Below the pieces are notes generated by a model. That model worked only from the letters and a program-made list of their open reading frames with translations. It was not told where the DNA came from and made no database searches. This document shows positions 1-64,000 of a DNA stretch of 64,000 bases, one piece after another (position 1 is the stretch's first letter; every line of letters begins with the position of its first letter). A program made the translations under genes and the position numbers. This DNA comes from Octopus vulgaris (Eukaryota): the NCBI GenBank assembly GCA_951406725.2, contig OX597819.1, forward strand, positions 131,440,001 through 131,504,000, given 5' to 3'.

Positions 1-992
1 GGCAAGATGCACTTTAAATGTAATCAGACTGCGGAAATGAACTCCTGACATAGGTGTGTGTTTGAACTGAATTTGTGGAACTCTTTCTGCTCCTGGACTC
101 TAACCTACCATGGTTTTAGGAATTGAACTTTTTGGACATACTCTTGTGTGAGGGGAGTAAAAAAAACTTTTTAAAAAATATTTTTAGTCGATTGATATTT
201 TATTTTATCTTAGTTTATTTAGTTTTTTAGTAGCATGACACATTTCAAGCTAGTGTCCCAGCATGGCCACAGTCCAATGACTGAAACAAGTAAAAAGATT
301 TTTAGGAAAAAAAAAAAACTGAGTGGGATTATTAAAATATTTCAAGAGATTTGGCTGTAGTTTCTAGCATGTGGGGATACTGTTTAGGCTTAACTTTATG
401 CACTGGTTGAAAATCACACAAAAAAAATTCTGGGGTCGTTACAATTGACTAAAAAATTTTCAAGGTGGTGCTCCAGCATGGCCGCAGTCTAATAACTGCA
501 AAAAGTAAAAATATAAAAATTCTAGTGTCGATACATTCGACTAAAAAATTTTCAAGGTGGTGCCCCAGCATGGCCGCAGTCGAGTGACTGAAACAAGTAA
601 AAGGTGAAAAAAAAACGAAAAATATAATCATGGGGCTTTTGTCCATTTTCACACTTTACCTTTTGTCTGTGGGGCTTATGTCCGTGGGGGCTTTTGTCCT
701 ACACTCAAGCTGCCTGTATCTGGATACAAGTCACTCAACAAGAACTCCCTACTCGAATGGACCACGGTACCACAAAGACTTAAGACTTGAAATGGATTTA
801 GCTAATCCTATCAGGTGGTGCTATGAAGTTAGACATGACCCGGACCAATCTCTGGTCGAAACATATCTAAGTTACATACATATAGATATGGATATATACA
901 TGTGTGTGTGTGTGTGTGTGTGTGTACGTACATACAATATGTATGTATATATGTATACACATTTTTTTCTCTCCTTGTCTTTTTCTGTGTCC

Positions 993-1028
993 CTTTCTGT
1001 GGAAGAGTGTAGGCTCGAAACGTAAAAG
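993..1028 (+). ncRNA. Degenerate minimal hammerhead motif
   Basis: cttt CTGTGGA a gag-tgtagg-ctc GAAAC GT A aaag; core A6 is mutated. Confidence 0.5.
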
Positions 1029-1116
1029 ACTTTTTCCATTCCTGAGCGTTCTACTAATACATCTGTTTGTTTTGTACACCACCTGTCTTCGTCTTTTGCT
1101 TTTTTTCGTGAACTCT

Positions 1117-1164
<48 letters not shown>

Positions 1165-1183
1165 ATATGTATGTGTATGTGTA

Positions 1184-1223
<40 letters not shown>

Positions 1224-1303
1224 GGCTACACGTGTTCACAATCTTTTATTTCCTGGTATGTATGTATGTATGTATGTATGTATGTATGTATGTATGTATG
1301 TAT

Positions 1304-1451
1304 ATAATATGTGACAATTAATTGTCGTAATAAAACTCAGAGTTTCGGATACCGGGGCTGAAGTCTGCTCCGGCATCTCAGCCGTAGCAGACCTCAGCCC
1401 CGGTATCCGAAACTCCGAGTTTTATTACGACAATTAATTGTCACATATTAT
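1304..1451. repeat. Long fold-back palindrome (71-bp arms, 6-nt loop, 3 mismatches)
   Basis: ataatatgtgacaattaattgtcg...ccggc atctca gccg...cgacaattaattgtcacatattat. Confidence 0.95.
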
Positions 1452-1985
1452 TATATTCATAGATAACTTCCTCTATTTTACATGATATCGATGCCTCGTT
1501 CATTCTTTTGTTGCCATATTATTAATGTATGTATGTATGTACATCACTTGGTTACACGCCTACACAATCATTTATTTCCTAATTCACAATTGCAATCAGC
1601 TTATAAGTTTATCAATACACTTTTATCTTCGTCCGCAGCCAAAGCATCGTTAATATGCCAAGGTCATTGGTTAATTTGCTTATAAGATCTCTTCATTCAT
1701 TCATTCATAAGACTTTCCTTTTAGTTACCTCAGAGATCGGATCAGAACCTCGTAACGTTGAAATATGATATCACGTGAGCACGCCCCCGCACTCGCTCTC
1801 TTTCTTCCTCTCCCCTCTCTCATTCATTAAAGAGACAAAACAATATTTAAAAAATCGAGTGTTGTAACTATGACAATAACAAAACTCAAAGCTATGTTGT
1901 TTTTTCAGCACCGCGGTTCGTTGTTGACTTAACCTACATGTAGAATGCGTTCAAATTGAAATGAACTGTCGTCAGATATGATACC

Positions 1986-2186
1986 TCTTTTACTTGTTTC
2001 AGTCATTTGACTGTGGCCATGCTGGAGCACCGCCTTTAGTCGAGCAAATCGACCCCGGGACTAATTCTTTGTAAGCCCAGTACTTATTCTATTGGTCCCT
2101 TTTTGCCGAGCCGCTAAGTGACGGGGACATAAACACACCAGCATCGGTTGTCAAGCAATGCTAGGGGGACAAATACAGACACACAA

Positions 2187-2219
<33 letters not shown>

Positions 2220-2390
2220 CATATATACGACAGGCTTCTTTCAGTTTCCGTCTACCAAATCCACTCACAAGGCTTTGGTCAGCCCGAGGCTAAAGTAGAA
2301 GACACTTGCCCAAGGTGCCACGCAGTGGGACTGAACCCGGAACTATGTGGTTGGTAAACAAGCTACTTACCACACAGCCACTCCTGCGCC
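1986..2390 (-). mobile_element. tRNA-derived SINE family A, near full length
   Basis: Head GGCGCAGGAGTGGCTGTGTGG (A box) / GGTTCAGTCCC (B box), internal TA/CA microsatellite, tail ...ATGACTGAAACAAGTAAAAGAG. Confidence 0.9.
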
Positions 2391-2765
2391 TATGATAATG
2401 AATGAAATGTTATTTAATTTTATTGTTATTAATTTTTATTTCCAGTTTTTCATCTGCGATAAGATTTTTTGGTGACCGGTAATAAAGTAACAGACAAAGA
2501 AGTCACAATTAATTTGTGGTGACCAGTAATAAAGTTAGAGGGGAAAAAATGTCACGGTAATAAAGTTCACAATTTTGGCAAGGAAAAAAAATCAAGCGAA
2601 AAAAAAGTCACAATTAATTTATGGGATCCGGACAAAACACCCCTAGTACAAGCCCCCTCCCAGGACAAAACCCCTGTGACTTTTTTTTTTTACCTGTGTC
2701 TTTTTTTTTTTTTACCTGGATTCGATTTCTTCTTAGTGCAGGTTTGGCTGTGTGGTAAGAAGCTT

Positions 2766-3185
2766 GGATCTTTTCGGTTTGAACGGCAGGTTTTTCTAGC
2801 GGTGTCATTTGAAATTGTCACCCATAATTATGACCCTAGTATCGATCTATTGCATTTCAATCTGTTTTAGGGTTAGGGTTAGGGTTAGGGGTGGGGGGAA
2901 TGGTATCTTTTCTTCAGAAATGTAAATAAACCCAATCTGTTTCTTAAACGAGGGACATATTCATACAGCACAGAATGTTTTTTACCTCAAAGGACGTCAT
3001 TGATTGGCTGAAATTGCAGAAATTGAAGAAAAAAAAGAACAAATATCTTACAAACTATAGAATTTTCTCAATAAAGCCAAGAGAAAAAGATGTTTTATAA
3101 ACACATTCTACCAGTATACGAAGTTTAAAATTTTTTAGTTACCTAGAAATTATGTTAAAAACTGCCGTTCAAACCGAAAAGATCC
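2766..3185. mobile_element. MITE with 24-bp perfect TIRs and 8-bp TSD (Merlin- or hAT-like), nested in a SINE
   Basis: TIR ggatcttttcggtttgaacggcag (2766-2789 / 3162-3185); TSD agaagctt at 2758-2765 and 3186-3193. Confidence 0.88.
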
Positions 3186-3342
3186 AGAAGCTTGCTTCCC
3201 GACCATATTAGATCCGGGTTCAGTCCCATTGCGTGACACTTTGGGTAAGTGCCTTCCGCTATAGCCTCAGGCCGACCAAACCCTTGTCGATGGATTTGGT
3301 GAACGGAAACTGAAAGCCTGTCATATGTATATATACATATAT

Positions 3343-3401
<59 letters not shown>

Positions 3402-3417
3402 CATGTATGTATATATG

Positions 3418-3473
<56 letters not shown>

Positions 3474-3672
3474 CATATATACATACATGTATATATATAT
3501 ATGCACACACACACACACTACAAACAACACACACACTATGATGTTTTTTGACCTGGCTTTGACCTAGCTTGACACAAACAGCTAGCAGTCATCACCACAG
3601 CTGGCTTTGTCATTACCTTTATTCACCAAAAAATACACACACACACGCACGCACAAACACACTTGTCATCTT

Positions 3673-3706
<34 letters not shown>

Positions 3707-3856
3707 GCATTCCCTTTTTTTGGGAACTCTCTTGCATTATAAAACCATTTTTCAACTACCTTCAAATTCTGTTCTTTCAACATGTGATCCCTTAAGCACC
3801 ACCAGCTCAAATATTGTCTCCTCTGTCTTCCCTTCTTGGGATCTTTCCTTCTCCTT

Positions 3857-3891
3857 GTTTCCGACGAAGAGCTCCGCTCGAAACGTTAAAC
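3857..3891 (+). ncRNA. Minimal type I hammerhead motif (U4C core variant)
   Basis: gttt CCGACGA a gagc-tcc-gctc GAAAC GT T aaac; stems I and II pair, stem III is palindromic. Confidence 0.65.
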
Positions 3892-3992
3892 CCTCCTTCC
3901 CTTCTTTCCTGAGCGTCAATAATACTTTAATTGTTCCACGTCCTGCGTTGCTGTGTTTTTTTCTCTTTTTTTCTGTGTTTTCTTGTTTGGAT

Positions 3993-4086
<94 letters not shown>

Positions 4087-6522
4087 TATTTTTTCTTTCA
4101 TCTGTTTCAGTCATTTGACTGCGGCCATGCTGGAGCACTGCTTTTAATCGACTACATCGATCCCAGGACGTGTTGTTTACTTGGTTTTAGTCATTGAGGT
4201 GGTTGTGAGATGTGCTAAAAATAACAGCTAAATAGACCTTAAACCACCCACCTCAACATTTTTTTTTTTTTATAATTGTATGAAGTCCTGCACGTAATAT
4301 AGAAATTCGCAAAACTTTTTCTGAAAAATCAAAAAAATTGAAAAAAAATTTTGAGGGGTTAAATGTCATGTGTAATTCATTTGATTATGGTTTCATATAA
4401 TAACACAAGTGCTATTTTCAGGATGTTGACAAAATGTGCAGTCACACAAAATGACAGCTCCCAAATCCTGTTTCATGAATGGGTGAAAATGATCAAACTT
4501 TAAACCTCTATAACATTTTAAAAACATTTTTCTGGAAAAAAATTGAAATAACTCTAGCAATTCAGCTTCGAAAACTACATTAATGTGCCAAATTTTAAAC
4601 TTGACTGAAACAAGTAAAATAGTAATATTTATTCCTGGACATAAATATATTTGGTGTTATCGACTTATTATGAACAATATGAATAATTGCTGAATAAGAG
4701 GAGAAAAAAACTGCCTTGAAAATGCAGAAAGCTAATCTGTGTGACATTGTGCAACCAATTAAAAAATACATGAAGTCATCAGCACAAATCTCTGAAGCAA
4801 TCTGTACCGTCAGCAACCCAATGGCTATCTGCGCGATAAGATTAGAAGCATGTGAGTCAGTCTGCCATGAGTTACAGTTTTATAAAGCAGTATTTATAAA
4901 ACAGTTTTATGTGATGAAAAGTCGATTCAAGAAGACCAGTTCACGCCACAGCCTCACCCTCACTGGTCAATTTATAGAATGATCAGGTGAAACTGTGGTG
5001 GTTCGCTTGTAGTGTGTGATCAAGTATTTAGCAGTTGGGTTTCAAATCCCTGTTAAATCAGCTTAATAACAGTAAAGCTATTTTATGAAATTCTTCATTA
5101 TTTACAAAATTAATGAAAAACAAAAAAAATTGTATTTCAACAGGGGGGGGACACACCTCTCATCATAATTTTCTGTGAGATCCTTTTGTAAAGTTAAGCT
5201 TCAAACACTAAAATTTCACCAACTTCTTCAATATTTCCAAAAATTATTTGATACACATAAGCAATATATTTCAACAGTATGGTTGTGAAAAAGTTCAAGT
5301 AGTGACTGTCAGTGCGTGTAAAGGAGTTTTAAAATACTCTGAAATGTCAATGTTGGTAATTAATAGTTCCATATAAAGCTAGCGAGGGGAGTGCCATAAT
5401 AAATTATGGATGTTTCAGGAAATTGCTAAACATATCACATGAAAGAATTTAGGGATGGAATAAAAAAATTGTTTGGTGAGTCACGACTTAATTTTCTGTC
5501 TTTGACATCTATTATTTATTATAGAATCAAAGTGTAGGGGATTGACCTCCCATGAATAAAGACAGATGTGACTGATTAAGAGCACATCAAGGGTGATGCT
5601 GACCGTTTCCATAGCAATCATCTTTGAGATTATCAGAATTGGTTAAGTGCTGAGTATAATATCTTGTATTTATATGTTCTAGCACTTCGCATTCTCAGTT
5701 CAAATCCATTTGGGGTGAATTTTGACTTCATTCTTCCAAGGTCAGTGAAAATAAAGCCCCATTCAAGTACTGGGGTAGATTTGACGAACTGTGCCTCCCC
5801 ACTAAACTTCTGGTCTTGTGCTTACTTTATTGATTATTATCTTGGATCTTAGAAAGATTTCATGCATAGCAACACATGTAACCATCCTAGATTACATCTA
5901 CACAACACGTCACAAATATGCGAGTTGTACTTTTAAGAAGGTTTTAGCTAAATTCTCTCAAGGACTCAAGTATTTTCTGTGCTTTTGGAATGCCGTTTTG
6001 ACAAGACAATACCTGGGTTAACATGAGAGATCAGTGTAGATTACAAAGTTTAATGTCTCTAGTGATTTCTTTTTGTTGTTGTTTGTTTCTAGAGGGAAGG
6101 AGTGGTAGAGTAGAGACTGTTTCTTTCATATTCGTTGTAATTGTCAAACAAAACTAGGATGTCATGCCCTCATTGAAGGATGTTTTTGAGGTCCTTGTAT
6201 GTGAGGGTTGAGTGGGTCTACGGTTGGATGATTCCTGTGAGGAGAAAGAATGAAGAGATGCTATGATTTGATTACTACAGGGAAGAGATTAAAAAAATCT
6301 TTTTTTTGTAAATAATTATTGACCATTTTGTTTTTTTATTTTTTGACCTCCTACCAACTTGCCCCAAATCAGCAAAGCTGCCAAAGGACTTCATCCAATT
6401 TTTTATGCAATTTCAGAATATGAAATTGGATGAAATGCCTAAAAGTATTTTGTCTGGCACGTTAATTAATGATTCGGCTAACTCAACACCTTGATGATCA
6501 TGACGACAATGACAAGACAACT

Positions 6523-6584
<62 letters not shown>

Positions 6585-6768
6585 GGTGGTGACGACGTTG
6601 ATAGTGCTGGGAATTGTGTGAATATGGAGGTTGCCAATCTCAAAAATTATATCCACAAAAACAATGGAAAGTAATTAAGCCAGTAAAAAAAGGAAAATGC
6701 CCTTAATGATGGGAAAGAGAAGATTTACAACATGAAAGGGAAAGGTCCTGTAACAACAAACATTTCCA

Positions 6769-7074
6769 TACATTATTTACATTTGACGGATATTTGTCCT
6801 CATCTTGTTTGTTGTTAACACAAGATTTTGGCTGATATACCCTCCAGCCTTCAGGGGAAATTTCGAACCTGGGTTCTCAATTCTAAGGTATTTTACAATG
6901 TTGTTGTTATTATTATTATTATTATTATTATTCAGGTCATTGCCTGAAATTGAACTTGGAATCTTGGGGTTAGTAGCCTGTGCTTTTAACCACTACGCCA
7001 TATACCCGTGGGCAAGATGAGGACAAATATCTGTCAAATGTAAATAATTCCTCATCTCTTAAATATAGAACTGT
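6769..7074 (-). mobile_element. tRNA-headed element with a hammerhead relic and inverted end; second copy at 63830-64000
   Basis: 11-bp TSD aaacatttcca (6758-6768 / 7075-7085); 36-bp inverted repeat (6772-6807 / 7013-7048); tRNA-like A/B boxes at about 7010-6933. Confidence 0.75.
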
Positions 7075-7439
7075 AAACATTTCCACGGCAAATTCCTTGC
7101 AGCTACAGACGAATTTTGAGGAGAGAAAAGCTGGGACTGGTTGAAGAAGGATGGCCTGAAGTGAGAGAGAGACTAGAGAAGGAATATTCTGGTCATACAG
7201 GAACAAACACTGCAACATGTGGAAAGTCATTGACAAGGAAAATATTGACAGGAATTGGTAGGATGTCCAGTGAAAGAGAAGAAATGGTCGCATTCACAGT
7301 TCTTGAATGTCGAAACTGAGCAGAGAAAGAGTAACTGGAGACATGAGAAGGTGATGAACGTTGCTTTTTGACTCTTTTACTTGTTTCAGTCATTTGACTG
7401 AGGCCATGCTGGAGCATCGCCTTTAGTCGAATAAATTGG

Positions 7440-8280
7440 CCGGAATAGAGGTTGGTGTTATGAAGGAGATCAAGTCTTTGCTTGCCTGTCTGAGGAACAG
7501 TGATGAAAGAATGTTGCAGGTTGCAGTGAGTGAGAAGGGGTCAGTGACAACAGTGATATATACCAGGAACACAAAATAAGGAGCACAAAATAAGAAAAGA
7601 TCATAAATTGGAAAGAAAAAGTCTTACATAGAGAGTTTTTCCAGCAAAAATTGGATGAAGCTGATGAAGAATCGTGGAGATGGTTTAGAAATAAGTTTTG
7701 AAAGAAGGAGACCGAAGGACCAATCCTTGCTGCTCAAGGACAAGCTTTACAAACCAATTCCATCAAGCATTGATAAGACAGCAGTATCACTTTTGCGTAG
7801 ACTATGGGGGGGGGGGTCGTCTGAGACAGTTGGATATGTAATTAGTGAACGGTGAAAACTGGCCCCAAAGGAGTACAAAAGAGGACATGACAAAATGGCA
7901 GTGTGAATACACTGGGAGTTGAGCAGGAAGTAGGGGACAGAATGCTCTGACAGGTGGTAGGAGCACCAACATTTGCCGGACAGGGATCGAGTGAAACTCA
8001 TGCGGGATACACCAATCTACACAGATAAAGAGCTGCAACATAACTGACCAGATATGACCCTCCCAAAGAGGGAGTCCAAAGAATGGACCCTTGTTGACAT
8101 GGCTATACCTGCAGACCAGAAGACAGAGATCAAGAAAGTTAAGAATTACCAAAAACCTAGCATTGGAAGTGAAACGCTTGTTTAGAGTCTCACAAGTGTG
8201 ATACCTATTGTGATCAGTGCACGAGGCACCAACTCAAAGAAGGCAATATTCTGGCATGGAAAGCTGCATATAGCAAAGTC
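7440..8280 (+). mobile_element. Degenerate non-LTR retrotransposon 3' part with restriction-like endonuclease (R4/Dong/NeSL-type)
   Basis: Broken frames give HDKMAV-IHWELSRK, DTPIYTDKELQHN-PD and DMAIPAD motifs. Confidence 0.7.
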
Positions 8281-8399
8281 TACACCAATAGAATAAGTAC
8301 CAGGTGTTATGAATCGAAACAGCTGTAGGACTTATAACATAATTCTTTGTATTCGGTGTGAGTTGGATCTATTAATATCAATATCTATATATTTATACT

Positions 8400-8972
<573 letters not shown>

Positions 8973-9098
8973 CATATGAAAGTCTCCACCTTTTGCTTTC
9001 TCTTGTTTTTGCATCTATACGTAGATGCACGTTTTGCATTTTGTATCTGAACTATTATGTTATATTTAATATATGTAATTTGTGTATCCACATAATTG

Positions 9099-9205
<107 letters not shown>

Positions 9206-9418
9206 TCCCAAAAAGAACAAGCACAAAAAAACCCAACACGAAGACATGGCACATATAAAGTATTCGCAGACGCCCAGGGAAGGAAAGAAAGATGGTTTAA
9301 TATTTCGAGCAAACGATCTTCTTTGGAAACAGAGGAAAATCTAATAGAAAGGAAGACAGAAGAAGAAAATTGCCAATGATTCACATGTGGTTACAAGCAG
9401 CAGGATATCAAGAAGTGA

Positions 9419-9504
9419 TGCAGTATGACCGTTTCAAGCAGCTCCATTTAATTGAATGGTGCAATCATTACATCAATTTAAATGCAGGGCTATCATCAGC
9501 TGCA
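9419..9504 (-). ncRNA. Type I hammerhead motif with long stem II, partly decayed
   Basis: Minus strand: tgcag CTGATGA ...catttaaattga...tcaattaaatg... GAAACGGTCA TA ctgca; stem I tgcag/ctgca. Confidence 0.6.
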
Positions 9505-9509
9505 CAAAT

Positions 9510-9990
9510 AAATTGAATCTTAACCAGTTGGACACCTTAATATAATTTTACTCAAATACTTTAACAGAGCAAGAAGATGGAAGAAATCCATGTTGTTGCT
9601 ATTGTAGCTAAGAATATACTCCACTTCCAAGAAAGGCGTGAAGCTTACTGGGGTCATAGCTTGTAAAGGATTGTGGTTCATTTCTAATTTATTTGTCTTT
9701 TTATCAACTACTGTATCTAAGACTAAAGGACTGTATCTGTTTGGAATGAAGGGCAAGAGTGAGTTGACAGCTCATGGCTAGGTATTGTCATAAATATTGT
9801 CAAGATATTAGGAGCAGTAAACTGGGTATAGAGTAACTGTCTATAAAGGAGGTTGGGTAGGGAAAGACTCTACATCATGATGTTAATTACCAGTCAAAGG
9901 GGCAAGACGCTAATAAAACCTATGATGTTAATACAGAGGAAATTTTATCATGAGGTACTAGGGGGGATTTTTTGTAAACAATATTGTTAT
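9510..9990 (-). mobile_element. Possible Penelope-like element RT relic
   Basis: Minus strand gives DVESFPTQP (cf. DVESLFTNVP) and LAMSCQL (cf. GLAMGSPL); a hammerhead motif lies immediately downstream. Confidence 0.45.
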
Positions 9991-10273
9991 GTTGTATAAA
10001 GATAAAATTTAAGATTTCCAAGAATGATATCATAACCAAAATAGGTAAAATGTGTATATTTATCCAATTATAAACATGAAAAAGGAAAGACTACATAGAA
10101 TCAGTTTCATATTCATTCATGTACTTAATTAATTACTTATTAGGTGGTTTCTATAAAGACTGTTCGGGGCATTTACTTATGGAAGACTGGAAAGATAAAC
10201 ATGCTATCTATCTATTAATTATAAGTCAAGACTCAGCAAAAAATAAAGATGTTTACGGATACACACACGTATT

Positions 10274-10323
<50 letters not shown>

Positions 10324-10328
<5 letters not shown>

Positions 10329-10391
10329 TAAAGCAGCAGAAAATTCAACAAAACCTGTTTTTTTTGTTGAATTTTCTGCTGCTTTAAATAA
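10324..10391. repeat. Perfect 30-bp inverted repeat with 8-nt loop, between TA arrays
   Basis: ttatttaaagcagcagaaaattcaacaaaa cctgtttt ttttgttgaattttctgctgctttaaataa. Confidence 0.95.
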
Positions 10392-10462
10392 AGCATATTA
10401 CTCTACCACTGGTATTTGAGTACTCTTTTTTCCACCTTGTTTCACATTTATGTGTTTACTCC

Positions 10463-10522
<60 letters not shown>

Positions 10523-10524
10523 TA

Positions 10525-11278
10525 TATTGGGTCGTCCCATAAATAATGCAGTTTTTTTATACTTCTTTTATTTTTCAAAATTAAGATAAATATCTTTTTT
10601 AATCTAAAACATACTCCCCTTCATTTTCTACAATGCACTTCCATCTATCTGGTAGACTTGCAAGGCCCCTCTTCCAAAATTCACTCGTCTATGACAAAAA
10701 ATACTCCTCCAGTATTGTTCTGATCTCATTTACAGAATTCATATTTTTTCTGTCTAAATGATTTGGGGGCAATGTCCAGTGAATATGGTGGGTGGGGCAT
10801 TGTTTCCCATTCAAAATGCTTCAACCTTTGGAATGCCATCCTCACTGTATGTGGCCAAGCATTATCCTGATGAAAGAACACCTTTTGTCTTGAAACCAAA
10901 GATGGTCATTTTTCTTCTAGCGCTGACTTAAGCCACTCAAGCTGCTCACAGTAGATCTCCTTTGTTATTGTTTGGTTTGGGTTTAAAAGTTCAAAGTGCA
11001 CTAAACCTTTCATGCCCTACAAAACAGATAACAACACCTTACATGGGTGAGAACCTGGGGTGCCAGTGTTTCTCCTTTTCTTACCCATTGTCTTTGGTGC
11101 TTGACATTTTTATAGAGAACCCATTTTTCGTCACCAGTCACTATTCAGTCCAAAAAAGGTTCATTCATGAGACCTGACAGCAAAGAGGAGCACACATTCA
11201 CTCTCTGGGCGCGATTAGACTTGGACATTTTGTGAGGAACCCATTGACCCAATTTGCTGATTTTTCTGATGGCACACA
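10525..11278 (-). mobile_element. Degenerate mariner (Tc1/mariner) transposase relic
   Basis: Minus strand encodes IVTGDEKWVLY, HQDNAWPH and PHPPYS motifs; tattgggt TIR-like end next to a TA array. Confidence 0.85.
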
Positions 11279-11284
11279 GGTATA

Positions 11285-11316
<32 letters not shown>

Positions 11317-11318
11317 TA

Positions 11319-11357
<39 letters not shown>

Positions 11358-11370
11358 TATATATTATTTA

Positions 11371-11453
<83 letters not shown>

Positions 11454-12989
11454 CGCAGGAGTGGCTGTGTGGTAAGTAGCTTGCTAACCAACCACATGGT
11501 TCCGGGTTCAGTCATGTGTATTGAGATTGCTCCGTTGACTCACGAAACAATCCCGAGCAGCTTTACATTCAATAGAAGAGGAATTTGCTGTCGCTCCTTA
11601 TATAACAGACGACGTTCAATGATGTCTAGTCCAGCCGATCTTTTCTCTTTTAAGTAACTGCATACGGGGGAGGGGTGGGCAGTATATTTAATCTATTACT
11701 TGTTTCAGTCATTTATGTATTTTAATACTTTTGTTACAACCGGTACTTAACACAACAAAGCTTATACAAAGCTTTACATTTTACTTTTGACAATCTTTTT
11801 CTAAAAAGTGAAACCGGTCAAGTGAATAAACCTCTTTAAAATTGTATTTTCAAACCTTCTTTCATATGTATATATATAGGCGCAGGAGTGGCTGTGTGGT
11901 AAGTGGCTTGCTTGCCAACCACATGGTTCCGGGTTCAGTCCCACTGCGTGGCACCTTGGGCAAGTGTCTTCTGCTATGGTCTCGGGCCGACCAATGCCTT
12001 GTGGGTGGATTTGGTAGAACAAATGGATACAAATATTTATTCTTCCAAGTCTTGTGTTTTTTTTTTTCTGTCGGCCTCTTTTCGTGAACTACTTAGTGGG
12101 ACATAAGCGAACGGACACCAGTTGTGAAACGGTGGCGGGGACAAACACACACACATGTACATAAATGTGTGTATGAGTGCGTGCGTTGTGTGTGTGTGTG
12201 TGTAGACGAGTTTTCAGTTTCCATCTGACAATTTCATTCACAAGGAGCTGAGCAGTGGAACTGAACCGGAAACTTCCTGGTTAGAAGCCACGCACCCTTT
12301 CCAGGGGCTCTATTTATTCATACTTTTCTACTCTAGGTACAAGGCCCGGAAATTTGGGGGAAGGTGCCAGTCGATTAGATCGACTCTAGTACACAACTGG
12401 TACTTTATCGACTCCGAAAGGATGAAAAGCAAAGTCGACCTCGGCGGAATTTGAACTCAGAACACAAAGACAGACGAGCTCTATTTATTAACCCAGCAAC
12501 AACAATATCTGTCTCATCTCTCTGCTACATTGAAGCGCTGAAAGTATTGGCAACATGCTACAGGTCGATATTACAAGCGGAATAAAAATGCCATAGCTTT
12601 GTTTTAAAAGATCAAAGGCAACATGTATACGTCATGAAAACATTTTGCCTTTTGAAGTCGAGGGACATTCATCCGTTTTTATACATTTTGAATGAAAGTT
12701 TCCACCTACCACTACGATACTCTCTTCTTCCTTACAAATAAGATACGGTGGCCTTTATTAAGAAAGAACAAACCGACAATACACAACGATAAACGACAAC
12801 GACAAAGATTGTAATTCGTCCCACGCAAAACACTTCATTGTCATACAGTTGCATAATTGCGCATATTTCTGGTTACTCGTGTATGTAGGACTATATTTAT
12901 AGATACACAGGCACACAGACACAGACACAGACACACATACACACACACACAAACACCTCCACCCCCACCCACACACGTGAGTGTATATC

Positions 12990-13405
12990 TTGTTTCAGTC
13001 ATTTGACTGCGGCCATGCTGGAGCACCGTCTTTAGTCGAGCAAATTGACCCCAGGATTTATTCTTAGCCTAGTACTTGTTCTATCGGTTTCTTTTGCCGA
13101 ACCGCTAAGTTACGAGGACGTAAACTCACCAACAACGGTTATCAAGCGATGGTGGGGGCACACACACACACACGCGCACACACACACACACGCGCACACA
13201 CACACACACACGCGCACACACACACACGCGCACACACACATATATACACGACAGGCTTCTTTCAGTTTCCATTTCCCAAATCCACTCGAGGCTTTGGTCG
13301 GCCCGAGGCTATAGTATAAGACACCCAAGCTATCACTTAGTGGGACTGAACCCGGAACCACATGGTTGGTAAGCAAGCTACTTACCACACAGCCACTCCT
13401 GCGCC
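12990..13405 (-). mobile_element. SINE family A
   Basis: Same head, body and tail as the 1986 copy. Confidence 0.88.
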
Positions 13406-13860
13406 TTTTATTTTCTTTTTTGTTTGTTTCGGTCACTGCACTGCGGCCATGCTGGGGCACCCCCTTGAAGGGTTTAGATGAACAAATCGACTCCGGTACT
13501 TTTGAACCCTGGTACTTATTTCATTGGTCTCGTTTGCCGAACCTATAAGTTATGTGGCCGTAAACAACTGAACACCGGTTGTCAAACAGTGGTGGGAAAG
13601 AAAGACAAACAGACACACACAAATGTATGCGTATTTGTATATTATATGTGTATATATATATATATTAGAAAAAAACCCACCTTTTATCAATTCAATAATG
13701 AAAAATTAAATTATATCATTTAGAAAAATTACATATTATAAAAAGATTAAATATAAGATAAAACATATAACGATGCTAAAGTAATGTGCAAAATAATAAA
13801 TAAAATGTATATATTTGGTTATATTTGGTAATAATAATATGAGGGAATAATATTCCCTCA

Positions 13861-13906
<46 letters not shown>

Positions 13907-13908
13907 TA

Positions 13909-14312
13909 CTCTTACTCTTTTACTCTTTTAATTGTTTCAGTCATTTGACTGCGGCCATGCTGGAGCACCGCCTTTAGTCGAGCAACTCGACCCCGGGACC
14001 CACTCTTCTGTAAGCCCAGCACCTACTCCATCGGTCTCCCCTGCCGAACCGCCAAGTAACGGGGACACAAACACACCAGCATCGGCCGTCAAGCAACGCC
14101 AGGGGGACAAACACAGACACACAAACACATACACACACATACACATACACGATAGGCCTCCCTCAGCCTCCGTTCACCAAATCCACCCACAAGGCATTGG
14201 TCGGCCCGAGGCCATAGCAGAAGACACTTGATTAAGGTGCCACGCAGTGGGACTGAACCCGGAACCATGTGGTTGGCAAGCAAGCCACTTACCACACAGC
14301 CACTCCTGCGCC
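13909..14312 (-). mobile_element. SINE family A, A-to-G hypermutated copy
   Basis: Collinear with the 1986, 20210 and 53025 copies but with dense T>C changes on the + strand. Confidence 0.9.
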
Positions 14313-14522
14313 TATATATATATATATGAAAGAAGGTTTGAAAATGCTATTTTAAAGATGTTTATTCACTTGACCGATTTCACTTCTGTTAGAAAAAGAT
14401 TGTCAAAAGTAAAATGTAAAGCTTTGTAAAAGCTTTGTTGCGTTAAGTACAGGATGTAACAAAAGTATTAAAATACATAATATGGAGGTGGAGAGAGAGA
14501 GAGAGAGAGAGTGTGTGTGTGT

Positions 14523-14585
<63 letters not shown>

Positions 14586-15051
14586 ACTGAAAACCCAGTT
14601 TTGACAAAGTTGAAAATTCAAGAAATTAATGGTGACCTCGTAAAGCAGTTTATTGAACTTTGAAAAACATTCAACGAAGTTTCAGCCAAAGGCCACTTTG
14701 TAGGTTTTACTTTTTAAGAATGCTTTTACGTCAGATATAAAAAGACAAGTCTCAGGGCAGCAGAAGGCCATGTGAAATACCACTTATCTGATGATGTTGG
14801 GTTTGTCATGTTAGGTGTATGAAATCTCACCTGCTTGACATCTTACCTGTTTAAAATTTAACTTGAAAATGGTGGATTATGTTTTCAAATCTATGACTAC
14901 ATCAATAAAAGTCTTTTGTCTCAGTTGCCAGAAAATTAAAATCACCGTCGACAGGTTCCTTCTGAATGTCATTACAGGTTGTTCAGATTCGGCAAACTCA
15001 GAGACACAATAATAGTAAGAGAAAACATAAACCCCAGCCCATTCATGAGAG

Positions 15052-15200
15052 CAGGGCCAGCTCAGGGTACCGGCAACTCAGGCAGTCATCTGGGGTGCCA
15101 AGGATGGTGTGACAAAGACAAGGAAATTACTACGACTGTCAGCTTGTACACACCGAAGTTCAGCTTGCCTGGGGCGCCAGTAACCCTAGGGCCAACCCTA
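15052..15200. mobile_element. Short CAGGG-terminated (hAT-like) MITE; second copy inverted at about 16943-17127
   Basis: cagggccagct...tagggccaacccta termini; internal sequence shared with 16943-17127; no clear TSD. Confidence 0.5.
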
Positions 15201-16799
15201 GTGAAGAATGACAGGAAATGAAGGTTTTCTTCTCCGGCAGATGACCTTCTTTGAGAACCAACTCTGAATTTGTGTGCATCATACAGTATTTACGATAACC
15301 GTAGTTAGATTACTGAGTTTATAATTAACAATTAATTAAAAAGGTATGATGACAAAAATGGTAAGGAAATGGAAAAACTTCTTTTTCCACCTTTCACCCA
15401 TTTCAGTGATTGGACTGTGGCCTTGCTGGGGCATTACCATTAGTCAAACAAATCAAGCACTGCATTTATTTTTTTTAGAGTCCAGGGCTTATTTTATTGG
15501 TCTATTTTGCCAAACTGCTATATTACAGGAATGTAAACAAACCAACACCTGCTGCAAGCAGTGAGAAGAAACAAACATAAACACAGTCACACACACATAA
15601 ATATACCACATGCTTCCACACAGTTTCCAACAACCAAATTCACTCACAAGGCATTGATCAGCCTGGGGCTATAACAGAAGACACTTGCCCCAGATGCCAT
15701 ACAGTGGGATTGAACCCAAAACTACATGGTTACAAAGCAAGCTTCTTAACCACACACTCACATTTGTGCCTTGTTCATTGACAAACATTGTTTGTGTTTA
15801 ATTTTATTTTCACAGAAAACTAACAGATGTTAGATTAGAAACATTTGTGAGAAAGATTAAAAAGAAACAATTTTTTCTGAGAAGACTTTGATTATTTCTT
15901 TAACACGAACTAATTCAAGTTGTTTTTTATTCACATGATTAAGTAGACATTTTCGTCAAAAGTCTGGTTCATTGCTTAAATTATTATAATTTGATTCTTT
16001 TCAAAACAGTGTCCCTGTGATTTCTGTTACATCACAATGAATTAGAGCCACGACTGGTCGTTTTTCTCTCTTCTTCCCTCACCAATCGCTCCAGTGTCTT
16101 GGTTACTCAACAATGTTTATTGTATTCTTTGTCACATGACAGCAAAGCAGCAGCACAATTGGTCGGTTTTATGCAATCCCTTTGTTTGCCACATAATCTC
16201 TGTGTTCTGTTCATTAACGTATTGCTATGGTTTCTCAGGAATTTTCAGTAGATTTCGCGCAGTGCTGTAATATTTAAGTTAATGTTTTTGTCTTAAGAAA
16301 TAAAAGAAAGAAAGAAACGTTAAAAAGAAAAATCAATAAAAGTTCTCTTTCTTTTCTGTTTAATTCTACATATTTGAAGAATAAGTAGCTTCCGTGCTGT
16401 GGAGGTGCAATGGCCCAGTGGTTAGGGCAGCGGACTTGTGGTCATAGGATCGCGGTTTCGATTCCCAGACCAGGCGTTGTGAATGGTGGTGATCCCTGCT
16501 GTACTCTTTCACCACAACTTTCTCTCACTCTTACTTCCTGTTTCTGTTGTACCTGTATTTCAAGGGGCCGGCCTTGTCACTCTCTGTGTCACGCTGAATA
16601 TCCCCAAGAACTACGTTAAGGGTGCACGTGTCTGTGGAGTGCTCAGCCACTTACACGTTAATTTCATGAGCAGGTTGTTCCGTTGATTCGGATCAACCGG
16701 AACCCTCATCGTTGTAACCGACGGAGTGCTTCTGAAAGAGCTTCCATGCAAGCAGGAACTGCCTTATACAACTACTGTGGCATTATGACTGGGTTCTGA

Positions 16800-17740
16800 A
16801 GAAATGACTCCAGATATGTGACATACCTCTTCTTTGCCAAGGCCTTTGACAAAGTCAATCAAAGGAGGGTGTCCCAAACTGCATAGTCTTAGTATCATCG
16901 GGAGACTTGAGAAAACACTTTTCAAAAGATACTAGTTAGACTCGGGGCCAGCCCTAGGGATGCTGGCACCCCAGGCAAGCTGAACCTTAGCATCCTTACT
17001 AGTATAATTTTCTAAAAATTTCACAAGATGAAAATGTAGGCTAAAAATGTAGACTAAAAATGTAATCTAAAAAGCAGATGGCACCCCGGGCAACTGCCTA
17101 AGGTACCGGTACCTTTAGCTGGCCCTGAGGAGATATCAATATTAAGCAAAGTCTTCCAGGTAACTGTATTGAGACCATTACTGTTCATGGTGACTTTGTC
17201 AGACATGTCTTCAATCATACAGCTAGTCACTTGCAATGGCAGTCAAGGAGCCTGGTGGTCCCTAAAACTGCAGAAAGACTTCAATACAATATGCAAATTA
17301 GTTGATTTAAATAACATGCAGTTCAGTGGTGAGAAGTTTTGAGCTTCTACTATCACACCACAAGCATTGTACGCAAGACCAGGGCCTATTGCAACTCTGG
17401 AGCTACTGTCAGTGCACGGCCTGTGAATCTACATGAGTAATGATGCATCATTATGTGTGTATATTACTAAGATGGCAACCCTGTGCAGGTGACTTATTGC
17501 CTGGATTCTGATATCATTCAAAACAGGAAAAAATGTTGCTCCTATGAAGAGCATTCCTTTTCAGTCACATGGAATTCTACTCCCTCTTATGGTTGCCATG
17601 AAGCATCAAACTAACGGCAGAACTACAGAACTAGAGGCAATCCAATGCTCCTGTGCAAAATAGATTCACTTGGTACAACAGATGAACTAAAAGAACTAAG
17701 GCTCTACTTCCTACAGGGAAGACACGAAAGATATGCAGTG
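16800..17740 (+). mobile_element. Degenerate CR1/L2-type LINE reverse-transcriptase fragment, interrupted by a MITE
   Basis: FAKAFDKV, VTVLRPLLF, NNMQFSGEKF and KELRLY-like motifs in broken frames. Confidence 0.65.
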
Positions 17741-18401
17741 AGATATATATATCCTCATCATCATTTAACGTCTGCTTTCCATGCTAGCATGGGTTGAATG
17801 ATTTGACTGAGGCCTGGCGAACCAGATGGCTGCACCAGGCACCAGTCTGATCTGGCAGTCTTTCTACAGCTAGATGCCCTTCCTAATGCCAACCACTCCG
17901 AGAGTGCAGTGGGTGCTAACAATTGAAAATAATTGTAGAAAGCCATTCTCATTATTTTCATCTGAATCTTTAAATTCTTTAATTCTTTCAATACCAACCC
18001 CCATCTGAGATTGTCCCTGATTCTGTGATTCAAATTATTTTTATTTTAAAGGGATCTAAATTTAAATCTGCCATCAACATTTCATGTTTATTTATGTTCC
18101 AAACACTAAATATTTTCACCCAAGGTTACCAATTTTAGGGGTTAGGGTAAGTTGATGTTCTCAACCGCCATGCTCAATGGTACTTAATTAAAAAGCAACT
18201 CCTCCCCACCCCTGCTCACTCTCAGCAGCGTTTGAACTCAGGAGACAAAGCCCAAAGCATTCCTTCCAATGCAGTAATGATGCTGCCAGCTTGCTGCTTT
18301 CCAAACATCACATTAATAATATCTAAATTCTCCATTACTTTCAGAATTAACTGAAACGAAGGCAGTTTGTTTCAACTGAAAAATGGTAACAAAAATGTTC
18401 A

Positions 18402-18631
18402 ATTTGCTTTCCATTCTACTGTATTCTGCACTAAGTACACATGTTCCATTGTTCTCTATTTTTTGAATAGAAAACTCTCAACCAATCCCTTGAAAGCTGG
18501 TTGCCTTCCTTCTTTGTGGAGCAAAGTTAGCTTCCTTGAAAGAAAACATGAGCAAAGCTTTCAAGTGATTGGGTCAGAGTTTTCCATTCAAAAAATAGGG
18601 AGCAATGAATACAGTAGAATGGAAAGCAAAT
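18402..18631. repeat. Imperfect fold-back, MITE-like (about 80-95 nt arms)
   Basis: atttgctttccattctactgtattc / gaatacagtagaatggaaagcaaat outer arms, plus inner complementary arms. Confidence 0.8.
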
Positions 18632-19084
18632 ATTTCTTTCTTTTTTCTTCGTTTACAGCCATTATTATCAGGGTTTTGTGTGGGGCTGTTACACATGGTT
18701 ACCCTTGTTAGAGCTGAAAAATGAGTTCTCTTTGTTGTCAACAGTAGCAGCAGCAGCAACTACATCACTGCCCAGGCATGTTTGCACATTGTCAACAGAC
18801 TGGTTAAGACACACCCAACAATCATTACATCATTTGGTAGATTTTATCTGGTTTTGGTCGGCTGCTTATATTTTCTTTATGGGAATAGAATCATTAAAGG
18901 ATGACCCGAAAGCAGATTTACAGTTACCACGGAGGCACTTTAAAATTTCTATCTTACAATTAACTAAATTAGCATAGAATAATGGTTTCATATTTTTTTA
19001 TAATTAAGATCTAAACTGTAAATATACGAATGTGAAAGATCTAGTTGAATAACTGTAAACCTACTTTTGGGCCACGCTGACAGA

Positions 19085-19275
19085 AGCATTAGCACGTCGG
19101 GCGAAAAGCTTAGCAGTATTTCGTCTGTTTTTAAGTTCTAAGTTCAAATTCCGCTGAGGTTGACTTTGCCTTTCATCCTTTCAGAGTTGATAAATTAAGT
19201 ACCAGTTGTGTACTGGGGTTGATCTAATCGACTGCCCCCGTCCCCCAAAATTTCAGGCCTTGCGCCTAGATTAGA
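19085..19275 (+). mobile_element. SINE family C with conserved gcctttcatcctttc...gataaa..agtaccag core (resembles the Meta/MESC domain, from recall)
   Basis: Core recurs at about 5700, 12400(-), 22170, 23690, 36680, 48080 and 57020(-). Confidence 0.7.
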
Positions 19276-20209
19276 AAAAAATATATTTGGTATGCTTGTG
19301 GGAAAAAAAAAATCTTTTTTAATTATTAGTAGGCACAAGCATGGCTGTGTTTCTCAACCACATGGTTCCGGGTTCAGTCCTAATGGGTGGCACCTTGGGC
19401 AAGTGTCTTCTACTATAGCCCCAGGCTGACCAAAGCCTTGTGAGTGGATTAGGTAGATGGAAACTGAAAGAAGCCCATTGTATATAAATGTGTGGGTGTA
19501 TGTGTTTGTGTCTGTGTGTTTGTCCCCTACCACTGATGGATAACCAGCATTGATGTGTTTACATCTCAATAACCTAGCAGTTGGGCAAAAGAGACTCATA
19601 GAATAAGTACCAGGATCAATTCATTCAAGGTGCTCCAGCATGGTCACAATCTAATGAATGAAACAAGTGAAAGATAAAAAAAATAAAAGATATTATTATT
19701 TTATTTTATTGTTACTATAAAGCAAGCAGTAAACATTTGCTGAAACAAAGAGCTTGATCTAGGTTCAATTCCCAGCTGAAACTATTTATTTCAATTTGTT
19801 TGTGGGTCTAGTATTATTTGCAAAAGCATGAATGTCGAAACTTCTTAAAGCACCATTCGAGTGTGATCATTGCCAGTGCCGCCTGACTGGTCCTGAGATA
19901 GTGGCATGTAAAAAGCACCATTCAAGCATGGTCGATACCAGTATTGCCTGACTAGCCCTTGTGCCAGTGGCATGTAAAAAGCACCCACTACGATCTCGGA
20001 GAGGTTGCTGGGAGGAAGGGCATCCAGCTGTAGAAATTTGCCAGATCGCATTGGAGCCTGGTGCAGCCTTCTGGCTTGCCAGCCCTCGGTCAAACTATCC
20101 AACCCATGCCAGCATGGAAAGCAGACGTTAAACGATGACGACGACGATGATGATGGGGGGGGGGTGCAAAATTAAGCGTATACAGTATCACATCAATGTT
20201 ATGATACTT

Positions 20210-20452
20210 ACTCTTTTACTCTTTTACTTGTTTCAGTCATTTGACTGCGGCCATGCTGGAGCACCGCCTTTAGTCGAGCAAATCAACCCCGGGACTTATT
20301 CTTTGTAAGCCCAGTACATATTCTATCGGTCTCTTTTGCTGAACCGCTAAGTGACGGGGACGTAAACACACCAGCATCGGTTGTCAAGCAATGCTAGGGG
20401 GACAAACACAGACACACAAACATATACACATACACATACATATATACACACA

Positions 20453-20495
<43 letters not shown>

Positions 20496-20657
20496 GACAG
20501 GCTTCTTTCAGTTTCCGTCAACCAAATCCACACACAAGGCATTGGTCGGCCCGGGGCTATAGCAGAAGACACTTGCCCAAGATGCCACGCAGTGGGACTG
20601 AACCCGGAACCATGTGGTTGGTTAGCAAGCTACTTACCACACAGCCACTCCTGCGCC
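20210..20657 (-). mobile_element. SINE family A, full length
   Basis: Same head, body and tail; further copies at about 15400-15770(-), 19330-19680(+), 23137-23541(-), 26231-26400(+), 40650-40850(-). Confidence 0.9.
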
Positions 20658-21362
20658 TATAATTTTAATTCATTAAAATTATTATTAGCACATTAAATTA
20701 GCCTCATTTTTGATATTTTCTGTGTCATTAATCATAATTATACATTTATTATAATTATGATAATACTTTTATGGTAACATTTTAATTTTTTTAATAAAAA
20801 TAAATGAGCATTGTACATGTTTTCTTCTTTTCGTAACTGTATACCTACTTTTGCACCAATCTGTATATTCTTCAATTTTTTTTCTTCCCTCATTAAAAAC
20901 AAACACATATTCATTTATTAAGCAAGTTTCAGTACCCAGGAGATGTCGAAATGGTGTTTTGAAGGGAACAATTTCATTTCTGCTCTTTCCCACTTGTCTG
21001 TATAAATTATGCTTTACAGCAGGGGCAGGGAAGCTTTTTAGTGTGTTGGGCAAAAATTTTCTAAGAAAAAGGTCCGCGGGCGGATCACAAGTTCTAACTC
21101 TTATATCTGTGTAAATCTTGTATATATCTTCTATGTATAGTTCGATATACATAAATAAAGATAAGTTTAACACATTAAATTAACGCCGCCACTGGTATGT
21201 AAAAACACCCATTACACTCTCAGAGTGGTTGGTGTTAGAAAGGGCCTCCAGCTGTAGAAAACCATGCCAAATCAAACTGGATCCTGGTGCAGCCTTCCAG
21301 CTTGCCAGCACTGGTCAAACTGTCCAACCCATGCGAGCATGGACAATGGATGCTAAATGATA

Positions 21363-21397
<35 letters not shown>

Positions 21398-21565
21398 ACC
21401 ATTGTATGGCCTCCATACAATAATTACAATAGAACTCTTACCAAATTTCTTGGTGCTTAAACAAAATGATGAAATGAATTCTAATTTGCAAAAGAAAAAC
21501 ATTAACTCCTATCATTTCCTCTTCCTCCTCCTCTCTTCTGTCTCCATGTTTCTTTCTCCTTCACT

Positions 21566-21769
21566 GTGTGTGTGTATGTGTGTGTGTGTGTATGTGTGTG
21601 TATGTGTGTGTGTATGTGTGTGAGTGTGTGTATGTGTGTGTGTGTATGTGTGTGTGTGTGTGTGTGTGTATGTGTGTGTGTGTGAGTGTGTGTATGTGTG
21701 TGTGTGTGTATGTGTGTGTATGTGTGTGTGTGTGAGTGTGTGTGTGTGTATGTGTATGTGTGTGTGTGT
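21566..21769. repeat. (TG)n compound microsatellite
   Basis: Direct inspection. Confidence 0.97.
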
Positions 21770-22329
21770 AGTATTCTTTTACTCATTGCCCTGCTACCAA
21801 GCTTAGTATGTGCACTCATCCTCTATCATTCAACTTAACTCTCTCTATATCTCTCTTACTCACACTCACACTCTCTCTCTCTCTCTCTCTCTAAACGGTG
21901 TAAAGTTTAACTGGAGAAATCAGTAAACTAACTTGAACCAGGAAATGAAATTATTGCACTACTAACCGACATAATAAAAGTGAAAGTACTTTTGTTCGGC
22001 AGTCCGCATAAACCTCAACAAGGAAATGGAAGTAGATCAATAATTGTTGTTGTTGCTATTATTATTATTATTATTATTATTAAAGTGGTAAACTGGCAGA
22101 ACCTTCAGCATGCCTGCGAAAATGCTTAGCAGCATTTCAGCCGTTGCTACGTTCTGAGTTCAAATTCCACCGGGATTGACTTTGCTGTTTACCCTTTAAG
22201 GGTCAATAAAATGAGTACCAGTTGCATACTGGGGTCGATGCAATTGACTAGCCCTCTCCTCCAAATTTCAGGACTTGTGCCTATAGTAGAAAGGATTATT
22301 ATTATCATTATTATTATTATTATTGTTAC

Positions 22330-22371
<42 letters not shown>

Positions 22372-22510
22372 CATTATTATTATTATTTATTACATAACTG
22401 TTCAATATTTGGTAGATGGAGGCAAATTTCTATTTGCTCACCTGCTACACCTCCGTGTTGCTGAGGTGTGTGTGGCATTGTGTCTTCTTTTCTGATTGTA
22501 TTGCGTTAGC

Positions 22511-22562
<52 letters not shown>

Positions 22563-23035
22563 GAGCTTCTAACACTGGAGATGTACTACAGTGTCAGCTC
22601 TTCACTACCAGTGAACTAAGGTAACACCTCTTATTTTTCGAGCACCATCTGGAGTATTCGAGCAGTTCCAAGCAGTGCTGTTTTCTGCAAGTGCTCCACC
22701 CTTATTGCAGCCCCTATTTGTTCCATGTACTTCCCAAAATTTTTACTCACTGTTCCCAGGGCTCCAACAATTATTGGTACTACTGCCACCTTTTTTCATC
22801 AACCACAACTGCTTAACCTCCCAAGCTAACCTGTCATATCTATCGACTTTTCTTTCTTCTTTATTGCATACCTCATTGTCAGCTGGGTATGCTAGATCTA
22901 TGATCCAGCATCGCTTGCTTTCTTTCTCAATTAAGACGATGTCTGGCTTCCTATTCTCTATCTTATTGTCGCACGGAATCATAAAATCCCACAGGATCTT
23001 TGCATTTTTATTTTCAATGATGCCTTCGGGGTTTG
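22563..23035 (-). mobile_element. R4/Dong-type LINE 3' fragment (restriction-like endonuclease) within (ATT)n
   Basis: KILWDFMIPCDNKIENRKPDIVLIEKESKRCWIIDLAYPAD...EERKVDRYDRLAWEVKQLW; (ATT)n on both sides. Confidence 0.85.
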
Positions 23036-23546
23036 TGGTCGTACCATTATTATTATTGTTGCTGTTGTTATTAAGGCAGTGGGCTGGCAGAATCGTTAGT
23101 GTGCTGTGCTTATAACAGAAAGGATTGTTATTATTACTCTTTTTACTCTTTAACTTGTTTCAGTCATTTGACTGCGGCCATGCTGGAGCACCACCTTTTA
23201 GTTGAGCAAATCGACCCCAGGACTTACTCTTATGTAAGCCCAGTACTTATTCTATCGGTCTTTTTTGCCGAACCGCTAAGTTACGGGGACGTAAACACAG
23301 CAGCATCGGTTGTCAAGTGATGTTGGGGGGACAAACACAGACACACAAACATATACACATACACATACATATATACATATATACGACGGGCTTCTTTCAG
23401 TTTCCATCTAACAAATCCACTCACAAGGCTTTGGTCAGCCCGAGGCTATAGTAGAAGACACTTGCCCAAGGTGCCACGCAGTGGGACTGAACCCGGAACC
23501 ATGTAATTCGTAAGCATGCTACTTACCACACAGCCACTCCTTAGCC

Positions 23547-23593
<47 letters not shown>

Positions 23594-24396
23594 GAAGTAA
23601 TGCAGCAAGCTGGCCAAATTGTTAAAGAGTCAAGACAAAATTCAAAGAGTATTTCTTGTGACTTTCAAACCTGGCTGAGGTTAACTTTGCCTTTCATCCT
23701 TTGGTACTTTATTTTATCCTCCATGGTCAATAAAATAGAGTACCTGTCAAGTACTAGAGTCAATAGCTTCAAGTAATCACTGACCCTTAAACTTTTTGGC
23801 TTTGTGCCTCAGAAAACATTTAGTATTATGGAAATTTGGTCAAGGTAGAACAAAAGTTTTCCATGTTGGAAATGGGCAGTGCGATCTGCTTCACGTTGTG
23901 TGATCTATTCGATGTTGTTTGTCCTAACTTTGCTTGAGACATGAGTGAGTAACTGGATGATAAAACAATGCTTAAGTGGGAAAAAAATTATGTGTAAAGG
24001 TTCATCTGGGAATTATGAATTCAGAGGTTTCCCAGCGTTGTTAGAGTGTAGGAGTGAATAGTTTGTGTTCACGAGGAAGTGTTCACAGTCTTCAACAAAC
24101 TGCTACACAAAAGACTTGAAAATATATGAAGATGTTAACAGAAGAAAGAAAGAAAGAAGAAATAATGGAAGATTTTAGAATAGCTGTCACTGCGTCACGG
24201 GGGGGGGGGAAGGAAAAGAGGATGTCAGTATCCCTGTATTTCAAACAATGGGAGTTTCAATTATGAAAGTATTTGTTTATCCCTGTGTATTGAGAAGAAG
24301 TTTTCTTTCAAATCACACGAGCCTAGGTTCAGTCCCACTGCGTGGTACCTTGGGCAAGTGTCTTCTGCTATTACCTAAGGCCAATCAAAGACTTGT

Positions 24397-24700
24397 GGAG
24401 GCACATGGCCTAGTGGTTAGAGCAGTGGACTCGCGGTCGAGGGATCGTGGGTTCGAATCTCAGACCGGGTGTTGTGTGTGTTTATGAGCGAAACACCTAA
24501 GCCTCACATGGATCTGGCAGAAGGTAATGGTGAACTTCTGCTGACTCTTTTGCCACAACTTTCTCTCTCACTCTTTCCTCCTGCATCTTGCAGCTCACCT
24601 GCAACAGACCGGCATCCTGTCCAGGTGGGGAACTTATACGCCAAGGAAACCAGGAAACCGGCCCTTATGAGCTGGGCATGGCTCGAGAAAGAACAAACAA
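24397..24700 (+). mobile_element. Second tRNA-derived SINE family, nested in a family A copy
   Basis: tggcctagtggttagagc...gggttcgaatctc tRNA-like head; 14-bp TSD aatcaaagacttgt (24383-24396 / 24701-24714); related heads at about 16400, 29280 and 63545. Confidence 0.85.
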
Positions 24701-24753
24701 AATCAAAGACTTGTAAGTGAATTTGGTAGACAGTAATTGAAAGAAACTCGTTG

Positions 24754-25071
<318 letters not shown>

Positions 25072-25383
25072 TCATCATCATCATCATCATTTAGCGTCCG
25101 CTTTCCATACTGGCATGGGTTGGACGGTGCAACTGGGGTCTGGGAAGCCAGAAGGCTGCACCAGGCCCAGTCTGATCTGGCCATGTTTCTACGGCTGGAT
25201 GCCCTTCCTAATGCCAACCACTCCATGAGTGTAGTGGGTGCTTTTTACGTGCCAGACGAGGATATATATATACATATATATATCTCCTTCTTCCCTTCTT
25301 TCCTGAGCGTCCAATAATACTTTATTTGTTCCACGTCCTCGCGTTGTTGTTTTTTTGTTTTTTTTGTTTTCTTGTTTGGTTTA

Positions 25384-25950
<567 letters not shown>

Positions 25951-26424
25951 GCATAGATTGTTTGAAGTGGTGTACAGATTTTATACATTGAGGAGAAGGT
26001 GATAGGTCAGGATTTGGATAAAAACTATGTATTTAGCACTTCCGTCCCTTTCAGGGATTAATCTTGATGAATCCCTAAAAGAGACGAAAGTATTAGATAA
26101 TTAGTTTGTAATCAAGTCTTGGCTATCTCTTTTTTTATTAATATATATGTATAGGCATGTGTTTATTTGTCCCCCCCACCACCACCATGACTTGACGACC
26201 GGTGTTGGTGTGTTTACGTCCCCATAAATTAGGCACAGGTGTGGCTCTGTTGAAAGAAGTTTGCTTCCCAACCACAGAGTTCTGGGTTCAGTCCCACTGT
26301 GTGGCACCTTGGGTGAGTGTCTTCTACAATAGCCTCATGCCGACCAAAGCCTTGTGAATGGATTTGGTAGCTGGAAACTGAAAGAAGCCCATCATGTATA
26401 TACATATATATATCATCGTTATCA

Positions 26425-27230
26425 TCATCATTCAGTATCCAGCTTTCCATGCTGGCATGGGTTAGATGGTTTGACTGGAACTGGTAAGCTGGAGAGCTGC
26501 ATCGAATTCCAATCTGATTTGGCTTGGTTTCTATGGCTGGATGCCCTTCCTAATGCCAACCACTCTGAGAGTGTAACGAGTGCTTTTTACATGTCACTGA
26601 CACTGTCCATGACTACAATTTCACTTGGCCTGATGAGTCATCTCAAGCACAGCAAATCATCAAAGGTCATGATCACCTGTCGTTGCCTCCGTGAGGCCCA
26701 ACATTTGAAGAGCATGTTTCACCACTTCATTCCATATTTTCCTGGGTCTACTTCTTCCATAGATTCCCTCTACAGTTTGAGATCCACACTTCTTTACACA
26801 GCTCTCCTCTTCCATACGCATCACATGGCCATACCAGCACAGTCGTCTCTCTTGCACACCACATCTGAAGCCTCTTATGCCCAATTTTTCTCTCAAGATG
26901 CTCACACACCATCATATATACACACTGACATTGCAAATCCAGTGAAGCCTCCTAGATTTCTTTCTTTCAAGCTTTCGCATTTCCTCTGCCATCACAGACC
27001 ATGATTCACTTCTGTATAACATGCAAGTTCCCACAGAGGCTTCATACAATCTGCCTTTCACTGTGAGGAAGAAGAAGCCCTTTATAGCTGTCTGAACTTT
27101 GCCCAGCCTATTCTCATTCAAGCAGCTATGTCCTTAGAGTATTCACCTCCACTGCTGACTTGGTCACCTAGATAATGAAAGCTATCAATTACTTCTAGGT
27201 ATCCCCATTGGCATTTAATGGAGTCTGTTT
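26425..27230 (-). mobile_element. RTE-clade LINE 3' fragment with (GAT)n tail
   Basis: LREKLGIRGFRCGVQERRLCWYGHVMRM...GRSRPRKIWNEVVK, followed by the 3' UTR shared with many short copies. Confidence 0.85.
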
Positions 27231-28835
27231 TCTGTATATTTCTAGTGTTTATTGTACCTCTACATCCGCCACACACACAAAAACTGCCCCCCCCCTACAC
27301 ACACATAATTGTCATCATCATCATCATCATTTAACATCTGTTGTCCATGCTGGCATGAGTTGGATATTTTGACCAGGGCTGGCAAGCCTAGAAGGCTACA
27401 CCACACTCCAGTCTGATTTGGAATGGTTTTCTATGGCTGGATGCCCTTCCAACCACTCTGAGAGTGTAATGGGTGCTTTTATGTGTCACTAGCATGGGTG
27501 CCATTTGCGTGATACCAGTATCTGCCATGACTGTGATTTTGCTTGGCTTGATGGGTTTTCTCAAGCACGACATAATGTCAAAAGTCCCAGTCATTGTCTC
27601 TGTGAGACCCAACATTCAAAAGGAACTCAGCCAGTTCGCCTCTGTGAGGCCCAATGTTTGAATATATATCATCATCATTTAGCGTCCACTTTCCATGCTG
27701 GCCTGGGTTGGACATTTCAATTGGGGTCTGGGAAGCCAGAAAGCTGCACCAAGCCCAGTCTGATCTGGCAATGTTTCTACGGCTGAAGGCCCTTCCTAAC
27801 GCCAACCACTCCGTGAGTGTAGTGGGTGCTTTTACGTGCCGCCGGCACAGGTGCCAGACGAGGCTGGCAAATGGCCACAATCGGATGGTGCTTTTTACGT
27901 GCCACTGGCACTGGTATCACAGCTGCAATTTCCATTGATGTTGATCGATTTCGATTCCGATTTTGATTTTCACTTACCTCAACAGGTCTTCAAAAGTAGT
28001 TTTGTGTCCCAAGAAGGAAAGGTATGCATAAGTGGACTGGCTACATCCCAGGTAGAGGCCACGGGTTATGGTCTCACTTGTCCTGCCGGGTCTTCTCATG
28101 CACAGCATACTTCCAAAGGTCTCGGTTATATATATATAATCATAATAGGAGCAACTACTGAGTAGCGCCACATGTTAGAAGAAGACGTGGCACTTCTCAA
28201 TAGTTGCCCTTATCATAATTATATTTATAAAATTAAATACTTTGTATTAATTTTTACCTAAACGGTCTTTACATGCTAGCTACTTGATAAAACCCTCTAT
28301 AGATTTTATCTGTCCATAGTTGAAAGACACCTGTTGTTATGTCCTGTTATTTGTATTTGTGTAACATTCTCTGTTTTTTTTTTCCGTCCTTGTTTTCATA
28401 TACATTCACTGCTTTCTTCCAAGGAATCTAATGCTCTTAGCTTAGTTTTTCCTTGGGGCTGGCCAGATTGGAGCAATCTCAAGTATAACCAGCTGAAATT
28501 GCAAAGATAATCTGGAACTCGACTGAGGAAAGAAAACTCCAAATGACCCGTCCTTGTTTTCTTTGTATCATCTATCTGGATGTTTTGTTGTCCCTTTTTT
28601 GTATCACCTAACTGTGTGGATGTTTTGCGTTCTTGTCCATTTTAGTATTTTATATATATATATACAAATTGAGATAGGGGTTGTAAATGCAACCCTCTAT
28701 GGGATAACGTATATCCAATATACTGCCAGTGAAGTACCCAACAAAGTTAATACATAAATGTTAATGATTGCGATGCAATCAATTCATTTACTGTATTATA
28801 TGGGCAAAGGTAAAATGATTTACCACAAATTACTA

Positions 28836-29180
28836 ATACAAGATAAGAAAATGGAGAAATACATCTAAATCAAATGTCATATACCAGATAATACTCAATC
28901 ACATACTTTATTAAACCACCACATAAGAGACTGTAGGGATAAATATAAAAAGCAGAACAAATCAGTGTACATAAAGGAATGTACATAAAAAAGTGTACAT
29001 AAAAGAGTATTATACAACATTACTCTTTTATGTACATTCCTTTATGTACACTGATTTGTTCTGCTTTTTATATTTAACCCTACAGTCTCTTATGTGGTGG
29101 TTTAATAAAGTATGTGATTGAGTATTATCTGGTAATTCATATTTGATTTAGATGTATTTCTCCATTTTCTTATCTTGTAT
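28836..29180. repeat. Large fold-back (about 160-bp arms, 11-nt loop) abutting (TA)n
   Basis: atacaagataagaaaatggag...aaaagagta ttatacaacat tactctttt...ctccattttcttatcttgtat. Confidence 0.93.
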
Positions 29181-29203
29181 ATATATATATATATGTGTGT
29201 ATG

Positions 29204-29263
<60 letters not shown>

Positions 29264-30050
29264 AGAGAGAGAGATATCCATGGCTGGCTCAGTGGTTAGT
29301 GTTGGGCTCACAATCATGAGATTGTGAGTTCAATTCCCTGACCGGTGTATGTGTGTTGTGTTCTTGAGCAAGACACTTTATTCCACATTCCTCCAGTTTG
29401 CTCAGCCGTAGAAATGAGTTGTGACATCACTGGTGCCAAGCTGTATTGGCCCTTTTGCCTTTCCCTTGGATAACATCAATGGCATGGAGAGAGGAAGCTG
29501 GTATGCATGGGTGACCACTGGTCTTCCATCAACACTCTTTTAATTAAGAACTGAACATTAAAAATAAGAAAACAACGAAAGTAAAAGTGGGTGGAGTGAG
29601 TTTTTTTACATTTTGGGCATAGCTCTTCATCAGAAAGAGGAGAAAGGAAATGTCCAGAGAAGGAAATATAGAATGTGTGTCTGTGTTTGTCCCAACCAGT
29701 CTTGGTTTGTTTACATCCCTGCAACATAATGGCTTGGTAAAAGGAGACAAATAGAATAAGTGCAAGACTTAGGAAATAACACTGAGTTTGATTTACTTGA
29801 CTAAATTCTTCCATGCCTCAGCATGGCCGTAGTCTAATGACTGAAGCAAGTGAAAGAAGATTGTAATTGTCTACATTTCCCCCCCTAATCGTCTTTTTTT
29901 TTTATATATGAACTCTTGAAGGCTATTCTGAAACTCCACAGAGATTTTTGCTACTGATAAATAAATTATCTTTGTTTATGAAAGAAAACAATCTTGGTTA
30001 GTTACCAGAAAAAAGAAGAAGATATTAATAGAATGAATGCATCTGGTTAA

Positions 30051-31139
30051 AGATTTGGACAAAAACCCCTAGGACAAAACCTCCTAAGTGCAAAAACGGA
30101 CAAAACCCCGTTGGTTATAATTTTGGCAGAGGTGTACAATAGGGATGCACCCATTTTCTAAAATTTTTTCAGATTCTGACGTTTTTGTTAACGGAGATTC
30201 CGATTCTGACAAAAGATTGGCAGTTCAAAATTTAAATCATTTCTCCTCACTACATCTATTTATTTGTTTTTTTTCTTCTTTTTTTGCGAAAAGTATACTT
30301 GGATTCTACGTATATAAATACGGACATAATGATTATGAAAAATGTTTTTTTCCAAACTTTCAATTTAAAAATTAAAAAAAATGACAACCTTCCCCCTCTC
30401 TCCTTCACAACCCCATCAATATTCCGGATGTTTATAACTCGTTTACTCATTTGCGCATGCGTAGGTGATTTTCAGTTACGCCTAGAAGGTCTCTACACAT
30501 GCTAGAAATAGCAGCCAAATCCCTTAATTAAAAAAAAATTATGTACATAAACAAAAACGGAAATGACGATTGCGAAAACTTTTGTTTTCCAAAATTCCAA
30601 TTTTTAAATATACAAAAATATATTCAATCGAAAATAGATAAGTAGAATAAAATAACAGAACACAAGAGACTTTAGTATTAGATGTACATATTTTCTGAAT
30701 TCTAACATAAAAAAGGAAGGCATTAACTTCAAATGTGTTTTACAAGTGAAAAACATTGCTTGTCATCATCATCATCATCACCACCATCATCATCATCGCT
30801 ATCACCACCGCCAAAACTGTTATTAGCAATTAAATTACCATTACTACCACCAACAGCAACAAACTGGTGTCATTCATCATTATCATCATCGTCATGATCG
30901 AAATTGAATTTTAGAACAAAAAAAAAATGACAGAACCAGAAACTCCGTTATCGAAATCTATAGATAAGAATTTTTTTTAAAAAATGGAGTGGGATGCTTA
31001 TAATACACCTCTGCCAAAAATATAACCGATGGGGTTTTTGTCCGCTTTCGGACTTTAACTTCGGGGGGGGGGGTTGTCCTAGTGTGCGTGTGCGGAGTGG
31101 GGTGGGATGCGGGTGGTGGTGGGGTTTGTCCTATTCTCG
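30051..31139. mobile_element. Non-autonomous Mutator-like (MULE) DNA transposon with long TIRs
   Basis: Imperfect TIRs at about 30052-30212 and 30925-31139 (shared cggacaaaa-cccc..ggttata.ttttggcagaggtgta and taacggag..tc.g.ttctg); direct repeat tctggttaa(a) at 30042-30050 and 31140-31148. Confidence 0.75.
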
Positions 31140-31161
31140 TCTGGTTAAATTAATTTTCTGA

Positions 31162-31213
31162 GCGGAAGCGGAAGTGACGAAATTGTTCGGCCTGACAGCA
31201 TTCCAAGATGGCG
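31162..31213 (+). promoter_or_regulatory. Putative ALIX core promoter: tandem ETS sites, ETS/half-CRE overlap, YY1-like motif over the ATG
   Basis: gCGGAAGCGGAAGTGACG at 31162-31179; CCAAGATGGCG at 31203-31213; motifs typical of TATA-less housekeeping promoters. Confidence 0.6.
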
Positions 31214-31410
31214 TCGTTTCTGGGTGTCCAGCTGAAAAAGACCTACGAGGTCGATTTAGTGAAGCCTATGAGAACTTTTATAGAAAATATGATTAGTTCG
31301 GCTGACGTTAACGAATATAATAGTTCTCTGAATGAATTCAATAAGCTTAGAAATTCCATGATGGCCAAATCGGTCGACAAACACGAATCTGCTTTGGAAG
31401 TCCTCTACAG
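31208..31410 (+). CDS. PDCD6IP: ALIX / programmed cell death 6-interacting protein, coding exon 1 (Bro1 domain N-terminus)
   Basis: ATG in ccaagATGG context; MASFLGVQLKKTYEVDLVKPM...HESALEVLYR resembles the ALIX N-terminus; donor ag|gtaacg; 203 nt, ends phase 2. Confidence 0.95.
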
Positions 31411-32743
31411 GTAACGTCAATACCTTTCCCGTTGTCACATGAATCAGTCTTTTTATTGTTTATTTTTAGATTTCGTTTATTACCTTTATCACCTGTTTGA
31501 TGGTTTAAATTTAAAAAAGAAATCGCTTGACACTCGCTTAAATTATGCCTCATCGAAGTGTTACTCCATTCCCGTGATTGGAAAAATAAAAACTACAGCT
31601 TTCGATTGTTTGTCAATAAAACTTGTTTTTCTGCCTAAATATTTCTTCCATTTCAGCTGTTCTCGGGTGTCAGATTTCCATAGAGACCTTTCTTATTTAT
31701 TATAAATACCAGAGCCTTTCTCTTATAAGAATATTTAACTGAATGTTTCTTTCATCGATCTCATCTCCGATCGAATATTCGCGATTGGCGAATATGTCTG
31801 CTTGAAGGAAAATCTAATCGAATGTGTACGATTTAATATGTTTTTTTATTGGGTTTGGAGTCTTTTGTTAGTAATTAACAAAAGAACCGTTGACAATAGT
31901 TTGACAAGCCGGAAGGAGAATTGTCAACAACTGCGAAGAAGGATGTTGTGATGAGAGGAGGGGGAGAAGGAAGTGGAACGGCGGACGAGTCCACTTTGAG
32001 TGGGAAGGGATTACAGGCTGTTGTCTCCCCTTTGTCAGTTTTCAATCGGGCACCTGAACAAGTTGCAACAACTTGATGAAATCCTTTGGCCCATCCATGC
32101 AAACAAAGATAAGAATTAAAGTCTCTCTTCGGAGACTTACGAAAATTCGTTACAAGTGAGACATTTTACTTTATTTTAAACATTTTATTTCTCTTTTCTT
32201 TTTCTATTCCCAACATAAAAAGTCAGGAAATAATATTTAATATAATTAATTTCTTTGTAGATATTTTCGTTTATGATTTTCAAACTTAAAGTTTAGGTTT
32301 CTCTCAAAATATTTCTCGAAATTGTAATTTTTTTTAACTGAAAATTCACCATTTCTTTTCATATTCATATTCTGGACAAGTTGTATTCATTGTTGTTTGA
32401 AATTTTTTTTACATAACTTTCATTGAAGAAAGCTTTGTCTTGGCCCAGATGTAAATAAATCCTTTTTGTCTCCAAGTGCCTGCCTCAAGAATATTACGTT
32501 AAAGTTATTTCTATAAAAATATCCCATGTAACGCATAACTTTCTCTCTTATAATTTACTCTCACCTCAGTTTTCTACATTTTAATTGTCAGATTAGCAAC
32601 TTTCATACATTTTCCCCATCAACTTTATTAGCTAATGTTATGAAACTTGTATGATTTTTCTAACAAATTCAACAATTTTTCCATTCCACGAATTTCATCT
32701 TCAGCACGTATAATTCTTATTCCAATTTCACCGTGTAATGTGG

Positions 32744-32778
<35 letters not shown>

Positions 32779-35700
32779 CATATATCTATAATAATTGTGT
32801 GTGTGTGCAATAGCCTGCACTATAATACACATGATATAAAATCCCCTCCTGGTACCGCACGTATTTACTTACAACTGTCTTTGTTCAAGTTCAAAAATAC
32901 CCAATTAGCATTCCAAGCAAATAATTTTTATTGTTTTAACTGCCTCCAAATAATTTGTTTTTGGTTTGGCTACATTTTCCTCGTGTATCTGTTTTTTAAG
33001 ATATTTCTCTGAAGTGGATTGCATGTTGACACTTTGTTTGTCTTTATTTCCTTTCAAAACTATTTTCAGTGTTAATGCAATGAACTTTCATTCAATTGTT
33101 GCTATATCTTGCTGTAAAAAAAAAACCCAACTATTCTAATGTATTTTCCCTGTTAGCCTCCTCAGAGATTTTCTTTACAGCAAAGTCAAATAATTTTTGA
33201 AAAGCTGTCTTCTTTAATCACAAGAAATAAATTCAACTTTCGTTTGAAATATATTTTTCTGTACTTTTTGTCCCCTTTTAGCTCTGTCTATCATCATCTC
33301 CAAAGACAGCCTATTACTTTATAACTAATGGAATTGTTTTAAAAAATCCTCTCTCAACTAATTAACAAGTCCCTTCTACTATTATATGTGAGGATTGTTG
33401 TTTTCTAAACCGTTTTTTTCCCCTTGTTTTGTAATATATTCCCTGTTGGTACCCTCATTATACCCGAGGAGTCGTTTCCTGTCAGAACTGTTCAACGCTG
33501 CAAACACACTCATGTTACCAGCATTTTTAAATATCGTGCATTGTTTATCCTATCTTTAGCACCAAACCAACTTCCTGTTGCTCTCTTTGTTCCTAATAGA
33601 AATATTTTGGATCTCGCCTTGCTTAAGAATTATTAAAGCAAAACAATGCGCTTGAAATACTTCGGTCGACTGCAATGCGGCTGCAGTCAGCTGTTGATCC
33701 CCACTTTTCTGGGTTTTAAATGTTTGTGAAGCGAACAGGTCGAAGGGGGCAACTTACAATGAATTTGTTTCGGGGTAAACTAGACAAAATTTGGCAATTG
33801 CTTTATATATATATATATATATATATATATTTTTCCGTGTGAGCTTATGCGTTAATGTGTGTCTTATGTATATGCATACACACACACACAAAGGAATCGG
33901 TGGTTTGTAGTGAAACGGGCAAGTGTATTTCGCCATGCATTGTGACGTATTTATGACAACTGCAATCGGGTTTTGGGGCGATGCATTTTTCCCTCGCTTC
34001 TCATTACAACATTCCTTTCAATATATATTTTTTCACTGATTCATGAAACCCGTTTGTGACTATAAAACTTCTTTTCTTGTTAAACCCGCAATCCTAATAC
34101 TGTGTGTATTATCTAATATCGATAAGAAAGCTCATTCAGGGAATCCGTTATATCACCGCGGCTTTGAATGATTTTCTTCTTTCATTCGTTTTGTGTTCGT
34201 TACTGTTTGGGGAGTTTTTTGTTTTAATTCTGTGTTCTCTTAACCGAAAAGAAACCGTTTAGGTCTCCGTCAATGTAGACGGGTGGTGCTTGAGCGCTTG
34301 TTGATAGTAGTTTCAAGCTGTGACCAGTGACTGGGAGGAGGGAAATCACGTAGAACTAGAAATGCTACAATAAAAAAAAAGAACAGGTGAAAGGACTAAA
34401 GTTTACTCGTTATCAATAATTAGATTTATGTTCGTTGAGGACCGTTAAAAATCCTTATCAACATTTGGAACTTGGTCCTAATAAACTCATTTGAAGTGCT
34501 GTGAATTTACAATTTGCTGGATTATAAATACTTGATATTACAGTGAAAACTTTTGTAGATTTTTTCGAGTGCTTCTTAAGCATTTTCTAGCATCAGAATA
34601 TCAAGACAAGTTGATTCTTGCTTTGACCAAAGTAAATCGGTTTGAAACTCGTGTCGAAAGAAACTGAACTTCAAAAAATCTTATAATTAATTTGCAGCCA
34701 ACCCAAGACATTAAAAAGGTTTTCTTCAACCTGACAAGACTCAAGTATTTCTGAGATGAAATCTTAAACGTACTCTGCCTACCTACCTTCAGTTTCAGCT
34801 CCCTCAGAGAAAAATCATCGCCCCCCTCCCCAGCCCTCCAGTAAATACATCTCGTTTGTGGTGTGTATAATCATCGTTTAACGACCGCTTTCCATGCTGG
34901 CATGGGTTGGACGGTTCAACTGAGAACTGGCAAGCCAGGGGGCTGCACCAGGATCCAGTCTGATCTGGCAAGGTTTCTACAGCTGGATGCCCTTCCTAAC
35001 GCCAACCACTCCGTGAGTGTAGTGGGTGCTTCATACGTGCCACTGACACGGGAGCCAGTCAGACGGCATATATATAAAAAAATATATATACACATACACC
35101 GTTTCACAGTTAAGTACCTTAATTATGAGGTAGTAAAGTCGTTGGGTTGGTCCCAGGTCGGTCTTGATTGAGCAGATTTATGATTTAAGATGTTCAAACT
35201 GTGACCATCTCGTCTTTTTCGAACTACATCTTTATAACTATAGGTACGGGGGTGGTGGTGATTTGTCTGCTATTTCTAGCTGAGCGAGCGATTTGGTATT
35301 GCCGGTGCTGGTGTGTTTATGTTCCGACTTCACCCATCCCCATTAAAACACACGTACACCCCACTCCCGCCTCACCCGAGTGTTGCCACTTGAAAAGTCC
35401 TCTCCTTTGAATCTCCCCCAACCCCCGACAGATACTCACCCCTACCAAAGTCTGGGAAGACGACTCTTCAAGCGATCCATTTATTGAAGCCTTAAAAGCC
35501 CTACGAGACCCTGTTAAGATTTCGGGTTTGGTTCTTCGTTGCAGAGAAAAGATCTTCTCCCTCCCCAAATCATTTCAGTGTTTCAATTCTCTTTGTTTTT
35601 TCTCCGTCACCGTTAAGCCTCATTTGTTTCTTTCTTCCTGACTCACATCTGAATCACGTATCGTGTTTCTTTTCTATTTTAAAGTTTCATTTTAAAAGCT

Positions 35701-38700
35701 AAAATATCTCGGCTGCTTCTCCTTTGTATTATGTGACCTACAACAACAACAACAACAACACACTTGAGACGATGACCCAGCAAAATAGTTTCAAAGAAGC
35801 CTACTTATATAAGAAGCCACTTTAAGTCAAACAACAATTGTTGTGAGAATATTTTTTGTTAAAGTTTCGGAGGTTGTTTATATCCTTTGTTTCACAAAAG
35901 TATTCTGTGGTTGTGATCCGAATCCAAATTCAAATTTAATCTCGCTCATTTCGAAAAACAAAGCCCGTCGTCACACCCTGCCCCAGCGGCACCTTTTTAG
36001 AAGTTCAGTGACTTCTTCACTCATTGTGAAAATTCACAGAACACAGTCAGGCAGAAAATAATCAACCTTTTTTAACACTTTTCATTGTTTAGAAAAAAAT
36101 TGTAAACTTACGAAAAGCTATTTATGAATGTCCGTATAACAAAGACCATTGTTATCCCTGGTGGACGAGGCTGAAAGAGTCGAGGAAAGGCACTTTACTC
36201 ATCGGTCAAGCTCTCGACTCTTTTGCGGATCCTCTTGGAAATTGAGGCAAGTGGGTACCTCTCAGTGAATTTGCGAAAAGACGGGTGACTCTGTCAAAAA
36301 CGGTCTAATGTGAATGGCCCTACTCTAAGTATGCACCTGTAGACTGGAGGGCAGGAGAGAGGGCTCGTATCTTGGTTGGTCAGGGTAATCCTGGATCTGT
36401 GTGGTTCCTTGATTGGCCCTAGTTGGGGTTTCTTTTGCATCAATCATGTTATCATACACTTTGTATACTTTAATCGCATTTCAGTGATTTTTTTCTATTC
36501 TTTTCTCCTCGTCCTTTATGCAAATCCCCACAGAAATTGTCTGCCAGTCCTTGTGATGTGCCCTGCATGTAAGCCCCTGTGGCTAATAGCCAGCTGGCAG
36601 AATCGTTAAGCACGCCGGACAATGCTTAGCAGCATTTTGTCCGTCTTTATGTTCCAAGTTCAAATTCCGCCGAAATCAACTTAGCCTTTCATCCTTTCGG
36701 AGTCAATAACATAAATACCAGTCATGTACTGAGGTCGATGTAATTGACTTATTCCAGAACTTATTTTGACCGTGTGCCAAAATTTTAAATCAATATTATT
36801 CTTATTTTTATTTAACGGTTACTATGTTGTGTCTGGGGAGGGTCCTTTTCTTTTTGTGCCTTATTATTTAACACACACTCACCGGTAAAATTCCCACTTA
36901 TTTCTTATTTTTATTTTCCTAAAATTTCCGTTGCATCTTGCAACCTTTTCAATAGTCTTGACTCTCTAGTTGTAATGAAAACTCTGCAATAGTCAACCGT
37001 GAAGGAATAAAGTTGTGTGTTTTTATTTATTTTAATGGCAGGTGAAATAATCAGATCCACCTGCTCCGGCAGCTGCTAAAATCTTTTCTATGACCACCTT
37101 GTTCTTTTAAGCAATCTCTGCCCCCCACCTCTTGACAGGTGTATATAGTTTACCTATTTAAGAGAGTGCGCTTATATATATATATATATAATATATTTAA
37201 TAAGGCAGGTGCAAGACGTTCTGTCAATAATTAAAATACTATCATTCCTATTTTCTTGCACCATGTGCTTTTTTTCCTGCAGAAATTTTGTTCCTATTAA
37301 TTTTTGTTTTAAATTTCAAATACAAAGACTAAAAACTTTTATTCATTCTGTAAAATAGTGAAACAAAGTAGTTGACACATTTCCTAAATATTCGGTAAAC
37401 TTCGGAAAGTGGGAAGTTGCGCAACCAATGTTCATAGCAACAGTAATTCTAATTTTGGTACAATAGTTCTTTTTTGAGGGGAGGGGGGAAGGAGTTAAGT
37501 TGCTATCATCGCTCTCAGTACTTTACCTCATCGACCCCCCCCCCCCCCGAAGAGAGGAAAGGCAAAGTTGACGGTGCTATTGTTAAAAGCCGGGAGAAAT
37601 AACGTTCAGTATTTTTGTTCGACGCACCAAACAGTTCTGCCAGTTCACTTTGATAGAGATTTTTCTTATTGTTTGCCACGGTGGCATCAGATGAAAGGGA
37701 TATTACAAGACCCGTTTAGTTTTTGTGCAGGGGAAGAAAGGGGGAAAAAGACGGTGAAATGGAATTAGCCACAAGGGCCTATTTAATAAGACAATAACGG
37801 GAGTCATTTTAAAAATAGGTATTTATTCTATTGTTGTTGTTGTAAGATAATGTCGTTTCTGAGCTTTAAAAACCCAGTAAATATTTTCTGCTTCCTTTGT
37901 TATGCGTCCTCGTGCGGTAGTTGTGACTTATTTAAATTTTCATTGAATTGCTTCCTCCCCTCCTCCTTTCTCCTCCTCCTCCTTCCTCCTAGACGACCCA
38001 CAGTTTGTGGTAGAGGCAAGTAAAAGCCGGGCACGTGTCGGTTGACAATAAGGACTCGTCCTGTGATTAAGAAAGGACCAGATGGTGGGGGTCGGGGTCG
38101 GGATAGACGCACAAGGGAAGCGTGTTTCACGCGTCGGTTTTCCTTCGTACCGTCCCCATTTGTTGGCCCTTTGTAGTAGTAGTAGTAGTAGTAGTAGTGC
38201 TGTACCTTAAACATGTTCGAAGGGTTTGTTTTGAATATTTTTTAACAAGCAGACAACGATGTCACTCTCTTTCTTTCTCTCCCTCTCTCTCATTAGTCAA
38301 TAACATAACTTGGGAAACGTGTTTAGTGGTGAAACTAATTTGATTTGGGATTTAAAATTATTTCTGCTGCAGCTGAACGGATTTCACAATCAACCGAAAT
38401 TCTTGCTTGAACCCCCCCCCCTCCCTCTTCACGTCCGTTATTACACCACCGAAACCCATCGAAGAGATTGTGTGTGTCACGATTATTTTCTCATGAGGTT
38501 CTAACTTTTGAAAAAAGGGGTACAAAAAGAAAAGTGGATTTAGGTGGGTAGATTTGTTACGGATTATAAACCGTCCGGCAACATCAGATTAAAATCTTGT
38601 ATACCAATATAAGCTTTTAGGGATTAGAAGAACAAACAGCTGAGGAGAAGTGTTTTCTCAGTTGTAATTCAAGACTATTGTTAAAAGATTTGTAGTCTCT

Positions 38701-41700
38701 CAGTTTTTTTCTTTCTTTCTTTTCGGTGATTTCTACTGATTTAATAATAATAATACAAGTCATTTTACCGAGAATGGTAGAATGGTGTGTAGCTGATACA
38801 ATAAATGTCTGTACAAATACTTTTACTTTCAAAAGAATTTCAGAACGGAGCCACTTTTTAAAATATGAAAGATAAAGATTATATATGTAGTGTGTGACTA
38901 CTGAACCCTAATTATCTTTATAAAAGGGATGCTGAATAAAACACTTTAGGGGTCTGAGAGCTGGCCTTGATTTTTTCTTCTTTTTCTCAATATATGAACC
39001 CTCGGTCTTGGATATCTGCGGGTTTTTTTTGGGGGGGGGGTTGTCACGGATTTTTGTCAGTGAACAGGTCATCGAGGTCTTAAAGCGACGAAAATATTTT
39101 GACAAATTAAACTTAAATGTTGAAGTGAATCGAACGGCTTTTGTGTGTTTCTTAAATGGCTTACAAACACCTTCCACGCTGCAATTGTTATTATTCCTAT
39201 TTACAATAAGTTTTGAATTCCATATTCTGAATGAAATGCTTTGCCATGTTTGTTCTGCTAGTTTTAGAACGTTGCTGCAAAACTTAACGTGGCTGAGTAT
39301 CCGTTAGCTGAACCAGTTATACTAACAAACCTCATTTTAGCAACAAATGTTTCTATGTAATATATTCCCCCCCCCCCCCCATATAAGATTACTAACAGTG
39401 TTTACTACAGGAACTATTAATTGCCAATTAGCAACTGTGATTGTTGATTTTGATTAGATATAAAGTTTCTGTAGAAATTTGATAAGTGTTAACTTATTAA
39501 AGAAGTGCGGCTCTGGAGCCATTCGTGCTCCCCCCCCCCCACTAAGACACCAAGTGCAACCAGGCAGGAAAGACCCACCCGACTGGTGTGTTGTATCAAA
39601 GCCAAGTCGACATGGAATCGCAGAGTTGGCTCATTGGAAACTTCTTACCTAGAACTGTAAAACTCTATACATCCACCGTCAAAGAATTCGGTTAACTTTT
39701 ATACTAAGACCTGCTTAATTCTTTTGTGCAGACACAAATGAAGAATCTGTTTGTCCGATATCTTTTTTTTTTATTATTATTATTGTTGTTGGGTTGAGTT
39801 GGGTGTTAGTGAAGCGTGTTCTCAACCCGTTCGTGTTTCTCCCCTTCTTTTGATCAAACTGTAAGCTGATATCTGTAACCTGTGAGAATATCACACACTG
39901 ACAAGATTTACGAAAAGTTCCCACGCTTTGCCCCTCCCTTCTCAGTTTTGCCTCTTCTAACTTCTAAATGCCTCTTTAAAAAAATATAATAAAAAGGTAA
40001 CTCTTGTTCGCTGCACCATTTTCTCTCTCTATCTCTCTCTCTCTTTCGAATTTCTGAAGGGTGCCTAAGTTGTTGGAGTCGCTTTAACAACTGTGTCAGT
40101 AGTTTTGGTAGCTGAATTGTAAACTAAAGACGCAACTGAGTTGTAAGACAAGTACTTTGGAAGAAAACTTCATTTAAAACCAGCTGTTTTATATTTCTTT
40201 TCAGGTGGATACAGGCAACAAGTTTATTAAAACATGACCTATATAGGGATTTAGGTTTTAAATGTAGTCAGGAATGTTGCGCCAGCGCATTCAAAGACGA
40301 AGTGTTCGGTGGTGCTATGCAGTTGTAAAAAATGTATTAATTTAATTAGAACATATTAAAATATACCTACGTCTGAAACACTGTACGAAGTGCGTTGGTT
40401 TGGGGGAATTGTTGACATTGGTTGTAGGAAGGCTTAATTTTCTTAATTTTGACGAGGTTAAAACCAGGGTTTAGGGCTCAGCAGATTGTAAGGAATCACG
40501 AGTCGCCTTGACTCGACACCGATTAGTTTATTTCCCTTCAAGTAATTACTTCTTGGCCTTAATTAAGAAACAGTTCCAATTGTTTTAATTTTTTTCTTTT
40601 TACTGCAGCTTAAAAAAATTTTTTAATTGAATGAATTCTACCCTGGTATTTACTTAAAAGCCGGGTACTTTATCGGTTACCTTTTGCCGAACCGCTAAGT
40701 TTCGCTGGCGTAAACACAACACCAGTTGTCGAGCGGTGGTGGGGAACAGCACGCATAACGGGCTTCTTTCAGTTTCCGTCTAACCAAATCCATTGAAAGC
40801 GTTGGTTGGCCCAGTGCTATTATAGTAGAGGAACCTCTTAGCCAAGCTGCCACTATTGTTTTTAATTACTCTCACGAAACGTATCTAAGACTACACCATT
40901 CCATGTGCTTTGTGTAAGACGTTTGATTTGAGGGAAATTTGACTGCTATTTCTGATTTTGTTTCGCGTCATTGATGTACAAAAATATCTTGAGTCTTTAT
41001 TTAAAATGTAAAATTAAAATAAAGACAATTCTTTCTAGAATTAAGGGTACAGACAGAAAGGTTTATAATAAGCAATAAATTGTATATTGCATAGTGTAGG
41101 CGCTGTTAAGCAAATACTTGGGTGGCAAGGAACTGGGGTCGTATTTCAGTTGTGTACCAAACTGGTCAGTCAGGATTTCAACCGAAATCTAAATACGATA
41201 GGAGTAAAACAATTTTCTGTGATGTTGGCTTTTGTTTCAATCAATAACCTCAAAGATACAATCTTGGTCTGAACGAGTTAAGATTCGCGGCTCTTCTCGG
41301 CCTCCAAAACACTGCGTTTAACACGTTGAGTGCCAAGGGGGGAAATGTGTAAATTGGCCCCGTGTGCCACACGTGTTTTTTGTTTTTTTTTTCATATTCG
41401 TTTAGTATTTCAATTGTATACGCGACACATTTGTAAAGTGCCGTATATAAATGGCACTCAATGTGTTAAATCATTGCAGAAGTTGACGGATGAGTGTCAA
41501 ATCCAACTTGAGATCGCACCCAGGGTTTCACTCCCGGATTTATAATAAGGATTATTACTTCACAGCGTTTGCCCTACGAGGTGAAGTTGTTTGCCCTTAA
41601 ATTAGGGGCCTGTAATTTTGGGCAGGGAGGGGAGGGTCTCGTGTCAAACATGGCAATCATACCCTTAAGTAATGACATGAAGTTTTTGAGTAAGAATTAG

Positions 41701-44018
41701 GAAATCAGTTGGCGGACGTAAGGAATGTGGACCGCACCACCTTTCGTCTTTGTTTTTTTTTTTATTTACAGACACCCCCCACACACATTTTCGAGTACGG
41801 AGATTCTGATTCTGCAAAATCGGGATGGATATCATTCTTCACATTCAAGTTTAAGAAAGACAAAAAGGTGGGGGGGGGGGGTCAGCCAACAGCTAATTAT
41901 TTTGTATTGCATTTAGTGTAAGGTCTTGTATGAATTGGAAAAAAGAAAAATATTTTCACGAAAAATTGCAGAATAGATAAAATCACCATTTTTCATTCGT
42001 GATCTCCGAATAAAATGACATCACTTGGGAATTGTAAAGCTAAAAGCTTTGTGTGTGTGTGTGGAGTATATGGTATAGGTGTGTTTAATAGTTTAATGGG
42101 CATTAAAGGGACAACGTCGATGCAGTTTATGGCTAATTTAGAAGAAAATGTGTTGATGGCGATGACAACCAGTCCGCAGTAAAGGGGCGAGGAGGGGGGG
42201 GCTAATTGTTGGTCATTCGCTGCTACTCCTGGCAGTTCAGACACCTTTGCACCCTTCATGCGACAATCCTCCAACCCATGGGTCTGTTCAGGTGGTCTTT
42301 GCTGTTGAGGGTTTTAGAAGGTCGCAGTGCAAATCCCACCTCAAATCCCTTTCAGTCGCCCCTATTTTAAGACACAGGAAACGTTGGGTCTATTTTTAAA
42401 CATGCCGGTCTCCTACACGCACACATCAAGCAAAAATACACTTCCATCAGATGTAATGTTAAGACCGCAAAGTGATCAGAAAAAAACTGAGATTTCGGGA
42501 CCCATGTTATCCGAAGACCCCTCTCCGCCGCCAGAAATTACAGTGAACTGAGGATATCTCGAGGGGCACGCGTGTTTATATTTAAAGGATATATAAACTT
42601 TCAAAATACATTGTGTGTGTGTAAGAGATGGGAGCAGACGTTTAAAAGTTGTTGAAACATTAGTCAACGTGTTTAACGACCGGATTTTATTATTTCAATG
42701 ATGGATCCGGTGTTACCCACGTCGGAATGGCACCGGATTAGCGGAACTGGATAAAGTTTAGATTTATGGAGGCAACTTGGCCAAAGTGTGTGTGTGTGTG
42801 TTTAATAACTTTTTACGTGATTTAGTGAAGAAAAGGCTGTGAGGTGGGGGTAGTGTTTTCACAGATGGAAGGGAACCATACCAGAATGTTGGCTGTAGAA
42901 TAGATTCCATTGAAGGGGTTTAAAACCGGATTTTCACCCCCAAAACAGCGGCGAATTTCTTGATGGGGTCCCATAGTTTGTTTACCTAATTTCACTTAGG
43001 AGACTTCATTGGAACTGAAACCCGAAACCATGGAGGTGCGAAGCGACACTTAATCACCAGTGTTTTATAGTAAAATTATTAATATTTCTGTAGGGACACA
43101 ATGCAATTAAGGTGTAGCGGGATTTGGATAGCCAGGAAGGTGCGCGAGAAACTTGTTAACCCATTTTCTTATAATATTAAAAATAATTTTGTTTCGTTTT
43201 ATTGATTATGGATCGTGGTTTCTCTTTGGTTCATTCACGTTTTCAGCTTGTTATCTGCTGTATATAAACACGAAACATTTCGGAGAAACTTTACTTACCG
43301 ACCGAAAGCGAGTTCTGAAATTTGGTTATAGAATTTTTGGTATTCGTTAGGAAGGGCATCAGCTGTAGAAACACTGCAAGATCAGACTGGAGCCTGGTGC
43401 AGCCTCCTGGCTTCCCAGACTCCGGTCGAACCGTCTAACCCGTGCTAGCACGGAAAGCGGACGTTAGACGATGATGATGATTATGTTTAAGAGATAAAAC
43501 TTCTCCAAGAACTGTCAGGAACTTGTAATGATTCATGTTCAATTAATTCCGATCTTAACTCCAGCAATTTGGAATTGGTTTATGAAAGGTTCGCTTCTCC
43601 TTTCCCTTACCTTCATAACTTTGATATTGACACAAGACCTGTCTGTCTGAAATGAAGTATATTTTGCTTTCCTCTGACAGTTGTATAACAGAAAAATCTT
43701 CAACATTTCAATAACAAATTTTGCTGAGGTTGTTGGGTTGCACGTCATCCTACAAACATTTGTTTTATCATTAAAATGTCTTCACAAATTGGAGCAAGCA
43801 GTTATTTTGTGTGTGTCCAAGAACTCGAAGCTCCTCGCACCACAAAGTATGCTTACATATTTTATAGTAAATGCTGATACCAGTAATATAAACGGGTTGA
43901 TTTAACTAAACTCTTACAAAATTGACCACAACAAATAATTTGAAGTGCATTTTTTTCCGTAAATATTTTTTTAAATTACGTTTTTGTTGGAATAGTTGTT
44001 CTCTTTCTCTTCTCGTAG

Positions 44019-44073
44019 ATACTACGACCAACTTGTTGCCATTGAAAACAAGCTACCAATTTCAGAAAACCAG
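44019..44073 (+). CDS. PDCD6IP: ALIX exon 2
   Basis: Pyrimidine tract + tag acceptor; (R)YYDQLVAIENKLPISENQ; donor cag|gtactg; 55 nt, phase matches exon 1. Confidence 0.93.
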
Positions 44074-44734
44074 GTACTGTGCCATTTTTCTTCTTCTCTT
44101 CTTTCGTCTCTGTTTTAACTATGGAACAAAATCAAAGCCCTAAATACAATTGTCTTTAATGGGATAAAAATAGATGTATACCAGGTGAGGAGGATGAGTC
44201 GTGCGTGTCTGTTTAGCTCTGCACACATCAACACACAAGCTCCATCACCATCTGTTGTGATGAGAAGATGGATGTGTGTGTTACAACACAGACGTCCGAC
44301 GGCTGAATGGAGGAGATGCTAACACACGGGGGGGGGGGGATACAAGGATGCGACATTAACATTTTGTTAGAATTATCAACGTGTGCCATACTATTTCAGA
44401 ATAATATTACCCTGTCTTTGATTTTGTTCCATTCTTTCTGCACTTTTTCATTAATTTAAATAAGTGACGATGGAAAGGGGAAACCTTATTTTCTTAATTG
44501 TGTGGGACAGCAACAGTGAAAGTGGAAACGGTGATGAGGGGTGAATAACGAACGATATACTTTCCAAATATGTTCTTTTTGAAGTCGGCATCTTCACCAT
44601 TACTTTCATCTTTCTAGATTTAACACCATCTTCGGGATCGGAGTAACAAGTTCAAAAGAAATTAGGCATTTATGAAAACTATAAATGTCCAAGTTTAAAA
44701 AACAGTAAAATTTCCACATAAGTCAATCTTGCTA

Positions 44735-44776
<42 letters not shown>

Positions 44777-47700
44777 CTGTATTTGGTCGACGACTGACCC
44801 TGTCTGAGATATAGTGTAACTAAGGCGTTCCTTCGTTATTGGTCTACAGTGTGTCGGTGCGAGGGGACAGCGTCATTTACCCTGTTTTTCAGCCTAGTCT
44901 CTTCATGTCATGATGGGAAGGTATGTGTGGGGTGAATGACGTTGTATACCAATATCGAAAGATTGCCTAGTTTTAGTTAACAGATCTGTTATTCATTTAA
45001 ACGTATCATTCTGATCCCACCCTGCCTGACGCCGCCCTTGGGTCAGATATTAAATCAACTGTTTTGAAGGGATTTAAATTAAAATCTTCCACCAAACTTG
45101 TGTTTCGGACACCTGCTTAAATATGTTATTTCATGAAATTATTTTCAAAATTATCTGAAACAAAGTCTGTCGATTTCAACAGAAATATGGTAATAAAAGG
45201 GTTAAAAGGACTTATTTTGTATAATTAGCAAGTTAATTATAATTATTGGTCACGTATGAAGAAATGTAACATTTTGAGGAAAGTCATAAATATTTGATTT
45301 TAATCTTTATCAAGGCTGCTTGTTATTTAAAAGAGAAAAAAAATGTTTTTAAATAAAATTTTCCCATAAAAGGTCTTTTGTTTTGAATGATAATATTGTG
45401 AGAATTGACAGAAGGCATGTTTAGATAAAATTTGGTGGTTCCACAGTTGGTTGCTGAAATAGCGACGACATAAGTCTTTGGTTCTCTGGCAATGACCACC
45501 CCCACCAACCCAACTAATGGCAGGTCTTGTAGTATTTACAAAACAACTATCCCAGATTTTATACTCTCCTCTGCTGAACGCATTTTCGTTTCACATTTTG
45601 TGTTTGTTTGTTCTTTTTTAGCGAGTCTTCATTAACTGTCTACATTTATATCTAATAACAGAACTATTTATGATAATTAATTTCTAATATAAACAGTTTT
45701 AACAACATATTTCCTTCTCATTCGTCACAATTTAACCTTGTTTTCAAACGTTTCAATAGTTTTAAAATATCGCTTCTTCCTTTTCTGAATATCTATAAAG
45801 ACTCAATATATTTTTTTTATTGCAATAATTCGTTATCGAAAAGGCTGCGAGGTTTTTTGTTTTTTTGAAGTCTTTCTCTATATCCAGATGTTATTAAACC
45901 GTGTTAAAATTATAAATTACATTAACCCTGTTCAGTTTGTTTCGTTTTTTTTAAATGGCATCGTATAGTGTAGTGTGAGAGAGAGAAAGAGAGAGTAGGC
46001 ATAATGTTTAGTACTGGCACCAGCAGAAGATGGAGTGAAAAGTAGGCCTCCTCTGGGTCAGCTGGAAATTGTGCCGTGTTTTGTTTATGGCAATTGATAG
46101 TTGAAGCGGGAGGAGGCTGTATATATATAAGTGTGTGTGTGTAGTTGAAGTGTGTATATATATAACAATTTCTAGTCAAAGTGTGTATATATGATGTTTA
46201 TAGTTGAAGTGTGTCTATATAACATTTCCTGTCAAATAACGTTTATTAAACGTTGATGATATTTCGTGATCTGAACTGTCAAATTGTTCCCCTGGTAACT
46301 TGTGGGTGGTGGTGGTAATAATGGAGATTTAGGGTTAGGGATTTAGTTAGCATTCCTGGCAGAATATTTTGAAATTTTATTGAATATTTAGGCTTCAAAA
46401 AATGAAAGGGTCATTTCTTCGTGTCATTTGCCATTTTGACGTCTGTGTTTAGATCGTATTGTAAAGAATATTAGAAATAGACTCTGCTCACTGCTAACAT
46501 TATCTCATGTAGAACTCAATGCATTATTTTGGCAATGTTTCGATGGTAGTCTCAGATTTCGGCAATTTCCGTAAAGAGTTTTTGTTTTTATTTTCATGTC
46601 CTATTTGACGATTGCTCAGAAGTCGGTGAAGGAGGCGAAAGGGTGTGTCAGACGAGTACAAACAGTAATGATAGCATTTGGCTTTTCCAGAATTGTTAGA
46701 ATGTCAGTGTTAATATTTTGCCACCATTTCCCCGGATATTTACTGCTTTAAGCTATATTTTAGCTAAAAAAAATTTAAACTCTTTGAGTCTGGGAATAAG
46801 GGGACAAAATCAAAACACTGGCATCGAAAAGAAACTGTCTGAATTCCATAGTATTTACAGTTGGGATTGATTTCTCGTTTGGATTAGTCTGGATTTAGAT
46901 TAGTGATTCTGAACTAGTTTTTACTTATGACCCCCCCCCCCCCATTCCTGTTACATTCTACTGGACTCTCATAAGCATTTGGTGTTAAAAAAAACCCATC
47001 TATTTTTATTAATTAATTATTATTAGGAATTGTATTAAAAAAATTTTAATATTTTGTGCATTGTGGAAGATTAACCAATTTAACAAGAAAATCCCAGTTG
47101 GACCCCAAAAGGGTCATATGAATCCTAGTTGAGAAACTATTAGTGTATCTGGTTGAGTTCTGCTTGGCCAAATCTTTCTTATTCCTTTATTTTGTTGACA
47201 TTAAAAGTCTACCCCCAGCCACTTAAAATAGATCAGTTTTGGTGCTTATTTATAACAAATGGGAAATTCCAAACTGCCTGTGTGTCAATTACAACTTCAC
47301 AGTTTTGGCTTTATCATCATCATCATCATCATCACCATACCTTTGTCTCATTAAACTGTTTTATTTCCTTCTGCTTGAGTCAACTTCCAGTCTAGTTCTT
47401 CCTCTTTTAATTGACTTCTGTTTTTTTTATCGAAAGGCTGCCTCAAATCTTTACAATTCTCTTCCCGTATGTTTTTTTGTGAAATCTAAAATTTTACTTT
47501 TCTTCTGTTGTTTTGTCCAGGTTCACATTTTTGTTATTTAATTTCTAGAGTTTGAGGCTTACTTTACAATCCAAATAACTCATTACTTTTACAGTTTACT
47601 TTCGAGTGAATTTCTTCTGTATTGGCTGTTGTTTGGCGATCTGTTTAATTTCCTCAAATTTCCTTTCTCTGTTGTAATTTTTGCTGCTAATTTCTACCAG

Positions 47701-47857
47701 GGTTCTATCTGCCTTCAACAAATTAGGATGAAGTCAGTTGTTGACTGCCATGACACTGCATCCTTTAAGGCCCTCATGCTTTCCGAAATCCGCCGAAACT
47801 ACACCTGATTATATATACACTTTAGATGAGTTGTAGTGCACCTGAGCACTGTACACA

Positions 47858-47893
<36 letters not shown>

Positions 47894-48632
47894 TATAAGT
47901 GAATGAATGGATAAACTTTTAGTGGCATCAAACTTCAGTTAAATCATCTTTAAAAATAGCCATTTGTAATGACTTCATAAAATGGTGAATTGGCAGCACA
48001 ATGAACAAAATGCTGCACATTTCTTCTGGCTCTTCACATCCTCAAGTACCAGAAATTGCTTGGGCGCAATTTTGTTTTTCAACCCTTTGAGGGTTGATAG
48101 TCAAAGTACCAGTCATGTACTTGGGATCAGTGTAAATGACTCACATTCTCTTTGCTAGAAATCTGATTTTAGTCTCTTATACGCCATTGGAACTGGGTGA
48201 CCTTCTTTAGGAGTTGAACCAGAGATAAATTCACCTCCTGTTCTTCACTATTTCACTTAAAAATTAGTGGTAAGAAAACTCCCTTAAGCAAGTGTTTTGG
48301 CCCTTAACTTACCCTTTAAGGGGTGCAGGCTACATCCAGGTCATGACTCCCGGGTACTTTCCTGCTGATGCTTTTTAGCCTCTTGGAAATCCGATTTGTA
48401 CATTTTAACTTCTTTGAGATTTCATTGAATTGTAACTCCTCTCCATTGACTCGGCTTTCAAACTTGGAAGAAATTCTGCTGGTTGCCATGGTAGCTTGAA
48501 TTTATTGTATAAATTATGTATTTCTGTATATATGTTGCATTGTTTGCCTTTTTCTTTTATAAAGAAATTAAACTGGTAATTACTAAAAAATGAAGATAAT
48601 CCATAAATGTTTCTTCTTTTTTTTTCTTTCAG

Positions 48633-48702
48633 ATTAGAATTCTATTCAAGTGGAAAGATGCTTTTGATAAAGAATCTTTTTTTTCAGGACGGAGAACACT
48701 TG
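48633..48702 (+). CDS. PDCD6IP: ALIX exon 3 (Bro1 WKDAF motif and Phe loop)
   Basis: tttcag acceptor; IRILFKWKDAFDKESFFSGRRTL; donor g|gtaagt; 70 nt. Confidence 0.95.
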
Positions 48703-49765
48703 GTAAGTAATTAAATTCCATTGCTAATCTCTTAATCCAGCATTCACAAGGACATTTCAAACGCCTCCCTTTGCACGTGGAGACAGTTGCAGGGAAATTG
48801 TTACTACAATCTCAACAAGATGTGTCACAGGTTGTATGGCATGCCGTTACTTTGCATTTGTTTCAGTCTTTAGACTGTGGCCATGCTGGGGTACTGCCTT
48901 CAGAAGAGTGAATCAATGCCAGGATTTATTTATAACCCTGGCACTTTATTGGTCTCTTTTGCCAAACCACAAAGTTACAGGGATGTAAACACACCAACAC
49001 CGGTTATCGAGTGGTGGCAGGGGATACACTCACACTCACGATCCGCTTCTTTCAGTTCCCATCTGCCAAATTCACTCAAAGCTTTGGTTGGCCCAAGGCT
49101 ATAGTAGAAAACACTTTGCCCATGGTGTGATGCAGTGGGACTGAACCCAGAACCATGTGGTTAGGAAGCAAACTTCTTGCCATGCCACATGACTTGAGGT
49201 ATGGGAATGTCTTCGTTTCTAAGGGCTTCCTTTACCTTCACTGTCAGACATACAAACTAATCTTGGGATTTTAAAGTAAGCTTTAAATTATGAGCAGGGT
49301 TCCTTAAGCTTTTACATCAGTCCAGAATTTGGACAAACCTTGTGATCTATCAATACGTATACCTTATTAGCAGGAGTAAGATGACGAAGCCTTCAATTCT
49401 GGGGTAGCCGTCCGTGTAGGCTTAGGGTCCAAATATACCTCAGAGGGCTGGAAGCTTTGGGTGATCTTAAAGCATTAACCAGATAAGTGTAATTCCATAG
49501 CAATGTAACAACAGTAATACCCTGGTTTAAAGCCAGCAAGGCAACCTATACATGGACGATTGTCTTGCTAGAAATAGCAGCTAAATTACCCTCAAATTAC
49601 ATGTTATCTTGAAAGGAACACTGAATAACGTAATTCTGGATTCCCAGTGAGGGCACACCTGGGCTAAACCACAACCATTGCTTCGTATTAACAATTATGT
49701 GTTTGTTTGAATTATTCTGGTCAAAGAGTCTTTTATTTTTTTTTTTTTTTTTCTTTTCTTTTTAG

Positions 49766-49893
49766 GTGTTGTTTCTGGAATGTATGAGAAAGTATGCATG
49801 TTGTTCAACATTGCTGCCTTACAAAGTCAAATTGCTGCCTCTCAGAATCACGACACTGATGAAGGACTGAAACTTTCAGTCAAATTATTTCAA
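49766..49893 (+). CDS. PDCD6IP: ALIX exon 4
   Basis: (G)[42 protein letters not shown] contains the Bro1 EK..LFN motif; tttag / gtaaga; 128 nt. Confidence 0.95.
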
Positions 49894-51877
49894 GTAAGAT
49901 CATTTGTTTGAACAAAATAAAACTGAAGACGTATTTAATTAATTTTCTAAACTCCTCTTTTGTTTCCATGTGTAACGACTCAAGTCATAATAATAAACTT
50001 TTATTGGTGGTAATATGACGTATTACCTGAATAGGTACAATTGTTAGTTTCCCGTTGGTTAAAATTACTGCCAATATTTGAATTCTAAACTTTCGTCAAA
50101 GAGAAATCTTTCATGAAATAAGGTTCTTAGAATTCAGGTTTGAACAGTTATAAAAACCCTGATTTTTGGGAAATTAATCAGTGATTGTTGGTTGTCACCT
50201 GACTCCACAACACTCACTCCTTTGAGATATTGGCTATTGTTATGCCATGTCTCTTACTGAGGAGGAATTACAACCGTGTTTCGTGGTCTGCTACAAGGCT
50301 ATTTTGAATTGTTGTGTAAAACTCTAGTAGCTTAGTATGGAAGAATTAGCTAGTATAAATTTGATGTCATAACTCTCTACGACAATTTTCTTTAACTTCT
50401 AAAATGTACTGGAAATATTAAATGTAAATAAACTAATTTAGTAAATACTTTCTCTTTCTTCATTTTCTTCAACCTGTAAATGAGATTTATTCCTGTAACT
50501 ATGAAACTGTTTTTATAGCGGTGAAAAAGAGCGTGTTTTATTTATCTTCAACATATATGCATGTTTCAGTGTCTTGGTGTATATAAATTTTTACGCAGCC
50601 TGAGTTAGGATTTATGTGTAGTAATAATACTTATAATTAAGTTATAAGTGACGGGTTTATCACCGTAGATTCCCACTCAAAAAAAAAAAAAAATGTATTT
50701 ATTATCTTTTCCAAGTTCGAACATGTTATAAACTGAAATTGGTAACCAACTGATGTGGATTACAAATTCTACTTTGGTGAATAATCACCATATAAATAAG
50801 ATCATCTCAGCCTGTTATAAAAGTGGTAACTCACCGTTAGAGATGGATAGATTTTAGATACATTTCCAATCATTTTACACCTGCTTTCCATGTTTTGTCA
50901 CAGAGTTCCACCCCTCAACTGGTCTCAAACTACATTTCACTTGTATTTTTGGCAGGACTTCTACTACAGGAAGCAAACTTTTTGTAGAATTTACTGGGAA
51001 TATTTTAGGATGGCACTGGTACTTGAGAGATTCGCAATGTCGAAAGAATCTTCTTCACTTGATGTCCATTTATTTGCCACTCACTTTGTTGTGAGTGTAC
51101 TTATGACTTGGTGTATTCCATTGTGGCACCAGTATCAGAGAGGTTACCTTGTCTCCTGCAACACTGTAAGAGTCCTCTCTGTTATCTGTTTGTTCAAAGC
51201 AATGTGACCCGGAGGGTGAATGAAATAGAGAAGAACAAGAAAACCAGGACAAGAGGATAAAAGGAGGAGGAGAGAAACCGGATGATTGGAGGAGTAATGG
51301 AGGAAAGATAGTGATAGGCAGTTTGTTGTAGTAAGGAGATTCACATGAAAACATCATGGATGGGTATATTAGAGGGGGAGGAGATAATGATTATATTTGT
51401 GAATGACAACTTGCCTAAGGTTTGAACTCCAAAGCTTTATATTTTACTACAATATTGTATGTTACTTCAGTATTACTGTATATTACAATGGTTTAACTTA
51501 TTAGATATCACTAATCTCCGAACAGTAATATTTATCTCCACTTAAAAGTGGATGTTGTGTTGGAACACAAAATACTGCATTATTTATTCTGAGGGAACCT
51601 CTTGTGTACTTTTGGTGCATATAAGCACTTGTGTTTCTATCATTAGCAGGAGATAATTGTCTGCTACTGCCACCGGAACTATCAGATCACATGATTTCGA
51701 CCTTCCTTAGCCTTGTCAGTGGTAGATATCTGCAGTTAGAGATAACAGTGATATATATATATATATATATGTTTTTGTGTGTATAAAATCTCAGTGTCTA
51801 TTCGGGCATTGGGTCACAGCCTTTTGGTACAAATACTGCTTGTGTCATTATTAATTATTACTAATTTCTGTTGTTAG

Positions 51878-52031
51878 CAATCAGCTGGTATATTTGGACA
51901 CTTGAAAGACATCGTATTGTCCCACACTCAACAAGAACCTACTCCTGACTTGAACCCAGAAACATTAGCTGCTATAAGTGCTCTCATGTTAGCACAGGCT
52001 CAAGAGGCTTTCTACAGGAAAGCGACATCTG
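51878..52031 (+). CDS. PDCD6IP: ALIX exon 5
   Basis: QSAGIFGHLKDIVLSHTQQEPTPDLNPETLAAISALMLAQAQEAFYRKATS contains the Bro1 LAQAQE motif; ttag / gtgagt; 154 nt. Confidence 0.95.
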
Positions 52032-52097
52032 GTGAGTTGAATGCAGAAACTTACAGTTTGTAATGAATCTGATTTTGAAAGAAAATGCAACTGCTAA

Positions 52098-52319
52098 CCC
52101 CTTGAATCCCACTGTCCTATAAATAGGACACTAAATGAGAACATTGAATAAGCTATAATCACATTGTCTCAGTGTCCTATTTATAGGACACTGAGTATTT
52201 TCATTTCTACTTGAAGTAAAGGAGTTTTAATAATAATTTTTTTCATTTTAACCTGTTTTCAATCATCGTAAAAAATTTTAAGTAATATTCAGAAATTTAA
52301 GTATCTGGGACTTAATGGG
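52098..52319. mobile_element. piggyBac-like MITE in ALIX intron 5
   Basis: ctaa|CCCCTTGAATCCCA ... TGGGACTTAATGGG|ttaa (11/14 TIR match, TTAA-type site); internal palindromes gtcctat..ataggac. Confidence 0.65.
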
Positions 52320-52378
52320 TTAAATACCAACATTAATTTTTTGTTTCAATGTCTTTTTTTTTTTCTTTCTTCAACCAG

Positions 52379-52488
52379 AGAATATGAATGACGGCATGGT
52401 TGCTAAACTTGCTTTACAATCTTCTGATCTTTATGCTGATGCGATGAAGCTTTTACAACTCCCGTCCATTCGAGAATTGTGGCCGAGG
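52379..52488 (+). CDS. PDCD6IP: ALIX exon 6
   Basis: (E)NMNDGMVAKLALQSSDLYADAMKLLQLPSIRELWPR; ccag / gtaagt; 110 nt. Confidence 0.93.
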
Positions 52489-53024
52489 GTAAGTTTCCGT
52501 ATAATACACTGTGAAATAGCTTGGAAAGATGACTTGTAAAATGATTCTGTATTTCTGAATAGCTCAGTCTGTTATCACGGGATCATGTAATCAACCAAAC
52601 TATCGGATGCTGTTAGGCATCGCTGGTCACAATGCGCTTTGCATTGTCTTAGCTTTGAATGATATCACCTGGCAAGCAGGCCAACACCACCCCCTGGTTG
52701 TGGGGAGGGAGGGAGGGAGGCTGGTCCTTTGCAGGGGTCACCTGTTTACAGCTGAAGGGACTGGAGCAAACTATAATGAAATCTTTTATTCAAGAGCACA
52801 ATGCTCTGTTTGGTCTGGGAACTGAACCCACAATCTAACAATTGTTAGTGCAGCATCTTAACCACTGGGCCATGCACCTTCACATCAGTCAGTCAGTCAT
52901 AATCTAAAAAGCAATCATTCGTTACTAGTAACATAACTGTCACTTTTAAAACCCACGTGGGTTAAGTTACATTTCTGAAGAAGATCTTCGGTTTCCGTAA
53001 AAAATTTTTAATTTTTTTACATAT

Positions 53025-53421
53025 GGCGCAGGAGTGGCTGTGTGGTAAGTAGCTTGCTAACCAACCACATGGTTCCGGGTTCAGTCCCACTGCGTGGCAC
53101 CTTGGGCAACTGTCTTCTGCTATAGCCCTGGGCCGACCAATGCCTTGTGAGTGGATTTGGTAGACGGAAACTGAAAGAAGCCTGTCGTATATATGTATAT
53201 ATATGTATGTGTGTGTGTTTGTGTGTCTGTGTTTGTCCCCCTAGCATTGCTTGACAACCGATGCTGGTGTGTTTACGTCGCCGTCTCTTAGCGGTTCAGC
53301 AAAAGAGACCGATAGAATAAGTACTGGGCTTACAAAGAATAAGTCCCGAGGTCGATTTGCTCGACTAAAGGCAGTGCTCCAGCATGGCCACAGTCAAATG
53401 ACTGAAACAAGTAAAAGAGAG
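53025..53421 (+). mobile_element. SINE family A, full length, in ALIX intron 6
   Basis: ggcgcaggagtggctgtgtgg...gactgaaacaagtaaaagagag; antisense copies in intron 3 (about 48860-49185) and intron 7 (about 54750-55120). Confidence 0.9.
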
Positions 53422-53758
53422 TATGGGTTTGGGGGAGAAACAAATACATTTATACACACGCACAAACGGAATGCCAACTTAAAACGAACTTCGTGCTCTA
53501 TCTGTCTGGCTTTTATGCCGACTTGAAAAGATACCCTTCCCTCTACCCCTGACCTTAACCCCACATATATAAAAAAAATTAAAATTTTACAGAAAGTGAC
53601 GATCTTCTTCAAATGTAAACAAATACACGTGACGTACATGGGACTCCTATTGGAAGAATGCCATCTAAAGTATTTTCATATCTATACATCTGCTGAACTG
53701 AATAAAATTTTGGGAATTAGGAGAACTTAACGAGACTTTGTTTTTTTAACTGAACTAG

Positions 53759-53875
53759 GATTGGATTCCTGCTACCGTTATGAAACAGGCGGCGTTTCAT
53801 GCATTGGCTGAATACCACCAGAGCATTGTGGCTCAGAAGAAGAAGAGCTATGGGGAAGAAATTGCCCGATTGCAA
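53759..53875 (+). CDS. PDCD6IP: ALIX exon 7
   Basis: DWIPATVMKQAAFHALAEYHQSIVAQKKKSYGEEIARLQ contains the Bro1 GEEIARL motif; ctag / gtaagt; 117 nt, phase 0-0. Confidence 0.95.
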
Positions 53876-53998
53876 GTAAGTAATTGACATTTAGGTCAAC
53901 AAGATTAAGGTTTTTTTTCTTCTTTTTTGCCAGACCAATTTTGTGGGTTTGCCTGGAGAAATCTGCAGGATTGCATTTCACTTTTGTTTGTTTATCTT

Positions 53999-54590
53999 CA
54001 TCATTTAACATAGGTTTTCCATGCTGGCATGGGTTGGATGGTTTCACTGAAAACTGGTAAGCTGCCCATAGTTCCAATCCAATTTGGTAAGATTTCTGTG
54101 GTTGGATGCCCTTCCTGATGCCAACCACTCCAATAGTGTAGTGGGTGCTTCTTACATCCCACCAACATAAGTGCCAGTTACGTGACATCAGCATCGGCCA
54201 TAACTATAACTGCCTCTGAGGCCCAACGTTTGAAGGATGGTTTTTACATGCTACTGGTATGGGTGCCAGTAAAGTGACACTGGCATTGGCCACGGCTAAA
54301 ATTTCATTTGGCTTCACGGGTCTTCTCAAGCACAACATATTGCCAAAGGTCTCCAGTTACCTGTCATCACCTCTGTGAGGCCCAATGTTTAAAGATCCTG
54401 CTTCACTACCTCGTCCCATGTCTTCCTGGGCCTACGTCTTCCACAAGTTCCCTCAACCATTAGAGATTGGCACTCCTTCATGCAGTTGTCCTTGTCCATA
54501 TGCATCATATGACCATACCAGCGTAGTCGTCTCTCTTGCACACTACATCTGATGCTTCTTATGCCCAGCTTTTCTCTCAGGGCACATTTT
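53999..54590 (-). mobile_element. RTE-clade LINE 3' fragment in ALIX intron 7
   Basis: LREKLGIRSIRCSVQERRLRWYGHMMHM...GRRRPRKTWDEVVKQDL; same 3' UTR as the 26425 copy. Confidence 0.85.
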
Positions 54591-55429
54591 TGTGTGTCCG
54601 TCCAACCCATGCCAGCATGGAAAGCAGAAGCTAAATGATGAGGAAGGTTGGCAACAGGAAAGGCATCCAGTGGTAGAAAATCTGCATCAGGGAATTCCAT
54701 TTTACCCGTGCAAGCATGAAAAGGTGGACATAAAAATGATGATCTTTTATCTTTTACTCTTTTCAGTCATTAGACAGTGGCCATGCTGGGGCAGCACCTT
54801 GAAGAATTTTAGTTGAGAAAATCGACCCCAAAACCTTATTTTTGGTTTTTAAAGCTTGGTACTTATTCTGTTGGTTTCTTTTGCTGAACCACTAAGTTAC
54901 AGGGATGTAAACACATCACCTGTTGTCGAGTAGTAGTGGAGCACAGTGACATACTGAGAGAGGCTTCTTTCAGTTTCTACCTACCGAATCTACTCACAAG
55001 GCTTTGGTCTGTCTGAAGCTATAGTTGAATACACTTTCCCAAGGTCACACGCAGTGAGGTTGAACCCAGAACCATGTGGTTGAGAAGCAAACTTCTTACC
55101 ACACAGCCACACCTGCACCTATCATGACAACATATTCTTCTACGATCCTTGTTCCTCCTGTCTCAGATGAGTTCTTGTCTTTCCTCTGGTTGCCAACAAT
55201 CAACAGATTTCCCAGAGCTCAACTCCATTCCTCTGTGCAGCATTCCTTGCATAGTTCTCCTCGGAACCAGTTCCCATGGCTTTTAACCCATCAGCATACA
55301 GATTTACTTTGTCAAAATGTTGTGCATATTTATTCACCTCCGTGTATTCAGATGGTTTGTCTTGCTTTGATCTCTGTGGAAGTGTGTGAAATATTGAACT
55401 GGTCCCACTTTTCTTTTCTTTTTTCCTAG

Positions 55430-55652
55430 CATGCTGATGAATTAATGAAAGCTTCCTCGACTCGAGGAAGCGGTACTTTCTGTTTCCGTACGGAACACAA
55501 TAAGGTTGTACGTGCTCTAGAATTGGCTGTAAAAGACAATGATTTTATTTATCACGAGAAGATCCCTGATTCGAAATCTTTACCTCCCATTGGAAAAGCT
55601 CCGGTTGCAAAACCGACTCCGTTACCTGCAACAATGAGTTCAAAATTTGTTG
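55430..55652 (+). CDS. PDCD6IP: ALIX exon 8 (KDNDFIYH patch)
   Basis: HADELMKASS...AVKDNDFIYHEKIPD...MSSKFV; cctag / gtaagt; 223 nt. Confidence 0.96.
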
Positions 55653-56597
55653 GTAAGTCAACAGTTTAGACTGACTCATAATGTGTGTGTGTGTGTGTGT
55701 GTTTCTATGGACTCTGCCTTTTCCTTCTTTTCTTCCTGTTTCTGATGAAGAAAGAGCCATGCTTGAAATGTTATTTCTGCTCCTATTTTTCCATCTAAAA
55801 CTTCCACTGAGCATCAATTTAATATATTCACTGTGTTTGTTTAATTGACTTGTGTTGTTTTTCCTGTTTTTTTTTTTTATTTACCCTGTGTGTGTGTGTG
55901 TGTGTGTGTGCTCTACATAAGACTTCATGGATGCATAAGACACACCTGTCTCATCAGAGGTTTGTAGATAGAGTGGAGAGTTTGAAAGAAATTCCAGACT
56001 TCTTAGTGTTTAGTCAGCTCAGGTCACCTGGTGTTAATGCTGTGAAAGTGACGCTGGCTATTTTCTTTACTTTGGGGTCCACGTGTTTGGACAGGATGTT
56101 GGTTGGATGCTGTCTCCAACACTTTTAGATGGTGAACTGTAGTATAGTATATTGGTAGCCCACATTGGTGAGGTGGGATGTTGGCGCCAGTCAGTCGTTC
56201 AGTCATCGTTTGTTGGAGTTCGCAGCAGCAGCATTCCTTACATGGAAGTAACCATTTTGATGGTGTTGGGATACAACTGAGGTTGCCTGATAGATAGGGT
56301 GGTTTGCAGTCTATACAGGTAACAGGGGTTAGATACCCACCTCTTAGGTGTGTGGCAGGGAGGGGATAAGCTAGGCCTAAGGTGCCATATCCGAGTTGTC
56401 AACTGCCAGGGGCTTGAAGATCATTAATAGACTGTCCCTCACGTGACAACAACAAGATCCTTTTTCCCATTTTGATCAATACTCATGTATTGAACTCTCT
56501 TATTACATGGCAGTATTGATTGCTGATAACTCAATAATTATTTGTGAGTGAATTTGGTTTTCAAAAAGTAATCTCTTCTATTCTTTTTCCATTTTAG

Positions 56598-56721
56598 ATC
56601 TGTTTCAAAAACTGTTTCCCCTTCCTGTTCACGATGGAATTGTTGCATTTGATAATCGCAAAAATCAAATTATTAATCAAGAAACTGGCCGTTTGAAGGA
56701 AGCTACTCTGTTACTGAATAG
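56598..56721 (+). CDS. PDCD6IP: ALIX exon 9 (Bro1/V-domain junction)
   Basis: (D)LFQKLFPLPVHDGIVAFDNRKNQIINQETGRLKEATLLLN(S); tttag / gtgagt; 124 nt. Confidence 0.94.
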
Positions 56722-58699
56722 GTGAGTATAGAGACACTTCTTTTTCCATCATCATCACCTTCATCATCATCATCATCATCATCAAACGGCCATTTTCTAT
56801 ACTACGTGGACTGGATGGTTTGACAGAACCTGATGAGCCAGAGAGCTGCATTAGGTTCCAGTGTCTGTTTTGGCAAGGTTCTTAGAGCTAGAAACTACTC
56901 CTAATACCTGTTTCTTTACTACCCACAAGGGACTAAACACAGAGGGAACAAACAAGGACAGACAAACGGATTAAGTCGATTATATCGACCTCAGTACATA
57001 ACTGGTTCTTATTTAATCGACCCCGAAAGGATGAAAGGCAAAGTTGACCTTGGTGGAATTTGAACGTAGCGGCAGACGAAATACCGCAAAGCATTTCTCC
57101 CAGTGTGCTAACATTTCTGCCAGCTTGCCGCCTTTTACCAACCACTTTACAGAGTGGACTGGGTGGGGTGTTTTATGTGGCAGCAGCATCAGTGGTTCTT
57201 ACATGGCACCAACAGGAGTGGAATTGCCGAGTAACTCAAGAGAGATGAAGACCTCTGGAGTAGGGGTGGGGGCTGAAGGAGGTGGTTTTGTGCCAGTTGA
57301 TAGATTAATAAACAGAGGGATAGAGATAGGGGTCTTACTATGGAGGAGATACTCGGGGTACCCCAGCAGGAATAGAAAGGTGGACAGAGAGAAAGATGAG
57401 ACTGAGAGACAGAGAAATGGATGGTGGGAGAGTGGGAGGAGGAATATGTGATGTAGAGAGGGGGCCAAGGGGACGTTCCATAAGAGTGTGAAGGGAGATG
57501 GGAAAGGGGTGACTAGCAAGTGGTGGTGGTGGGGGAAACTGGAGTGGTTGGGAGGGGTTTATGGTAGATAAGTGAGGGATAATGGAGGGGCCTGCAGTGA
57601 GTGGTGGGATGCAGGTGGTGCTGAAGATGGGTTGTGGGGGTGGGTTTTGACAAAACATTTCCAGGTAAAAGCTGAAAAGTAAATTCAGCCGAACAAAGAA
57701 TTTAGTAGGTTTTTAGTAATTACATACCACTTTGATTTACATAATAATGAACACTAGTGACAAGAAACCTGTTTTAATTATGCTGGTTTTTATCTTAATG
57801 AATTGATCTGATAATGAGTGCTGGGAAAACTAGTCATCCACTTCAGTTAATTCTGGAGTTTTAATATGTATAAAATGTATATAAGAAACTAACGGTGGTC
57901 AGGTGCACTACAACCCCTCAGAAAAAGTAGCCAAAGATGCATAAAATAGTGCACAAGGAGTGAACAGTGAATGAGTTGTTAAAGAAGAAAGGAGGGGGGG
58001 GGGGGCTCACCAGGTGTATGTATGTTACGGGGGGGGGGGGCTCACCAGGTGTATGTACGGTTGGTGGATTTCAGAAATCAATGAAGACTGCATTGTCCTG
58101 ACAGCCAGCAACTTGAGTGGATAGTTTCATGCTTTCTGAGCGTGAAAAAATGCTCCTGGAAGTCATGGGTGCTATGTTGTTGTTTTTTTATTTATTTATT
58201 TATTTTGTAAGCGTATCCACAAGTGTTAGACATGGAATTCCGAAAGCTACCCAGGGTTGTTGTTGGAAAGATGGTGGGTAATGTTGTGGAGGTATGCAAA
58301 GTCAGTCGGGGCTTTGTGTCCATGGCTAAGGAAGTGAGTCCTTCAGAGTATGGTAGATCCCTGACACAGGCATTTGTCTAGTTGCACGTTTCTGAACAGT
58401 TACCAGGAGATTGAAGATAGGGGTCCCAGACTTGGGATGTTTAGAGGCTGGTTTGACAGCATCCTGTCAGCTATATGGCCACATCAGGCTCCAATGTTGG
58501 CTCAGGATATCTAGCCATGAAAACCATGCCATTCATGGTGCCAATTATAAGGATAACAACATATTTGTCTCTTTACTTATCGTTTATATTCATGGAGAAA
58601 TATTAAGTTTATCTCAACTGTGTTTATCAGCTTCTTACACTAATATCATCACACATTTACTCGGATAATTGAGAGAAGTTGCCATTTTATGTTTTTGCC

Positions 58700-59020
58700 A
58701 GCCTCGCCTGGCCCCTGTGCCGGTGGCACGTAAAAAGCACCATCTGTTCGTGGCTGTTGCCAGCCTCGCCTGGCCCCCGTGCCGGTGGCACATAAAAAGC
58801 ACCATCCGATCGTGGCTGTTTGCCAGACTCGCCTGGCACCTGTGCCAGTAGCACGTAAAAAGCACCCACTACACTCATGGAGTGGTTGGCGTTAGGAAGG
58901 GCATCCAGCCGTAGAAACATTGCCAGATCAGACTGGGCTTGATGTAGCCTTCTGTCTTCCCAGACCCCAGTTGAACCGTCCAACCCATGCTGGCATGGAA
59001 AGCGGACGTTAAATGATGAT
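58700..59020 (+). mobile_element. RTE-tail short retroposon (family B)
   Basis: ...ggcatccagccgtagaaac...ccaacccatgctggcatggaaagcggacgttaaatgatgatg; other copies at about 17757, 19850, 21200, 25072, 27315, 27670, 34870, 43345 and 59750. Confidence 0.85.
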
Positions 59021-59133
59021 GTATTCACTCTTATTCCTAAAGTAACCTGGTATCTCTCTCTCTCTCTCTCTCTCTTTCTCCGTACGATTTGATTCGGTTC
59101 GATTTCAACAACCTTTCCGTTTGTTTGTTTCAG

Positions 59134-59311
59134 TGTGCTTGCTTCTCTGAATCTTCCTGCTGCCATTGAAGATCTCTCTGGTGACAGTATCCCGACTTCT
59201 TTACTGGAAAAGGCTCAGCAATTGAAAAGGGATGGTGGAGTAGAAAGCCTCAATAAAATGATGCAAGACTTGCCAGAGTTATTGGGACGGAACCGAGAAA
59301 TTCTAAATGAG
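59134..59311 (+). CDS. PDCD6IP: ALIX exon 10 (V domain)
   Basis: VLASLNLPAAIEDLSGDSIPTSLLEKA...RNREILNE; ttcag / gtgagt; 178 nt. Confidence 0.96.
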
Positions 59312-59458
59312 GTGAGTTTAACGAGTTACCTGAAATTGCCACTGTGCCAAAAGCATTATACTGTGTATCAGTTGAATTTGTGTTTATAATGAAATTGTAC
59401 CATAGCAATAGTTTTTTTTTTTCTTCTGTTTCTATTCTTATTTTCAATTTGTTTTTAG

Positions 59459-59680
59459 TCGACCAGAATGCTTGAGGAAGAAGCGAAATCCGACTCTCAA
59501 CTTCGGGAACAGTTCAAAGGGAAGTGGACCCGTACTGCTTCGGGTCAGCTGACGGAAACAATGAAAATCGAAGCCTCAAAATACGAACAGATTCTGAACA
59601 CTGCTATCCAAGCTGATAAGATTGTACAGGAAAAATACAACAAACACAAAGAAGCTATATTGTTACTTTCCAAACAAGAA
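59459..59680 (+). CDS. PDCD6IP: ALIX exon 11
   Basis: STRMLEEEAKSDSQLREQFKGKWTRTASGQL...LLSKQE; tttag / gtaagt; 222 nt. Confidence 0.95.
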
Positions 59681-60785
59681 GTAAGTTTTTGCTGAATTCT
59701 TCAAATCTTGTTAGCTTTCTCTCTCTTAGGATTCAAAGTGGAATTTTCAGATCATCATCGTTTAATGTCCACCTTCCATGCTGGCATGGATGGGACGGTT
59801 TGACAGGAGCCAGCCAGGCAGAAACCTGCACAAGACTTCTGTAACTGTTTTGTCAGGACTTTTACAGCTGGATGCCCTTCCTAACACCAACCACTCAGCA
59901 GAGTGGACTTAGTGCTTATGTAGCACAAGCACAGGCGAGGTCAGTCTTGGCAAGGTTTTTACAGCTGGATTCCTTTCCGATCACCAACCACCTTATAGTG
60001 TGGATTGGGTGCTTTTTAAGTGGCACCTGCACTGACAGGGTCACTGAGTAAATTACAAGACAAAAAAAAATTCTTTTGAGAGAGGAGAGGGCTTTGGAGG
60101 AGGTGGTCTTCTGTCATGTGATGAAAGGTTAGAGTGTGACAGAGACACAGAAACATCATTTAATGTCTGTTGTTTTGCTGGCAATGGGTTAGATAGTTTG
60201 ACAGGAGCTGTAGCAGGTTTCATTGTTGGTTTTGGCATGGTTTCTACAGCGGGATACCCTTCCTAATGCCAGCCCCTTTGTGGAGTGTACAAGGTGCTTT
60301 TTACATGGCACCATAAACAACAGTTCATCAAGACAAAAGGCAAACCCACCCCGCTCAACTTGGAGTTTGGGAATAATATTGAGGTTGTTGGTTTTGTTCC
60401 AGTTGAGAGATTAAAGATAAAAGATGAATAGATGATGAATACTGTAAAAACACCAGTTCTTCAATTTTATCAGTTCTTGTATAATTTTTAGCACTAAATT
60501 TGGAATAAATTCTATTTAAAATACTGTAGAAATAATTCTGACTTCATTCTGATCCCTGTATGATTTTCTATCAATATCTTTTACTAAAAACCAATATAGC
60601 GTAACTTCATTAGTGAAATGAGCAATATAAAATATTCCTGTTAACACGAAGGAACAATAAAAGTGAAAAATTCTGCTGAACATTTATCATATAAATCTGG
60701 GAAATTATTCTAATCTGTCCAGGAGATAATATTTTTTTATTTAAAATTTTTTTTAGTTATTTATTTGTCTGGTTTACTTTTTCAG

Positions 60786-60945
60786 AAAGAAATCAAATCT
60801 TCATTGCCTTCTGCTAATCCCACGGCTGCCTTACAAGACAGCAATGTTGTGCAGGAATTACGCAAACTTATGGAGCAAGTTGAAACCATAAAAGCTGAAC
60901 GGGAAGTAATTGAGAGAGAAATTAAAGATGCTACGTTTGATATTA
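60786..60945 (+). CDS. PDCD6IP: ALIX exon 12
   Basis: KEIKSSLPSANP...IKAEREVIEREIKDATFDI; ttcag / gtaagt; 160 nt. Confidence 0.94.
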
Positions 60946-61106
60946 GTAAGTGGTGCAATTAGTTCAACTATTTTCCTTTTCTTATCCCCCTCCTCCCCAA
61001 TCTCTTTAAAATTCCCAAAACTGGGCTATTGACTTCAATCACTTTTAATGAATTTCTAAATCTGTTTTTGATTTCATTTTTGCATTTTTTTTGTTTTTTT
61101 GTTTAG

Positions 61107-61255
61107 GTAGTAAATTTTTGAATGCAATGGCTCAGGATGGTTTAATTAATGAAGAGGCCATCTCCATGCCAGAGCTGAACAGGATTTTTGGTCCTCTTAG
61201 AGAACAAGTTTCTGACAGCATCAACCGACAAAAGGCTCTTTTGAATAAGATTCAG
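61107..61255 (+). CDS. PDCD6IP: ALIX exon 13
   Basis: (S)SKFLNAMAQDGLINEEAIS...QKALLNKIQ; tttag / gttatt; 149 nt. Confidence 0.93.
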
Positions 61256-61337
61256 GTTATTATATTTTCCTTTACATTATTTTGACACCCTTTGACCTTT
61301 GCTCTTGTATATATTTTCATGTTAAATTACCTTTTAA

Positions 61338-61554
61338 CCCTTTCGATACCAACCCGGCTGAAACCACCTCTGGCTCTGTAGTACAAATGTCTTGTTTTCA
61401 TAAGTTCTGAATTAAAATGTTCCACCAAACCTTAGTCACAATTTATGTTCCTAACACTAGCTTCATGATGACTATTTTACTAAATTCTTTGTTATATTTA
61501 AAATTAATTGAAAGAAACTTGGAGCATCTCAACAGAAATATGGTAATGAAAGGG
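61338..61554. mobile_element. piggyBac-like MITE in ALIX intron 13
   Basis: ttaa|CCCTTTCGATACCA ... TGGTAATGAAAGGG|ttga (12/14 TIR match); a related end occurs at about 45180-45205. Confidence 0.7.
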
Positions 61555-61611
61555 TTGAACCTTCTTGAATTTTTTTTGCATGTTTTAAAATAATTTTCTT
61601 CTTCTTTTTAG

Positions 61612-61746
61612 ACTTCAAACACTGAATTCTCTAATGCTAAAGCTTCAAACCAATCTGGTGCCCAAAGAGAAGCCATGCTCAAAGACTTGGCAGCTGGTTT
61701 CGATATGTACATTGAATTGATGGATAACCTTCAAGAAGGCACTACG
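61612..61746 (+). CDS. PDCD6IP: ALIX exon 14
   Basis: TSNTEFSNAKASNQSGAQREAMLKDLAAGFDMYIELMDNLQEGTT; tttag / gtacgt; 135 nt. Confidence 0.94.
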
Positions 61747-61859
61747 GTACGTTGCAAATAGAAACGGTAGCCTCTGAATTTAGAATTAAATATTTAGTCA
61801 TTTATAAAAGAATCAATCGTTTTCTTTTTCACTGACTCCAATGTTTTTGTTAATTTCAG

Positions 61860-62022
61860 TTTTATAACGATCTTACACGTTTATTATTAAAACTTCAAAA
61901 CAAAATCTCTGATTTCTGTTTTGCTCGTAAAACTGAGAAGGAAGAGTTATTAGGGGATCTTTCTAAAGAAATTGTAAACCAACCTTCACAGCAACCGCCT
62001 CAAACTCCAAAATACCAACAAA
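61860..62022 (+). CDS. PDCD6IP: ALIX exon 15 (FYNDL motif of the YPXnL-binding site; start of the Pro-rich region). The gene continues beyond the window
   Basis: [54 protein letters not shown]; ttcag / gtaagt; 163 nt, ends phase 1; no stop codon reached. Confidence 0.95.
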
Positions 62023-63873
62023 GTAAGTAGTGATGGACCATTTTTGCTTGGTTAAGTTTCTTAACTCTTTTTTGTTCCTTTATTTCTAACCAAAATACAC
62101 CGTTTATGTGTTGCAATTAAATTCTAAAATAATTATGAATTTAGACGGGTTTCTTAAAACAACTCCTAATTTATTTTATTTAACATGTTGATATTTTGGA
62201 ATACAATTTAACAAAGGGTTCTTAACCTCTATTGCATAATTTTATCTCAGAGTAAATCTAATTACAGGTAAATTCAACAAAATATAAAAATTATTAAAAT
62301 TTTGTTTAAACATCAGCATAGAAAATGAGTTCTCCTTTTTTTTTCTCTTTGTGTTTCACATAATGATTTCTTCCCACGGTAATTGCTCAAAATGGGGGAG
62401 AAAAAAAAAATCTAATGGTTTCCTTGGAAAGACTGGCCAAACTTTTCTGCCTGACAAAATGAAACTGATGTTTTTTTCTCCATAGTAAAACATTTCAGAA
62501 AATTGAAGTGGGGTAAAAAAAAAAAATGTTCTTAAATATTTGCATCTCTCAAGATGTCTCGTAAACTCCATTGTTTACTTAGTGAAATCCTGTGTTTTCA
62601 CAGACTCAATGTTCCAATGAGATCTCTGCTGAAATTCTCATGATACAACAACTATTCTGTTTTAGTTTGGTTATTGACATTTGCCAATTAAATTCTTGGC
62701 TGGGTAAAGCTGTCTTAGTGTCAAAATGATTAATCTGTTCTATATGATGAAGATAAATCTTACAGTATATTTTCCAATCATTTTGATCTTTAATCGTCTA
62801 TTGGGCACGAGGTTTCCAGGATCTAATCTAATCTGCTTACTCCAAAGTGCCTAAAGTTTAAAATAGAAAAAAAATCCATAAATTTAGATGTTCAAATGAT
62901 TTTGTACAATAAAAATATTTCCTATCAGGGAGTCATTGGGTTGTCTCCCATCGTTCTATTTTCGCCTCTCCACTGCCAATCTTTTTGTCGACCAAATCTG
63001 ATTTATTCAGTGGTAAGTTTACGGAATCCCCAAAATATAAGGCAACTTCAGGTGTCTCTTGTTATTTTCATTCTCTTTCTCTCATGTTTAATACACTTCT
63101 TGTATTGTTCTTTGTGCTGCAAGGAAAACCACGTTCTGGTAATTGTATCTGTACAGTCTCCCCCCTTGAATGTCTGCCCCCCTCTCTTTATTAGGAATGA
63201 AACTTTTGTAGAATATAGTAATTATAGTATTTGATTTAGAATAAAAAACTCAAAGTCCAAAAATAAAATTAAATCAAAAAAAATATTCCAGCTCTGAAAA
63301 ATGGGTTGAGTCCCCCCTCCCCCAAGGATCACAGACTTCAAAGTCTTGTACTTAATTTTTGGACATTGTTTTCTATTCTCTGCATGTAAGTAAATGTTGT
63401 CTATGTCACTGCTTTTTGATGATGGAATTAACAGGAGAAGAAACAATGGTAAATTCTTGAAGCCATTCAACTTCTTACATGGAACACATTAACAAATTCG
63501 AATTTGTCTTTTCATTGCAAAATAAAACTTAAAAACTGAAAGTGTGAGGCCCAGTGGTTAGGGTGTTGCCACTCATGATTGCCAGATCCTTGTGGGTTCA
63601 ATTCCTGGCCTGAGCAGCATGGGGTCTTGAGTCGAACGCTTCATTTCACATTGTTCCAGTCCCCCCCCTTTGATCAGGGGAAGGGGGAATGTCATTCGAA
63701 GACTAAAACGATGCAAAGTGCATTGTGACCAGTGATGTGTACCCTCATCTAATTTGCTCGGTCGTGTGTTCACCTGAATAAAACTTAACTAGAATTCTTA
63801 TAACAATTCAATTTAAATTTATTTTGGAATATTTACATTTGATGGATATTTGTCCTCATCTTGTTTATTATTA

Positions 63874-63917
63874 ACACAACGTTTCGGCTGATATACCTTT
63901 CAGCTTTCATCAGGTGT
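63874..63917 (-). ncRNA. Minimal type I hammerhead ribozyme motif
   Basis: Minus strand: acac CTGATGA a agctga-aaggtata-tcagcc GAAAC GT T gtgt; stem I acac/gtgt; palindromic stem III; mismatch at the base of stem II. Confidence 0.7.
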
Positions 63918-64000
63918 ATTGGGGAAATTTCGAACCTGGGTTCTCATTCCTAAGGTATTTTTCAATGTTGTTGTTATTCAGGTCACTGCCTGGAATCAAA

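What the first reader, a model, noticed from the sequence alone, without database searches (positions are those of the whole stretch)
13909..14312. SINE copy that looks like a retrotransposed ADAR-hyper-edited RNA
Seen: aligned by eye to sibling copies in this window (1986, 20210, 23137, 53025), this copy has about 27 T>C changes on the + strand between 14000 and 14286, versus roughly 6-7 other changes. These are A>G changes on the SINE sense strand. Examples: gggacttattc > gggacccactc; tacttattcta > cacctactcca; tctcttttg > tctcccctg; aggcttctttcagtttccg > aggcctccctcagcctccg. In these T runs the T directly before a C is spared (one exception, ccactcac > ccacccac), meaning sense-strand A with a 5' G is almost never changed. 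Established: clustered A>G with depletion of 5'-G is the ADAR signature; inosine is read as G by reverse transcriptase; coleoid cephalopods have very extensive A-to-I editing; CpG decay and APOBEC give C>T/G>A instead. Inference: the SINE RNA was hyper-edited, then reverse-transcribed and fixed in the germline, so RNA editing was written back into DNA. This would be a possible editing-based transposon defence or diversification route.
Basis: partly seen in the sequence, partly recalled or inferred. Interest (0 to 1): 0.88.

Follow-up and report, generated by a model that had tools for sequence, protein, structure and literature searches.

The report
RNA-edited SINE copies fixed in DNA
One copy of a short jumping repeat has about a third of its A letters turned to G on one strand only, in the pattern of the RNA-editing enzyme ADAR, most likely because an edited RNA was copied back into inherited DNA; other copies of the repeat carry the same marks, and one lightly marked copy appears to have founded its own small family.

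Summary
Confirmed. The copy at 13909-14312 has 26 of 81 sense-strand A changed to G, 0 of 82 on the other strand and 4 other changes. Changed A's follow U or A (23/45), rarely C or G (3/35), as ADAR does. The G's are real DNA: contigs of four public runs from four studies carry them, and an old inverted duplicate 2 kb away shares four of them. Genome-wide, clustered-change motifs hit 67 times on the sense strand and 3 on the antisense strand; 17 copies with 10 or more changes were found, mostly with different site sets; 0 of 111 unselected young copies had 5 or more. Fourteen dispersed copies share five such changes, so a probably edited copy became a source element. One full-length copy is changed on the antisense strand, which the simple model does not explain. 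Best reading: ADAR-edited SINE RNA was retrotransposed in the germ line (0.82). It is too rare to be a defence. RNA editing itself and the duplex partner were not observed. The scan noted the same phenomenon in other repeats of this genome and in another genome.

The parts
13909..14312 (-). Full-length SINE copy, about 400 nt, sense on the minus strand; the most heavily changed of 17 such copies found
14000..14286 (-). Tract of A>G changes (T>C on +): 26 of 60 scored sites; 23 of 33 in 5' U/A context
13925..13999 (-). 3'-terminal part of the SINE without any A>G change (0 of 21 sites, 0 of 12 in favoured context)
14249..14302 (-). tRNA-like head: A-box-like (14292-14302) and B-box-like (14249-14259) motifs, both unchanged; motif identity is recalled, ARAGORN and Rfam called no tRNA
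   Evidence: sequence
13908..13927 (-). Short tandem 3' tail of the SINE
14112..14150 (.). Central (CA)/(TA) microsatellite, left out of the counts
13897..13907 (.). (TA)n run on the tail side; matches 11 nt on the head side; possible target-site duplication, but too simple to prove it
14313..14327 (.). (TA)n run on the head side
14327..14480 (.). Unrelated dispersed repeat next to the SINE head; no T>C excess (2 of about 7 differences private to this copy)
11713..12020 (+). Inverted duplicate of 14172-14480 (94.5%), with the SINE head and the flank; shares the C at 14187, 14213, 14277, 14286 and keeps the ancestral letters at 14231-14233
1987..2392 (-). Sibling copy, unmarked (0 T>C, 1 A>G)
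20221..20659 (-). Sibling copy, unmarked (0, 0)
23148..23547 (-). Sibling copy, unmarked (1, 0)
53025..53417 (+). Sibling copy in the other orientation, unmarked (0, 0)

Best explanation
This is a germ-line SINE insertion carrying 26 one-stranded A>G changes in ADAR's sequence context, most likely because its RNA template was A-to-I hyper-edited while paired with a complementary RNA and was then reverse-transcribed into the chromosome by a LINE enzyme. Shown: the changes, their strand and context, their presence in DNA of several runs, their stop at the element's edge, their age (older than a local duplication), a rare sense-biased class of similar copies, and a 14-copy lineage sharing five changes. 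Inferred: that the changes arose in RNA; that the partner strand came from outside the SINE (an inverted copy at the source locus or antisense transcripts), since the SINE RNA folds no better than shuffles; that reverse transcriptase read inosine as G (established knowledge); that the 14 copies descend from one edited source. It is a rare leak of editing into the genome, not a defence.
For: Spectrum 26/81 vs 0/82 with 4 other changes. Context 5' U, A >> C, G in this copy and in 14 other motif-picked copies scored outside the motif (U 58/215, A 61/338, C 6/219, G 9/216; 3' G 51/290 vs 83/698, P 0.019), flat in 85 random copies; it matches the metazoan motif (PMC9989829, passages). Contigs with 0-2 differences over marked stretches in 4 of 4 runs laid. 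Duplicate shares the C letters while the two flanks have drifted apart by 12 differences in about 165 nt, so the changes date from near the insertion. Sense bias: 10, 27, 30 hits for three sense motifs vs 2, 0, 1 for three antisense motifs with about 205,000 vs 248,000 unchanged sites by scaling a 600-kb sample (20, 24, 51; 23, 56); reciprocal similarity searches gave 8 of 29 loci with 6 or more sense changes vs 0 of 29 with 4 or more antisense changes. The 17 heavy copies sit on several subfamily backgrounds, median overlap of changed sites 0.23. L098 has an inverted neighbour about 160 nt away that is unmarked. At least four A_deamin loci exist in the genome. Octopus CNS RNA is strongly hyper-edited (PMC5625713, passages). 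Human L1 copied ADAR-marked mRNAs into DNA in 3 of 235 pseudogene insertions (PMC11702581, passage).
Against: No RNA editing of this SINE was observed; no source locus or duplex partner was found. L102 is a full-length copy with 15/80 A>G on the antisense strand and 0/81 on the sense strand, which copying of an edited sense RNA cannot give. The 3' G preference is weak (P 0.07 in this copy), and PMC5625713 reports A rather than G downstream for the invertebrate group. 5' U/A preference is also the polymerase eta WA motif (recalled). Many motif hits have few changes outside the motif (only 4 of the 26 scored loci and 4 of 30 have 6 or more), and some hits are daughters of one source, so 67 overstates independent events. 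One heavy copy's site set (L097) is nested in this copy's.
Confidence: 0.82

Rival explanations
1. ADAR or a related deaminase acted on DNA: on a DNA strand of the RNA:DNA hybrid or of the new insertion during reverse transcription, or the resident copy was overwritten in place by cDNA of an edited host transcript.
For: ADARs deaminate dA in DNA/RNA hybrids with the same context preference (PMC5389660, abstract). It would explain the antisense copy L102 (5' A 11/20, C 2/27, G 1/15, U 1/15): the first cDNA strand is antisense.
Against: Deamination of first-strand cDNA predicts antisense marks, but sense marks dominate 67 to 3. In-place overwriting predicts both orientations equally and marked inverted neighbours; L098's neighbour is unmarked and the opposite-strand fragment at 11450-11513 has none. 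No exon with a convincing Pfam match lies in 1-31 kb (77 of 78 ORFs without a hit over the cut-off), so no host transcript is known over this copy.
Confidence: 0.08
2. An error-prone polymerase (eta- or iota-like during second-strand synthesis, or the reverse transcriptase under a skewed nucleotide pool) put G opposite T in one pass.
For: Polymerase eta favours A>G at WA sites (recalled), which fits U, A >> C, G. A one-pass event also gives one-stranded clusters limited to the element.
Against: 32% of A changed with no A>T or A>C in this copy; eta's error rate is a few percent per T and includes transversions and indels (recalled). Mild 3' G excess is not expected.
Confidence: 0.06
3. The copy belongs to a diverged subfamily, or was converted by another copy, and ordinary mutation made the differences.
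For: Subfamilies with shared T>C variants exist in this family (14 copies); some of this copy's changes recur in others.
Against: No other locus scored above 92% to the 181-nt core among the 40 best of 2942 candidates; ordinary divergence here is symmetric and led by C>T and G>A; this copy has only 4 other changes. Conversion from a marked donor only moves the question.
Confidence: 0.03
4. Assembly or polishing artefact, for instance RNA reads used in polishing.
For: The signature is that of edited RNA reads; raw reads were not examined.
Against: Contigs of four runs, four studies, three organism labels carry the letters (three are marked 'DNA?', one '?', each of 2,200-3,800 million letters; one may be the assembly's source); a 94.5%-identical duplicate shares four of them.
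Confidence: 0.01

Closest known systems
ADAR-marked processed pseudogene insertions made by human L1 in cultured cells (PMC11702581, bioRxiv 2024; one passage read; Fig. S8 not seen)
   Same: Clustered T>C/A>G in a new non-LTR insertion, attributed to editing of the RNA before target-primed reverse transcription.
   Different: Somatic, induced, in cell culture, within inverted Alu pairs of mRNAs (3 of 235). Here: germ line, old, shared by several samples, in a single SINE without its partner arm, and inherited by daughter copies.
APOBEC 'DNA editing' of LTR retrotransposons in vertebrate genomes (PMC4866542 and PMC2873906; passages read)
   Same: Hypermutated retroelement copies fixed in the genome, one-directional and strand-biased, seen against a family consensus.
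   Different: G>A from C-to-U on cDNA, LTR elements, vertebrates; the word ADAR does not occur in the main text of PMC4866542.
A-to-G hypermutation of avian retroviruses (recalled, and named in the scan's earlier notes; not read)
   Same: ADAR-type changes in an RNA genome preserved by reverse transcription.
   Different: Exogenous viruses in somatic cells, not a germ-line SINE.
Hyper-editing of repeat RNA in Octopus and other animals (PMC5625713, PMC9989829; passages read)
   Same: Clusters of A>G in young repeats, 5' G depleted, 5' U and A favoured.
   Different: Seen in RNA against unedited DNA; here the marks are in DNA.
Octopus tRNA-derived SINEs of Ohshima and Okada 1994, e.g. OR1 (seen only as a mention in PMC4824008)
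   Same: About 400-nt repeat with a tRNA-like head and short tandem tail in an octopus-like genome.
   Different: No sequence comparison was possible; the family name is not assigned.

Membership tests
ADAR hyper-editing signature | Dense, one-stranded A>G with few other changes | tested here: met
   26/81 vs 0/82, 4 others
ADAR hyper-editing signature | 5' G depleted, 5' U and A favoured | tested here: met
   background flat
ADAR hyper-editing signature | 3' neighbour preference (G in most species; weaker or A in invertebrates by one study) | tested here: inconclusive
   3' G 11/23 vs 15/57 here (P 0.07), P 0.019 in 14 others; papers differ
ADAR hyper-editing signature | Long double-stranded substrate | tested here: inconclusive
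   An unmarked sibling folds no better than shuffles, z -0.54; no partner found; about 1e5 copies in both orientations could supply one
ADAR hyper-editing signature | Enzyme encoded in the genome | tested here: met
   A_deamin (PF02137) at four loci; the family also holds ADAT1 and ADAD, not told apart
ADAR hyper-editing signature | Inosine in the RNA, dependent on ADAR | not testable with these tools
   No stranded raw RNA reads were offered
Retrotransposed SINE insertion | High copy number, defined 5' end, 3' tandem tail | tested here: met
   45 near-full copies in 600 kb
Retrotransposed SINE insertion | tRNA-derived head with A and B boxes | tested here: inconclusive
   Box-like motifs by eye (recalled consensus); ARAGORN 0 genes, Rfam no tRNA hit on a sibling
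Retrotransposed SINE insertion | Target-site duplication | tested here: inconclusive
   11-nt (TA)n on both sides, low complexity; no empty site seen
Germ-line fixed variant | Letters present in independent DNA data | tested here: met
   4 of 4 runs laid, as contigs; local duplicate
APOBEC-edited retroelement | Sense-strand G>A clusters | tested here: not met
   Sense G>A (C>T on +) 3/90, two of them in one 3-nt block that postdates the duplicate
Editing-based transposon defence | A large share of copies marked and disabled | tested here: not met
   0 of 111 unselected young copies; a marked lineage spread to 14 loci

The most novel reading that the evidence does not exclude
In this octopus-like lineage ADAR is a recurring germ-line mutagen of SINEs: edited SINE RNAs are retrotransposed again and again, edited copies can become source genes that found subfamilies, so RNA editing writes diagnostic subfamily changes; and the rare antisense-marked copies record ADAR acting on the cDNA strand of the reverse-transcription hybrid, that is, natural DNA editing by ADAR.
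Probability: 0.45. Interest if true: 0.85.

Novelty: new variant of a known kind. Interest (0 to 1): 0.7.

Why it matters
RNA editing is thought to leave the genome untouched. These copies would be fossils of single edited RNA molecules from germ cells: they show ADAR acting there, allow its sequence preference to be read from DNA of the past, and give a countable rate at which editing becomes heritable. The 14-copy lineage suggests that editing can create repeat subfamilies. The strand of the marks offers a test of whether ADAR ever edits DNA in vivo. A practical point: such copies can pose as edited reads, or as their source, in hyper-editing pipelines. Limits: the class is rare, no effect on a gene is shown, each step has a precedent, and the scan has noted the phenomenon in other repeats of this genome.

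Tried and rejected
One search failed on BLAST settings and was rerun. The motif was mis-specified (its unchanged form has 0 matches in the 600-kb sample); its 0 hits are dropped from all counts. Family-wide strand excess: none; T>C and A>G are alike in 115 random copies and in 58 young bystander copies (46/3718 vs 45/3637). Self-folding of the SINE RNA as the substrate: rejected. Spread of the changes into the flank: not seen. The inverted duplicate as the pairing partner: rejected, since it carries the same changes in the same SINE orientation and so is a later copy. A host gene over the copy: none found; the ALIX-like gene starts at about 31217. Positional bias of changes toward the SINE's 3' half in other copies is confounded by where my motifs lay and is not used. 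Raw-read confirmation and RNA contigs at the locus remain unexamined. Literature searches for a genome-fixed ADAR-edited SINE class listed none by title or start of abstract; passages of PMC9599045 and PMC11760393 were irrelevant; the library lacks most subscription papers, and no supplements were read. Sequence look-up in the scan's notes gave nothing.

Full report
Setting. The window is G000:C6:131440001-131504000 of a 2.8-Gb animal assembly. The feature is one copy of a roughly 400-nt repeat with 45 near-full copies in a 600-kb random sample. Its sense strand is the minus strand: A- and B-box-like motifs (recalled consensus) lie at 14292-14302 and 14249-14259, a short tandem tail at 13908-13927. 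ARAGORN and Rfam called no tRNA, which is usual for decayed SINE heads (own knowledge) but leaves that point unproven.

Against the majority of 46 other copies there are 30 T>C between 14000 and 14286, no A>G and 10 other substitutions. After masking 35 family-polymorphic columns, gap edges and the microsatellite: 26/81 T>C, 0/82 A>G, 3 C>T, 1 C>A. Random young copies change 1.35% of T, at most 4 in any of 53; P is 1e-28. Site 14175 may be an indel. On the sense strand the changed A follows U 10/17, A 13/28, C 2/17, G 1/18 (P 0.0045), and precedes G 11/23 vs 15/57 (P 0.07); 85 random copies show no such pattern. The last 75 nt of the SINE are unchanged, 0/21 sites against 26/60.

The letters are in DNA. 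Contigs of 4 of 4 runs laid (four studies, three organism labels) cover marked stretches: X1 13973-14060 with 0 differences, X2 13973-14037 and 14008-14083 with 0, X5 13964-14071 with 2, X7 14008-14071 with 1. These are contigs, their DNA status is a guess of the index, one may be the assembly's source, and they cover only the 3' half of the tract; raw reads were not examined. For the 5' half there is an internal witness: 11713-12020 is an inverted duplicate of 14172-14480, SINE head plus flank, 94.5% identical. It shares the C at 14187, 14213, 14277 and 14286 and keeps the ancestral letters at 14231-14233. The flank parts differ at 12 positions in about 165 nt, more than the SINE's own non-A>G divergence from the family, so the marks date from about the time of insertion (inference). 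The flank is another repeat and shows no T>C excess, 2 of about 7 private differences.

It is one of a rare class. Exact genome-wide counts for clustered-change motifs: sense 10, 27 and 30 against about 61,000, 107,000 and 37,000 unchanged sites; antisense 2, 0 and 1 against about 117,000, 75,000 and 56,000 (scaled from 8-25 matches each in 600 kb; rough). A seventh motif was mis-specified and is dropped. Many hits have little beyond the motif, and some are related, so the number of independent events is lower. Among 90 selected loci, 17 copies have 10 or more T>C, selected sites included, and at most 2 A>G; this copy has the most. Fourteen motif-picked copies with 6 or more changes outside the motif repeat the context: U 58/215, A 61/338, C 6/219, G 9/216; 3' G P 0.019. 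The 17 lie on several subfamily backgrounds and share few sites (median Jaccard 0.23, maximum 0.50; one set nested in this copy's). Unselected young copies: 0 of 53 random and 0 of 58 bystanders have 5 or more, so the class is under about 3% and probably far rarer.

An edited copy seems to have bred. Eleven hits share T>C at five sites, three of which were not demanded by the motif, and no other non-polymorphic variant is common to all (one G>A is in 7 of 11). Their flanks are unrelated (1 weak 47-nt match among 22 flanks). A similarity search added three more with 5/5 and found copies with the same variant tail and 0/5. All five sites have 5' U or A and four recur in the independent heavy copies. 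The simplest reading is one lightly edited RNA that inserted and then served as a source gene (inference).

One copy goes the other way. L102 has 15/80 A>G on the antisense strand and 0/81 on the sense strand, with G and C again avoided at the 5' side. A search with it found no second such copy among 29 loci, whereas the search with the focal copy gave 8 of 29 with 6 or more sense changes. L102 needs editing of the cDNA strand, which ADARs can do in hybrids (PMC5389660, abstract), or copying of an edited antisense transcript.

Mechanism. Most likely (0.82) a germ-line SINE transcript paired with complementary RNA, ADAR deaminated about a third of its A, and a LINE reverse transcriptase copied inosine as G during insertion. 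The SINE RNA does not fold on itself more than shuffles (z -0.54), so the partner must come from outside; with about 1e5 copies in both orientations that is easy, and both inverted repeats and sense-antisense pairs are described substrates (PMC5625713, PMC9989829; passages). The genome has four A_deamin loci. In-place rewriting from a host transcript is disfavoured by the strand bias, by L098's unmarked inverted neighbour and by the lack of a known gene over this copy. An error-prone polymerase is disfavoured by the density and purity of A>G (polymerase figures recalled). Defence is not supported: the class is rare, the copies are full length with unchanged promoter-like boxes, one lineage spread, and ADAR restriction of human L1 is reported as largely independent of editing (PMC8677026, passages).

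What is known. Capture of ADAR-marked RNA by L1 has been seen in cultured human cells (PMC11702581, passage; the lead came from scan note e1-8669948). APOBEC-marked LTR elements are common in vertebrate genomes (PMC4866542, PMC2873906; passages). A-to-G hypermutated avian retroviruses are recalled, not read. Seven searches listed no paper on germ-line-fixed ADAR-marked SINEs; the library is incomplete and supplements were not read. The scan's own notes report the same phenomenon in Penelope, LINE, hairpin and short repeats of this genome and in one other genome; they are unchecked and not independent evidence.

Verdict. Real feature, new variant of a known kind, interest 0.70. What this copy adds is a strand-controlled class, an apparently edited founder of a subfamily, and an antisense exception that makes DNA-level editing testable.

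Noticed in passing
L102:1383-1778 (G000:C13, near 81.17 Mb): Full-length copy with 15/80 A>G on the antisense strand and 0/81 on the sense strand, in (TA)n flanks; shares a rare tail-proximal variant with the focal copy. Mechanism open.
   Followed up: partly
L160, L161, L166-L168, L170, L172, L174, L177, L181, L186, L197, L202, L215: Fourteen dispersed copies share five sense A>G changes; flanks of the first 11 are unrelated; copies with the same variant tail but none of the five exist (L198, L207, L209, L211).
   Followed up: yes
L104, L106, L111: Three copies with different flanks share a triple T>C near the tail and a deletion of about 40 nt: a second small lineage.
   Followed up: partly
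window 31217-59389 (+): ALIX/PDCD6IP-like gene: BRO1 exons at about 31217, 49780, 51875, 53750, 55475 and an ALIX V-domain exon near 59180.
   Followed up: partly
window 11697-12280: The inverted duplicate sits inside an old, decayed copy of the same SINE, replacing part of it; looks like a templated insertion from 2 kb away.
   Followed up: partly
L091:1360-1870: A marked SINE copy flanked by a 38-nt perfect inverted repeat instead of a direct repeat.
   Followed up: no
L101: SINE pieces in opposite orientation joined across a (TA)n run, as in a 5' inversion.
   Followed up: no
L124: A different repeat that shares this SINE's last 30 or so bases and has six T>C there; a possible sister SINE or partner LINE tail.
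   Followed up: no
window 13830-13871: Small near-perfect inverted repeat just beyond the SINE tail.
   Followed up: no
window 22743-23159 (-) and 54389-54766 (-): Open frames that look like LINE fragments by recalled motifs; Pfam gave no convincing hit.
   Followed up: partly
G000:C6:132220394-132222819: The strongest A_deamin match of the genome lies about 0.72 Mb beyond the window's end; probably coincidence.
   Followed up: no
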